Source: a virus (Duplodnaviria; Heunggongvirae; Uroviricota; Caudoviricetes). From it: a DNA stretch of 21,640 nt. This document shows, piece by piece, positions 1 through 21,640 of the stretch. Every line of letters starts with the position of its first letter. Positions within the stretch are counted from its first letter, which is position 1. Position numbers and translations under genes: made by a program. A model generated the notes under the pieces. The model did no database searches, was not told where the DNA came from, and worked only from the letters and a program-made list of their open reading frames with translations. The stretch is from positions 1 to 21,640 of the IMG/VR virus record IMGVR_UViG_2671180903_000016. One strand, 5' to 3'.

Positions 1-74
1 TCCGTAACGCCTCTGCCACGCGCGTAACGTGACAGGGATTAAGGGTAAACTAATTGATTTTGCAAGTTTTTATT

Positions 75-1361
75 TTACCCTGCTTTCTTATGGGGCATAC
101 ATGGGACACTTTCAGATAGTCTTTTGTTAAGGAGTTCTATCTGTTCGTGATTGTTGTCTTTCATCCATGCTCCGTAAACATTGAATACCATTTGTGCGTT
201 TGTGTGGCCCATCTGGCTTGCGATAAAACTAGGATTAGCTCCTGCGGCAAGTGACCAGCATGCATAAGTATGCCTGGATTGGTACGATTTTCTGTGTCTC
301 AGACCTGCGCGTTTTAAGATACTTGTCCATGACTCCCTGATGGAGTCAACCTTGTAGTGAGGTCCGGACAACTGCTGCTGTTTTGTTACCTGAGGACTAA
401 AAACAAAAGTGCATTTATGCACAGCAGTTCTCCCATATTCCCTCTGCTTCACCTCTACAGAATGTTGCTTTCCAAGCATGGTCATTTCCGCCTGGCTTTT
501 AAGAGCATCAATAGCTGGTTGAACCAGATGAATTGTCCTTCCGGTGCCTGCATCGGTTTTTGGTGGAGTGAATTCGCCAAGTTTTGTATAATTTCTACGG
601 ATGGTTATAGTCCTTGCTTTAAGGTCTATATCTTCCCATGCCAGCGATACCAACTCCCCGTGACGAATACCCGTGTATACAGCGAGAATCCACAGGTTTT
701 TTGTTTGTTGATGACGGCAAGCCTCAATAAAACGAATAAATTCGTCACGGGTGAGAGGATCTGGTTTTACCTTGGACTTTTTTAAGGGAGCCAGACCGTT
801 AAATGGGTTTCCTGAGGTATAACCATTATCTGTTGCAAATTGAAACATTCCAGCTATGGTTGTCATATAGTAGTTTACCGTGACCACTGAGCGCCCTTTT
901 ATGGAAGAAGTCTTTCCATTAGAAAGCTTTTGGTAACCGGTCAACAAATCTCTCCTTACGAAAAGTAAATCCTCTTTTGTTATGGATGAAACCAGTTTTT
1001 TTTCACCTAACATTGGTAACATGTTTTTAATTACTGACTGGTAACGGTTAAGTGCATTCGCACAAATCTCAATTTTCTTAAGGTCCAACCATTTTTCCGA
1101 AAGTGCCTTAACGGTTATCTCTCTTTTTCCCAGACCAAAGTGTTTCAGGTTAGGGGAATTAGGGAACTGCGCGGCGTAGTCGAAACTCCCCATTCTGATT
1201 GCAAAACAAACGGAAGTGCGAAGTTCACCAGCAATCTTCCGGTTTTTGGCTGTGTCAGGAACACCGAGGTTTTCTCTGACACGTTTGCCATTATAGTGAA
1301 ACCATATACGGAGTGATCCTCCATGGTTTTCAACGCCTGTCGGGTATGATGCGTTACTCAT
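75..1361 (-). CDS. int: Phage tyrosine integrase (428 aa)
   Basis: Full-length ORF at the prophage edge, read toward the window start; integrase-like translation; GGGAGG RBS upstream of the ATG at 1361; excisionase-like gene immediately upstream. Confidence 0.9.
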   Translation of the reverse strand: MSNASYPTGVENHGGSLRIWFHYNGKRVRENLGVPDTAKNRKIAGELRTSVCFAIRMGSFDYAAQFPNSPNLKHFGLGKREITVKALSEKWLDLKKIEICANALNRYQSVIKNMLPMLGEKKLVSSITKEDLLFVRRDLLTGYQKLSNGKTSSIKGRSVVTVNYYMTTIAGMFQFATDNGYTSGNPFNGLAPLKKSKVKPDPLTRDEFIRFIEACRHQQTKNLWILAVYTGIRHGELVSLAWEDIDLKARTITIRRNYTKLGEFTPPKTDAGTGRTIHLVQPAIDALKSQAEMTMLGKQHSVEVKQREYGRTAVHKCTFVFSPQVTKQQQLSGPHYKVDSIRESWTSILKRAGLRHRKSYQSRHTYACWSLAAGANPSFIASQMGHTNAQMVFNVYGAWMKDNNHEQIELLNKRLSESVPCMPHKKAG

Positions 1362-1394
1362 TAAACCTCCCAGACGTCCAGGAGCATTAACAGG

Positions 1395-1649
1395 TTAACC
1401 GGAACTTGCATTTTTGGCACCTGGTTGTTTCTGGTTTTCGATCCATCGCATAATTTCTTCGATGTTGTACAGGCATTCACTGTAATGCCCAGGATCACCT
1501 TCTACAGCGTAATGGCGGTATTCTTTTCCCTGCATCCATGACTTTCTTCTGGCCCGCTCGATGGTGCCGGGCTTTAGCCCTGTTGATGCAATAAGGACTC
1601 TCTCCGTACACCATTTGCTGGGGGTTATCTGATAGATGATTGTCTGCAT
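1395..1649 (-). CDS. xis: Excisionase-like protein (84 aa)
   Basis: Small basic ORF directly upstream of int on the same strand; GAGGT RBS; the call rests mainly on position and size. Confidence 0.55.
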   Translation of the reverse strand: MQTIIYQITPSKWCTERVLIASTGLKPGTIERARRKSWMQGKEYRHYAVEGDPGHYSECLYNIEEIMRWIENQKQPGAKNASSG

Positions 1650-1667
1650 GCCAACCTCATAAAACTT

Positions 1668-1802
1668 TCATCCACGGCAGTGGCACCACACGTCAAACAT
1701 TCGTTTCACAACTTCACGGCAGTAGAAGCCGTCGACATCACGGGTCAGGTCGTAGCGATTGCCGAATGTCTTGCGAACCCAGAACTCAAAAGCCGTATGC
1801 AT
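1668..1802 (-). CDS. Hypothetical small protein (44 aa, MHTAFEFWVRKTFGNRYDLTRDVDGFYCREVVKRMFDVWCHCRG)
   Basis: Not in the ORF track (under 60 aa). Hand-translated; strong RBS GGAGGTGATAC before the ATG; the start sits 3 nt after the stop of the upstream 80-aa gene. Confidence 0.35.
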   Translation of the reverse strand: MHTAFEFWVRKTFGNRYDLTRDVDGFYCREVVKRMFDVWCHCRG

Positions 1803-1805
1803 GTA

Positions 1806-2048
1806 TCACCTCCGTTGCATTGCGCGTAATTTTTTCAGGCGCATTTCCTGCTCAGTGCCCGCCAGAATTTTGCGGTACTCCTGTTGGTCAATATGTTCGA
1901 ACAGGTTGTTGAACTCACCAATGCGTACCCGTCCGGAGCGCCCGTCCATGCGTCGAAAGAACACTGAGTGCTGAGTACTGCGAGTAATCACCACAGGGTA
2001 TCCGGCTCTGTCCGTGTATATCTGACCACGTTGAATCAGAGCGAACAT
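1806..2048 (-). CDS. Hypothetical phage protein (80 aa)
   Basis: ORF in the same orientation as its neighbours in a tightly packed early-left operon; no family recognised. Confidence 0.5.
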   Translation of the reverse strand: MFALIQRGQIYTDRAGYPVVITRSTQHSVFFRRMDGRSGRVRIGEFNNLFEHIDQQEYRKILAGTEQEMRLKKLRAMQRR

Positions 2049-2052
2049 TCCT

Positions 2053-2139
2053 TTATCCCCAGCGGAAAAGCGAATACAGAATAAATGCCACCGCTATTGC
2101 AACTCCAACTGCGGTGAATGCTTCAGGCCAATTCATCAT
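2053..2139 (-). CDS. Putative small hydrophobic peptide (28 aa, MMNWPEAFTAVGVAIAVAFILYSLFRWG)
   Basis: Hand-translated; ATGA start/stop overlap with the upstream DUF551-like gene and AGGAGGTGAA RBS; one predicted TM helix. Confidence 0.3.
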   Translation of the reverse strand: MMNWPEAFTAVGVAIAVAFILYSLFRWG

Positions 2140-2726
2140 TTCACCTCCTGCGGCGGTTCTGGTAGCTGCATCCAGTGGGTTACCTCTTTGAGATACAGGT
2201 CTTCGCCATCACCGTCATCCCAAGTGGGCTTGCCATCATTAAACCAGTCGCCATATACGCCGACCTGAGTGTTGGGGATGTTTGGTGGGTAGTTGTTTTT
2301 AAAGTCAGCTGCTAACACATAGCATTGTCGCTCTCCCATTTCAGGCATTCGCTCACTACAGCTTATCCAACCATCCGGAGTTGCCGGATAGTTGCCATTC
2401 ACAAGGTCAGCTCGAACATATAGCGTGTCATCATGGTGTTGATTGTGGCTGCACCACGTTAATTCGCTTAACTCGCCATCTTCTGGCCATACTCCAGCCG
2501 TTTGCAGCCAGATATGGGCTGGCGCATCTTGGCAAGGTGTATTAACTGGCAACTTGTAAGTTTGGCTTCCAGGTTCTGCACTATCAGCCTTGCGGCGCTC
2601 CTGTAGCTCGCGCAGAGCCGCTACAACATAATGGCTATTGTGCTGGTCAGCCCACAGAATGAGCCGAATCAACGTTGCATTTGAAACGTATTCGTCTGTT
2701 AGTTTGCTATTGGTAAAAGTGGTCAT
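2136..2726 (-). CDS. DUF551-like phage protein (196 aa)
   Basis: C-terminal region (GWISCSERMPE...) resembles the DUF551 domain common in lambdoid prophages, from memory; AAGGTG RBS. Confidence 0.6.
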   Translation of the reverse strand: MTTFTNSKLTDEYVSNATLIRLILWADQHNSHYVVAALRELQERRKADSAEPGSQTYKLPVNTPCQDAPAHIWLQTAGVWPEDGELSELTWCSHNQHHDDTLYVRADLVNGNYPATPDGWISCSERMPEMGERQCYVLAADFKNNYPPNIPNTQVGVYGDWFNDGKPTWDDGDGEDLYLKEVTHWMQLPEPPQEVK

Positions 2727-2728
2727 AG

Positions 2729-2920
2729 CTATTTCACCTTAATCTCAACATTTCGCAGCTTTAGCTCTACTGGCAGGTCTGACTTTCCTGTTAATGCTAA
2801 TGCGAGATTTTCTGGAGTAATGAGAGCAGTTATTGTTTTCCCCATCGCCAGACGAATAATCATTCGTATTTCGCGATCGTCACATGCTCCTGGTCGAACA
2901 ATTGATATTTGTCCGTTCAT
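2729..2920 (-). CDS. Hypothetical phage protein (63 aa)
   Basis: ORF with AAAGGAGAG RBS, 1 nt after the stop of the upstream gene. Confidence 0.5.
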   Translation of the reverse strand: MNGQISIVRPGACDDREIRMIIRLAMGKTITALITPENLALALTGKSDLPVELKLRNVEIKVK

Positions 2921-2921
2921 C

Positions 2922-3521
2922 TCACTCTCCTTTGATGCGAATGCCAGCGACGCGTAATGCGTGTTCTAGGTCAATCAGGTAAAGCCAACTGCCATTTTCT
3001 TTAGGTATCATGACTTGTCGCTCATCTGCATTTATCGGGTGTCCATATCGAAGGTCGTAGCGAGTCGGTAATTGAACTTCCCGCGCTTCCAGTTCAGCAA
3101 TACGCTTGCACCCATCAGAGATAACTCCCTCGTAATACTCGCGCTGCTCGTTGAGTTTTGATTTTGCTGCTTCAAGCTCAACGAGCAGCTTTCCAACCGT
3201 AAGCGCAATATCCTCGTTCTCCTGGTCGCGGCGTTTGATGTATTGCTGGTTTCTTTCCTGTTCATCCAGCAGTGCCAGCACGGTAGCCGGGTTAGCCTCT
3301 GCTATGAATTCAGCGTTTGCATAAGCCTGAGCATCTGATTCAATCAGGCAGTTAACATGACATTCCGCAATCACGCCACCGGGTTCTCCTTTCCATTTTT
3401 GGCAAACAAAAACTCCTGTTAAATTGCCGTGCTGGTTAACAGATGTATGCCCTACGATGTAGCTTCCTTTAGTTGCTTTCTCTGCCTTTTCACGCAGTGC
3501 CTGATAATTAATTTCGCTCAC
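2922..3521 (-). CDS. Ead/Ea22-like protein (199 aa)
   Basis: Position and composition resemble Ea22-family early-left proteins; apparent GTG start overlapping the TraR-like stop (GTGA). Confidence 0.55.
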   Translation of the reverse strand: MSEINYQALREKAEKATKGSYIVGHTSVNQHGNLTGVFVCQKWKGEPGGVIAECHVNCLIESDAQAYANAEFIAEANPATVLALLDEQERNQQYIKRRDQENEDIALTVGKLLVELEAAKSKLNEQREYYEGVISDGCKRIAELEAREVQLPTRYDLRYGHPINADERQVMIPKENGSWLYLIDLEHALRVAGIRIKGE

Positions 3522-3739
3522 TTCGAACCTCTCTGTTTACTGATAAGCTCCAGATCCTCCTGGCAACTTGCACAAGTCCGACAACCCTGAACGGCCAGGC
3601 GTCTTCGTTCATCTATCGGATCGCCACACTCACAACAATGAGTGGCAGATATAGCCTGGTGGTTCAGGCGGCGCATTTTTATTGCTGTGTTGCGCTGTAA
3701 TTCTTCAATTTCTGATGCTGAATCAATGATGTCTGCCAT
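3518..3739 (-). CDS. TraR/DksA-family C4 zinc-finger protein (73 aa)
   Basis: Four-Cys motif CxxC...17 residues...CxxC (CCECG ... CRTCASC) in a 73-aa protein, typical of phage TraR-like proteins. Confidence 0.7.
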   Translation of the reverse strand: MADIIDSASEIEELQRNTAIKMRRLNHQAISATHCCECGDPIDERRRLAVQGCRTCASCQEDLELISKQRGSK

Positions 3740-3837
3740 CTTTCATTAATCCCTGAATTGTTGGTTAATACGCTTGAGGGTGAATGCGAATAATAAAAAA
3801 GGAGCCTGTAGCTCCATGATGATTTTGTTTTTCATGC

Positions 3838-4053
3838 TCACCGTTCCTTAAAGACGCCGTTTAACATGCCGATCGCCAGGCTTAAATGAGTCGGTGTGAA
3901 TCCCATCAGCGTTACCGTTTCGCGGTGCTTCTTCAGTACGCTACGGCAAATGTCATCGACGTTTTTATCCGGAAACTGCTGTCTGGCTTTTTTGATTTCA
4001 GAATTAGCCTGACGGGCAATACTGCGAAGGGCGTTTTCTTGCTGAGGTGTCAT
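3838..4053 (-). CDS. Hypothetical phage protein, lambda orf61-like (71 aa from the internal ATG; track ORF extends to 4119)
   Basis: The ATG at 4053 forms an ATGA overlap with the stop of the upstream tiny ORF. The longer start at 4119 lacks an RBS and overlaps that tiny ORF in another frame. Confidence 0.45.
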   Translation of the reverse strand: MTPQQENALRSIARQANSEIKKARQQFPDKNVDDICRSVLKKHRETVTLMGFTPTHLSLAIGMLNGVFKER

Positions 4054-4133
4054 TGAACAAGTCCCATGTCGGCAAGCATAAGCACACAGAATATGAAGCC
4101 CGCTGCCAGAAAAATGCATTCAGTGGTTGTCAT
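4050..4133 (-). CDS. Putative small membrane peptide (27 aa, MTTTECIFLAAGFIFCVLMLADMGLVQ)
   Basis: Hand-translated; ATGA overlaps at both ends (with the 4130..4321 gene and the 3838..4053 gene); one hydrophobic helix. Confidence 0.3.
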   Translation of the reverse strand: MTTTECIFLAAGFIFCVLMLADMGLVQ

Positions 4134-4321
4134 ACCTGGTCTCTCTCATCTGCTTCTGCTTTCGCCACCATCATTTCCAGCTTTTGTGAAAGGGATGCGG
4201 CTAACGTATGAAATTCTTCGTCTGTTTCTACTGGTATTGGCACAAACCTGACTCCAATTTGAGCAAGGCTATGTGCAATCTCAATGCTCGTTCTTAACTC
4301 AACAGGAGATGCTTTGTGCAT
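4130..4321 (-). CDS. Lambda orf63-like small protein (63 aa)
   Basis: GAGGGG RBS; position to the left of exo matches the lambda orf63/orf60a arrangement, including overlap with the next gene. Confidence 0.6.
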   Translation of the reverse strand: MHKASPVELRTSIEIAHSLAQIGVRFVPIPVETDEEFHTLAASLSQKLEMMVAKAEADERDQV

Positions 4322-4482
4322 ACAGCCCCTCGTTTATTATTTATCTCCTCAGCCAGCCGCTGGGCTTTCAGCGGATTTCGGATAACAGAAAGGCCGGGAA
4401 ATACCCAGCCTCGCTTTGTAACGGAGTAGACGAAAGTGATCGCGCCTACCCGGATATTATCGTGAGGATGCTTCATCGCCAT
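4294..4482 (-). CDS. Lambda orf60a-like small protein (62 aa)
   Basis: Starts just after the exo stop and overlaps the downstream gene by 28 nt, as in lambda. Confidence 0.6.
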
Positions 4483-5153
4483 TGCTCCCCAAATACAAAA
4501 CCAATTTCAGCCAGTGCCTCGTCCATTTTTTCGATGAACTCCGGCACCATCTCGTCAAAACCAGCCATGTATTTTTCATCCCGCTCGACCACGACATAAT
4601 GCAGGCCTTCACGCTTCATGCGCGGGTCATAGTTGGCAAAGTACCAGGCATCTTTTCGAGTCACCCACATGCTGAATTGCACCTGGGCCATGTAAGCTGA
4701 TTTTATGGCCTCGAAACCACCGAGCCGGAATTTCATGAAATCCCGGGAGGTAAACGGACATTTCAGCTCAAGGCCGTTGCCGTCACTGCATAATCCATCC
4801 GGAGAGCAGGCGGTACGCATACTTTCGTCGCGATAGATGATCGGGGATTCAGTAACATTCACGCCGGAAGTAAACTCAAACAGGACTCTGGCGTCGTTCT
4901 CGTACTGTTTTCCCCATGCCAGGGCTTTGGCGTTAACTTCCGGGACCACACCCGTGCAGACCTCAGCCAGCAGGGTGTGGAAGTAGGACATTTTCATGTC
5001 AGGCCATTTCTTTCCGGAGCGGGGTTTGGCTATCACGTTGTGAACTTCTGAAGCTGTGATGACCCCGAGCCGTAATTTTTGCCATGCATAATCTCCCTGC
5101 TCGACACCTCTCACGTCGATCCCGGTACGTTGTAGGATAATTTCTGGTGTCAT
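4473..5153 (-). CDS. exo: Lambda exonuclease (Red alpha), 226 aa
   Basis: Translation is near-identical to lambda Exo as recalled ([21 protein letters not shown]...GEQWR); same length. Confidence 0.95.
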
Positions 5154-5935
5154 GCTGCCACCTTCTGCTCCGTGGCTTTCTGTTTCAGGAATCCAAGAAC
5201 CTTCTCTGCTTCGGCCTGGGACAGTTCTGACGACGCTCGAATGTAGCGGCGAAATATCTGGGAACAGAGCGGCAAGAGGTCGTCATCCCACGTTTTTTCC
5301 ATGGAAGTAAGAAGGGCGTTAATTTCCGACATGGTCTCTTCGTTAACCGGGGTGATGTCGCGTTCCGGCTGACGTTCTGTAGTATATGCGGTATTTTCGA
5401 CAATGCGCTCGGCTTCATCCTTGTCATAGATACCAGCAAATCCGAAGGCGAGACGGGCACACTGAATCATGGCTTTATGCCGTAACATCCGTTTGGGATG
5501 CGACTGCCACGGTCCGGTGATTTCTCTGCCTTCGCGGGTTTTGAATGGTTCGCGGCGGCATTCATCCATCCATTCGGTAACGCAGATCGGATGATTACGG
5601 TCCTTGCGGTAAATCCGGCATGTACAGGATTCATTGTCCTGCTCAAAGTCCATGCCATCAAACTGCTGGTTTTCATTGATGATGCGGGACCAGCCATCAA
5701 CGCCCACCACCGGAACGATGCCGTTCTGCTTATCAGGGAAGGCGTAAATTTCTTTCGTCCACGGATTAAGGCCGTACTGGTTGGCGACGATCAACAATAC
5801 GATGAACTGCGCATCGCTGGCATCGCCTTTAAATGCCGTCTGGCGAAGAGTGGTGATCAGTTCCTGTGGGTCGACAGAATCCATGCCGACACGTTCAGCC
5901 AGCTTCCCTGCCAGCGTTGCGAGTGCTGTACTCAT
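5150..5935 (-). CDS. bet: Lambda Bet (Red beta) single-strand annealing protein, 261 aa
   Basis: Translation near-identical to lambda Bet as recalled ([45 protein letters not shown]...); ATGA overlap with exo. Confidence 0.95.
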
Positions 5936-5940
5936 CCGTT

Positions 5941-6237
5941 TTATACCTCTGAATCAATATCAACCTGATGGTGAGCAATGGTTTCAACCATGTACCGGAT
6001 GTGTTCTGCCATGCGCTCCTGAAACTCAACATCGTCATCAAACGCACGGATAATGGCTTTTTTGCTGGCCCCGTGGCGTTGCAAATGATCGATGCATAGC
6101 GATTCAAACAGGTGCTGGGGCAGGCCTTTTTCCATGTCGTCTGCCAGTTCTGCCTCTTTCTCTTCACGGGCGATCTGCTGGTAGTGACGCGCCCAGCTCT
6201 GAGCCTCAAGACGATCCTGAATGTAATAAGCGTTCAT
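5941..6237 (-). CDS. gam: Gam (short 98-aa form), RecBCD inhibitor
   Basis: [21 protein letters not shown]... matches lambda Gam from its internal Met; the upstream long-form start is out of frame here. Confidence 0.9.
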
Positions 6238-6312
6238 GGCTGAACTCCTGAAAATGGCTGTGAAAATATCGCCCGCGAAATGCCAGGCTGATTAGGAAAA
6301 CAGGAAATGGGG

Positions 6313-6456
6313 TTAGTGAATGCTTTTGCTTGATCTCAGTTTCAGCATTAATATCCATTTTTTATAAGCGTCGACGGCTTCACGAAACATCTTTTCATCG
6401 CCAATAAAAGTGGCGATAGTGAATTTAGTCTGGATAGCCATAAGTGTTTGATCCAT
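6313..6456 (-). CDS. kil: Kil, host killing/FtsZ inhibitor (47 aa)
   Basis: [47 protein letters not shown] matches lambda Kil as recalled. The track ORF (6313..6582) is an N-terminal read-through artefact. Confidence 0.85.
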
Positions 6457-6589
6457 TCTTTGGGACTCCTGGCTGATTAAGTATGTCGATAAGGCGTTTC
6501 CATCCGTCACGTAATTTACGGGTGATTCGTTCAAGTAAAGATTCGGAAGGGCAGCCAGCAACAGGCCACCCTGCAATGGCATATTGCAT
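6425..6589 (-). CDS. cIII: CIII, FtsH (HflB) inhibitor (54 aa)
   Basis: [54 protein letters not shown] matches lambda CIII; AAGGAG RBS; overlaps the kil start as in lambda. Confidence 0.85.
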   Translation of the reverse strand: MQYAIAGWPVAGCPSESLLERITRKLRDGWKRLIDILNQPGVPKNGSNTYGYPD

Positions 6590-6661
6590 GGTGTGCTCCT
6601 TATTTATACATAACGAAAAACGCCTCGAGTGAAGCGTTATTGGTATGCGGTAAAGCCGCAC

Positions 6662-7030
6662 TCAGGCGGCCTTGATAGTCATATCATCTGAATCAAATAT
6701 TCCTGATGTATCGATATCGGTAATTCTTATTCCTTCGCTACCATCCATTGAAGGCCATCCTTCCTGACCATTTCCATCATTCCAGTCGAACTCACACACA
6801 ACACCATATGCATTTAAGTCGCTTGAAATTGCTATAAGCAGAGCATGTTGCGCCAGCATGATTAATACAGCATTTAATACAGAGCCGTGTTTATTGAGTC
6901 GGTATTCAGAGTCTGACCAGAAATTATTAATCTGGTGAAGTTTTTCCTCTGTCATTACGTCATGGTCGATTTCAATTTCTATTGATGCTTTCCAGTCGTA
7001 ATCAATGATGTATTTTTTGATGTTTGACAT
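6662..7030 (-). CDS. ea10: Ea10-like protein (122 aa)
   Basis: Translation matches lambda Ea10 as recalled (MSNIKKYIIDYDWKASIEIEIDHDVMTEEK...). Confidence 0.85.
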   Translation of the reverse strand: MSNIKKYIIDYDWKASIEIEIDHDVMTEEKLHQINNFWSDSEYRLNKHGSVLNAVLIMLAQHALLIAISSDLNAYGVVCEFDWNDGNGQEGWPSMDGSEGIRITDIDTSGIFDSDDMTIKAA

Positions 7031-7049
7031 CTGTTCATATCCTCACAGA

Positions 7050-7076
7050 TAAAAAATCGCCCTCACATTGGAGGGC
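7050..7076 (-). terminator. Rho-independent terminator-like hairpin (tL-type) between the 156-aa ORF and ea10
   Basis: On the minus strand GCCCTC-caatgt-GAGGGC followed by GATTTTTTAT; expected to be read through by N-modified polymerase. Confidence 0.5.
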
Positions 7077-7180
7077 AAAGAAGATTTCCAATAATCAGAA
7101 CAAGTCGGCTCCTGTTTAGTTACGAGCGACATTGCTCCGTGTATTCACTCGTTGGAATGAATACACAGTGCTTATTCGTA

Positions 7181-7651
7181 CTAATAAAATACCCAATTTT
7201 CTGTTTCTTGGTTGTGTCCAAAGTTATATTCAATATCTGGTGTTGATGTATCAATATTCTTCATACCATCAACAAGAGTTGATACAACAGCCAAATCTTG
7301 TTTGATTCTCATTAAATGGTATTTCTTCCGGCGCAATAAACTTTCAATGGCAAGTTTCTTCGTTGGGAATGCAAAAGATCTTTCTGCATTTTTTGCTACT
7401 TTCTTAATTGCATATCTATTTCTCCTTTGTTTCCATTCCTGTAACCACTGATTTGGTGCTGGTTTAAAATTAACAATCCAATGCGCAGGAACCAACCATG
7501 CATAATGCTCTGTCTGATGAAAAGCTATATATTGAAGTGCGAATATTTTTATCCCATCTTCTTCAACTGTCGCCTGGAATCTCCAGAAAACAGGCATTCC
7601 ATCATGTTCAGTTTCTGATTCAGGAAAAGGTACGCTCCATGATTTTGTCAT
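7181..7651 (-). CDS. Hypothetical protein (156 aa) in the ral/sieB slot
   Basis: ORF with GAGGTGAG RBS, downstream of N on the pL transcript; surrounding DNA looks AT-rich by eye; no family recognised. Confidence 0.6.
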   Translation of the reverse strand: MTKSWSVPFPESETEHDGMPVFWRFQATVEEDGIKIFALQYIAFHQTEHYAWLVPAHWIVNFKPAPNQWLQEWKQRRNRYAIKKVAKNAERSFAFPTKKLAIESLLRRKKYHLMRIKQDLAVVSTLVDGMKNIDTSTPDIEYNFGHNQETENWVFY

Positions 7652-7709
7652 ATCTCACCTCAAATAAGTGGTTTGCTGCCTAATTTCATTTTCTGGCGAC
7701 CAACACAAG

Positions 7710-8093
7710 TCACCTCGCCGTCAGTTGTTTTGATTTCCGGTAGCCTGCCGCGTAAATGGCTACGTTTGGAAGACATACACCAGTTTCTGGTTGCTTATGT
7801 CCAAACTCATTCGCGTACACAATGGCCGCTCGCTCCAGATTGCGTCTGTATTCTTTCTGTTGCCAGATCACGTCCTGTGCCATGAACTTAATTGGCTTAG
7901 CGTCTTCTATGCGCTCAGGCGTTTCGTGAGTACCTTTAGCCTGAATCTGCGCTCTGCTTAGAGTAGGGCGGTGTAATACTTCTGAACTTATTGCTTCTTC
8001 GCGGGCCAGTACGCCGTTAGCTAATGCCTTTGCCTTTAAACGCTCACGACGACGAGAACGTGAATTGCCTTTGAACTGAGTTCTGCGTGTCAT
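7710..8093 (-). CDS. N: Antitermination protein N (H-19B/933W type), 127 aa
   Basis: Arginine-rich N-terminal motif (RRTQFKGNSRSRRRERLKAK); first gene downstream of the nutL-like hairpin; strong CAGGAGG RBS; resembles Stx-phage N as recalled. Confidence 0.75.
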   Translation of the reverse strand: MTRRTQFKGNSRSRRRERLKAKALANGVLAREEAISSEVLHRPTLSRAQIQAKGTHETPERIEDAKPIKFMAQDVIWQQKEYRRNLERAAIVYANEFGHKQPETGVCLPNVAIYAAGYRKSKQLTAR

Positions 8094-8258
8094 ATAGACC
8101 TCCTGATGAACTTTGGTGGTGTGGTAGGTGGGAGACCCATTTCGACCTGTTTCGGCCTACTTCAATTCGGCAATAGTCCCGCAGGCCTCGCCGCTTTACG
8201 TGCGACATATTCCCGTCCATGAACCCTTCACCACACCCCAAAGTTCACTTTGGTTATT

Positions 8259-8273
8259 GCGCTTTGTCAGCGC
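8259..8273 (-). promoter_or_regulatory. nutL boxB-like hairpin (GCGCU-GACAA-AGCGC on the leftward transcript)
   Basis: 5-bp stem with 5-nt GACAA loop about 170 nt upstream of the N start; same loop as the hairpin downstream of cro. Confidence 0.5.
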
Positions 8274-8339
8274 CGTAGATTCATATTCGAATCGTTGTAT
8301 ATTTACCGCCCTGGTGAGTAATGCGTCCTGCTGATGGGT

Positions 8340-8400
8340 GAGCTTTATCGGAATGATAAATTAATGGCAATAGCAAAATGATAAATTCTCTTGGTTTTCA
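8340..8400 (-). promoter_or_regulatory. Putative oL/pL region with two direct AATGATAAATT repeats
   Basis: AATGATAAATT at 8352-8362 and 8377-8387; the same TGATAAAT motif recurs in the cI-cro intergenic region. Confidence 0.45.
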
Positions 8401-8559
8401 AATATCGTATTGATTCTTATGGTGTTTTATTTTGTTGTAGGAATTCGACAGGATAAATAAAGAGATTTGAGGGAGATCTGGATTGCGTTGTTTAGCAAGT
8501 TGTATCTATTTATTTTTCAACAAATACAATTGGTTATGTGTTTTTAGGTGTGGGATCGT

Positions 8560-8592
8560 GAGGCAAAGAAAACCCGGCGCTGAGGCCGGGTT
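8560..8592 (-). terminator. Rho-independent terminator ending the cI-cassette operon
   Basis: Minus strand: AACCCGGC-ctcagc-GCCGGGTT followed by TTCTTTG, directly after the stop of the 206-aa gene. Confidence 0.6.
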
Positions 8593-8598
8593 AATGCG

Positions 8599-9219
8599 TT
8601 AATGCTGGGGAGTGATTTTTTTGTTGTCTGTTGGCTGGGTATTTTGTGGCGGCGCTTGCAAAGTGGAAGGCTGTTGCAAAGGTGCGTGGTCTGACTTTAA
8701 AGCTGATACCAGCCCGGGAATCGCAACTATTACAGCGATAATGACACTAAAAATGGCTAATCGTATAGAAATACCCGACTGAACACCACTAATTGCGGTA
8801 TTAACCCCTGTTATTTGTCCTTGAATTCCTTCGAATCTCCCATTAATTGCTTTTATATCGCCAGCAGCGCTATCCATCTTTCCATCGATCTTGGACGATA
8901 GAGAGCTTATGGCTGCATTAAGTGATGCAAATTGGACATTAACGCTTTCACGAGATAGAGCCATGTCAGCCCTAATGGAAGAAGCAATAGACTCCATCTC
9001 TGCTTTATTAGCAGCTAAGCGAGCATCAAGTTCCTCTCTGCTGATCGTTCCCACTTCTTCCTCCGTTTGTGGCGGTTTTATGTAATTATTTTGCACCTTG
9101 GTGGGAGAATTATCAAATTCAGCCTCAAAATCGGAACCGCCAACAACCTTCAACCTCCGGCTTTCAGATATGTTGGTGTCTTGCTTTCCATGATTATTTA
9201 AATTACTGTCGTCACTCAT
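8599..9219 (-). CDS. Hypothetical membrane-anchored protein (206 aa); cassette gene C
   Basis: ATGA overlap with the upstream gene; N-terminal polar region, central helical region with heptad-like spacing, one hydrophobic segment (IRLAIFSVIIAVIVAIPGLVSAL) and a Pro/Gln-rich tail. Confidence 0.7.
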   Translation of the reverse strand: MSDDSNLNNHGKQDTNISESRRLKVVGGSDFEAEFDNSPTKVQNNYIKPPQTEEEVGTISREELDARLAANKAEMESIASSIRADMALSRESVNVQFASLNAAISSLSSKIDGKMDSAAGDIKAINGRFEGIQGQITGVNTAISGVQSGISIRLAIFSVIIAVIVAIPGLVSALKSDHAPLQQPSTLQAPPQNTQPTDNKKITPQH

Positions 9220-9650
9220 AATAGCTCTACGGTGAAAAATGATTCATTTTTATGAAGTTCATTTTTAGGGTCTTCATTATCTTGCAATATCCCTATAACA
9301 CTATACAGCCCTTTAGCTGGGACCCTAATTTCTTTCAATGTTACTATTACCTGTCCGCCAACCCCTGTTTCAAAATGGCTATCTTTCGTATCGATGAAAA
9401 GTGAAACTGATTCCGAAGAGCCGTCAGGGAATTGAATTTCCTCACCTTTTTTTATAATTAGGTGCGCGGGGATTACCATAATACCCAAATTATATCTTGA
9501 ATTTGGTTTCAACCCGATCATACCAACCCTGAAATCAATTGATAGCCGCGCAGGAAATTCATTGCATGTAAAATTAAGCGTCGGTTGGTTGGGTTCTTCG
9601 CTGCTATCAAATGGGGTTATAAAAGATATTCTTTCTAAATTAAGTGCCAT
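9216..9650 (-). CDS. Hypothetical protein (144 aa from the ATG at 9650; track ORF extends to 9704); cassette gene B
   Basis: Strong RBS GCAGGAGAATTT before the ATG at 9650; the stop overlaps the gene C start; no recognisable motif. Confidence 0.65.
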   Translation of the reverse strand: MALNLERISFITPFDSSEEPNQPTLNFTCNEFPARLSIDFRVGMIGLKPNSRYNLGIMVIPAHLIIKKGEEIQFPDGSSESVSLFIDTKDSHFETGVGGQVIVTLKEIRVPAKGLYSVIGILQDNEDPKNELHKNESFFTVELL

Positions 9651-9720
9651 AAATTCTCCTGCATCGCTGTATGCTCTACGAGCATCTCTGCGATCATCCA
9701 TCATCCAAACGTCTCTTCAC

Positions 9721-10062
9721 TCATCCGAAGAAGCAGCAATCCGGGTCAGCACGCACAAGCTCAAGCGCATCAGTCAGCGAAAGTTCAGTACTGTACTGAT
9801 GCCATTTCATATCCTTCCGCATCCAATAGATTTTCCATCTATCCAGAGAACGTATGTACTTGATTCTTGCTGATGGCAGGATGTTTGTTTCACCTGGGTT
9901 GCCCTGCCACACGGGGCGCTGTTCGCCGATATCTATCGTTTGGTCATTGATGCTATAAACAATATCCAGTTCATTGCGGATATGTTCAGGCGGCCTTATG
10001 CTTTCAATGAATTGGTGAACTTCTTTTTTGACCGCTTGATATTCAAGGTCAGTGAACGCCAT
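9721..10062 (-). CDS. Hypothetical protein (113 aa); cassette gene A, immediately downstream of cI
   Basis: Strong RBS GAGGAGG 5 nt before the ATG; same strand as cI, 60 nt after its stop; family not confidently recognised. Confidence 0.7.
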   Translation of the reverse strand: MAFTDLEYQAVKKEVHQFIESIRPPEHIRNELDIVYSINDQTIDIGEQRPVWQGNPGETNILPSARIKYIRSLDRWKIYWMRKDMKWHQYSTELSLTDALELVRADPDCCFFG

Positions 10063-10122
10063 CTATCCTCCTCACCCAAACGTTTCTTCTGGCCACTGGT
10101 TACCAGCTATGTGACGATGAAG

Positions 10123-10827
10123 TCACGAACTTTTCAGCCACTCCCTTGCCTCGATGTCATCCAGATGGCGAGATTGCTTCAGAATACCAGCTACATACTC
10201 CACCTTTGCTACTTGATGATAAGGCAACGTTATAGGCCTGTGATCCTGGTTAATGCTTGTAAATTGGTATTCTCCATCTCTGTCATAGCCAAGAACCTTA
10301 ATCATGTTGTGTCCTTCAACGGTTCTGACAAACACCTCGTCACCCGGGAATACTTTGGTGTTAGGCTCAATGAGTACATATTCTCCTGATTTTATTCTGG
10401 GCCACATGCTGTCTCCTTTCACACGAAGACCAAAGGCATCTGGATCATCGCTATAAATTTTGAGCCACCCATCGCGCTCTTCGGTCATCTCGATGGCACC
10501 ATCAACACCAAGAATTGCCTCACCAACCACGCGCACTAACCCTTTTCTTACCTGACCGACAAAAGTTAAAGAATCTGAGCATGATGCAATTGGTGTTACA
10601 TCATGTACCAAATCAAGCCACCCATTAGGTAACCCAAGCGCGGCTTCAAATTTTCTTGCTAGTTTATCCCCTATGTTTCGAGTGCTTTTTTCACCGGAGA
10701 CTTGCGTGAGTTGAGAAGGGCTAACCCCAAGCTTATCGGCAAAGCTTGCATTAGTGTTACCCGCGATTTTTTTATGCTCATCTAGCAAAAACGCCAGATT
10801 CGATTTGCGAATATCTTTGTTTTCCAT
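10123..10827 (-). CDS. cI: CI-type prophage repressor (HTH N-terminus, LexA/S24-like C-terminus), 234 aa
   Basis: N-terminal HTH region and a C-terminal GDSMWP motif with a downstream Lys, typical of autocleaving S24 repressors; divergent from the cro-like gene across an operator-rich gap. Confidence 0.85.
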   Translation of the reverse strand: MENKDIRKSNLAFLLDEHKKIAGNTNASFADKLGVSPSQLTQVSGEKSTRNIGDKLARKFEAALGLPNGWLDLVHDVTPIASCSDSLTFVGQVRKGLVRVVGEAILGVDGAIEMTEERDGWLKIYSDDPDAFGLRVKGDSMWPRIKSGEYVLIEPNTKVFPGDEVFVRTVEGHNMIKVLGYDRDGEYQFTSINQDHRPITLPYHQVAKVEYVAGILKQSRHLDDIEAREWLKSS

Positions 10828-10940
10828 CTCACAATTTTCCCTCTATTTAGCAAATGGATAAATACGCAATATGATAAATTTACATTGCGGATGATTTATC
10901 AAAATGGTAAAGTTGTTCTGTGTGATAAACGGAGGCACTA
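10828..10940. promoter_or_regulatory. oR/pRM/pR divergent control region
   Basis: 113-bp gap between divergent cI and cro with repeated TGATAAAT-like half-sites (10853-10863, 10871-10880, inverted at 10894-10901, 10921-10930). Confidence 0.6.
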
Positions 10941-11174
10941 ATGAGTAATGAACTACTACGCTGGCGAAAAGAGGCTTCTAGTGAGGAATGGAAGCGACTC
11001 GCCGCATTAGCGAAAACTTCAGTTGGCTATCTTGACCAGATTGCATATGGATTTCGAAGAGCTTCCCCTGATAAAGCGAATGCAATCGAAGAAGCTACTC
11101 GTAATTTCACGGGTTATAAACCTGTGAAAAAGGAAAACCTAGTGTTCGTATCGCGTAGAGCATCGGCTGCATAA
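10941..11174 (+). CDS. cro: Cro-like HTH regulator (77 aa)
   Basis: First rightward gene divergent from cI; GGAGG RBS; small protein with a likely HTH. Confidence 0.7.
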   Translation: MSNELLRWRKEASSEEWKRLAALAKTSVGYLDQIAYGFRRASPDKANAIEEATRNFTGYKPVKKENLVFVSRRASAA

Positions 11175-11181
11175 GTAACAC

Positions 11182-11227
11182 CGCTCTTTTCACAATGGAC
11201 ATTCGTCCTACGTCGCTGACAAAGCGA
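11182..11227 (+). promoter_or_regulatory. nutR-like site: boxA (CGCTCTTTTCACA) plus boxB hairpin (TCGCT-GACAA-AGCGA)
   Basis: boxA-like CGCTCTT motif 8 nt after the cro stop, then a 5-bp stem/5-nt loop hairpin at 11213-11227. Confidence 0.55.
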
Positions 11228-11312
11228 GTCCCAATATATCTGACCAACTAAGGCCATATGCGTTTCCACGCATACCTTTCAACTAGCTATTCACTATTGG
11301 AAATCTTAAGAA

Positions 11313-11609
11313 ATGGAACAAACAAGTTACAGCAAACTATCACAGCGAGAAATTGATCGCGCTGAAACTGATTTACTCATCAACCTGTCAACGCTTACCC
11401 AGCGCGGTCTGGCAAAGATGATTGGCTGTCATGAATCGAAGATAAGCAGAACGGACTGGAGATTTATTGCTTCGGTCTTGTGTGCTTTCGGAATGGCATC
11501 AGACATCAGTCCGATTAGCAGGGCTTTTAAGTATGCGCTTGATGAAATCACAAAGAAAAAATCCCCGGTGGCCGCCGGGGACTCTAAGCAAATTGATATG
11601 CAATTCTGA
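11313..11609 (+). CDS. cII: CII-like transcriptional activator (98 aa)
   Basis: Position after cro/nutR; the C-terminus (KKKSPVAAGDSKQIDMQF) parallels the lambda CII C-terminus as recalled. Confidence 0.8.
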   Translation: MEQTSYSKLSQREIDRAETDLLINLSTLTQRGLAKMIGCHESKISRTDWRFIASVLCAFGMASDISPISRAFKYALDEITKKKSPVAAGDSKQIDMQF

Positions 11610-11641
11610 GGGAATTACTGGATCAATCCACAGGAGTCATT

Positions 11642-12580
11642 ATGACAAATACAGCAAAAATACTCAACTTCGGCAGAGGTAACTTTGCCGAACAGGAGCG
11701 TAATGTGGCAGATCTCGATGATGGTTACGCCAGACTATCAAATATGCTGATTGAGGCTTATTCAGGCGCAGATCTGACCAAGCGACAGTTTAAAGTGCTG
11801 CTTGCCATTCTGCGTAAAACCTATGGGTGGAATAAACCAATGGACAGAATCACCGATTCTCAACTTAGCGAGATTACAAAGTTACCTGTCAAACGGTGCA
11901 ATGAAGCCAAGTTAGAACTCGTCAGAATGAATATTATCAAGCAGCAAGGCGGCATGTTTGGACCAAATAAAAACATCTCAGAATGGTGCATCCCTCAAAA
12001 CGAGGGAGGTTCCCCTAAAATGAGGGACATCCCTCAAAACGAGGGAAAATCCCCTAAAACGAGGGATAAAACATCCCTCAAATTAGGGGATTGCTATCCC
12101 TCAAAACAGGGGGACACAAAAGACACTATTACAAAAGAAAAAAGAAAAGATTATTCGTCCGAGAATTCTGGCGAATCCTCTGACCAGCCAGAAAACGATC
12201 TTTCTGTGGTTAAACCGGATGCTGCAATTCAGAGCGGCAGCAAGTGGGGAACAGCAGAAGACCTGACCGCCGCAGAGTGGATGTTTGACATGGTGAAGAC
12301 CATCGCACCATCAGCCAGAAAACCGAATTTTGCAGGGTGGGCTAACGATATCCGCCTGATGCGTGAACGTGACGGACGTAACCACCGCGACATGTGCGTG
12401 CTGTTCCGCTGGGCATGCCAGGACAACTTCTGGTCCGGTAACGTGCTAAGTCCGGCCAAACTCCGCGACAAGTGGACCCAACTCGAAATCAACCGTAACA
12501 AGCAACAGGCTGGCGTGACAGCTGGAAAACCAAAACTCGACCTGACAAACACTGACTGGATTTACGGGGTGGATTTATGA
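11642..12580 (+). CDS. O: Replication initiator O (312 aa)
   Basis: Near-identical to lambda O at both termini as recalled; iterons lie inside the gene; AGGAG RBS. Confidence 0.95.
   Translation: MTNTAKILNFGRGNFAEQERNVADLDDGYARLSNMLIEAYSGADLTKRQFKVLLAILRKTYGWNKPMDRITDSQLSEITKLPVKRCNEAKLELVRMNIIKQQGGMFGPNKNISEWCIPQNEGGSPKMRDIPQNEGKSPKTRDKTSLKLGDCYPSKQGDTKDTITKEKRKDYSSENSGESSDQPENDLSVVKPDAAIQSGSKWGTAEDLTAAEWMFDMVKTIAPSARKPNFAGWANDIRLMRERDGRNHRDMCVLFRWACQDNFWSGNVLSPAKLRDKWTQLEINRNKQQAGVTAGKPKLDLTNTDWIYGVDL
11991..12114 (+). repeat. Replication origin iterons (six roughly 18-bp dyad repeats TCCCTCAAAACGAGGGA-like), followed by an AT-rich stretch to about 12160
   Basis: Repeat starts at 11991, 12011, 12030, 12050, 12074 and 12097, each with an internal inverted repeat (TCCC...GGGA). 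Confidence 0.85.
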
Positions 12581-13278
12581 AAAACATCGCCGCACAGATG
12601 GTTAACTTTGACCGTGAGCAGATGCGTCGGATCGCCAACAACATGCCGGAACAGTACGACGAAAAGCCGCAGGTACAACAGGTAGCGCAGATCATCAACG
12701 GTGTGTTCAGCCAGTTACTGGCAACTTTCCCGGCGAGTCTGGCTAACCGGGACCAGAACGAACTGAATGAAATCCGCCGCCAGTGGGTTCTGGCTTTCCG
12801 GGAAAACGGGATCACCACAATGGAACAGGTTAACGCAGGAATGCGCGTAGCCCGTCGGCAGAATCGACCATTTCTGCCATCACCCGGGCAGTTTGTTGCA
12901 TGGTGCCGGGAAGAAGCATCCGTTATCGCCGGACTGCCAAACGTCAGCGAGCTGGTTGATATGGTTTACGAGTATTGCCGGAAGCGAGGCCTGTATCCGG
13001 ATGCGGAGTCTTATCCGTGGAAATCAAACGCGCACTACTGGCTGGTTACCAACCTGTATCAGAACATGCGGGCCAATGCGCTTACTGATGCGGAATTACG
13101 CCGTAAGGCCGCAGATGAGCTTGTCCATATGACTGCGAGAATTAACCGTGGTGAGACTATACCTGAACCAGTAAAACAACTTCCTGTCATGGGCGGCAGA
13201 CCTCTAAATCGTGTTCAGGCGCTGGCGAAGATCGCAGAAATTAAAGCTAAGTTCGGACTGAAAGGAGCAAGTGTATGA
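12577..13278 (+). CDS. P: Replication protein P (DnaB helicase loader), 233 aa
   Basis: Near-identical to lambda P as recalled; ATGA overlap with O. Confidence 0.95.
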   Translation: MKNIAAQMVNFDREQMRRIANNMPEQYDEKPQVQQVAQIINGVFSQLLATFPASLANRDQNELNEIRRQWVLAFRENGITTMEQVNAGMRVARRQNRPFLPSPGQFVAWCREEASVIAGLPNVSELVDMVYEYCRKRGLYPDAESYPWKSNAHYWLVTNLYQNMRANALTDAELRRKAADELVHMTARINRGETIPEPVKQLPVMGGRPLNRVQALAKIAEIKAKFGLKGASV

Positions 13279-13565
13279 CGGGCAAAGAGGCAATTATTCA
13301 TTACCTGGGGACGCATAATAGCTTCTGTGCGCCGGACGTTGCCGCGCTAACAGGCGCAACAGTAACCAGCATAAATCAGGCCGCAGCTAAAATGGCACGG
13401 GCAGGTCTTCTGGTTATCGAAGGTAAGGTCTGGCGAACGGTGTATTACCGGTTTGCTACCAGGGAAGAACGGGAAGGAAAGGTGAGCACGAACCTGATTT
13501 TTAAGGAGTGTCGCCAGAGTGCCGCGATGAAACGGGTATTGGCGGTATATGGAGTTAAAAGATGA
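13275..13565 (+). CDS. ren: Ren (96 aa)
   Basis: Matches lambda Ren as recalled (MTGKEAIIHYLGTHNSFCAPDVAALTGATVTSINQAAAKMARAG...); ATGA overlap with P. Confidence 0.9.
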   Translation: MTGKEAIIHYLGTHNSFCAPDVAALTGATVTSINQAAAKMARAGLLVIEGKVWRTVYYRFATREEREGKVSTNLIFKECRQSAAMKRVLAVYGVKR

Positions 13566-13590
13566 CCATCTACATCACTGAGCTAATGAC

Positions 13591-13622
13591 AGGCCTGCTG
13601 GTAATCGCAGGCCTTTTTATTT
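13591..13622 (+). terminator. Rho-independent terminator (tR2-like) after ren
   Basis: AGGCCTGC-tggtaatc-GCAGGCCT followed by TTTTTATTT. Confidence 0.65.
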
Positions 13623-13635
13623 GGGGGAGAGGGAA

Positions 13636-13914
13636 GTGAACGATAGCTACCGACAGTTTGAAAACTGGTGGTCAAAAGACAAAAGCCAGTTCACGGGAGA
13701 CGATGAATTAAAAGAGTTTGCCTGGGTGATATGGCAGGCATCGCGCTCTGCTATTGAACTGGATATCGACTGGCCCGAATCGAATGACGACCTTTGGAAA
13801 GATGGTGAAGAAGGTGCTTATGCGATGGGTTATGAGGATGGGCGTGACAAAACGGTAATTGCAGTAATGAAAGCCATCAGGGCCGCAGGAATCAAAGAAA
13901 AGAATTTCGATTAA
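13636..13914 (+). CDS. Hypothetical nin-region protein (about 92 aa; GTG start at 13636 or TTG at 13621)
   Basis: ORF preceded by GGGGGAGAGGGAA; no in-frame ATG near the 5' end; acidic, Trp-rich product. Confidence 0.45.
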   Translation: MNDSYRQFENWWSKDKSQFTGDDELKEFAWVIWQASRSAIELDIDWPESNDDLWKDGEEGAYAMGYEDGRDKTVIAVMKAIRAAGIKEKNFD

Positions 13915-14046
13915 GCAAATATCACTTCAATAAATCGCTTTTAAGGCATCACAATCGCTCTGTGGTGAGGTAAGCACGTGCAAGGCATGCCGATAAGCAG
14001 CGAGAATGAAAAATGCGTCAGAATGCGTTTGAGGAGGTTTTAAGAA

Positions 14047-14262
14047 ATGAGTACGATAGCTGAGCTTGTCAGGGCTAATTTTCGTGAAGAGTTGGTGCGT
14101 TGGTATCGGTATCGTTCATCGTCCAGTTTGCCGCTTGATGAGTTGTATGAGCATTCACCTGCCGCACGACGCTATCCGCGTGACCGTGTTCTTCGACGGT
14201 TGTTCAAACTCAACAATGAGTTTCAGCGCAACAGAATTATCCGGAGTCTGGATTTTAAGTGA
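14047..14262 (+). CDS. Hypothetical nin-region protein (71 aa)
   Basis: ATG preceded by GAGGAGG RBS; Arg-rich small protein. Confidence 0.5.
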   Translation: MSTIAELVRANFREELVRWYRYRSSSSLPLDELYEHSPAARRYPRDRVLRRLFKLNNEFQRNRIIRSLDFK

Positions 14263-14272
14263 AGGAGTGAGC

Positions 14273-14443
14273 ATGAGCGACCTATCATTAACCCAGCCAA
14301 AGCTAAAAGAATGTCCGTTTTGCGGCGGTAATGCTCGTCTGTGGGTTGAGGCCGGAATAAATATTGATGTGTGGGGCTATGCAGAATGTGACCTCTGTGA
14401 AGCCAGGGGGGGCATGGGCACCATCAGTTGCTGCGGCGGCTGA
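14273..14443 (+). CDS. Lar-family restriction-alleviation-like protein, apparently frameshifted (56 aa in frame)
   Basis: AAGGAG RBS; CPFCGG...C..C motif in the N-terminus; the family's expected AAxxWNRRA C-terminus is encoded in the next frame (14427-14510), downstream of a G7 tract at 14406-14412. Confidence 0.5.
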   Translation: MSDLSLTQPKLKECPFCGGNARLWVEAGINIDVWGYAECDLCEARGGMGTISCCGG

Positions 14444-14466
14444 AAAATGGAACCGGAGAGCAGGAG

Positions 14467-14913
14467 ATGAAGCAAACCTTTCTGCTTCGCAACGAAGCAA
14501 TCAGAAATAACGCCATAGACGCCATTCTCTCACTACCCATCGACGACAAGTCACCCCACGAAGTCCACGTTAAAGAACCCAAGCGCAGCAAAGCGCAGAA
14601 TGACCGCATGTGGCCGATGCTGAACGATGTTTCGCGTCAGGTGCTATGGCATGGTCAACGGCTGGCGCCGGAAGACTGGAAAGACCTGTTCACTGCCCTG
14701 TGGCTTAAGACCAAAAAACTGGAGCAACGAAGTGTGCCTGGTATCGACGGTGGCGTTGTCATGCTTGGCGTGCGTACCAGCAAAATGCGGAAGGCCAGCA
14801 TGACTGAGCTTATCGAAATCATGTTCTGGTTCGGCTCAGAGCGCAACGTGCGGTGGAGTGATGACTCTTGGCGAGAGTATGAATGGTCACAACGAAAAGG
14901 GAGAGCTGCATGA
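14467..14913 (+). CDS. ninB: NinB (Orf) recombination mediator (148 aa)
   Basis: GGAGAGCAGGAG RBS before the ATG at 14467; the central and C-terminal region aligns with lambda NinB as recalled (...LNDVSRQVLWHGQRL...). The track ORF starts 13 codons upstream. Confidence 0.85.
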   Translation: MKQTFLLRNEAIRNNAIDAILSLPIDDKSPHEVHVKEPKRSKAQNDRMWPMLNDVSRQVLWHGQRLAPEDWKDLFTALWLKTKKLEQRSVPGIDGGVVMLGVRTSKMRKASMTELIEIMFWFGSERNVRWSDDSWREYEWSQRKGRAA

Positions 14914-15437
14914 CTATCAAATCAAATACGCCATCACACGACAAGGACTGCTGGCAAACGCCGCTTTGGCTTTTTGATGCACTGGATATTGAGTTTGGAT
15001 TCTGGCTGGATTCGGCAGCGAGCGACAAAAATGCTCTGTGCGCTCACTGGTTAACTGAGGCCGACGACGCGCTAAATTCTGAGTGGATAAGCCACGGTGC
15101 AATCTGGAATAACCCACCGTACAGCAATATCAGGCCGTGGGTGGAAAAAGCCGCTGAGCAGTGCATACAACAGCGACAGACGGTAGTGATGCTTGTGCCA
15201 GAGGATATGTCAGTCGGATGGTTCAGCAAGGCTCTGGAGAGTGTTGACGAAGTTCGCATCATCACTGATGGACGGATTAATTTTATCGAACCATCGACAG
15301 GGCTGGAGAAGAAGGGAAACAGCAAAGGCTCCATGCTGCTGATTTGGCGACCGTTCATCAGTCCTCGACGAATGTTTACTACTGTATCCAAAGCGGCATT
15401 GATGGCGATCGGGCAGGGCGTCAGGAGGGCGGCATGA
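14910..15437 (+). CDS. Phage Dam-like N6-adenine DNA methyltransferase (175 aa)
   Basis: NPPY motif (IWNNPPYS); ATGA overlap with ninB; size typical of phage orphan Dam-family methyltransferases. Confidence 0.8.
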
Positions 15438-15616
15438 GGCGACAGCAAAGAAGCATCACCGACATCATCTGCGAAAACTGCAAATACCTTCCAACGAAAC
15501 GCTCCAGAAATAAACGCAAGCCAATCCCAAAAGAATCTGACGTAAAAACCTTCAACTACACGGCTCATCTGTGGGATATCCGGTGGCTAAGACATCGTGC
15601 GAGGAAAACAAGGTGA
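15434..15616 (+). CDS. ninE: NinE (60 aa)
   Basis: [51 protein letters not shown]... matches lambda NinE as recalled; ATGA overlap with the methyltransferase gene. Confidence 0.85.
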
Positions 15617-15708
15617 TTGACGCGATGATTTATTCGGGGCTATATTCCTCACGCGCCAGCAAAATCTGGCGTCGGGATTAGCACCCCGGATGTTTACGGA
15701 GCGATATG

Positions 15709-15729
15709 AGACGCGCCCGCGTCTTTTTT
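15709..15729 (+). terminator. Terminator-like hairpin after ninE
   Basis: AGACGC-gccc-GCGTCT followed by TTTTTT. Confidence 0.5.
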
Positions 15730-15875
15730 CATATCGTTTGCACAGTCACATTCGCGATTTATGGCGGGCTGTGTGGGGGAGCTGAAAGGCTCGCCGGTTT
15801 CCGTACCCGGTAGTGCTAACCCCGCACAGTTCGCCACCATGATGATTAGCACCTGACGGTGGCGATAATGTCCAA

Positions 15876-16598
15876 ATGTACGGAGTTATCGTTATGGCCA
15901 CTCAGATTTCTGTCGAAACTCTTTCCCCAATTACACACAACCAAATTCCCGTTATCACTACCGAGTTACTGGCACAGCTTTACTGTACCGAGATCAACAA
16001 CATCAAAGTAAATTACACCCGTAATTCCGAGCGTTTTGTTGAGGGTAAACACTTTTTCAAGGTTGTTGGTGATGAGTTGAAAATTTTGCGGGTTACTTTA
16101 AGTAACTCACAAAATTTGCAACCATCTTTAAGAGGGTTACAAATTTCCCCGAAAGCCCGCTCCCTCATCCTCTGGACAGAACGCGGAGCAGCCCGTCACG
16201 CCAAAATGCTCGAAACCGATCAGGCGTGGGAAGTGTTCGAAAAACTGGAAGACTGCTATTTCAGCCAGTGCGAGAAAAATACTGGCAAACAAGAGAAGAA
16301 GCTCAACGGGCTTTCCGCAAAAGAAACAGACAGCCTTGTATGGCTGTGGGATTATGCTAACCGCTCACAGGCATTATTCCGCGAATTGTATCCAGCGCTA
16401 AAGCAAATTCAATCGAACTATTCCGGCAGATGTTACGACTACGGTCATGAGTTCTCGTATGTTATTGGAATGGCGAGAGACGTTTTAATCAATCACACAC
16501 GAGATGTTGATATTAATGAGCCAGACGGACCAACGAATCTTTCCGCATGGGTAAGGCTTAAGAACAAAGAATTACCTCCTTCACTACATCGCTACTGA
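15876..16598 (+). CDS. ORF6N/KilA-N-type domain protein (antirepressor-like), 240 aa (alternative start at 15894)
   Basis: N-terminal segment ([40 protein letters not shown]) fits the ORF6N-domain pattern as recalled; followed by a strong terminator. Confidence 0.6.
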
Positions 16599-16615
16599 CA
16601 ATTGACAACTTAACA

Positions 16616-16639
16616 AACCCAGCTTCGGCTGGGTTTTTT
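16616..16639 (+). terminator. Rho-independent terminator
   Basis: AACCCAGC-ttcg-GCTGGGTT followed by TTTTTTA. Confidence 0.75.
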
Positions 16640-16666
16640 ATTGGTGAATTTTCAATATGAGAGGAC

Positions 16667-17395
16667 ATGACAATGAACGAGCTGATAAATAGCAACGTCA
16701 TCAAAATTACCAGCATTGAAATCTCTGAGCTTACAGGTAAGCGTCATGACAATGTGAAACGTACTATCGAAATGCTGGCTAAAAATGGTGTTATCCGACA
16801 TCCTCAAATTGAGGATTGTGGAAGAATCAATGGGTTAGGCTTAAATCAAAGTTTTCGTGTGTATGTATTCGAAGGCGAACAAGGTAAGCGAGACAGCATT
16901 ATTGTCGTTGCCCAGTTGTCGCCGGAATTCACCGCTCGTCTTGTTGACCGTTGGCGAGAGCTTGAAGACGCTGCGGTTAATATCCCCAAAACTCTACCAG
17001 AAGCGTTGCGCCTTGCTGCTGATCTTGCTGAGCAGAAAATGCAACTGGAAAACCAGCTCGCAATTGCCGCACCTAAAGTTGAGTTTGCCGATCGCGTTGG
17101 CGAGGCCAGCGGAATTTTGATTGGAAACTATGCAAAGGTTGTTGGTATTGGTCCAAACAAACTGTTTGCGTGGATGCGCGAACACAAAATCCTTATTGCT
17201 TCAGGTTCCCGGCGCAATGTGCCAATGCAGGAATATATGGATCGCGGCTATTTCACAGTGAAAGAAACAGCGGTCAATACAAATCACGGAATACAGATAT
17301 CGTTCACCACAAAAATCACCGGGCGTGGTCAACAGTGGCTGACCAGAAAGCTGCTAGATAACGGAATGCTTAAAGTAACAGGGGAGGCTGCTTAA
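16667..17395 (+). CDS. Rha-family regulatory protein with C-terminal KilAC/antirepressor domain (242 aa)
   Basis: N-terminal Rha-like region ([24 protein letters not shown]) and C-terminal Ant-like region as recalled; GAGAGGA RBS. Confidence 0.75.
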
Positions 17396-18000
17396 TGGCT
17401 AAACCAGCGCGAAGGAAATGCAAAATCTGTAAGGAATGGTTTCACCCGGCATTCTCAAATCAGTGGTGGTGCAGCCCGGAACACGGAACTAAATTAGCGC
17501 TCGAACGACGAAATAAAGAACGCGAAAAGGCGGAAAAAACAGCAGAGAAGAAACGACGACGAGAGGAGCAGAAACAGAAAGATAAAATTAAGATTCGAAA
17601 ACTCGCCTTAAAGCCCCGCAGTTACTGGATTAAACAAGCCCAACAAGCCGTAAACGCCTTCATCAGAGAAAGAGACCGCGACTTACCATGTATCTCGTGC
17701 GGAACGCTCACGTCTGCTCAGTGGGATGCCGGACATTACCGGACAACTGCTGCGGCACCTCAACTCCGATTTGATGAACGCAATATTCACAAGCAATGCG
17801 TGGTGTGCAACCAACATAAAAGCGGAAATCTCGTTCCGTATCGCGTCGAACTGATTAACCGCATCGGGCAGGAAGCAGTAGACGAAATCGAATCAAACCA
17901 TAACCGCCATCGCTGGACTATCGAAGAGTGCAAGGCGATCAAGGCAGGGTACCAACAGAAACTCAAAGACCTGCGAAACAGCAGAAGTGAGGCCGCATGA
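17395..18000 (+). CDS. ninG: NinG (Rap) structure-specific endonuclease, 201 aa
   Basis: Near-identical to lambda NinG as recalled ([10 protein letters not shown]...[10 protein letters not shown]...); overlapping start. Confidence 0.9.
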
Positions 18001-18191
18001 CGTTCACCGTAAAAACCATTCCTGACATGCTCCTTGAGGCATATGGAAATCAGACCGAGGTAGCCCGAATACTGAACTGCAATCGTGCCACAGTCAGAAA
18101 ATACATTGGCGATAAAGAAGGGAAAAAGCACGCCGTCGTCAATGGCGTCCTTATGGTTCATCGCGGATGGGGTAAAGATACTGATGCGTGA
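17997..18191 (+). CDS. ninH: NinH (64 aa)
   Basis: [58 protein letters not shown] matches lambda NinH as recalled. Confidence 0.85.
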
Positions 18192-18618
18192 TATCCGGCA
18201 GGTTCTTGAGCGCTGGGGTGCATGGGCGGCAAATAACCATGAGGATGTTACATGGTCGCCCATTGCTGCCGGATTTAAGGGACTGATCCCCGAAAAAGTA
18301 AAATCACGTCCACAGTGTTGTGACGATGACGCGATGATTATATGCGGGTGTATGGCTCGCCTTAACAGGAACAACAGCGATCTGCATGACTTGCTGGTTG
18401 ATTATTACGTGTTGGGGGAGACGTTCATGGCGCTGGCACGGAAACATGGGTGCTCTGACACCTGTATAGGTAAACGCCTTCACAAAGCGGAGGGGATTGT
18501 TGAAGGCATGCTGATGATGCTGGGAGTGAGGCTTGAGATGGATCGGTATGTTGAGCGTGAATTGCCGGGAGGGAGAACCTCTGTATTTTATCAGCGAAAA
18601 AATAGTTTACGATCGTAA
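18184..18618 (+). CDS. Q: Late antiterminator Q, 933W type (144 aa)
   Basis: [25 protein letters not shown]...[17 protein letters not shown] matches the Stx-phage Q as recalled; ATG overlaps the ninH stop. Confidence 0.8.
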
Positions 18619-18868
18619 AAATCTGCATATCATGATAAGAGTGGTTACATTGCCACGCTGCTTAACCCGCTGATGCGCGGGTTTTTTTGTACCCAGAATC
18701 CTGTGAGCTATACGGAAAGTACACAGAAAGGAAGGTGCGACCACAATTAATAACAAAATCTTAAAAATTGCACATGGCACTATTAGTTTTCTAAATATTG
18801 TGTATTTTTTGTATTGCAGGATGACCCTGTAACGAAGTTTGCGTAACAGCATTTTGCTCTACGAGTTT

Positions 18869-18897
18869 GCCAGCCTCCCCCAGTGGCTGGCTTTTTT
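18869..18897 (+). terminator. Rho-independent terminator (candidate tR') downstream of Q
   Basis: GCCAGCC-tcccccagt-GGCTGGC followed by TTTTTT. Confidence 0.6.
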
Positions 18898-18899
18898 AT

Positions 18900-19019
18900 G
18901 TCCGTAGCGTCAAAGCAGCAATGTCGCTGGGGCGTCGTGCAATTGGCGTTGAGCTGGAGACTGAACGTTTTGAGCAGACGGTCAGGGAAGTTCAGGATTT
19001 AGTCAGTCAGAACGGATGA
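18900..19019 (+). pseudogene. 3'-terminal remnant of a DNA methyltransferase gene
   Basis: The in-frame translation SVKAAMSLGRRAIGVELETERFEQTVREVQDLVSQNG resembles the conserved C-terminal motif of N6/N4 methyltransferases; no upstream catalytic region is present. Confidence 0.4.
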
Positions 19020-19059
19020 TATTGCAGGATTAGTTACGTACCGTTATTATCCTGCGCCC

Positions 19060-19135
19060 GGCCCTTTAGCTCAGTGGTGAGAGCGAGCGACTCATAATCG
19101 CCAGGTCGCTGGTTCAAATCCAGCAAGGGCCACCA
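19060..19135 (+). tRNA. ileZ: tRNA-Ile2-like (anticodon CAU)
   Basis: Hand-folded cloverleaf: acceptor GGCCCTT/AAGGGCC, anticodon loop CTCATAA, T-loop TTCAAAT, 3' CCA; close to E. coli tRNA-Ile2 as recalled. Confidence 0.85.
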
Positions 19136-19144
19136 TATCACATA

Positions 19145-19221
19145 CCGCCATTAGCTCATCAGGACAGAGCGCCAGCCTTCGAAGCTGGTTGCGCGGGGTT
19201 CGGGTCCCCGGTGGCGGTCCA
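19145..19221 (+). tRNA. tRNA-Arg-like (anticodon UCG by hand fold), atypical
   Basis: Cloverleaf with perfect anticodon stem CCAGC/GCTGG and loop CTTCGAA; unusual C1-G72 pair and T-loop TTCGGGT. Confidence 0.55.
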
Positions 19222-19234
19222 TTATCGGTATTCT

Positions 19235-19311
19235 GCGTTGTTAGCTCAGCCGGACAGAGCAATTGCCTTCTAAGCAATCGGTCACTGGTTCGAATCCAGT
19301 ACAACGCGCCA
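19235..19311 (+). tRNA. tRNA-Arg (anticodon UCU)
   Basis: Acceptor GCGTTGT/ACAACGC, anticodon stem ATTGC/GCAAT, loop CTTCTAA, T-loop TTCGAAT, 3' CCA. Confidence 0.85.
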
Positions 19312-19550
19312 CACTTATTTTCCCTGGCTCGCTTTTGCGGGCCTTTTTTTTAAATGTCTCACAATTCAGGCGGTTGACTGTTGTCTGGTTTGCGGGGAGT
19401 TTGTTAAAAGAAACTGGCATGGTGAATCCCCCTGTGCGGAGGGGCAATCAGCAACCAGGTATATGTGATAATCGCGGATTCAGGTGCTGATACTGAATTC
19501 ACCGGGAGGCACCCGGCACCATGCAAGAAAAAGAATGTGCATGCAAACAT

Positions 19551-19574
19551 GCCCCTCTCCGGAGGGGCTTTTTT
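19551..19574 (+). terminator. Rho-independent terminator between the tRNA cluster and the esterase gene
   Basis: GCCCCTC-tccg-GAGGGGC followed by TTTTTT. Confidence 0.7.
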
Positions 19575-19701
19575 ATGGGTAAAAAATGCCCGAATGGGTT
19601 CGGGCAATAGCATGAGATACTGATATTGTTGTGTTGTTATCGTGTGGATTTTAACCAGGGTTTATCAGGCTGCGCAACTGCGTGGCCTTTTTTCATTTCT
19701 T

Positions 19702-19746
19702 GGGCTGTAGTCCCCGTGTGTCATTCAGGCTTCCGGACTACAGCCC
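19702..19746. repeat. Perfect 12-bp inverted repeat (GGGCTGTAGTCC ... GGACTACAGCCC) with 21-nt spacer
   Basis: Read directly; sits about 45 nt upstream of the esterase start codon. Confidence 0.7.
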
Positions 19747-19789
19747 ACTCCATATCTGATTTAATACACTATCCCGGCCGGGAGGAATA

Positions 19790-21640
19790 ATGACATTTAA
19801 ACATTATGATGTTGTCAGGGCGGCGTCGCCGTCAGACCTTGCGGAAAAGCTGACACACAAACTGAAAGAGGGCTGGCAGCCGTTTGGTAGTCCGGTGGCC
19901 ATAACCCCTTATACCCTGATGCAGGCGATTACAGCAGAAGGTGATGTGGTGGTCAGTGGTGCAACTGAGCCGGATTGGTACTACGTCATCGTACTGGCCG
20001 GGCAGTCCAATGCCATGGCTTACGGTGAAGGGCTTCCGCTGCCGGATTCATACGATGCTCCGGATCCGCGCATTAAACAGCTGGCGCGCCGCAGTACAGT
20101 GACGCCGGGTGGGGCTGCCTGCAGATATAACGATATTATTCCGGCCGACCACTGCCTGCATGATGTGCAGGATATGAGTACGCTGAATCATCCGAAGGCA
20201 GACCTGAGCAAAGGGCAGTACGGCTGTGTCGGCCAGGGTTTACATATTGCCAAAAAACTGCTCCCGTATATCCCGAATAACGCGGGGATCCTGCTGGTAC
20301 CATGCTGTCGTGGTGGTTCGGCATTCACCCAGGGCGCGGAGGGGACATTCAGTGCGGACACGGGGGCCAGCCAGGATTCGGCACGCTGGGGTGTGGGTAA
20401 ACCGTTATATCAGGACCTGATTGCGCGCACTAAAGCTGCATTACAGAAGAACCCGAAAAATGTGTTGCTGGCGGTGTGCTGGATGCAGGGAGAGTTTGAC
20501 ATGAGCGCCGCCACCCACGCACAGCAACCTGCGCTGTTTACAGCCATGCTGACACAGTTTCGTGCTGACCTCTCCGTGTTTAACGCGCAGTGCCATGGTG
20601 GCAGTGCTGCAGATGTGCCGTGGATTTGTGGTGACACGACGTATTACTGGAAAAATACATACGCTACCCAGTACGACACCGTGTACGGCGGGTATAAAAA
20701 CAGGGAGAGTGAGGGCGTTTATTTTGTGCCCTTCATGACAGACGGTAACGGCGTCAATACCGCCACTAACGCGCCGGCAGAAGATCCGGATATTCCGGCA
20801 TCAGGATATTACGGTGCGGCATCGAGAACGAATGGAAACCAGGTATCATCAAACCGCCCGACACATTTCAGTTCATGGGCGCGCAGGAGCATTATTCCGG
20901 ATCGTCTGGCAACCGCTATTCTGAACGCAGCCGGGCGCACCTCAGCCTTCATCAGTGGTAAGGCACCGGAAATTAAACCCTCGCCCGGCGGCAACACGCC
21001 ATCGGGTCCGTCTGCAGATACGTCCGTTCGCACAATCTCCCTGCTGCCGGCAGCCGGAGAGGCTGCTGCGCAGGGCTGGAGCATTAAGGATGGCGGAATT
21101 CAGTTGTCAGATGGTGTATTTAAGATCACCAAGCAGAGCAATAAAACCTGGTCCCTGACGCATCCGGTGGATGACGCAATTACCCTGCTGACACAGGGCG
21201 GCAGACTGACCTGTAAGTTCCGCCTGTCAGGCGCACTGACCAACAATCAGTTCGGGCTGGGGATTTATCTGTATACGGATGCTCCCGTTCCTGATGGTGT
21301 GGCGATGACGGGTACCGGTAATCCGTTCCTGATGTCGTACTTCACTCAGACCACTGACGGCAGAGTGAATCTGATGCATCACAGGAAAGCCGGAAACACG
21401 AAGCTGGGGGAGTTCGGCGATTACGGTAACGACTGGCAGACGCTGGAGCTGGTGTTCACCGCCGGCAGTGCCACGGTTACTCCGAAACTGAATGGAGTGG
21501 CTGGCCCGGCATTCCAGGTTATAAAAGACAGTCTGACACTGGGACTGAATGCGCTGACGCTGACGGATGTTACAAAAAATGCAGCGTATGGCGTTGAGAT
21601 AGAAAGTCTGATGCTGGAGATAAATGCACCGGCAGCATAA
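19790..21640 (+). CDS. NanS-p-like 9-O-acetyl sialate esterase (N-terminal DUF1737-like, SASA/SGNH esterase core), 616 aa
   Basis: GGGAGG RBS; GQSN motif (VLAGQSNAMAYGEG) and overall architecture match the large esterase ORF found downstream of stx in Stx phages, as recalled; stop at the window end. Confidence 0.75.
   Translation: MTFKHYDVVRAASPSDLAEKLTHKLKEGWQPFGSPVAITPYTLMQAITAEGDVVVSGATEPDWYYVIVLAGQSNAMAYGEGLPLPDSYDAPDPRIKQLARRSTVTPGGAACRYNDIIPADHCLHDVQDMSTLNHPKADLSKGQYGCVGQGLHIAKKLLPYIPNNAGILLVPCCRGGSAFTQGAEGTFSADTGASQDSARWGVGKPLYQDLIARTKAALQKNPKNVLLAVCWMQGEFDMSAATHAQQPALFTAMLTQFRADLSVFNAQCHGGSAADVPWICGDTTYYWKNTYATQYDTVYGGYKNRESEGVYFVPFMTDGNGVNTATNAPAEDPDIPASGYYGAASRTNGNQVSSNRPTHFSSWARRSIIPDRLATAILNAAGRTSAFISGKAPEIKPSPGGNTPSGPSADTSVRTISLLPAAGEAAAQGWSIKDGGIQLSDGVFKITKQSNKTWSLTHPVDDAITLLTQGGRLTCKFRLSGALTNNQFGLGIYLYTDAPVPDGVAMTGTGNPFLMSYFTQTTDGRVNLMHHRKAGNTKLGEFGDYGNDWQTLELVFTAGSATVTPKLNGVAGPAFQVIKDSLTLGLNALTLTDVTKNAAYGVEIESLMLEINAPAA

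Follow-up and report, generated by a model that had tools for sequence, protein, structure and literature searches.

We suggest that the interval between the cI repressor gene and the left operator oL, in the 21,640-nucleotide viral stretch analysed here (IMG/VR virus record IMGVR_UViG_2671180903_000016; hereafter the window), forms the accessory portion of the repressor operon in a lambdoid E. coli prophage and carries two stacked cargo modules in the rexAB slot: a single gene, A, and a translationally coupled gene pair, B-C. On this reading, to which we give a probability of about 0.5, the modules would be expressed in the lysogen and act in exclusion or abortive infection, with B providing specificity and C acting as the membrane effector. 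Prophage exclusion genes (RexAB, Stk, Hex) are classically found in the cI-to-oL slot, and it is from this position only that an anti-phage function of A and of B-C appears most likely; the same hotspot position is also compatible with cargo that has no role in defence, for example genes for a Hex-like control of induction. RexAB of lambda, Stk of 933W and Hex of 434, all encoded in this slot, are transcribed together with cI and exclude other phages (PMC3564112). The locus described below adds sequence-level evidence that cargo of the slot can be exchanged and stacked.

On the minus strand the order is cI, A, B, C and a terminator, followed by oL, in agreement with the rexAB slot between cI and oL/pL to which an earlier note on this DNA had assigned the block. 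The cI gene (10123..10827, minus strand, 234 aa), coding for a protein with HTH and S24 LexA-like peptidase domains (Pfam Peptidase_S24, E 3.8e-16), is the first gene of a putative pRM operon. The three ORFs of 113, 144 and 206 aa reported after it on the same strand are all present: A at 9721..10062, B at 9216..9650 and C at 8599..9219. So are the signals reported with them, a GAGGAGG ribosome-binding site for A, AGGAGA ahead of the 144-aa start of B, an ATGA overlap of the B stop and C start, and a hairpin past C. This hairpin (8592-8571, minus strand; 8-bp stem with six G-C pairs, then TTCTTTG) lies 7 nt past the C stop as an intrinsic, Timm-equivalent terminator at the end of the putative cI-A-B-C unit. 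No other terminator-like site was found on the minus strand from cI to oL, and the identical sequence in phage HK542 is annotated there as Timm. Intergenic gaps along cI-A-B-C are short. As the stretch from cI to C is free of terminators and a Timm-like terminator follows C, co-transcription of A, B and C with cI is plausible, and the three genes are probably expressed in the lysogen.

The operator-like repeats that had been noticed on both sides of the block were recovered at oL (8348..8387, upstream of N), with two copies of TGATAAAT at 8354 and 8379, and at oR (10850..10913, in the cI/cro interval; repeat family D1), with copies at 10872 and 10894. In total the window holds five matches to TGATAAAT against 0.91 expected, and five or more were seen in 0 of 100 shuffles; a 15-nt repeat family has three copies at oR and two at oL. 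An AT-richness of the block relative to its flanks, judged by eye in the note, holds for B (37.5% GC) but not for C (43.3%) or A (45.9%), compared with 44.7% in cI, 49.2% in N and 47.6% in the window. A, B and C are real genes, since all three match PHROG families (phrog_3467, phrog_5893 and phrog_5820, respectively; E 1e-50 to 1e-77) and their homologues show dN of 0.24–0.64, with synonymous sites saturated or dN/dS of ~0.16.

The distribution of the genes contradicts the earlier view of the block as one three-gene cassette. Among 5426 complete E. coli genomes, A was found in 227, B-C in 51 and all three genes in 19; ~208 of the 227 genomes with A have no B-C, and ~32 of the 51 with B-C have no A. 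Phages HK542 and HK244 have B-C, 98% identical, behind a lambda-immunity cI and without A, and genome H39 combines a cI like that of the window with B-C, again without A. Stx phages, whose cI matches in its C-terminal half, carry A together with a RuvC-like gene, Stk and a small ORF, and are without B-C. In strain RM9088 a lambda-type cI is followed by A, B and C, so the trio occurs behind at least two cI types. Because A and B-C are found apart far more often than together, and recombination boundaries lie between them, we conclude from the comparison of these sequences that they are separate mobile units. That A, B and C form a single integrated defence system with C as its effector is very improbable. 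Their adjacency on one strand with no terminator in between, and the recurrence of the trio in 19 complete genomes behind more than one type of repressor, would agree with such a system, but they have to be set against the mutual independence of the modules in most E. coli genomes and in HK542 and HK244, against distant homologues of A (in Erwinia, Rahnella, Yersinia and on plasmids of other phyla) that are without B-C and distant B-C loci that are without A, and against the boundary repeats that bracket A on its own.

These boundaries retain traces of a lambda-type cI. A first relic (10069..10098, minus strand), between the cI stop and the ribosome-binding site of A, is a non-coding copy of the last lambda-type cI codons (CAGTGGCCAGAAGAAACGTTTGGGTGA, reading QWPEETFG followed by a stop) and has 90% identity across 30 nt to the genuine 3' end of the HK542 cI gene. 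A second relic, coinciding with a crossover zone (9682..9719, minus strand) common to HK542 and Stx2 phage 86, contains another partial copy of the cI 3' end (TGAAGAGACGTTTGGATGA). An 18-nt direct repeat (D2; 9701-9718 and 10072-10089), both copies of which match the lambda cI 3' end, brackets A. Homology to HK542 stops at 9719 and homology to Stx2 phage 86 starts at 9682; further on, 98% identity to the cI of Stx2-converting phage 86 is seen at 10123-10576. At the other end, the left boundary segment (8473..8593), common to HK542-type and Stx2-86-type immunity regions, represents a second crossover zone. The B-C cargo (8594-9681) is therefore flanked by two segments common to both parental types, which points to a cassette exchange, and B-C exactly replaces in the window the ~1.7 kb of RuvC-like gene, Stk and small ORF of Stx2 phage 86. 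We suggest that both modules were gained by recombination at short conserved boundary sequences, with the Timm region as the left boundary and the lambda-type cI 3' relic as the right one.

For B we use the start MALNLERIS (144 aa). The start chosen by RefSeq PGAP, an ATG at 9704 giving 162 aa, was rejected, as the extension falls inside the boundary relic and is missing where the lambda cI ends 50 nt upstream (HK542 and locus L015), and the homologues all begin at MA.N.ERI. A structure model of moderate confidence (pLDDT 68, from 7 sequences) predicts B to be a soluble, generic Ig-like beta-sandwich of no known family. Neither B nor 17 members of its family matched anything in Pfam, NCBIfam or PADLOC, and a B profile run against 1.84 billion representatives returned ~15 full-length relatives of 140-153 aa; long repetitive proteins that were also returned are regarded as noise.

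C is a predicted tail-anchored membrane protein with a variable N-terminus (residues 1-55), a heptad coiled coil (~56-150), a transmembrane (TM) helix (~152-176) and a 30-aa P/Q-rich tail predicted to be periplasmic. The coiled coil, which is backed by its heptad register and by 7-residue indels in the family alignment, is predicted to be cytoplasmic and runs directly into the single TM helix; this helix has a Kyte-Doolittle 19-residue maximum of 2.71 at residues 154-174 and bears out the suggestion that C is a membrane protein. Searches of Pfam, NCBIfam and PADLOC with C and 19 members of its family gave only sub-threshold coiled-coil matches (Baculo_PEP_C, SlaB, MakE, LmuB, ZorA, JetC). Some C homologues scored E 7e-4 to 1e-3, below gathering thresholds, against CCDC90-like/DUF1640 and Baculo_PEP_C models, whose coiled coil and C-terminal TM architecture resembles that of C, and these weak scores probably reflect coiled-coil composition. 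No PADLOC 2.0 defence model matched B or C beyond such coiled-coil noise, and neither protein shows the signature of an enzyme or a pore former. Searches of the PDB with sequences and profiles of A, B and C gave nothing significant, the best entries being estrogen receptor, RuvB-like, sigma-1, HA2 and SmhB, all at E >0.02; the weak matches to SmhB and to MakE (an alpha pore-forming toxin) were not taken as homology. The Pfam, PADLOC and NCBIfam scans agree with the earlier statement that none of the three proteins is RexA, RexB or Stk. Its further remark that none belongs to a nameable family stands for B and C but not for A, which is DUF3024 and PDC-S43; the Pfam and PADLOC profile searches that it had proposed matched A, and gave nothing for B and only sub-threshold scores for C.

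GenBank entries of phages HK542 and HK244 have listed B-C as hypothetical genes since 2007. Literature searches found neither the WP accessions nor the HK542 locus tags, with HK542 mentioned only as a test phage, and found no expression or experimental data on A, B or C. B-C is a neat candidate of two genes for which no relative could be detected among the defence proteins described so far, and since HK542 is culturable, it is directly testable in a lambda-immunity background in which rexAB is naturally replaced.

Both B and C are present in 49 of the 51 E. coli copies, and a small gene precedes C in every homologue examined, the C family as a whole comprising roughly 30 clusters. The combination of C with a small soluble partner, the ORFs overlapping or close, was seen in the window and at loci L003, L007, L009, L020, L021/L022, L023 and L029, the contexts coming from Citrobacter, Cedecea, Pectobacterium, Yersinia, Salmonella, Enterobacter and E. 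coli. A prophage repressor gene stands immediately upstream of the pair in 7 of the 8 contexts that were examined, and in the eighth (L021, Yersinia) the pair has a tail-end cargo position. The repressors ahead of it are of several unrelated types: S24 cI-like proteins of 231-250 aa and HTH-only proteins of 131-155 aa. An N-terminal motif of C, L[KR]V[VI][GA]G[ST][DG]F, was found at 3/3 loci with a B-family partner and 0/4 with another partner (7 loci), and it tracks the B family even where the remaining part of C differs. The partners in Yersinia (97 aa), Pectobacterium (99 aa) and Enterobacter (120 aa) were considered as diverged forms of B and rejected by hhalign; for the 149-aa partner in Salmonella the hhalign probability against B is 11%, which is marginal.

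Under the two-module reading, cI, A, B and C would be transcribed from pRM in the lysogen up to Timm, and B would dock onto the N-terminal 50 residues of C as a specificity or sensor subunit. Infection by another phage would change the state of the B-C complex, after which C, oligomerised via its coiled coil, would either compromise the membrane, as in a Rex-like abortive infection, or block genome entry; A would work separately from B-C. Four of four damaged E. coli copies carry their lesion in C and have B intact: two are IS1 insertions (one inspected, L019) and two are deletions (one inspected, L020, in-frame), and together they probably represent two independent events. With all four lesions in C and B intact, this pattern fits a role of C as the costly effector. 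It is possible, though we consider it rather doubtful, that B-C is the first example of a so far unnoticed family of membrane exclusion systems in enterobacterial prophages, which would be linked to a repressor and have two components, and in which a conserved tail-anchored C effector is armed by interchangeable small sensors (either of the B family or, at 97-149 aa, unrelated to it) docking on a matching N-terminal peptide of C, and in which these modules and the DUF3024 gene are stacked and swapped behind cI at cI 3' relics. If B were an exchangeable sensor of a common membrane effector, the pair would offer a compact model of how specificity evolves in prophage defence.

HK97 gp15, lactococcal Sie2009 and T4 Imm are small membrane proteins that block entry of phage DNA, and B-C could likewise be a superinfection exclusion rather than an abortive infection system, with the tail or TM helix of C hindering DNA entry and the cell surviving. 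Known prophage blockers are small membrane proteins, C is a predicted inner-membrane protein encoded in an immunity operon, and a QPIIIQVPQ motif just past its TM helix, predicted to be periplasmic, is kept in most C homologues. Yet in C of the window this motif has degenerated to QPSTLQAPPQ, the cytoplasmic portion is predicted to take up ~150 of the 206 residues and to contain the best conserved part, and a cytoplasmic partner of its own and an N-terminus specific to that partner would be unexpected in a simple blocker. A, B and C have no Pfam, PHROG-annotated or PADLOC match to SieB, Sie2009, Imm, HK97 gp15 or any other Sie family, and we regard an entry block as quite unlikely.

There are several parallels between B-C and RexAB. 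B-C follows cI and precedes Timm and oL, is presumably transcribed from pRM together with cI, consists of a gene for a soluble protein followed by one for a membrane protein, and takes the place of rexAB behind the lambda-type cI of HK542 and HK244. The proteins themselves differ: B and C have no sequence similarity to RexAB in Pfam, PADLOC or NCBIfam (in Pfam C gave only sub-threshold coiled-coil matches, E up to 0.1), RexB is a polytopic channel subunit with four TM helices, switched on by a cytoplasmic sensor to cause depolarisation, whereas C is tail-anchored with one TM helix and a long coiled coil, and RexA has ~279 aa compared with the predicted 144-aa beta-sandwich of B. Hex of phage 434, reported to act in heterologous exclusion and to protect the repressor from RecA (PMC3564112), is likewise an accessory gene of a pRM-cI operon, but, compared by description, it is very small and partly overlaps cI. 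One or both modules might be no anti-phage cargo, but tune the prophage's own lysogeny, as Hex does against RecA-stimulated repressor cleavage, alter the physiology of the host or act as an addiction pair that keeps the prophage stable; we think this unlikely, though not strikingly so.

Gene A matches Pfam DUF3024 over its full length (E 2.4e-31, 108.7 bits, cut-off 24.9) and the PADLOC candidate PDC-S43 (E 7.2e-42, covering 1-113 of 115), and is, as far as its sequence can tell, a small, soluble, stand-alone protein with no catalytic signature. PDC-S43 is one of 145 explicitly untested candidate systems and was nominated because it occurs inside BREX, DISARM or type I R-M loci (bioRxiv 10.1101/2024.01.29.577857); A resembles it as a full-length match and single-gene unit, but sits in a prophage immunity operon. 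The name PDC-S43 was not found as text in the supplements of that preprint, and no mention of DUF3024 was found in the literature. In E. coli the usual genes downstream of A are the RuvC-like gene and Stk of Stx phages, and many Stx phages of pathogenic E. coli are now seen to have PDC-S43 in their repressor operon. The window shares with the 933W/Stx2-phage operon the C-terminal half of cI, the cI 3' relic and gene A (98% nucleotide identity), but is missing the stk block of Stx2 phage 86, and A, B and C are without a Pkinase match. Passages of PMC3564112 describe stk of 933W as co-transcribed with cI (citing Tyler et al. 2004) and Stk as an HK97-excluding abortive-infection kinase (citing Tyler 2004 and Friedman 2011). 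Expression of A in Stx-phage lysogens can be inferred from this co-transcription: if the gene order of 933W is that of Stx2 phage 86, in which stk lies downstream of A, then A should also be transcribed in 933W.

A conserved partner of DUF3024 in distant taxa was considered and rejected, the upstream genes being mutually unrelated. On plasmids of Azonexus, Polaromonas and Bradyrhizobium the genes upstream of DUF3024 (a weak DUF6155 match, a TPMT methyltransferase and a protein of no family) appeared coupled to it.

The window is lambdoid prophage DNA from E. coli, and near-identical sequence is carried by 10 complete E. coli chromosomes (99.9% over 8400-10200). Read along the minus strand, its immunity region runs from the oR operators through cI (10123-10827), A (9721-10062, 113 aa), B (9216-9650, 144 aa), C (8599-9219, 206 aa), an intrinsic terminator (8592-8571) and the oL operators (8348-8387) to N (7710-8093). 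The signals that had first drawn attention to three genes behind cI are in place: a GAGGAGG ribosome-binding site ahead of A, AGGAGA ahead of the 144-aa start of B, an ATGA overlap of the B stop and C start, a hairpin plus T-run 7 nt beyond the C stop, and operator-like TGATAAAT repeats flanking the block on both sides (5 in the window vs 0.9 expected). The AT-richness suspected by eye holds for B only (37.5% GC), and not for C (43.3%) or A (45.9%; cI, 44.7%). All three ORFs match PHROG families (E 1e-50 to 1e-77) and show dN of 0.24-0.64 against diverged homologues, with synonymous sites saturated or dN/dS of ~0.16; judged by this conservation, they are genuine genes. Homologues and lambda-cI contexts back the 144-aa start of B at 9650, while the 162-aa RefSeq PGAP model, whose extension (9651-9704) starts at an ATG inside a boundary relic, has no support from HK542, the lambda-cI contexts or any homologue.

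The earlier note treated A, B and C as one cassette, whereas DNA comparison separates the region into two units, A and B-C. B-C, its terminator and 70 nt upstream share 98% identity with the immunity regions of phages HK542 and HK244, where the pair directly follows a lambda-type cI, taking the position of rexAB, with no A, and where the records annotate its terminator as Timm. A and the adjoining half of cI match Stx-converting phages, Stx2 phage 86 among them, at 98% identity; in these, B-C is missing and A leads into a RuvC-like gene, stk and a small ORF. Of 5426 complete E. coli genomes, 227 carry A and 51 carry B-C, the latter always in single copy and with both genes present in 49 of the 51. 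A true three-gene system would accommodate the 19 genomes carrying the whole trio, as well as strain RM9088, where a lambda-type cI is followed by a 9-nt gap, A and then B-C; it sits poorly with H39, where the window's cI is followed by B-C and A is absent, and with the occurrence of B-C alone behind lambda-type cI or behind another S24 repressor. We regard the structural description of the locus, and its division into two modules, as highly secure.

The junctions suggest how the two cargoes were combined. The last codons of lambda-type cI, CAGTGGCCTGAAGAGACGTTTGGGTGA (QWPEETFG and stop), were read in three settings: as the true cI end in HK542; between the window's cI stop and the A ribosome-binding site, where positions 10069-10098 are a non-coding relic; and just past the A stop, as a partial second copy at 9701-9719. 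A repeat finder independently paired 9701-9718 with 10072-10089 (18 nt, 89% identical, 371 nt apart), and A is thus bracketed by two relic copies of the cI 3' end. In local BLAST the window matched Stx2 phage 86 over 7600-8593 and 9682-10576, and HK542 over 8473-9719; these breakpoints leave the B-C cargo (8594-9681) flanked by two segments common to both parental types, the Timm region (8473-8593) and the relic zone (9682-9719). Such segments are the footprint to be expected of homologous exchange at conserved linker sequences, which accounts for the stacking of two cargoes. At the cI end itself (10069-10140), the repressor terminates in YVAGILKQSRHLDDIEAREWLKSS and stop, and an unused lambda-type C-terminus (AGNQWPEETFG and stop) follows thirty nt further on, after a repeated GCTGGTA. 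It looks as if ~70 nt had been inserted or substituted, so that the repressor gained a different C-terminal tail while the original was left behind as a non-coding remnant; this arrangement is shared by Stx2 phage 86.

In all contexts examined, the C homologue is directly preceded by a small gene, often overlapping. The pair is directly downstream of a prophage repressor in 7/8 contexts, and the repressor types are unrelated: Rac-like HTH in Citrobacter (155 aa), HTH in Pectobacterium (138 aa) and Salmonella (131 aa), S24 cI in Cedecea (231 aa), Yersinia (237 aa) and Enterobacter (250 aa), and another S24 repressor in E. coli 90-3040. In the eighth, the Yersinia pair recurs as tail-end cargo by dinI. 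In Citrobacter and Cedecea, as in the window, the partner belongs to the B family; elsewhere it is unrelated to B (97, 99 or 120 aa) or marginally related (149 aa). The motif L[KR]V[VI][GA]G[ST][DG]F near the C N-terminus is present in 3/3 proteins with a B-family partner and 0/4 with other partners. Because this motif tracks the B family, we infer that B may dock on the N-terminal peptide of C, the partner supplying specificity to a common membrane module.

The N-terminus of C (residues 1-55) is variable. It is followed by a conserved heptad region (about 56-150), in which every seventh position is hydrophobic, glycines recur and homologues differ by whole-heptad insertions and deletions, and then by a single strongly hydrophobic helix (about 152-176) and a P/Q-rich tail of 30 residues, which contains QPIIIQVPQ in most homologues. 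The helix bears out the earlier view of C as a membrane protein. C lacks a signal peptide and shows a slight positive-inside bias, from which the simplest prediction is a tail-anchored, N-in/C-out inner-membrane protein. Sequence and profile searches with C returned below-threshold matches only, mostly to coiled coils (trimeric viral fibres, SMC-like arms, ZorA tails). The C-type protein of the Citrobacter locus (L003, 5429-5998) keeps the window-type N-terminus, including the motif, although its coiled coil, its transmembrane helix and its tail, an (AP)n repeat, all differ; this shows domain shuffling within the family. Four E. coli copies of B-C are damaged, two by IS1 insertion and two by deletion, probably reflecting two independent events only. 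One copy of each kind was inspected: C is truncated after about residue 120 in the IS1 copy (L019, NZ_CP063473.1) and has lost residues 13-113 in frame in the deletion copy (L020, NZ_CP027459.1). B is intact in both, which fits C as the costly component.

None of the three genes had been placed in a nameable family; for A this no longer stands, as it is a full-length match to Pfam DUF3024 (E 2.4e-31) and to PADLOC model PDC-S43 (E 7.2e-42), and by these profiles belongs to an established family of uncharacterised proteins. PDC-S43 is among 145 defence candidates nominated via embedding in BREX, DISARM or type I R-M loci (bioRxiv 10.1101/2024.01.29.577857). Invariant residues of A cluster at the termini (N-terminal MAF.D.E, C-terminal CF[FW]G), alongside a W..YW.R....W strand, and no catalytic motif is apparent among the conserved residues. 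An Erwinia aphidicola locus (L011, 4001-6130) carries a DUF3024 gene, a 153-aa protein, a Stk-like kinase and a small ORF. This is the block of the Stx phages, located behind cI there and at the prophage tail end by dinI in Erwinia, with 59% identity in A. Possibly A sometimes works with a kinase module, though it also occurs alone, as in Rahnella. It lies within an island by smpB in Yersinia ruckeri, and is preceded by unrelated genes on plasmids of Beta- and Alphaproteobacteria and Actinobacteria; these varied contexts point to a stand-alone accessory gene.

B-C has no annotation in any library searched; its genes entered the databases as hypothetical with the 2007 immunity-region records of HK542 and HK244. 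Its closest analogue by proposed function and position is RexAB, but it falls outside RexAB by both sequence and membrane topology. Lysogens express the genes of the rexAB slot from pRM, and these genes exclude other phages, as RexAB, Stk and Hex do (PMC3564112). That source, citing Tyler et al. 2004, describes 933W stk as sharing a transcript with cI. Stx2 phage 86 has stk downstream of A; if 933W has this order too, A would be transcribed there too. The B-C unit combines an operon-like layout up to Timm, B/C translational coupling, modular mobility, repressor linkage and a membrane anchor, and we put the probability of an anti-phage role at roughly 0.55. We suggest that B-C may be a two-component exclusion or abortive-infection system, in which B would sense an infection cue and C, oligomerised through its coiled coil, would perturb the membrane or block entry, with A acting independently; this division into sensor and effector is distinctly tentative. 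The membrane anchor would also suit B-C as an entry blocker, for which the accompanying small gene is less readily accommodated, and its position in a slot that also houses Hex would be compatible with a less likely Hex-like or addiction function. Since the cI-to-oL hotspot is where specialists would anticipate unknown exclusion genes, the surprise is moderate; the value lies in a clean, testable candidate in a culturable phage, the partner-swapping pattern and the explicit recombination scars.

Elsewhere in the window, two more uncharacterised pL-operon genes lie between N and cIII (6662-7651) in an AT-rich segment (36-40% GC), encoding a DUF2528 protein (6662-7030; E 2e-47, phrog_646) and a 156-aa protein (7181-7651; phrog_1636, no Pfam match). 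This segment also varies among related prophages, others having ral plus another ORF in its place. On the minus strand, 6544-6602 holds a lambda cIII thermoregulator RNA element (Rfam RF01804, 88.5 bits). The nin/late-regulatory region contains a P1/P7-type antisense immunity element (15640-15841, plus strand), with c4-a1b1, isrK and C4 antisense RNA in tandem (Rfam, 49.8-75.7 bits, all above gathering). From 19060 to the window end, the layout is the one that surrounds stx in Stx phages: three tRNAs (Met-CAT, Arg-TCG, Arg-TCT) followed by the sRNA STnc100 (149.9 bits), with the anti-GcvB sRNA AgvB (96.5 bits) on the opposite strand, occupy 19060-19642 and closely precede a 616-aa ORF (19790 to the window end) annotated as a SASA-family esterase in an almost identical genome. 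The stx genes themselves would not fit into this block, so the prophage is apparently stx-negative.

Follow-up and report, generated by a model that had tools for sequence, protein, structure and literature searches.

In lambdoid prophages, accessory genes are known to gather between cI and N, a hotspot which holds rexAB and bstA and is documented for prophage exclusion systems. Such a position is suggestive only, as slots of this kind hold non-defence accessory genes too. RexB is a polytopic membrane protein. It has been described as an ion channel which RexA activates, and RexA and RexB are reported to aid the lysogenic-to-lytic transition of lambda. Hallmarks of lambda RexAB are the exclusion of T4 rII mutants and depolarisation of the membrane when cells are infected. 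Outside this slot, a coiled coil combined with a C-terminal TM helix is found in XhlA, a PBSX haemolysin-like lysis accessory protein of ~90 aa, and in the CCDC90-like/DUF1640 family (PF07798), which comprises MCUR1, CCDC90B, and prokaryotic membrane-anchored coiled coils and for which, in DUF1640, a beta-layer motif has been described. PD-lambda-2 is a three-gene toxin-antitoxin-like abortive-infection system which has been validated experimentally (Vassallo et al. 2022).

In this study, we analysed a 21,640-nt stretch of tailed phage DNA (hereafter the window) containing a lambdoid prophage immunity region in the order cI, A, B, C, terminator, OL/PL, and N. The first gene of the operon, cI (10123..10827, minus strand), encodes a 234-aa repressor of the H-19B/BP-4795 immunity type with an HTH and an S24 peptidase domain (Pfam Peptidase_S24, E = 3.8e-16; phrog_4, transcriptional repressor), and the cI region of BP-4795 shows 98.8% nucleotide identity to the window. 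Gene A (9721..10062, minus strand; 113 aa) encodes a DUF3024 protein (Pfam E = 2.4e-31) and, alone among A, B, and C, matches the PADLOC-DB v2 candidate PDC-S43 (E = 7.2e-42). It is an independent mosaic insert spanning ~9720-10071 and is absent from phage HK542, whose homology ends at window position 9719. Gene B (9216..9650, minus strand) encodes a 144-aa protein predicted to be a cytoplasmic, all-beta (Ig-like sandwich) partner of C; the mechanical ORF reaches 9704 (162 aa), and Met19, with an AGGAGA Shine-Dalgarno sequence, is the start annotated in HK542. The stop codon of B and the start codon of C overlap by 4 nt (ATGA). Only 7 nt past the stop codon of C, a terminator scan placed an intrinsic terminator (8571..8592, minus strand) with an 8-bp stem containing 6 GC pairs and a T tract. 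This is the equivalent of lambda Timm, which is annotated at the equivalent place in HK542, and the cargo cassette has its left breakpoint here. The OL/PL region, with approximate, inferred limits of 8340..8430 and no assigned strand, lies between the immunity operon and N; it contains operator-like repeats with TTATCAT, and the homologous record ST2-8624 carries annotations of OL1-3. Antiterminator N (7710..8093, minus strand; Pfam N_peptide, E = 2.1e-15; phrog_271) opens the early left operon, and Q and the late region lie on the other arm, ~9 kb from C. All of cI, A, B, and C share one strand, and adjacent genes overlap or are closely spaced. A promoter scan returned four promoter-like sites versus 6.1 expected by chance, giving no indication of an internal pLit-like promoter, and no RNA family was found by an Rfam scan of 7600-11400.

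Gene C (8599..9219, minus strand) is an ORF of 206 codons which starts with ATG and ends with a stop codon at 8599-8601; the plus-strand reading of this interval was rejected because its translation stops throughout. It is a real, conserved, uncharacterised gene: it matches phrog_5820 in PHROG (E = 1e-76), a word-index search retrieved 28 homologous clusters, and an exhaustive profile search for the C family gave at least 300 representatives at E <= 1e-3. The initial annotation, made from the letters alone, had placed the gene correctly, and both peptides quoted in it are present verbatim. It had described a polar N-terminus, heptad-like spacing, one hydrophobic segment, and a Pro/Gln-rich tail, and this architecture was borne out by the analysis, which predicts C to be a tail-anchored coiled-coil inner-membrane protein. 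Residues 1-58 (9046..9219, minus strand) form a polar, predicted disordered region which is poorly conserved (mean column conservation 0.29 vs 0.73-0.78 across the rest of the helix), has an AlphaFold2 pLDDT of 44-53, and is proposed to dock the cognate partner. Residues 59-92 (8944..9045, minus strand) form the family-defining conserved helix, ISREELDARLAANKAEMESIASSIRADMALSRES, with a pLDDT of 86-90. Its consensus, REELdAkLaaNKAEVeaIASsMR.EMAeWRE, is found in 102 of 154 representatives, and N-K-A-E is 90-100% conserved. The AlphaFold2 model as a whole is of low confidence (overall pLDDT 57.7, with 77-90 at residues 61-110) and contains helices at 61-140 and 149-174, leaving residues 1-60 and 175-206 unstructured.

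The conserved helix is followed by a coiled-coil stalk at residues 93-151 (8767..8943, minus strand), in which the heptads IDGKMDS / AAGDIKA / INGRFEG / IQGQITG / VNTAISG / VQSGISI run into the TM helix. The heptad-like spacing proposed earlier was upheld for residues 108-151, where the hydrophobic 3.5-residue periodicity has z = 3.6 and was reached by two of 5000 shuffles, but not for residues 59-107 alone, where it is not significant (z = -0.9). Over the entire stretch of residues 59-151 the periodicity falls to z = 1.6, which indicates register shifts in the first half. Independent support for heptad spacing comes from stalk length, since every difference among 22 C homologues is exactly 0 or +7 residues. 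Residues 152-174 (8698..8766, minus strand) form a single predicted transmembrane helix, IRLAIFSVIIAVIVAIPGLVSAL; the top 19-residue Kyte-Doolittle windows reach 2.71 at residues 154-174, the sole stretch exceeding 1.6, and column frequencies reveal a conserved ladder of small residues (G/S158, A/T162, A166, and G/S169). The remaining residues, 175-206 (8602..8697, minus strand), make up a predicted periplasmic tail with six Pro and six Gln among its 32 residues, in which the family motif P-I-I-I-Q-V-P is degenerate (PSTLQAP).

Family statistics are in line with this layout. A single hydrophobic segment near the C-terminus is present in 120 of 121 family members, 16 of which have at most 10 residues after it, and an N-terminal hydrophobic stretch of any kind occurs in just four. 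Lys and Arg are more abundant on the N-terminal side of the segment than on the other (1.78 vs 1.12), a positive-inside bias. From these figures, the N-terminus of C is inferred to be cytoplasmic and the C-terminus to be outside. The sequence features of C fit a tail-anchored layout, with one C-terminal TM helix, a cytoplasmic N-terminal domain, and no signal peptide.

The structural kin of C can be traced to some extent. Like PF07798 proteins, C combines a coiled-coil stalk with a TM anchor at its C-terminal end, and 17 of 52 extended C family members match this profile at E < 1e-3 (best 2.1e-12), with the matches extending to the C-terminal end of the profile. C itself scores 12.6 bits (E = 0.12), below the gathering threshold of 33.5 bits, and the best of ten distant relatives scanned singly reaches 30.2 bits. 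C differs from DUF1640 proteins in its stalk of IDGxxxx heptads, its TM type, and its Pro/Gln tail. The kinship informs structure, not function, as bacterial DUF1640 proteins are of unknown function. The last stalk heptads and TM helix of C also show a 58-residue local similarity to SmhB, AhlB, and MakE of tripartite alpha-pore-forming toxins, but these are secreted soluble helical bundles of ~360 aa, and the similarity (E = 0.013-0.7) is far below curated cut-offs and involves compositional bias. Homology to ClyA-type alpha-pore-forming toxins is unsupported, with 15.7 bits against a cut-off of 360 bits for MakE, E = 0.013 for the PDB profile, and no Foldseek match.

Other searches returned little for either protein. 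A Pfam scan of C gave no above-threshold match, and XhlA, holin, and spanin families were absent from the eight weak coiled-coil families at E <= 1. Against Pfam, NCBIfam, and PADLOC, C gave only sub-threshold coiled-coil noise (Baculo_PEP_C, Rota_VP6, SlaB, LmuB). In PADLOC-DB v2, C matched only LmuB at E = 0.016, B matched nothing, and the extended C family gave scattered coiled-coil noise (LmuB, LeoA, JetC, ZorA). The best PDB match from sequence and profile searches with C had E = 0.012, and the matches were trimeric viral coiled coils, apolipoproteins, and SmhB. Foldseek with the monomer model found no match in PDB, which says little because the model is one long low-confidence helix. The RefSeq accessions and PHROG identifiers of B and C, as well as DUF3024, are unmentioned in the papers searched, and literature searches on tail-anchored proteins, prophages, superinfection exclusion, and coiled coils found nothing relevant. 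B and C have no homology link to any known defence protein.

In position, the pair is most readily compared with RexA and RexB. B and C occupy the same slot, 3' of cI and 5' of Timm and PL, are presumably expressed in a like manner, and are likewise predicted to be one cytoplasmic and one membrane protein. However, there is no relationship in sequence or fold: B is a small beta-sandwich and not RexA-like, C differs from RexB in having one C-terminal TM helix and a long coiled coil, and neither gave a Pfam, PHROG-annotated, or PADLOC match to RexA/RexB. PD-lambda-2 provides a second comparison, as it fills exactly the interval between the 3' end of cI and the shared terminator in phages with the cI allele of the window. 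In phages sharing this allele and its flanks, matches to PD-Lambda-2_A (E = 2.5e-42), PD-Lambda-2_B (E = 3.8e-50), and PD-T4-9_C lie between breakpoints at window positions 8591 and 10072, and the homology of BP-4795 to the window picks up again at 8591. The proteins of PD-lambda-2 (a HigB-like toxin, an HTH-peptidase, and a chaperone-like component) are unrelated to B and C and include no membrane component. The B-C cassette is an allelic replacement of PD-lambda-2-like defence cargo, not a homologue of it.

The association of C with a partner and a repressor extends well beyond this phage. Homologue contexts were gathered by exact-protein look-ups, and a family-alignment scan of genome contigs gave one confirmed locus (Xenorhabdus). 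In all 13 contexts, from Cedecea, Enterobacter, Leclercia, Salmonella, Yersinia, Pectobacterium, Xenorhabdus, and metagenomes, a small gene lies immediately 5' of the C homologue, and at the 12 junctions measured the two genes overlap by up to 20 nt or are up to 20 nt apart. A repressor lies 5' of the pair in nine contexts; of the other four, three are contigs (L010, L023, and L025) too short to show the preceding gene, and the fourth is a Yersinia locus (L004), in which the cassette sits at a prophage end beside dinI. The linked repressors vary across genera and include S24 CI, short CI_repr/HTH proteins, and YdaS/YdaT-type switches. The partners vary as well, falling into at least four unrelated types (a beta-sandwich as in E. 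coli, a Cys4 zinc-ribbon-like protein as in E. cloacae, a 92-101 aa type, and another), for which no matches were found in Pfam and PADLOC. The N-termini of C proteins resemble each other only within one partner type, a co-variation which rests on two significant pairs only. The membrane half is exchangeable too: P0088 shares its first ~115 residues with P0015 of Cedecea (70% identity overall, highest N-terminally), past which all resemblance ends and P0088 continues as a DUF1640-like protein whose TM helix is of another type, and at least three types of TM helix are found in the family.

Considering that the B-C pair lies in the rexAB slot and that C is always paired with a partner, 3' of a repressor in nearly all visible contexts, the pair makes a good candidate for a phage-exclusion module of a new kind. 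We give about even odds to a modular two-gene exclusion module which is expressed in lysogens and has C as its constant membrane subunit. In such a module, a small cytoplasmic partner and tail-anchored C would be co-transcribed with cI in lysogens, presumably from PRM, and would most likely exclude other phages. The disordered, variable N-terminal ~58 residues of C may dock the cognate partner, here B, while the REELDAxLxxNKAE helix and the heptad stalk may oligomerise, probably as a trimer, in an assembly which would be held in the membrane by the single TM helix and the short Pro/Gln tail. Specificity would then come from the partner, and action at the membrane from the C assembly.

A different division of labour was raised by the initial annotation, in which C would fit a triggered membrane effector. 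Its proposal is supported in part: the position of the cassette in the rexAB slot, as a PD-lambda-2-like replacement, indirectly but fairly strongly favours placing C within a triggered system of abortive infection or exclusion. In its Rex-like form, B would sense infection and C itself would oligomerise, using both the coiled coil and the TM helix, and would depolarise the membrane; we regard this as possible but doubtful. The two-component logic of a cytoplasmic and a membrane protein within the rexAB slot is consistent with it. So is the TM helix, whose conservation (0.74) equals that of the stalk and whose small-residue ladder (G/S158-A162-A166-G169) is typical of tightly packed TM oligomers, but which is devoid of charged and almost devoid of polar residues to line a pore. 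A conserved, predicted periplasmic PIIIQVP motif follows the TM helix in the family, and helix and motif together are more conserved than a passive anchor would require. On the other side, the stalk/TM module is evolutionarily interchangeable, as seen from P0088 vs P0015 and the TM types. Residues 113-170 weakly resemble the membrane-inserting head of SmhB and AhlB (PDB profile E = 0.013 and 0.71) and MakE (NCBIfam E = 0.006), but these matches are far below threshold and fall in compositionally biased sequence. C is disrupted with B intact, by IS1 insertions or in-frame deletion, in four of the 51 cassette-bearing E. coli genomes, which is compatible with a costly gene but is accounted for equally well by the decay of cryptic-prophage genes. 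A natural allele in strain 90-3040 lacks residues 11-112. A role as membrane anchor or scaffold fits the swappable stalk/TM part and the variable partners at least as well as membrane damage. The argument that a coiled coil with a single TM helix is typical of membrane-perturbing proteins does not carry over either, as the layout is not diagnostic and the nearest kin are DUF1640/CCDC90-like proteins.

The cassette might instead serve lysogeny outside defence, acting on the prophage switch or on the host. It might, for instance, tether or sequester a factor at the membrane and so tune induction, envelope physiology, or stress tolerance. Strict linkage to many repressor types across genera could reflect a switch role, an influence of RexA/RexB on the lambda switch is reported, bor and lom are accessory genes which offer another analogy, and the DUF1640/CCDC90-like relatives have no known defence role. 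Nevertheless, we consider this reading rather unlikely, in that the strong variation of partner and N-terminus resembles diversification in an arms race more than housekeeping regulation, and close phage relatives either lack the cassette or carry a defence system instead, from which it follows that the cassette is not needed for the switch. Far less probable still is a role for C in lysis, as an XhlA-like, holin, or spanin-like accessory, or in the virion or tail fibre, as a coiled-coil component. C shares with XhlA the gross order of coiled coil and TM helix, and sequence searches of the PDB paired it weakly with a short tail fibre (E = 0.45) and with gp26, the tail needle of P22 (E = 0.93). 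However, C is more than twice as long as XhlA, does not match Pfam XhlA (PF10779) or any holin or spanin family at E <= 1, and XhlA is not among the best 25 of 29 Pfam families matched by the 52 extended-family members. The tail-fibre matches are non-significant coiled-coil noise, and Foldseek against PDB was empty. C is encoded outside the lysis cassette in a repressor operon placed for lysogen expression, on the arm opposite to Q and the late genes, and the repressor linkage recurs in nearly all visible contexts. The lysis-accessory and virion-component readings are effectively refuted by position and absent homology, and the XhlA-like or holin-accessory identity suggested at first was therefore abandoned, whereas the accompanying view, that C is not a repressor or recombination protein, is clearly right and holds for virion components as well.

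For an exclusion module with C as its constant subunit, one membrane subunit serving at least four unrelated partner types suggests swappable specificity, which is of interest for how prophages diversify exclusion. The cassette is a further type of cargo for the slot between repressor and N, unrelated in sequence to RexAB, BstA, and PD-lambda-2-like systems and spread across Enterobacterales, and C would offer a first way into the function of DUF1640-like coiled coils with tail anchors in bacteria. A more ambitious reading, which we hold to be quite unlikely, casts C proteins as the conserved effectors, at the membrane, of a prophage defence class which is linked to the repressor operon and would be widespread yet so far unrecognised. 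Cytoplasmic sensors of exchangeable type (beta-sandwich, zinc-ribbon-like, or small alpha/beta) would sit on the variable N-terminus of a trimeric, tail-anchored coiled coil, and a phage cue would lead to a rearrangement which breaches or blocks the inner membrane; if true, this would be a plug-and-play design with a new membrane-active mechanism. If the cassette is not for defence, its strict repressor linkage would point to a hitherto unrecognised element of lysogeny control. The B-C pair is present at 98% nucleotide identity in the cultured phages HK542 and HK244, 3' of a lambda-type cI and 5' of Timm and PL, so that it is directly testable; both phages were reportedly first sequenced by Degnan et al. 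in 2007. Among complete E. coli genomes, 51 of 5426 carry the cassette, always in single copy and after at least three different cI alleles.

Gene C is genuine and conserved, and encodes a coiled-coil protein predicted to be tail-anchored. Its reading frame (8599-9219) lies on the minus strand and, by ORF translation, opens with an ATG at 9219 and gives a 206-aa product; translated on the plus strand, the same interval has stops throughout. The sequence layout described in the initial annotation is confirmed apart from a caveat on the heptads: both peptides quoted there are present in the minus-strand protein, the hydrophobic segment is indeed the sole one (residues 152-174; Kyte-Doolittle maximum of 2.71 in a 19-residue window), and the 32 residues of the Pro/Gln-rich tail include 6 Pro and 6 Gln. 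The heptad-like spacing claimed for the long region before the membrane segment holds for its membrane-proximal half, residues 108-151 (z = 3.6, reached in 2 of 5000 shuffles), but not for residues 59-107, where, taken alone, periodicity is not significant and the hydrophobic positions show 4-4 register shifts. Strong, independent evidence of a coiled-coil constraint on the stalk comes from its length differences among 22 C homologues, all exactly 0 or +7 residues. An AlphaFold2 model built from a 22-sequence alignment, with low overall confidence (pLDDT 57.7; 77-90 at residues 61-110), has residues 1-60 unstructured, a long helix at 61-140, a short break, a helix at 149-174 and an unstructured tail.

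C matches phrog_5820, a PHROG family of unknown function (E = 1e-76), and scans against Pfam, NCBIfam and PADLOC gave no model above threshold. A word-index search with C returned 28 clusters, every organism-named one being from Enterobacterales, and an exhaustive profile search gave 300 representatives at E <= 1e-3 and 102 at E <= 1e-10. Among 121 representatives of 140-300 aa, 120 have one hydrophobic segment (median position 152), followed by a median of 35 residues (10 or fewer in 16); K+R is more abundant on the N-side (1.78 versus 1.12), and only four carry an N-terminal hydrophobic stretch of any kind. These features fit a tail-anchored family whose N-terminus would be cytoplasmic and whose C-terminus would lie outside. 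Across the family as a whole, conservation peaks where the helix starts, at REELdAkLaaNKAEVeaIASsMR.EMAeWRE, with the N-K-A-E positions 90-100% conserved in 102 of 154 representatives. Mean column conservation in the close family is low in the N-terminus (0.29) and the tail (0.46) and higher in the motif (0.73), the TM helix (0.74) and the stalk (0.78); small residues form a ladder in the TM helix (G/S158, A/T162, A166, G/S169), and the tail motif P-I-I-I-Q-V-P is degenerate in E. coli C. Because 17 of 52 distant members match the Pfam CCDC90-like/DUF1640 model (E < 1e-3, best 2.1e-12), the family can be linked to it, while C itself is below threshold. Within L-x-x-N-K-A-E, near-invariant family-wide (C residues 68-75, window 8995-9018), the Asn would fall on a core heptad position, which resembles the polar N-at-d layers of trimeric coiled coils and their IENKAD-type motifs. 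A trimeric C is suggested on two grounds, this invariant core Asn and weak PDB matches that are trimeric viral coiled coils.

C occupies a terminator-bounded place in a repressor operon. The window is a lambdoid prophage, with integrase (75-1361), exo/bet-type recombination genes, a DUF2528 gene and N (7710-8093) on the minus strand of the left arm, and cro (10941-11174), cII, O, P, NinG, Q, three tRNAs and a NanS-p-like esterase gene on the plus strand of the right arm. The minus-strand block reads cI (10123-10827; HTH and S24 peptidase), A (9721-10062; DUF3024), B (9216-9650) and C, the last gene, with an intrinsic terminator (8571-8592, minus) 7 nt past its stop; in lambda, the slot held here by A-B-C after cI is occupied by rexA-rexB. 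In PADLOC, A matches PDC-S43, a candidate for a single-gene defence system (E = 7.2e-42). B ends and C begins within a shared ATGA, in which stop and start codon overlap. RefSeq gives B as 162 aa in some genomes and 144 aa in others; Met19 is most probably the true start, since it is preceded by a strong AGGAGA Shine-Dalgarno and agrees with the PHROG profile start and the HK542 annotation, and the additional stretch of the longer form (window 9651-9704, minus) is probably an over-extension.

The cI-N interval is a mosaic hotspot of lysogen-expressed accessory genes, e.g. rexAB and bstA (PMC7067206; PMC8585504). Phages HK542 and HK244, which have lambda immunity, share B-C and the terminator at 98% identity (HK542 homology spans window 8473-9719) and carry this segment downstream of a lambda-type cI and upstream of the terminator Timm, the position of rexAB in lambda. 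A is a mosaic insert of its own (window ~9720-10071), lying between cI and B-C; some E. coli prophages have it, and others, as well as HK542, lack it. H-19B, BP-4795, ST2-8624 and many Stx phages share the window's cI allele, with 96-99% identity on both flanks, and between exactly 8591 and 10072 these phages have another three-gene cargo (BP-4795 ORF20-22, locus L003 2302-3643). In PADLOC this cargo matches PD-Lambda-2_A (HigB-like toxin; E = 2.5e-42), PD-Lambda-2_B (its HTH protein, N-terminal part only; E = 3.8e-50) and a PD-T4-9_C-like component (E = 3e-11). PD-lambda-2 is an experimentally validated abortive-infection system (Vassallo et al., bioRxiv 10.1101/2022.05.12.491691). The 3' end of cI and the terminator common to these phages serve as recombination boundaries. 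Since the same breakpoints enclose PD-lambda-2-like cargo in same-cI phages, A-B-C is an allelic replacement of defence cargo of a validated type.

C is also tightly coupled to a variable partner gene. We compared 13 contexts of C homologues, distant members included (Cedecea, Enterobacter, Leclercia, Salmonella, two from Yersinia, Pectobacterium, Xenorhabdus and five metagenomic contigs). In every one of the 13, C is directly preceded by a small gene, and the 12 junctions measured lie between an overlap of 20 nt and a gap of 20 nt. In nine of the 13, a repressor (S24 CI, short CI_repr/HTH or YdaS/YdaT-type switch) in turn precedes the partner, while three contigs (L010, L023 and L025) end before that gene. 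In one Yersinia locus (L004 5016-6970), partner and C sit beside dinI at the end of a prophage that has Mu/P2-type baseplate genes, not next to a repressor, so the pair can occupy a second accessory-gene slot.

The partners examined are of at least four unrelated types: beta-sandwich (E. coli B, Cedecea, and probably Salmonella and Xenorhabdus), Cys4 zinc-ribbon-like (E. cloacae and one metagenomic contig), a 92-101 aa type with two subgroups, and one further type; Pfam and PADLOC scans gave no match for any of them. The N-termini of C proteins are significantly alike only within a partner type (E. coli-Cedecea, E = 8e-4; L025-Pectobacterium, E = 2e-5), and docking of the partner on this N-terminus is modestly suggested. 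The C-family protein P0088 is 70% identical to Cedecea P0015 (L008 6001-6612) over the first 115 residues, and near-identical in the first ~60; past residue 115 the alignment stops, and P0088 continues with a DUF1640-like stalk and a different TM helix. Domains have therefore been shuffled within the family, the stalk/TM module being exchangeable.

B-C is carried by 51 of 5426 complete E. coli genomes, in all cases as a single chromosomal copy annotated as hypothetical, and is preceded by at least three cI alleles. Four of these carriers have a disrupted C with intact B: two strains have IS1 after about codon 121, with loss of the TM helix, and two have lost residues 11-112 in frame but retain the last heptads, TM helix and tail. 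A further allele, also with intact B, has a 6-aa LQQPST slip in the tail (C allele loci, listed together: L027 2515-2898, L013 3001-3315 and L011 3001-3603).

We favor, with a probability of roughly 0.5, a reading of B-C as a lysogen-expressed, modular phage-exclusion module. PRM would transcribe the module in lysogens, B would bind the N-terminus of C, and C would serve as the constant membrane subunit while the partner brings specificity. The proposal of the initial annotation, in which C would itself damage the membrane as a triggered effector, is favored by the conserved TM ladder and the predicted periplasmic motif, but the TM helix is purely apolar and TM modules are interchangeable; resemblance to pore-forming toxins was not significant in sequence and profile searches, and we consider this role unlikely. 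A role of the module in lysogeny or host physiology instead of defence is somewhat less likely still. A lysis accessory or virion component, and with it the suggested XhlA-like/holin-accessory comparison, is effectively excluded by the repressor-operon position and lack of homology.

The B-C genes have been in databases, with no function given, since the sequencing of HK244 and HK542 (EF120457 and EF120458), and we found no paper treating them. The module is alike in logic to known cI-linked exclusion systems and unrelated to all of them in sequence and architecture; a constant anchor with swappable partners is its most test-worthy feature.

Elsewhere in the prophage, the late region (18085-21640) has a Stx-phage architecture, with Q, tRNA-Met/Arg/Arg (19060-19311) and a DUF1737/SASA NanS-p-like esterase gene from 19790; the tRNA-to-esterase gap is only ~480 bp, so the window holds no stx genes. 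Between N and the DUF2528 gene, a further uncharacterised gene of the early left region, a 156-aa ORF (7181-7651, minus) without a Pfam domain, matches phrog_1636, of unknown function (E = 2.7e-112). Upstream of NinG, the nin region contains two adjoining plus-strand antirepressor-like genes (15876-16598 and 16667-17395), one with ORF6N and P22_AR_C domains and the other with Rha and ANT/KilAC.

Follow-up and report, generated by a model that had tools for sequence, protein, structure and literature searches.

The Lar-family gene (lar) of the prophage analyzed here carries one extra G in a short run of G residues, and there is good reason for confidence that this G7 allele is a genuine, heritable loss-of-function pseudogene allele, formed by a stable insertion at a small mutational hotspot, and not a regulated switch. 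The frameshifted allele is already known and already annotated, and it does not represent a novel type of genetic switch. All the positions given below are those of the window, i.e., the whole stretch of 21,640 nucleotides of phage DNA that was analyzed.

The split lar gene and its intact counterpart

The features of the locus are listed in Table 1. In the original prediction, an ORF at 14273-14443, a neighbouring open frame at 14361-14510 and a run of seven G at 14406-14412 were described, and all these coordinates were confirmed. The neighbouring frame is closed upstream by a TAA codon at 14358-14360, is open from 14361 to a TAA stop at 14508-14510, and ends in ...AWAPSVAAAAEKWNRRAGDEANLSASQRSNQK*. 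Residues 1-46 of the 56-aa ORF are native and include the four cysteines of a zinc ribbon (C14, C17, C39, and C42); residues 47-56 (GMGTISCCGG) form an out-of-frame tail. The AAGGAG sequence present before the ATG favors 14273 as the real start of the gene over the upstream start used in NC_000924. GGGGGGG at 14406-14412 is the sole G7/C7 run of the window; since dinucleotide shuffles of the window contain 1.8 G7 runs on average, the tract is uninformative by itself and it is the split homology that carries the case.

Table 1. Positions in the window of the lar locus, its neighbours and the sRNA genes found at the stx position.
Feature	Position	Strand	Details
DUF7301 gene, upstream of lar	14047..14262	+	PF23975 at 91.4 bits
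Shine-Dalgarno AAGGAG	14261..14266	+	6 nt upstream of ATG 14273
Whole Lar-family pseudogene	14273..14510	+	238 nt; intact allele 237 nt, 78 aa
Shortened ORF, 56 aa	14273..14443	+	MSDLSLTQPKLKECPFCGGNARLWVEAGINIDVWGYAECDLCEARGGMGTISCCGG*; TGA stop 14441-14443
G7 homopolymer, +1 insertion site	14406..14412	+	intact allele G6, codons AGG GGG G(CA)
Displaced C-terminal coding part	14412..14510	+	AWAPSVAAAAEKWNRRAGDEANLSASQRSNQK*; +1 frame, holds the WNxR motif
ninB	14467..14913	+	first 44 nt overlapped by the intact lar ORF
STnc100 sRNA	19388-19580		Rfam, 149.9 bits
AgvB sRNA	19581-19642	-	Rfam, 96.5 bits

When one G is removed from the run, the resulting 78-aa protein matches PF14354 (Lar_restr_allev) over positions 2-58/58 with 41.3 bits (cut-off 28.6) and TIGR03655 (anti_R_Lar) over positions 1-55/55 with 62.3 bits (cut-off 39.6). 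The 56-aa ORF of the window aligns only with positions 2-33/58 of PF14354 (25.9 bits) and with positions 1-39/55 of TIGR03655 (39.3 bits), which in both cases is just under the cut-off (28.6 and 39.6, respectively). The PHROGs profiles give the same picture for the 56-aa ORF and the repaired protein. Since the repaired protein matches both profiles over their full length, the split homology is not attributable to chance, and these matches, together with the existence of natural G6 alleles, bear out the proposal that a Lar-family gene is divided here between two frames.

The distribution of the motifs is consistent with these profile matches. The Cys4 zinc ribbon, which was found in the 14273-14443 ORF in the form of C14-P-F-C17-G-G and C39-D-L-C42, is common to the window ORF, RalR (the Lar protein of the cryptic prophage Rac), and the distant homologues. 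The A-x-x-W-N-x-R motif (AEKWNRRA in the window) lies in the +1 frame, downstream of the G7 run, whereas a single frame holds both this motif and the zinc ribbon in RalR, the G6 allele, and all six distant homologues, which come from Clostridia, Asticcacaulis, Lysobacteraceae, and Solobacterium. The family architecture from which the original prediction started, namely CPFCGG and A-x-x-WNRRA in one frame, therefore holds true for RalR/Lar of Rac and for the homologues from Clostridia, Asticcacaulis, and Lysobacteraceae. Given that WNRRA and the zinc ribbon occupy different frames, the locus descends from a member of the Lar family and does not encode a complete one.

The intact allele WP_001281772.1 (78 aa, 237 nt) differs from the 238 nt of the window solely by having G6 instead of G7, which corroborates the suggestion that one nucleotide was inserted in the G tract. 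This allele is carried by Xuzhou21 and by the EDL933 prophage CP-933V, as well as by VT2-Sakai-type phages. Its genomic position is the same as that of the window gene and its nucleotides are identical outside the G run, but it has G6 and one uninterrupted frame containing the WNRRA motif. Alignment with the intact homologues consistently placed WNRRA in frame, and none of them was found to end early without this motif. The scan of the GTDB species-representative genomes for relatives yielded 7 loci only, with no relatives at intermediate distances; among the solved structures, no Lar-family entry was found, and the only similarity detected was a weak one between the zinc ribbon and eL43.

In the mechanism we propose, a G6 run, itself a chance product of the codons AGG-GGG-G(CA), would have gained one G. 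Translation starting at the ATG at 14273 would then leave the native frame after Gly46 and stop at 14441-14443, and the predicted 56-aa product would keep the Cys4 zinc ribbon and lose the C-terminal WNxR region. The toxicity of RalR is reduced when position 14, 37, 39, 49, 51, or 52 is altered, and the K52Q substitution abolishes the DNase activity (PMC4041452). Residues Y39, R49, N51, and K52 of RalR align with W48, K58, N60, and R61 of the intact 78-aa protein, all of which are located downstream of the frameshift. Since the counterparts of these critical residues are all missing from it, the G7 product should be inactive with regard to any RalR-like activity the intact protein may have. 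Judging from this homology with RalR, the 56-aa product is thus expected to be inactive; the zinc ribbon it retains could preserve some function.

Prophage context and existing annotation

Whole-window searches and local BLAST showed that the window is a mosaic relative of 933W, with 98.6% identity to this phage over 11165-15511. The idea that the window might be 933W itself was ruled out, as the 98.6% identity is confined to this part and the stx position is empty. The best coverage of the window by any complete E. coli genome amounts to at most 89%. The 331 nt surrounding lar (14230-14560) are 100% identical to those of phage 933W and EDL933, including the G7 run. The flanking haplotype of the window differs from that of 933W, and its closest relatives are an O45:H2 Stx1a prophage and the IMG/VR contig L101; the latter, also a G7 sequence, matches positions 5840-15525 of the window at 99.98% identity.

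The order of the genes was read off the ORF list and, by collinearity, the 933W annotation: int ... exo-bet-gam ... N ... cI, cro, cII, O, P, ren, and a hypothetical gene are followed by DUF7301, the frameshifted lar, ninB, an N6-adenine methyltransferase gene, ninE, ant, roi, ninG, ninH, Q, and three tRNA genes. The window is a 933W-like lambdoid prophage, and this gene order places lar in its rightward early (nin) region. The gene would therefore be expressed early after infection or induction, beside the methyltransferase gene. The order of the genes in the DUF7301-lar-ninB module is identical across all the related loci. In the G7 allele, the lar ORF ends 23 nt short of the ninB start codon, and the change in spacing from a 44-nt overlap to a 23-nt gap could alter the translational coupling between the two genes.

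The region 19349-19790, which is located downstream of the three tRNA genes and corresponds to the position of stx2AB in 933W, contains no toxin genes, and two sRNA genes were identified there (Table 1). Since the stx genes are absent at the position they occupy in 933W, the window corresponds to an stx-negative 933W-like prophage. The three phage tRNA genes (19060-19311) are those of Met (CAT), Arg (TCG), and Arg (TCT); the gene equivalent to that of tRNA-Met (CAT) is annotated ileZ in 933W, and the Arg-TCT tRNA would read AGA/AGG, AGG being the codon immediately preceding the G run. Elsewhere in the window, Rfam matches to c4-a1b1, isrK, and C4 antisense RNA were found at 15640-15841, just upstream of an antirepressor-like ORF (15876-16598), and this combination looks like a P1/P7-type C4-ant immunity module, here putatively placed within the nin region. 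A lambda cIII thermoregulator RNA element is present on the minus strand at 6544-6602 (88.5 bits).

The 238 nt of the window pseudogene are already annotated elsewhere. In EDL933, PGAP labels the identical sequence (EDL933_RS33195) "Lar family restriction alleviation protein, frameshifted," and this 933W pseudogene (L0092 / ST933Wp32) has the same DUF7301-lar-ninB-methyltransferase surroundings as the window gene. PGAP likewise marks the locus as frameshifted in every other G7 genome examined, among them 2011C-4251, ERL04-3476, TT12A, JNE132847, 99E2750, Z1323CEC0006, and Z1323CEC0001. The exact 56-aa product is present on 812 public contigs (NCBI, IMG, ENA, and Logan; e.g., AIG67568.1). In NC_000924.1, positions 15997-16356 (14084-14443 in the window) are annotated as a 119-aa "Lar-like restriction alleviation protein" (L0092 / ST933Wp32). 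This ORF shares the frame of the 56-aa product but begins inside the DUF7301 gene, which is read in a different frame there; it runs to the stop created by the frameshift and is not marked as a pseudogene; the entry looks like a mis-annotated pseudogene with a start placed too far upstream. The mis-started version has been propagated as AAD25437.1 / AAG57235.1. In the literature searches performed, no paper discussing this lar frameshift was found. The finding matters little outside annotation hygiene, where the 119-aa entry of NC_000924 (ST933Wp32) and many protein records show the remnant of a frameshift as a normal protein.

Distribution and origin of the extra G

The alleles were counted in three collections. 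Using probes of 86-88 nt, the locus was identified in 491 records of complete E. coli genomes, among which G6 was found as an exact match in 324 and G7 in 22, to which Z1323CEC0001, where G7 is accompanied by a linked G>A SNP, has to be added; a divergent allele was the best match at this place in 144 records, G8 was found in none, and G5 was nowhere the best match. The absence of G5 from the complete genomes can be stated because the exact G6 and exact G7 records and Z1323CEC0001 fill the 95-99% band of the G8 probe. In IMG/VR, exact-pattern scans for G5 to G8 yielded 73 G6 and 4 G7, with no G5 or G8. These scans replaced a scan for the IMG/VR relatives (the best 80 loci), which was set aside for allele counting since the 80 loci, all of them full-length matches, are biased toward intact alleles. 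A gapped-pattern scan of metagenome contigs gave 10 G6, 1 G7, and no other lengths. G7 is thus a minority allele in all three collections, accounting for about 5-9% of the related prophages (23/491 in the complete E. coli records).

The run itself is not conserved. The divergent allele, in which it is interrupted as AGG GTG GCA (GGGTGG, Gly46Val), has exact matches in 198 E. coli records and at 8 IMG/VR loci, and in Intestinirhabdus alba the sequence is AGG GGT GCA (AGGGGTG). These interruptions indicate that the homopolymer is an accident of codon choice and not a conserved feature. The EDL933-lineage consensus assemblies, namely AF125520, CP111102, CP008957, CP124741/2, ATCC 43894, and strain 277, are all G7. 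EDL933 carries a second copy of the gene, which is intact (G6), in the Stx1 prophage CP-933V (NZ_CP008957.1, 3017431-3017667), beside the G7 copy in 933W, and the latter stays G7 despite the presence of the intact copy on the same chromosome. Redundancy of this kind was considered as a general cause of the loss and rejected, as many G7 genomes have a single copy.

The backbones carrying G7 vary, showing either O/P replication genes, a DnaB-type helicase, or a toprim primase together with an HNH endonuclease. The 867-nt DUF7301-lar-ninB module shows G7 in combination with at least five flanking haplotypes, and G6 twins, which are identical or one SNP apart over the 867 nt, were found for all four haplotypes examined. 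This spread was considered as proof of recurrent slippage and rejected as such, because the SNPs of the module have themselves been reshuffled among the haplotypes and recombinational spread is directly visible in Z1323CEC0001 (NZ_CP148507.1). In this genome, one and the same rare G7 + G>A allele, whose SNP falls 23 nt beyond the run (equivalent of position 14435), is present in two different co-resident prophages (loci L178 and L179), which suggests gene conversion between prophages. The distribution of G7 among haplotypes therefore fits recombination and recurrent mutation equally well. In the O45:H2 strain FWSEC0003 (NZ_CP031916.1), lar carries a second frameshift in addition to G7, due to an extra T at the equivalent of position 14363. 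This second frameshift and the duplicated allele of Z1323CEC0001 can be taken as signs of decay and spread, respectively.

Indel rates in E. coli climb exponentially with the length of homopolymers (PMC8510543), and the G6 run may constitute a modest slippage hotspot. In the scenario we favor, descent and inter-prophage recombination, with recurrence as a possible addition, would have maintained the G7 allele and distributed it through the lambdoid prophages, where it would behave as a pseudogene allele that is tolerated because the gene is accessory. Only insertions were observed across the datasets (28 G7, no G5), and this pattern departs from what would be expected under a purely neutral slippage model; since the independent events may number only one to five, the asymmetry is of little statistical weight. 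As a separate observation, with G5 or G8 the Lar zinc ribbon would be joined in frame to full-length NinB, giving proteins of 212-213 aa, and G7 is the sole nearby run length that yields a short dead-end product. These NinB fusions might explain why only G7 has been seen.

The original prediction also envisaged slipped-strand switching, whereby mispairing would toggle a phase-variable contingency tract between G6 (ON) and G7 (OFF), the population keeping both states of an anti-restriction or toxin gene. The natural coexistence of the two states, the similar frequency of the OFF state in the three datasets, and the occurrence of G7 on several haplotypes and phage backbones, with G6 twins that are nearly identical to them, are all in keeping with such a switch. 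It is nevertheless quite unlikely, because only two lengths exist, G5 and G8 being absent from the complete genomes, IMG/VR, and the metagenome contigs, and because seven G make a short tract for a contingency locus when the host is proficient in mismatch repair. The tract is, moreover, not maintained, as can be seen from the GGGTGG and AGGGGTG alleles, and the independently made EDL933-lineage assemblies agree on G7. A second frameshift has accumulated in FWSEC0003, and recombination of the kind observed in Z1323CEC0001 can explain the spread across haplotypes. A maintained low-rate reversible switch, turning a RalR-like DNase or anti-restriction gene off in a fixed share (about 5-9%) of Stx-type prophages, with G7 as the sole tolerated OFF state since G5 and G8 would yield the NinB fusions, is a very doubtful variant of this reading.

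As homopolymers are error-prone on several platforms, and some of the G7 records come from series that are possibly long-read-only assemblies, the extra G might also be an error of sequencing or assembly in a gene that is really intact, which was another of the options initially put forward. We consider this extremely improbable, since G7 recurs on Sanger and later platforms: it is present in the Sanger-era 933W sequence (AF125520), in several independent EDL933 assemblies, in the 23 complete genomes of varied origin, in four IMG/VR contigs and one metagenome contig, and contig L101 matches the window at 99.98% identity. Errors would also be expected to produce G5, which was not seen, and other Z1323-series genomes read G6. 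Nor is it at all probable that a full-length protein is still made from the G7 allele, whether the G run were to cause +1 ribosomal frameshifting or slippage during transcription. After moving one base downstream, a tRNA-Gly from GGG 14408-14410 would again be perfectly paired (GGG 14409-11); GCA TGG would be read next, which restores the native protein exactly, and the rare codon AGG precedes the run. However, GGC, which follows the slip site as the A-site codon of the zero frame, is common, so that no pause is expected, and there is no positioned stimulatory element. At known programmed frameshift sites, the shifted configuration is conserved; here it is the minority state, most of the alleles and all the distant homologues being in one frame. 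The occurrence of G7 in nature means that Stx-type lambdoid prophages can do without their Lar-family gene. If the product were a DNase and anti-restriction factor like RalR, the difference between G6 and G7 could affect the EcoKI-type host range or the fitness of the lysogen.

Comparison with known systems

In the poly-G/C phase-variable contingency genes of Neisseria, Haemophilus, Campylobacter, and Helicobacter, the length of a run within the coding region sets the frame. In the lar gene of the window, too, the frame depends on the number of G in a coding run. In contrast to the contingency loci, however, this run is short and unconserved, only two states of it were seen, and the assemblies show no switching within a lineage.

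Ral of phage lambda is a functional analogue and for practical purposes not a homologue. The lambda ral gene lies in the leftward operon. Ral is involved in restriction alleviation and modification enhancement with type IA systems (PMC12707154), and 24% identity between Ral and RalR has been reported (PMC4041452).

A known relative is Lar/RalR of the cryptic prophage Rac (E. coli K-12 b1348), the only member for which a role in alleviating type IA (EcoKI) restriction and enhancing modification has been suggested (King and Murray, 1995, as cited in PMC4041452). RalR later proved to be a non-specific DNase toxin whose type I antitoxin is the sRNA RalA (PMC4041452). The only search bearing on a RalA-like sRNA partner of the window gene, an Rfam scan of 13900-14950 at the gathering thresholds, gave no family match. 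RalR and the intact Stx-phage protein belong to the same family (PF14354/TIGR03655) and show 36% identity over 58 residues, and they have in common a CPFCG...CxxC zinc ribbon as well as the (E/A)xWN(K/R)R motif. The repaired 78-aa protein is not a RalR equivalog, its score against NF007260 being 27.6 bits vs. a cut-off of 113 (18.3 for the 56-aa ORF). The two genes also differ in their location: ralR adjoins recT in Rac, whereas the lar gene of the Stx phages is situated in the nin region, beside ninB.

Follow-up and report, generated by a model that had tools for sequence, protein, structure and literature searches.

Two genes with antirepressor-like domains lie between ninE and ninG in the window, the 21,640-nucleotide stretch of viral DNA analyzed here. 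A preliminary description had taken them for two independently regulated insertions, each followed by a terminator. What is this segment (15617–17395), and how is its expression controlled? Its sequence identifies it as the ant–roi module that Stx-type lambdoid phages carry in the nin region. This identity is settled because close annotated homologs exist: RefSeq prophages with annotation match the module at 99.7% identity, and the two proteins share 75–80% identity with Ant and Roi of phage Φ24B. The upstream neighbor is ninE (15434–15616; Pfam NinE, 146 bits) and the downstream neighbor ninG (17395–18000; Pfam NinG, 303.9 bits); the cassette occupies, as had been proposed, the place of ninF in lambda. 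Stx phages such as Φ24B and VT2-Sakai (Sp5) arrange the region likewise, as ninE – RNA module – ant – terminator – roi – ninG. All features described below are on the plus strand. Within this module, we consider it probable that ant is governed by an RNA switch resembling that of the P1 immI region.

The first open reading frame (ORF) spans 15876–16598. PGAP places the start of ant in a 99.7% identical genome at the ATG at 15894, and comparison of alleles agrees: the N terminus from this ATG is kept, while the sequence upstream diverges. The start given previously at 15876 was therefore revised. The resulting protein (15894–16598, 234 amino acids; PHROG phrog_377) has ORF6N at its N terminus (Pfam, 69.2 bits), as described earlier, and P22_AR_C at its C terminus (PF10548, 95.5 bits). 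It is 75% identical to Φ24B Ant and, over its N-terminal 133 residues, 65% identical to AnrP of the Gifsy-1 prophage (E = 4e-57). An intrinsic terminator with a 9-bp GC-rich stem, a UUCG loop, and a T-run follows at about 16615–16639 (fold z = -5.2), in a stretch that is 98% identical among the Stx-phage loci compared.

The second gene, roi, ends at 17395. PGAP favors a start at 16673, which we regard as more likely than the alternative at 16667, where the ORF had been begun. The C-terminal KilAC/ANT domain named in the preliminary description was found (PF03374, 113.7 bits; PHROG phrog_63) and, like ORF6N, belongs to an antirepressor-type family. The Rha assignment is borderline, since the N terminus just passes the Phage_pRha cut-off (PF09669, 30.2 versus 29.9 bits) and the Φ24B homolog, at 27.1 bits, falls below it. 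Roi shares 80% identity with its Φ24B counterpart and 54% identity with P1 Ant1 over 189 amino acids. A terminator had been assigned to each gene, but only ant has one: none was found 3′ of roi, whose stop codon overlaps the ninG start (TAATG, 17392–17397). Upstream of roi, no promoter matching at least 8 of 12 consensus positions was found, and the best site (7 of 12) is not credible. Expression of roi probably depends on antiterminated read-through.

If it acts as a P22-type antirepressor, Ant would bind and inactivate the phage repressor. One or both proteins could instead bind DNA to regulate lytic growth or host functions, which we regard as unlikely but worth weighing. The ORF6N, Rha, and KilAC domains are shuffled among many phage regulators, searches of NCBIfam profiles and PDB sequences returned no match for Ant or Roi, and HK022 Roi, to which the window Roi is linked through Φ24B Roi, affects lytic growth in IHF mutants. 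The N-terminal 125 residues of Φ24B Roi are shared with HK022 Roi (PMC3430580). Moreover, Φ24B Ant leaves superinfection immunity unaffected, and no direct CI binding has been reported for it (PMC3064807). Against this reading, Ant has its P22_AR_C domain in common with P22 Ant, and the KilAC portion of Roi matches P1 Ant1 at 54% identity; P22 Ant and P1 Ant1 are both bona fide antirepressors. Gifsy-1 AnrP, moreover, induces its prophage (PMC4825925). The antirepressor role anticipated earlier also gains indirect support from Φ24B itself, where Ant promotes prophage induction and an ant knockout is induction-defective, with pR′ late expression reduced to ~30% after norfloxacin induction (PMC3064807).

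How is ant controlled? The ~260-nucleotide gap upstream had been treated as plain non-coding DNA, but Rfam matched c4-a1b1, isrK, and C4 elements there. All three matches exceed their gathering scores, and their order and spacing are as in P1. The gap (15617–15893) thus has the makeup of a P1 immI-like RNA switch: a predicted promoter, an IsrK/c4-a1b1 leader small RNA (sRNA), and a C4 antisense RNA. The related phage and prophage records that we compared carry no annotation of a switch before ant, and several deposited "antirepressor" coding sequences extend through the C4 RNA gene. A study and a review of EHEC sRNAs mention neither antirepressors nor IsrK.

The predicted sigma-70 promoter (TTGACG-18 nt-TATATT, 15617–15646) matches 10 of 12 consensus positions and would start transcription at ~15653. 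In raw numbers, sites resembling promoters and terminators did not exceed the shuffled expectation in our analysis; the case for these individual sites is built on homology and folding. The promoter-like site occupies the position homologous to those of P1c4 (P51b) in P1 and PisrK in Gifsy-1. Its -10 hexamer is as far from the start of the c4-a1b1 model and from the a1 site as that of the annotated P1 promoter, and Gifsy-1 has TTGACA-18-TATATT at the equivalent place. In Gifsy-1, PisrK drives anrP transcription, as determined by experiment (PMC4825925). Of the separate promoters foreseen for the two genes, then, prediction supports the one for ant.

Downstream of the promoter, the IsrK-like leader (15653–15729; Rfam isrK RF01394, 74.4 bits, gathering 50) consists of two hairpins and an intrinsic terminator and overlaps a c4-a1b1 element (15640–15692; RF03163, 49.8 bits, gathering 46.7). 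Folding confirmed both hairpin terminators of the preliminary description, each with a T-run. The first (stem 15708–15725, U-run to 15729) is more than an isolated terminator between ninE and ant, as it forms the 3′ end of the IsrK-like sRNA within a C4 switch that would act on ant translation; some transcripts presumably read through it. The leader carries two candidate decoy sites, a1 (TTAGCAC, 15678–15684) in the loop of hairpin 2 and b1 (TACGGAG, 15695–15701; duplex energy -8.7 kcal/mol), which are complementary to the a′ and b′ sequences of C4, respectively.

The C4-type RNA itself matches Rfam C4 at 15757–15841 (RF01695, 75.7 bits, gathering 45) and folds stably (-45.9 kcal/mol, z = -4.67). 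Homology with the ends of P1 c4 predicts mature ends at ~15763–15838; in P1-type systems, C4 is cut from its precursor by RNase P. The b′ sequence, TTCCGTAC (15799–15806), occupies the loop of C4 hairpin 2 and is complementary to b1 and b2, while a′ (GTGCTAA, 15813–15819) is complementary to a1 and a2. The a2 target (TTAGCAC, 15846–15852) begins 5 nucleotides past the end of the Rfam match. The b2 target, GTACGGAG (15878–15885; -11.2 kcal/mol), includes the ant Shine-Dalgarno sequence, GGAG (15882–15885), which lies 8 nucleotides 5′ of the ATG. The duplex energies of -9.0 and -11.2 kcal/mol are comparable to those of validated P1 sites.

Whole-length RNAduplex runs of C4 against its flanks were uninformative, because everything unfolds in them, and were replaced by loop-restricted searches. 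On the plus strand of the whole window, TTAGCAC is confined to a1 and a2, and its complement is in C4; TACGGAG is found at b1, b2, and a single site unrelated to them. A search of the rest of the window found no extra C4 target pairs.

If these sites pair with C4, they should change together when their sequences change. We compared 17 loci from Stx phages, P1, Gifsy-1, and Salmonella and Aeromonas phages. The sets a′/a1/a2 and b′/b1/b2 covary three ways across these loci, which comprise 8 a-types and 14 b-types, and a per-locus search found a match between C4 and its own sites in every one of them. Across 16 loci, a1:a′ is 99.1% paired, with double changes at five of the seven pairs, and a′:a2 is 97.3% paired, with double changes at four of seven; slid controls gave 25–50% overall and ~37% for a′:a2. 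In a fixed-column alignment, pairing of the b helices reaches only ~55%, owing to variable loop length; it is the per-locus search that supports them. The window shares its a-type with Φ24B and differs from it in b-type. In Φ24B, VT2-Sakai (Sp5), and related Stx phages, the flanks are 96–100% identical to the window, whereas the interval 15650–16150, containing the RNA specificity region and the ORF6N domain, is only ~50–85% identical.

The anatomy closely follows the immI region of P1 and P7 (P1c4 promoter – a1/b1 – c4 – a2/b2 – icd – ant1/2). The promoter, a1, b1, C4, a2, and b2 have the same order and spacing as in P1 or deviate by a few nucleotides. Both systems have b′ in the loop of hairpin 2, a′ after that hairpin, and b2 on a ribosome-binding site. 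The distance from the start of b2 to the start of the regulated gene is 16 nucleotides here (15878 to 15894) and 18 in P1 (453 to 471). Several features differ. The sites themselves are TTAGCAC and GTACGGAG here and TTGACAG and GTTAGTGA in P1. P1 requires icd translation for ant transcription, whereas the window has no icd homolog and b2 covers the Shine-Dalgarno sequence of ant itself; there is no ORF at all in the interval from b2 to ant, and Pfam contains no family for P1 Icd with which to search. The first regulated protein here is of the ORF6N and P22_AR_C type rather than the Ant1 type, and the module is in a lambdoid nin region with no C1-type operator evident. P22 immI offers a further parallel: it too forms a second immunity region and silences an antirepressor, with ant under Arc, Mnt, and sar RNA (PMC3064807). 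Control in the window would be by a C4-type RNA, and neither arc nor mnt is adjacent.

These features suggest how the switch could work. A constitutive promoter at 15617–15646 would initiate transcription at ~15653, and the leader terminator would stop most transcripts, yielding a ~77-nucleotide IsrK-like sRNA with decoy sites a1 and b1. Transcripts that read through would contain the C4-type RNA followed by the ant leader. Acting in cis or in trans, and probably after excision as in P1, C4 would pair through a′ and b′ with a2 and b2. Pairing at b2 would mask the ant Shine-Dalgarno sequence within it, leaving Ant untranslated in the lysogen. A fall in free C4 would release Ant; candidate causes are excess leader sRNA that titrates C4 through a1 and b1 and a burst of PR-driven, N-antiterminated transcription at induction. 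Released Ant would then help to inactivate the prophage repressor and speed lytic entry. The strong terminator at 16615–16639 would close the promoter-driven unit and so keep constitutive transcription out of roi, ninG, ninH, and Q. Roi, with its P1 Ant1-like C-terminal domain and no promoter of its own, would be made only by antiterminated read-through. Flanked by the RNA switch and this second terminator, ant appears to be an autonomous, RNA-repressed unit.

C4 might instead act mainly on transcription, its pairing provoking premature termination, Rho-dependent or intrinsic, before or within ant, like the polarity that follows the icd block in P1. The P4 CI and N15 CB RNAs act similarly. Rfam places both C4 and c4-a1b1 in one clan, CL00128, and in Gifsy-1, IsrK supplied in trans raises expression of a transcriptional fusion 8-fold (PMC4825925). 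The corresponding translational fusion, however, rises 139-fold (PMC4825925), b2 is exactly on the Shine-Dalgarno sequence, and we found no terminator-like hairpin between C4 and ant. We therefore consider a mainly transcriptional role rather improbable, although an effect of C4 on transcription would be compatible with translational repression as a secondary effect.

Another close known system is the isrK–orf45–anrP–isrJ locus of Gifsy-1 (Hershko-Shalev et al. 2016, PMC4825925). Like the window, it has an IsrK sRNA with a terminator, a promoter at the same place (TTGACA/TATATT), a and b sites at the same positions, and a C4-type RNA (Rfam, 69 bits) that is probably the STnc1160 RNA of that study. 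It differs in lying 3′ of Q rather than in the nin region, in its a and b specificities, and in its antirepressor, AnrP, which is without P22_AR_C. An isrJ search of 15560–16700 gave no match at E values up to 1, whereas Gifsy-1 isrJ scores 100 bits. When IsrK is supplied in trans, translation of AnrP rises more than 100-fold and the prophage is induced. The authors of that study attribute the activation to alternative structures in cis and to an upstream ORF rather than to C4 titration (PMC4825925).

Could the same explanation hold for the window? Read-through RNA would fold into an inactive form that IsrK opens in trans, allowing an orf45-like ORF and, by coupling, ant to be translated, with no repression by C4. 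The homology of the loci and the Gifsy-1 genetic data favor this explanation, as does the conserved sequence GGTGGCGA (15858–15865), which can pair with the 3′ strand of C4 and so allow alternative structures. However, orf45 overlaps the anrP start, whereas the window ORF (15761–15856, 31 codons), which begins at a conserved AUG in the 5′ end of C4, cannot couple to ant because it stops 37 nucleotides short of it. Across loci, the length of this leader ORF varies from 14 codons to in-frame fusions, and three-way loop covariation is what an antisense and decoy system predicts. For the window, we judge this explanation very unlikely.

Equally hard to sustain is the initial view of two separate antirepressor insertions, each with its own promoter and terminator and independently regulated: although a promoter-like site and a terminator flank ant and the region is mosaic, with extra genes between ant and roi in other phages, Φ24B, VT2-Sakai, PhiR12_4, and many RefSeq prophages all keep ant followed by roi between ninE and ninG, the two genes together form a standard module, roi has neither a promoter of at least 8 of 12 consensus positions nor a terminator and overlaps ninG, and the gap 5′ of ant is an RNA switch rather than a simple promoter region.

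Returning to repression by C4, we tentatively propose a broader possibility: that leader and C4 constitute an RNA-based second immunity system of lambdoid prophages, with C4 repressing Ant, the leader sRNA acting as a sponge, and the a and b types deciding which co-resident prophages silence each other's antirepressors. Such modules are present in ~46% of complete E. coli genomes, with up to six copies each. If C4 is the repressor and the leader its sponge, the Gifsy-1 IsrK data would be reread as C4 titration.

As a discovery the locus is ordinary, because every component is already known and belongs to a described family; the allelic diversity of the RNA switch is a modest lead. For annotation, the locus illustrates how readily the start of ant is placed too early and that the gap before it contains RNA genes. 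Ant-type proteins speed the induction of Stx-type prophages, and induction releases Shiga toxin. An ant gene behind a C4/IsrK switch with exchangeable specificity would offer a testable handle on RecA-independent induction and on cross-talk among the numerous lambdoid prophages that pathogenic E. coli carries. If the proposed second immunity system exists, shared or mismatched a and b types would shape both the cross-induction and the RecA-independent induction of Stx phages.

Pfam assigns the genes around the two described earlier to Dam, NinE (15434-15616), NinG (17395-18000), NinH and Q. The lambda order is ninE-ninF-ninG, which places the module at the ninF position. An ORF scan returned two plus-strand frames, 15876-16598 and 16667-17395. 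The first encodes ORF6N (residues 18-111) and P22_AR_C (141-212) domains and the second an ANT/KilAC domain (128-230), supporting the ORF6N and KilAC calls of the preliminary description; its Rha call is only borderline (Phage_pRha, 30.2 bits against a cut-off of 29.9). In PHROGs, both proteins fall into anti-repressor families, phrog_377 and phrog_63, respectively. The starts require revision. Gene 1 begins at ATG 15894 rather than at 15876: the N terminus is kept across alleles while the sequence 5′ of this ATG diverges, GGAG lies 8 nt ahead of it, and PGAP uses this start in a genome 99.7% identical. Gene 2 probably begins at 16673 rather than 16667. The two hairpins described earlier, at 15708-15725 and 16615-16636 (folding z = -5.2 for the latter), are indeed terminator-like. 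A terminator had been placed after each gene; one follows gene 1 (16615-16639) and none follows gene 2, whose stop overlaps the ninG start.

The Stx phages Φ24B and VT2-Sakai are annotated with an identical gene order (ninE, gap, ant, roi, ninG); the ORF6N/P22_AR_C gene is named ant there and the Rha/KilAC gene abutting ninG is named roi. PhiR12_4 also has this order, but its antirepressor CDS ahead of Roi carries no gene name. The Φ24B Ant and Roi proteins are 75% and 80% identical to those of the window, and the C-terminal part of the window Roi is 54% identical to P1 Ant1 over 189 aa. The N-terminal 125 residues of Φ24B Roi are common to HK022 Roi (PMC3430580). Knockout of Φ24B ant left superinfection unchanged but lowered late-promoter activity to ~30% after norfloxacin induction, a defect complemented in trans (PMC3064807). 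The 2.1-kb segment has matches in 495 phage records and partial matches in 2510 of 5426 complete E. coli genomes. Full-length matches at ≥99.6% identity occur in three of these genomes, in which PGAP names the products "phage antirepressor Ant" and "phage antirepressor KilAC domain-containing protein".

Elsewhere in the window, the leader of the late region is similar to a Stx-phage leader (19060-19308, 19388-19642, 19790-21640). Three tRNAs lie 3′ of Q, followed by Rfam matches to STnc100 (149.9 bits) and, on the minus strand, the anti-GcvB sRNA AgvB (96.5 bits), and then by a 616-aa ORF (DUF1737, SASA esterase and DUF6645) that stops at the window's last base. As there is no ORF ≥60 aa between AgvB and this ORF, no stx genes are apparent there. 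A match to the lambda cIII thermoregulator element (6544-6602, minus strand; Rfam 88.5 bits) indicates that the window includes a lambda-like cIII region.

The gap ahead of ant is not the plain non-coding spacer it had been taken for. It holds three plus-strand Rfam matches above their gathering scores: c4-a1b1 (15640-15692; 49.8 bits versus 46.7), isrK (15653-15729; 74.4 versus 50) and C4 antisense RNA (15757-15841; 75.7 versus 45). The stretch read earlier as the first terminator corresponds to the hairpin and U-run at the 3′ end of the IsrK model, and the C4 segment adopts its family structure (-45.9 kcal/mol, z = -4.67). These RNA genes are unannotated in the RefSeq record and in the phage records compared (Φ24B and VT2-Sakai), and a study and a review of EHEC sRNAs mention neither antirepressors nor IsrK.

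The two genes had been proposed to be independently regulated. Promoter prediction in both gaps yielded a candidate ahead of ant, TTGACG-18-TATATT (15617-15646, plus strand), directly 3′ of the ninE stop, and none with 8 or more of 12 consensus matches ahead of roi. The number of promoter-like sites in the scan is by itself no higher than chance; this candidate is spaced from the c4-a1b1 element and a1 exactly as the annotated P1 promoter P1c4 (P51b) is. It also matches the TTGACA-18-TATATT ahead of Gifsy-1 isrK, which was shown experimentally to drive transcription of the antirepressor gene 3′ of it (PMC4825925).

In P1, the record annotates a1 (TTGACAG), b1, c4, a2 (TTGACAG, 3 nt after c4) and b2 (GTTAGTGA), which lies on the icd ribosome-binding site; b′ occupies the loop of the second inner hairpin of C4, with a′ immediately 3′. 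The window has the same layout but different site sequences. Its b′ (TTCCGTAC, 15799-15806) is in the loop of C4 hairpin 2 and its a′ (GTGCTAA, 15813-15819) directly 3′ of that hairpin. Upstream lie a1 (TTAGCAC, 15678-15684), at leader position +26 as in P1, and b1 (TACGGAG, 15695-15701). Downstream, a2 (TTAGCAC, 15846-15852) begins 5 nt past the Rfam C4 match, and b2 (GTACGGAG, 15878-15885) includes the ant Shine-Dalgarno (SD) sequence. Predicted duplex energies, -9.0 (a) and -11.2 (b) kcal/mol, are in the range of the P1 sites. Throughout the window, the plus strand has no TTAGCAC apart from a1 and a2, whereas TACGGAG is present at b1 and b2 and once more at an unrelated position.

We compared the window with 16 further isrK and C4 pairs, from Stx phages of several types, PhiR12_4, phiP27, a Salmonella phage, an O157 typing phage, an Aeromonas phage, Ayreon, P1 and Gifsy-1. 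The C4 helices are kept, and variation falls in the hairpin-2 loop and in the segment 3′ of it; in every locus, these variable segments are complementary to that locus's own a1/b1 and a2/b2 positions, giving 8 a-types and 14 b-types. In a 16-sequence alignment, a′ and a2 are 97.3% paired, with both-sided changes at 4 of 7 pairs, and a1 and a′ 99.1%, where 5 of the 7 pairs show such changes. When one partner was shifted by 1-3 columns, pairing fell to 25-50%, and no shuffle reached the observed covariation score. The b helices are ~55% paired in fixed columns because loop length varies; searched locus by locus, each has 6-13 contiguous pairs. In all loci b2 is on or adjoins the SD of the next gene downstream, whose product is of the ORF6N (Stx phages, Gifsy-1), Rha (Aeromonas), Bro-N (typing phage 10) or Icd (P1) type.

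The flanking dam, ninE and ninG genes are 96-100% identical to those of Φ24B, VT2-Sakai and vB_P27, and the terminator region 98%. Identity to these phages drops sharply, to about 50-85%, only at 15650-16150, where the RNA specificity region and the ORF6N domain lie; the pattern resembles an immunity region. Φ24B shares the a-type of the window but not its b-type, and b cross-pairing between the two is predicted at -5.2 and -3.4 kcal/mol, versus -11.2 and -8.9 for cognate pairs.

PP818812.1 ("Actinobacillus phage vB_Apl-pPE4") carries the window RNA module and the 5′ part of ant at 2501-3200 with 96-100% identity. This record, attributed to an Actinobacillus pleuropneumoniae phage, also contains a hok/sok locus and nin genes resembling those of E. 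coli; its stated host seems doubtful, or else the phage is an E. coli-type lambdoid. In four compared phage records, an annotated CDS spans isrK and C4 (L008, 2264-3286; L011, 1638-2780; L010, 1938-2597; L015, 1538-2374). Two of these CDSs are named antirepressor; the labels of the other two are "immunity region" or hypothetical. The AUG within the 5′ end of C4 shares its reading frame with the gene 3′ of it in these alleles, and the CDSs are probably over-extended calls. Phage phi330 has sRNA-Xcc1 (2750-2833; Rfam 73.5 bits) flanked by a truncated anti-repressor gene and by a second Ant gene. An APSE phage paper places sRNA-Xcc1 upstream of an ORF6N gene, and it may be another RNA element tied to ORF6N antirepressor genes.

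Gifsy-1 AnrP is 65% identical to the window Ant over the ORF6N domain. Supplying IsrK in trans raises an anrP translational fusion >100-fold and a transcriptional fusion 8-fold and induces the prophage; a stable RNA complementary to IsrK, STnc1160, is processed from the read-through transcript (PMC4825925). The Rfam C4 match in Gifsy-1 falls exactly at STnc1160. The published account invokes alternative structures in cis together with coupling through a leader ORF, orf45 (PMC4825925). The window counterpart of orf45 (15761-15856, plus strand) begins at a conserved AUG inside the C4 5′ end. It has 31 codons and stops 37 nt ahead of ant, and across the 17 loci its length, from 14 codons to in-frame fusions, and its frame relative to ant vary. 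Coupling therefore cannot be the mechanism in general, and we give it a low probability in the window. Separately, GGTGGCGA (15858-15865, 3′ of a2) is perfectly complementary to the 3′ strand of C4, TCGCCACC (15831-15838), and the pair covaries across loci (GGTGGTGA with TCACCACC). This alternative fold would put a2 in a loop and may be the counterpart of the alternative structures reported for Gifsy-1.

The window module has the RNA-level defining features of both P1 immI and the Gifsy-1 isrK locus; it lacks the icd of the former and the coupled orf45 of the latter. The RNAs and their co-evolving pairing sites are present, b2 overlaps the ant SD, a terminator follows ant, and no promoter is predicted ahead of roi. 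By analogy with these two systems, the promoter at 15617-15646 would be constitutive and most transcripts would end as the leader sRNA. Read-through would produce C4, which would pair with a2 and b2 and block Ant translation, and the leader sRNA, through a1 and b1, could titrate C4. Transcription from this promoter would halt at 16615-16639 and so would not reach Q, while roi would be read only by N-modified polymerase from PR. We consider this scheme as a whole probable, and hold the identity of the module more confidently than the regulatory steps.

The locus is best described as a Stx-phage ant-roi module under C4/IsrK control; what the preliminary description observed is partly confirmed and its interpretation partly supported. 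The module is already known: all its parts belong to described families, and near-identical public sequences are annotated for the proteins. Of 5426 complete E. coli genomes, 2502 carry at least one isrK/C4-like module, the maximum being 6 copies in a genome; the window allele, at ≥95% identity, is present in about 39 records. The sequence evidence allows that the a and b types may act as an RNA-based immunity code among co-resident prophages.

Follow-up and report, generated by a model that had tools for sequence, protein, structure and literature searches.

An stx-less slot behind a 933W-type Q–tRNA block in a mosaic lambdoid prophage

The window, by which we mean the whole 21,640-nt stretch of viral DNA analyzed here, carries an integrase gene at its left end and a late region at its right end, in which an antiterminator gene and three tRNA genes are followed by the interval 19312-19789 and an esterase gene. 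The features leading up to the cargo slot of this region are listed below; prophage loci fetched for comparison carry handles such as L001.

75-1361, minus strand: integrase (Arm-DNA-bind_2 and Phage_integrase domains)
18184-18618, plus strand: antiterminator Q of the 933W (Q933) type, 144 aa (139/144 residues identical to 933W Q; Pfam Phage_antitermQ, E = 5e-52)
18606-18633, plus strand: late promoter PR', TTTACG-16-TATCAT (promoter scan; colinear with 933W pR', offset 16939)
18664-18690, plus strand: intrinsic terminator tR', directly 3' of PR'/qut (terminator scan; equals the 933W terminator 20726-20748)
18867-19019, plus strand: 50-aa 'DNA methylase' remnant ORF (ORF list; DNA methylase/methyltransferase in Stx2 phage records)
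18869-18897, plus strand: second terminator hairpin, overlapping the 5' end of the methylase remnant (position from the 933W annotation)
19060-19135, plus strand: tRNA with anticodon CAT, ileZ, of the tRNA-Ile2 type (ARAGORN; Rfam tRNA, 72.5 bits)
19145-19221, plus strand: tRNA-Arg (TCG), argN (ARAGORN; Rfam, 47.9 bits; 5 differences from 933W argN)
19235-19311, plus strand: tRNA-Arg (TCT), argO (ARAGORN; Rfam, 70.1 bits; 1 difference from 933W argO)
19326-19351, plus strand: intrinsic terminator after argO, left edge of the cargo slot (terminator scan; 933W annotation; alignment)

The block from Q to the tRNA genes closely follows that of phage 933W. Window 16940-19352 is 94.4% identical to 933W, and the elements annotated there (pR', qut, two terminators, the tRNA promoter, ileZ, argN, argO and the pre-stx terminator) all have counterparts in the window at one constant offset. 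PR' (18606-18633), tR' (18664-18683) and the post-argO terminator (19326-19343) were recovered independently by promoter and terminator scans, and the last of these, which lies just upstream of stx in 933W, has an identical sequence in the window. The first-pass annotation, made from the sequence alone, had described a 933W-type Q, an Ile2-CAU, Arg-UCG and Arg-UCU tRNA trio and a run of terminator-like hairpins, and our analysis bears out each of them. For the hairpins, eight terminator-like sites were found in 18550-19850, as against 1.6 ± 1.5 in shuffled sequences. The window thereby holds the 933W-type late regulatory module, namely Q933, PR', qut/tR' and ileZ-argN-argO. The methylase-remnant ORF (50 aa) has no Pfam match; clusters of such 50-aa remnants have been described (PMC10462455).

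ARAGORN labels the CAT tRNA as Met. The gene is identical to 933W ileZ at 76/76 positions and to K-12 ileX, annotated as tRNA-Ile(CAU), at 68/76, and these matches support the Ile2 reading despite the label. Kinship with ileX/ileZ rather than with tRNA-Met is therefore the supported reading on sequence grounds, the lysidine modification itself being only predicted. We notice that the three tRNA genes vary unequally. When the window is compared with L002-L013, ileZ is unchanged in all 10 loci that have it, whereas argN shows 1-8 differences in every locus compared except L009, which is identical to the window. The single difference of argO from 933W is one base 3' of the anticodon, at gene position 38, where the window has A and 933W has G. 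In L001, a prophage of strain MB9-1, a lone 'tRNA-Met' (19937-20012) resembles ileZ in its 5' part (window 19060-19123) and argO in its 3' part (19280-19311), and the Rfam tRNA model gives it only 37 bits. It looks like a hybrid, as if recombination in the T-arm had deleted argN and the intervening halves.

The interval 19312-19789 that follows the tRNA genes is 478 bp long, ORF-poor and strongly folded (z = -3.76). Its features and the gene behind it are as follows.

19349-19356, no strand: cargo-free junction (alignment with 933W; slot lengths)
19388-19580, plus strand: STnc100-family sRNA gene, at the EcOnc27/PasD-related position (Rfam RF02076, 149.9 bits, gathering score 47)
19581-19642, minus strand: AgvB anti-sRNA, a GcvB sponge by homology, convergent with STnc100 (Rfam RF02702, 96.5 bits)
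19667-19694, plus strand: terminator-like hairpin with a 9-bp stem and T6, overlapping the region upstream of agvB (terminator scan)
19702-19746, plus strand: perfect inverted repeat in the leader of nanS-p, 12-bp arms GGGCTGTAGTCC and GGACTACAGCCC, loop of 21 nt (sequence; MFE fold)
19790-21640, plus strand: NanS-p-type sialate O-acetylesterase homologue, 616 aa (Pfam DUF1737, SASA and DUF6645, all above cut-offs)

The first-pass annotation had seen only hairpins in the interval, a description that the two Rfam matches (STnc100 and AgvB) overturn. The STnc100 match covers model positions 1-206, of which two internal stretches are deleted in the window, and the RNA has its own terminator at 19551-19568 on the plus strand. 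At the homologous place in 933W, STnc100 scores 207.7 bits, and both 933W and a Stx1a prophage have it in the same position, 3' of stxB. The AgvB gene is identical to the Rfam consensus at 62/62 positions, over the full length 1-62, the conserved 3' terminator domain included, and well above the gathering threshold of 56 bits. This copy contains CAACACAACAA, and with it the GcvB-target mimic CACAACA of the 5' domain, a motif defined by Tree et al. (2014; PMC4104026), and it ends in its own terminator at 19606-19587 on the minus strand. The homologous 933W interval holds STnc100 and AsxR, a paralogue at the position of AgvB, while that of the Stx1a prophage holds STnc100 and a borderline AgvB-like RNA. 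A scan for consensus sigma-70 promoters gave no site for STnc100 or agvB; by eye, we notice a TAAAAT -10 at 6 nt upstream of the AgvB 5' end.

The two hairpins between agvB and the esterase gene are conserved to different degrees. The hairpin 19667-19694 is conserved in 933W, L004 and L008. For the inverted repeat 19702-19746, neither a U-tail nor an Rfam match was found; its arms are conserved and its loop varies in 933W. The fetched loci give five distinct upstream sequences, most of them identical across this hairpin, and in the Stx1a prophage L004 the repeat has an identical sequence.

Convergent sRNA genes of this kind were described by Tree et al. (2014; PMC4104026), who reported that the sequence downstream of the Q-antiterminated PR' accepts 'moron' insertions and located such genes in Sp3, Sp4, Sp5 (3' of stx2B), Sp9, Sp10, Sp11, Sp15 and Sp17. 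In that work, AgvB (Sp10, Sp17) and AsxR (Sp5) have a common 3' domain and different 5' seeds, and AgvB antagonizes GcvB and helps growth in bovine rectal mucus, its Hfq-dependent sponge activity on GcvB having been shown experimentally only for the Sakai copies (PMC4104026). In later papers, STnc100 is noted at 75 nt past the stx2 operon and is related to PasD, which lies upstream of the phage esterase gene. Judged by its sequence, the interval is the known convergent pair of an STnc100-type and an AgvB sRNA gene with terminators, an arrangement already published (PMC4104026). The two small ORFs of the interval (75 aa and 54 aa) have no Pfam match. We considered a protein-coding reading of these ORFs and rejected it; the RefSeq call at this place is itself an incomplete pseudogene. 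The tRNA-to-nanS-p interval should be annotated as STnc100-type and AgvB sRNA genes, where RefSeq has a pseudo 'hypothetical protein'.

The esterase gene lies exactly where the first-pass annotation put a 616-aa positional NanS-p homologue. Its product is 53% identical over the full length to the 645-aa NanS-p of 933W, and 80% identical to the 631-aa NanS-p that adjoins stx2a in phage 86. In SGNH block IV it reads RPTH, as in phage 86, where this unusual motif was reported by Pascal et al. (2023). These identities, together with the common motif and the three domains, identify the gene as a NanS-p allele in the canonical position; the activity of its SASA (SGNH esterase) domain on 5-N-acetyl-9-O-acetyl neuraminic acid is only predicted. 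The possibility, raised with the first-pass reading, that the gene is not the NanS-p orthologue found next to stx thus finds no support. The exact 616-aa protein occurs in 167 index blocks and in many prophage contexts, and in L006-L012 its gene precedes holin and lysozyme genes.

Between the tRNA genes and nanS-p, where 933W carries stxAB, the window has no toxin gene. The first-pass annotation had delimited a gap of about 480 bp here without an ORF resembling StxA or StxB, and both its limits and its lack of toxin ORFs hold. In tblastn searches of the six frames of the window with StxA2 and StxB2 of 933W, StxA1a and StxB1a, the best E value was 0.29 and the weak matches were scattered, none of them notable in the interval. 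With blastn-short, the 933W stx2 and Stx1a cargo DNA matched the window only in chance 11-17-mers. Re-inspection therefore gave no stx-homologous ORF anywhere in the window. Measured against the Stx-converting phages, stxA and stxB are lacking downstream of Q and PR', and relative to 933W the whole cassette is missing. Since no cargo lies between the argO terminator and the sRNA module, no toxin would be made from this locus. Q933 and ileZ-argN-argO are therefore unreliable proxies for stx2, as PCR or k-mer markers placed on them would be positive for an stx-free prophage.

Pairwise alignment located the junction precisely. Homology to 933W continues through the post-argO terminator to GCGGGCCTTTTTT and restarts at TGTCTCACAATTCAGG (window 19356). 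Between these points 933W has about 1.33 kb of cargo that the window lacks, from the stx2 promoter region through stxA and stxB to about 66 nt past the stxB stop. The alignment leaves no more than 6 nt (TTTAAA) unassigned at the junction, and they are right-flank sequence in other prophages: in L003 the right-flank homology begins at 19347, and L008 reads TTAAATGCCTCACAATTCAGG. The junction is a clean empty site without a scar. We also notice that the stx2 cargo (933W, L002 2410-2420) and the TerB/DUF3927 cargo (L005 8867-8877) open with the same 10 nt (TATCTGCGCC), which follow one variable base 3' of the argO terminator and are absent from the empty allele. This common start could be a cassette boundary or chance.

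The two flanks of the junction differ in their kinship. On the left, identity to Stx2a phages is 94-98%, and 18600-19349 reaches 98% to many of them. The right flank (19355-19897) is about 74% identical to 933W and phage 86, and about 72% identical to the stx-free phage phi296. At ≥95% identity and ≥80% coverage, the right-flank allele was found in none of 50,697 phage records, and a chimeric query, in which the end of the stx2 cargo was fused to the right flank of the window, gave no full-length high-identity match in complete E. coli genomes. On these two negative results, the right flank has not been seen beside stx in the collections searched. The idea that stx2 adjoins this flank in some sequenced STEC was rejected on the chimeric-query search of these genomes.

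These flanks bear directly on whether stx has recently been lost. Such a loss, of the 'EHEC-LST' type, would make the window a former Stx2a phage that lost its toxin genes either through a deletion or through recombination with another, stx-less prophage of the same host. The high identity (94-98%) of Q, PR', the methylase remnant, the tRNAs and the terminator to Stx2a phages, which extends up to the exact base where the stx cargo starts, is what such an event would leave on the left, and a preprint offers repeated stx loss as one explanation for esterase-sRNA modules without stx. However, alignment and remnant search revealed neither a scar nor any remnant of the stx promoter, stxA or stxB. 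The right side also fits poorly, being 74% identical to Stx2a phages, with AgvB in place of AsxR and an esterase only 53% identical to that of 933W, and no searched genome or phage has stx beside it.

The state of the slot in other prophages places the junction in a wider context. The slot length, taken as the distance between the argO end and a fixed anchor in STnc100, falls into four classes.

103-105 nt: the window, L001 and L009; empty
138 nt: L008 and L011, with a PF03589-type antiterminator; empty, 33 nt longer
797-798 nt: L005, L010 and L012; TerB and DUF3927, about 0.7 kb
1434 nt: 933W; stx2

We then counted the junction types with 75-bp queries across each of them in 5,426 complete E. 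coli genomes, accepting matches that cover ≥80% of the query. The empty junction is present in 846 genomes, the TerB/DUF3927-type in 786 and the stx2-type in 551. In this count of complete E. coli genomes, the slot without stx outnumbers each of the two filled states. The first-pass annotation had treated the choice between stx lost and stx never present as a surprise, which these counts do not sustain; the stx-less configuration has already been described and is commoner than the stx2-filled one in the complete genomes searched. That stx is an alternative cargo at the PR' moron site was described qualitatively by Tree et al. (2014; PMC4104026), and the census adds a quantitative picture, in which a fixed, recombination-defined site takes several alternative cargos, stx among them. 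A search for the exact junction pattern in 185,579 species-representative genomes gave 0 matches, a number that is no guide to spread beyond E. coli.

The empty junction occurs in diverse hosts and contexts. At ≥99% identity it is found in 499 records, including APEC and environmental strains. It is 100% identical in the Rac (ttcA)-site prophage of O157:H7 MB9-1 (L001), behind a DUF1133-type Q, and about 95% identical, in the 138-nt variant, behind the PF03589-type antiterminator of L008 and L011. That non-STEC strains have the identical junction, as do prophages with unrelated Q genes, speaks against a recent loss of stx. On the other hand, O157:H7 PV15-279 has all three junction types together, and strains like it, in which filled and empty slots coexist, would offer the substrates for an exchange by which stx could be lost.

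A different cargo might also have been lost. The slot could once have held the TerB and DUF3927 cassette, which is the most frequent cargo before this exact esterase allele. Among the eight identical-esterase matches listed, four (L005, L007, L010 and L012) have TerB in the slot; DUF3927 is also present in L005, L010 and L012, and L006 has DUF3927 alone. L005 and L012 further carry a Q933-type Q and the tRNA trio, and in CB9615 the series Q933-tRNAs-TerB/DUF3927-esterase is about 98% identical. Nevertheless, homology between the TerB loci and the window restarts only at 19399, and the window holds no TerB remnant. Window 19353-19398 thus comes from the empty-type allele (as in L001 and L009) and not from deletion of a TerB allele. 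We consider this origin very unlikely.

Beyond the late region, the window resembles prophages of another kind. Its segment 7649-18000 is 98.3% identical to the stx-negative mlrA (yehV) prophage of O55:H7 USDA5905, and the esterase gene is 97.4% identical to the one there, while Q and the tRNAs of that prophage differ from those of the window. In a whole-window megablast against the 5,426 complete genomes, the same prophage was the best match (89% coverage at 97.4%). In USDA5905, the counterpart of the first ~54 nt of the window falls in the annotated mlrA CDS. The window thus opens inside mlrA (yehV) and leads directly into the integrase gene; yehV also serves as the chromosomal site of Stx1 prophages in O157:H7.

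Several modules of the early region deserve mention in their own right. A lambda cIII thermoregulator (Rfam Lambda_thermo, 88.5 bits) lies at the cIII start (6544-6602, minus strand). Three co-oriented ORFs of 206, 162 and 113 aa (8599-10062, minus strand) are located directly downstream of a cI-like repressor gene (10123-10827), a position taken by rexAB in lambda. The 113-aa product is a DUF3024 protein that matches the PADLOC candidate defence model PDC-S43 (E = 7e-42), and the 206-aa and 162-aa products have no Pfam or PADLOC match. Farther right, Rfam gives c4-a1b1, isrK and C4 antisense RNA in series (15640-15841, plus strand), and an antirepressor gene (15876-16598; ORF6N and P22_AR_C) lies just 3' of them. 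The segment 15640-16598, which lies in the nin region, resembles a c4-ant immunity module of the P1/P7 type, and the same arrangement is present in USDA5905 and in the Stx1a prophage of 13E0725.

The closest relative that has the junction is L009 (CP148523.1), a finished chromosome in which Q933, the tRNAs, the empty junction, the sRNAs and the 616-aa esterase stand in the same order at 99.9% identity. The genes beyond this series in L009 are lambda-type head genes (Nu1, GpA, gpW, portal, S49, gpD-like and gpE-like), so that only the nin-Q-tRNA block merits the name 933W-type. We notice that L009 carries an IS50-like element in its STnc100 region (8079-9642), with a Tnp_DNA_bind and DDE_Tnp_1 transposase and the ends CTGTCTCTTGATCAGATCT and ACTTGTGTATAAGAGACAG; its 8-9-bp target duplication corresponds to window 19432-19439.

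Judged on these comparisons, the 933W-like part amounts to only about 1.3-2.4 kb (nin-Q-tRNAs), and the window as a whole is best described as an ordinary E. coli lambda-like mosaic prophage with a common cargo-free allele. The first-pass description of a Stx-phage-type late region is thus accurate for the nin-Q-tRNA part, but does not extend to the early region and the esterase gene, which match the stx-negative O55:H7 prophage at 97-98%.

A mosaic of this kind could be produced by the assembly itself, if the tRNA and terminator repeats of co-resident lambdoid prophages had joined two prophages in silico. None of the complete E. coli genomes in the collection has the whole window, or 18100-20000 as one uninterrupted piece, which marks this exact mosaic as uncommon; a 501-bp piece spanning the junction has a 100% match in a different prophage, from O157:H7, and EHEC genomes hold up to 14 copies of related sequence. 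The independent chromosome CP148523.1 argues against an artefact, as its order is the same and its identity is 99.9% on both sides of the IS insertion. L008 and L011 also have the junction order behind another antiterminator type. A chimeric assembly is accordingly hardly credible to us.

Meanwhile, the 98% identity of the early region to a stx-negative O55:H7 mlrA prophage further weakens the case for recent stx loss, which we regard as unlikely. We favour, with a probability of roughly 85%, the reading that a mosaic lambdoid prophage here has its PR'-proximal 'moron' slot in a cargo-free state, and that the interval is not the site of a local stx deletion. Support for a cargo-free allele comes from the scar-free junction, the divergent AgvB-type right flank and the early region resembling that of a stx-negative prophage. 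It comes also from the occurrence of the same junction behind unrelated Q genes and in non-STEC strains, and from the want of a stx-bearing sibling with this flank. Together, this evidence favours the spread of a cargo-free allele by modular recombination rather than a local or recent deletion of stx. The first-pass annotation had expected the junction to tell a never-toxigenic relative from a phage that lost stx. The junction goes part of the way, as its lack of a scar favours the cargo-free allele; because recombinational replacement of a stx-bearing right half in a toxigenic ancestor, which we hold to be unlikely, would leave the same clean junction, however, ancestry is not provable from sequence.

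Under the cargo-free reading, the absence of stx would be a slot allele that the mosaic inherited via homologous exchange among lambdoid prophages. The conserved module that lies downstream of stxB in Stx phages (STnc100 on the plus strand, AgvB on the minus strand, the two hairpins and nanS-p) directly abuts the argO terminator in the window. By analogy with lambda and 933W, and with the loci of Tree et al. (2014; PMC4104026), PR' transcripts would end at tR' in a lysogen, and the tRNAs and the two Hfq-binding sRNAs would be made from their own promoters. AgvB may sponge GcvB and thereby de-repress peptide and amino-acid transporters such as DppA (PMC4104026). Upon induction, Q-modified RNA polymerase would pass all five terminators and reach nanS-p and the lysis genes. 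For the sRNA promoter activity and the Q-dependent read-through at this locus, the expectation rests on homologues.

We also speculate that the locus is a recombination-ready 'landing pad', or itself a recombination product, in which an mlrA/yehV lambda-like prophage has acquired the high-expression Q933-tRNA module of Stx2a phages with an empty slot, a reading that we hold to be doubtful. If it were true, one exchange with a co-resident Stx2 phage, guided by 98% identity on the left and by the common sRNA/nanS-p module on the right, would give rise to a new type of Stx2 phage with an AgvB-type downstream module, or has just done away with one. The combination of Stx2 with such a module was found in no sequenced Stx phage or complete genome searched.

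Among known systems, the late region of 933W and Sakai Sp5 has the same gene order as the window, Q933 - PR' - ileZ argN argO - [stx2AB] - STnc100/EcOnc27 and anti-sRNA - nanS-p. The two Q proteins are 97% identical, ileZ and the terminator after argO do not differ, and the NanS-p domain architecture is the same. A convergent anti-sRNA with a conserved 3' part is equally placed, being AsxR in 933W and AgvB in the window. In contrast, the window has no stx promoter, stxA or stxB, and its early region is of a different phage type. The segment from stxB to nanS-p in 933W is only 74% identical to its homologue in the window, and the esterases measure 645 and 616 aa, respectively.

The Sakai Sp10/Sp17 AgvB loci (PMC4104026) are likewise convergent sRNA pairs that lambdoid prophages without stx carry at their PR' moron site, and the AgvB of the window equals the Rfam consensus built from the Sp10/Sp17 genes. 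In the window, however, the AgvB module is coupled to Q933 and a complete tRNA trio, whereas the MB9-1 prophage has a DUF1133-type Q and one hybrid tRNA. Prophages with TerB/DUF3927 cargo (O55:H7 CB9615, MFDS1001074, L005, L010 and L012) differ in having about 0.7 kb in the slot and a STnc100 region whose 5' part is unlike that of the window. Yet L005, L012 and CB9615 carry Q933 and the tRNA trio as in the window, CB9615 with Q933, tRNAs, TerB/DUF3927 and esterase at about 98% identity, and L005, L010 and L012 encode the identical 616-aa esterase.

The stx-free phages phi296, phi315 and phi367 (Traversvirus tv86), TL-2011a and PPwrbA_EH2201 also have a Q933-type Q, the methylase remnant and the tRNA trio like the window. 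In these phages, as in the window, the tRNAs are followed by a stx-less stretch (about 530 bp) and then NanS, but from the tRNAs to NanS their sequence is only about 71% identical to that of the window. These phages differ in their 645-aa type of esterase and their 933W-like (podovirus) backbones, and phi296 itself is an isolated stx-free phage of the Stx-phage genus Traversvirus.
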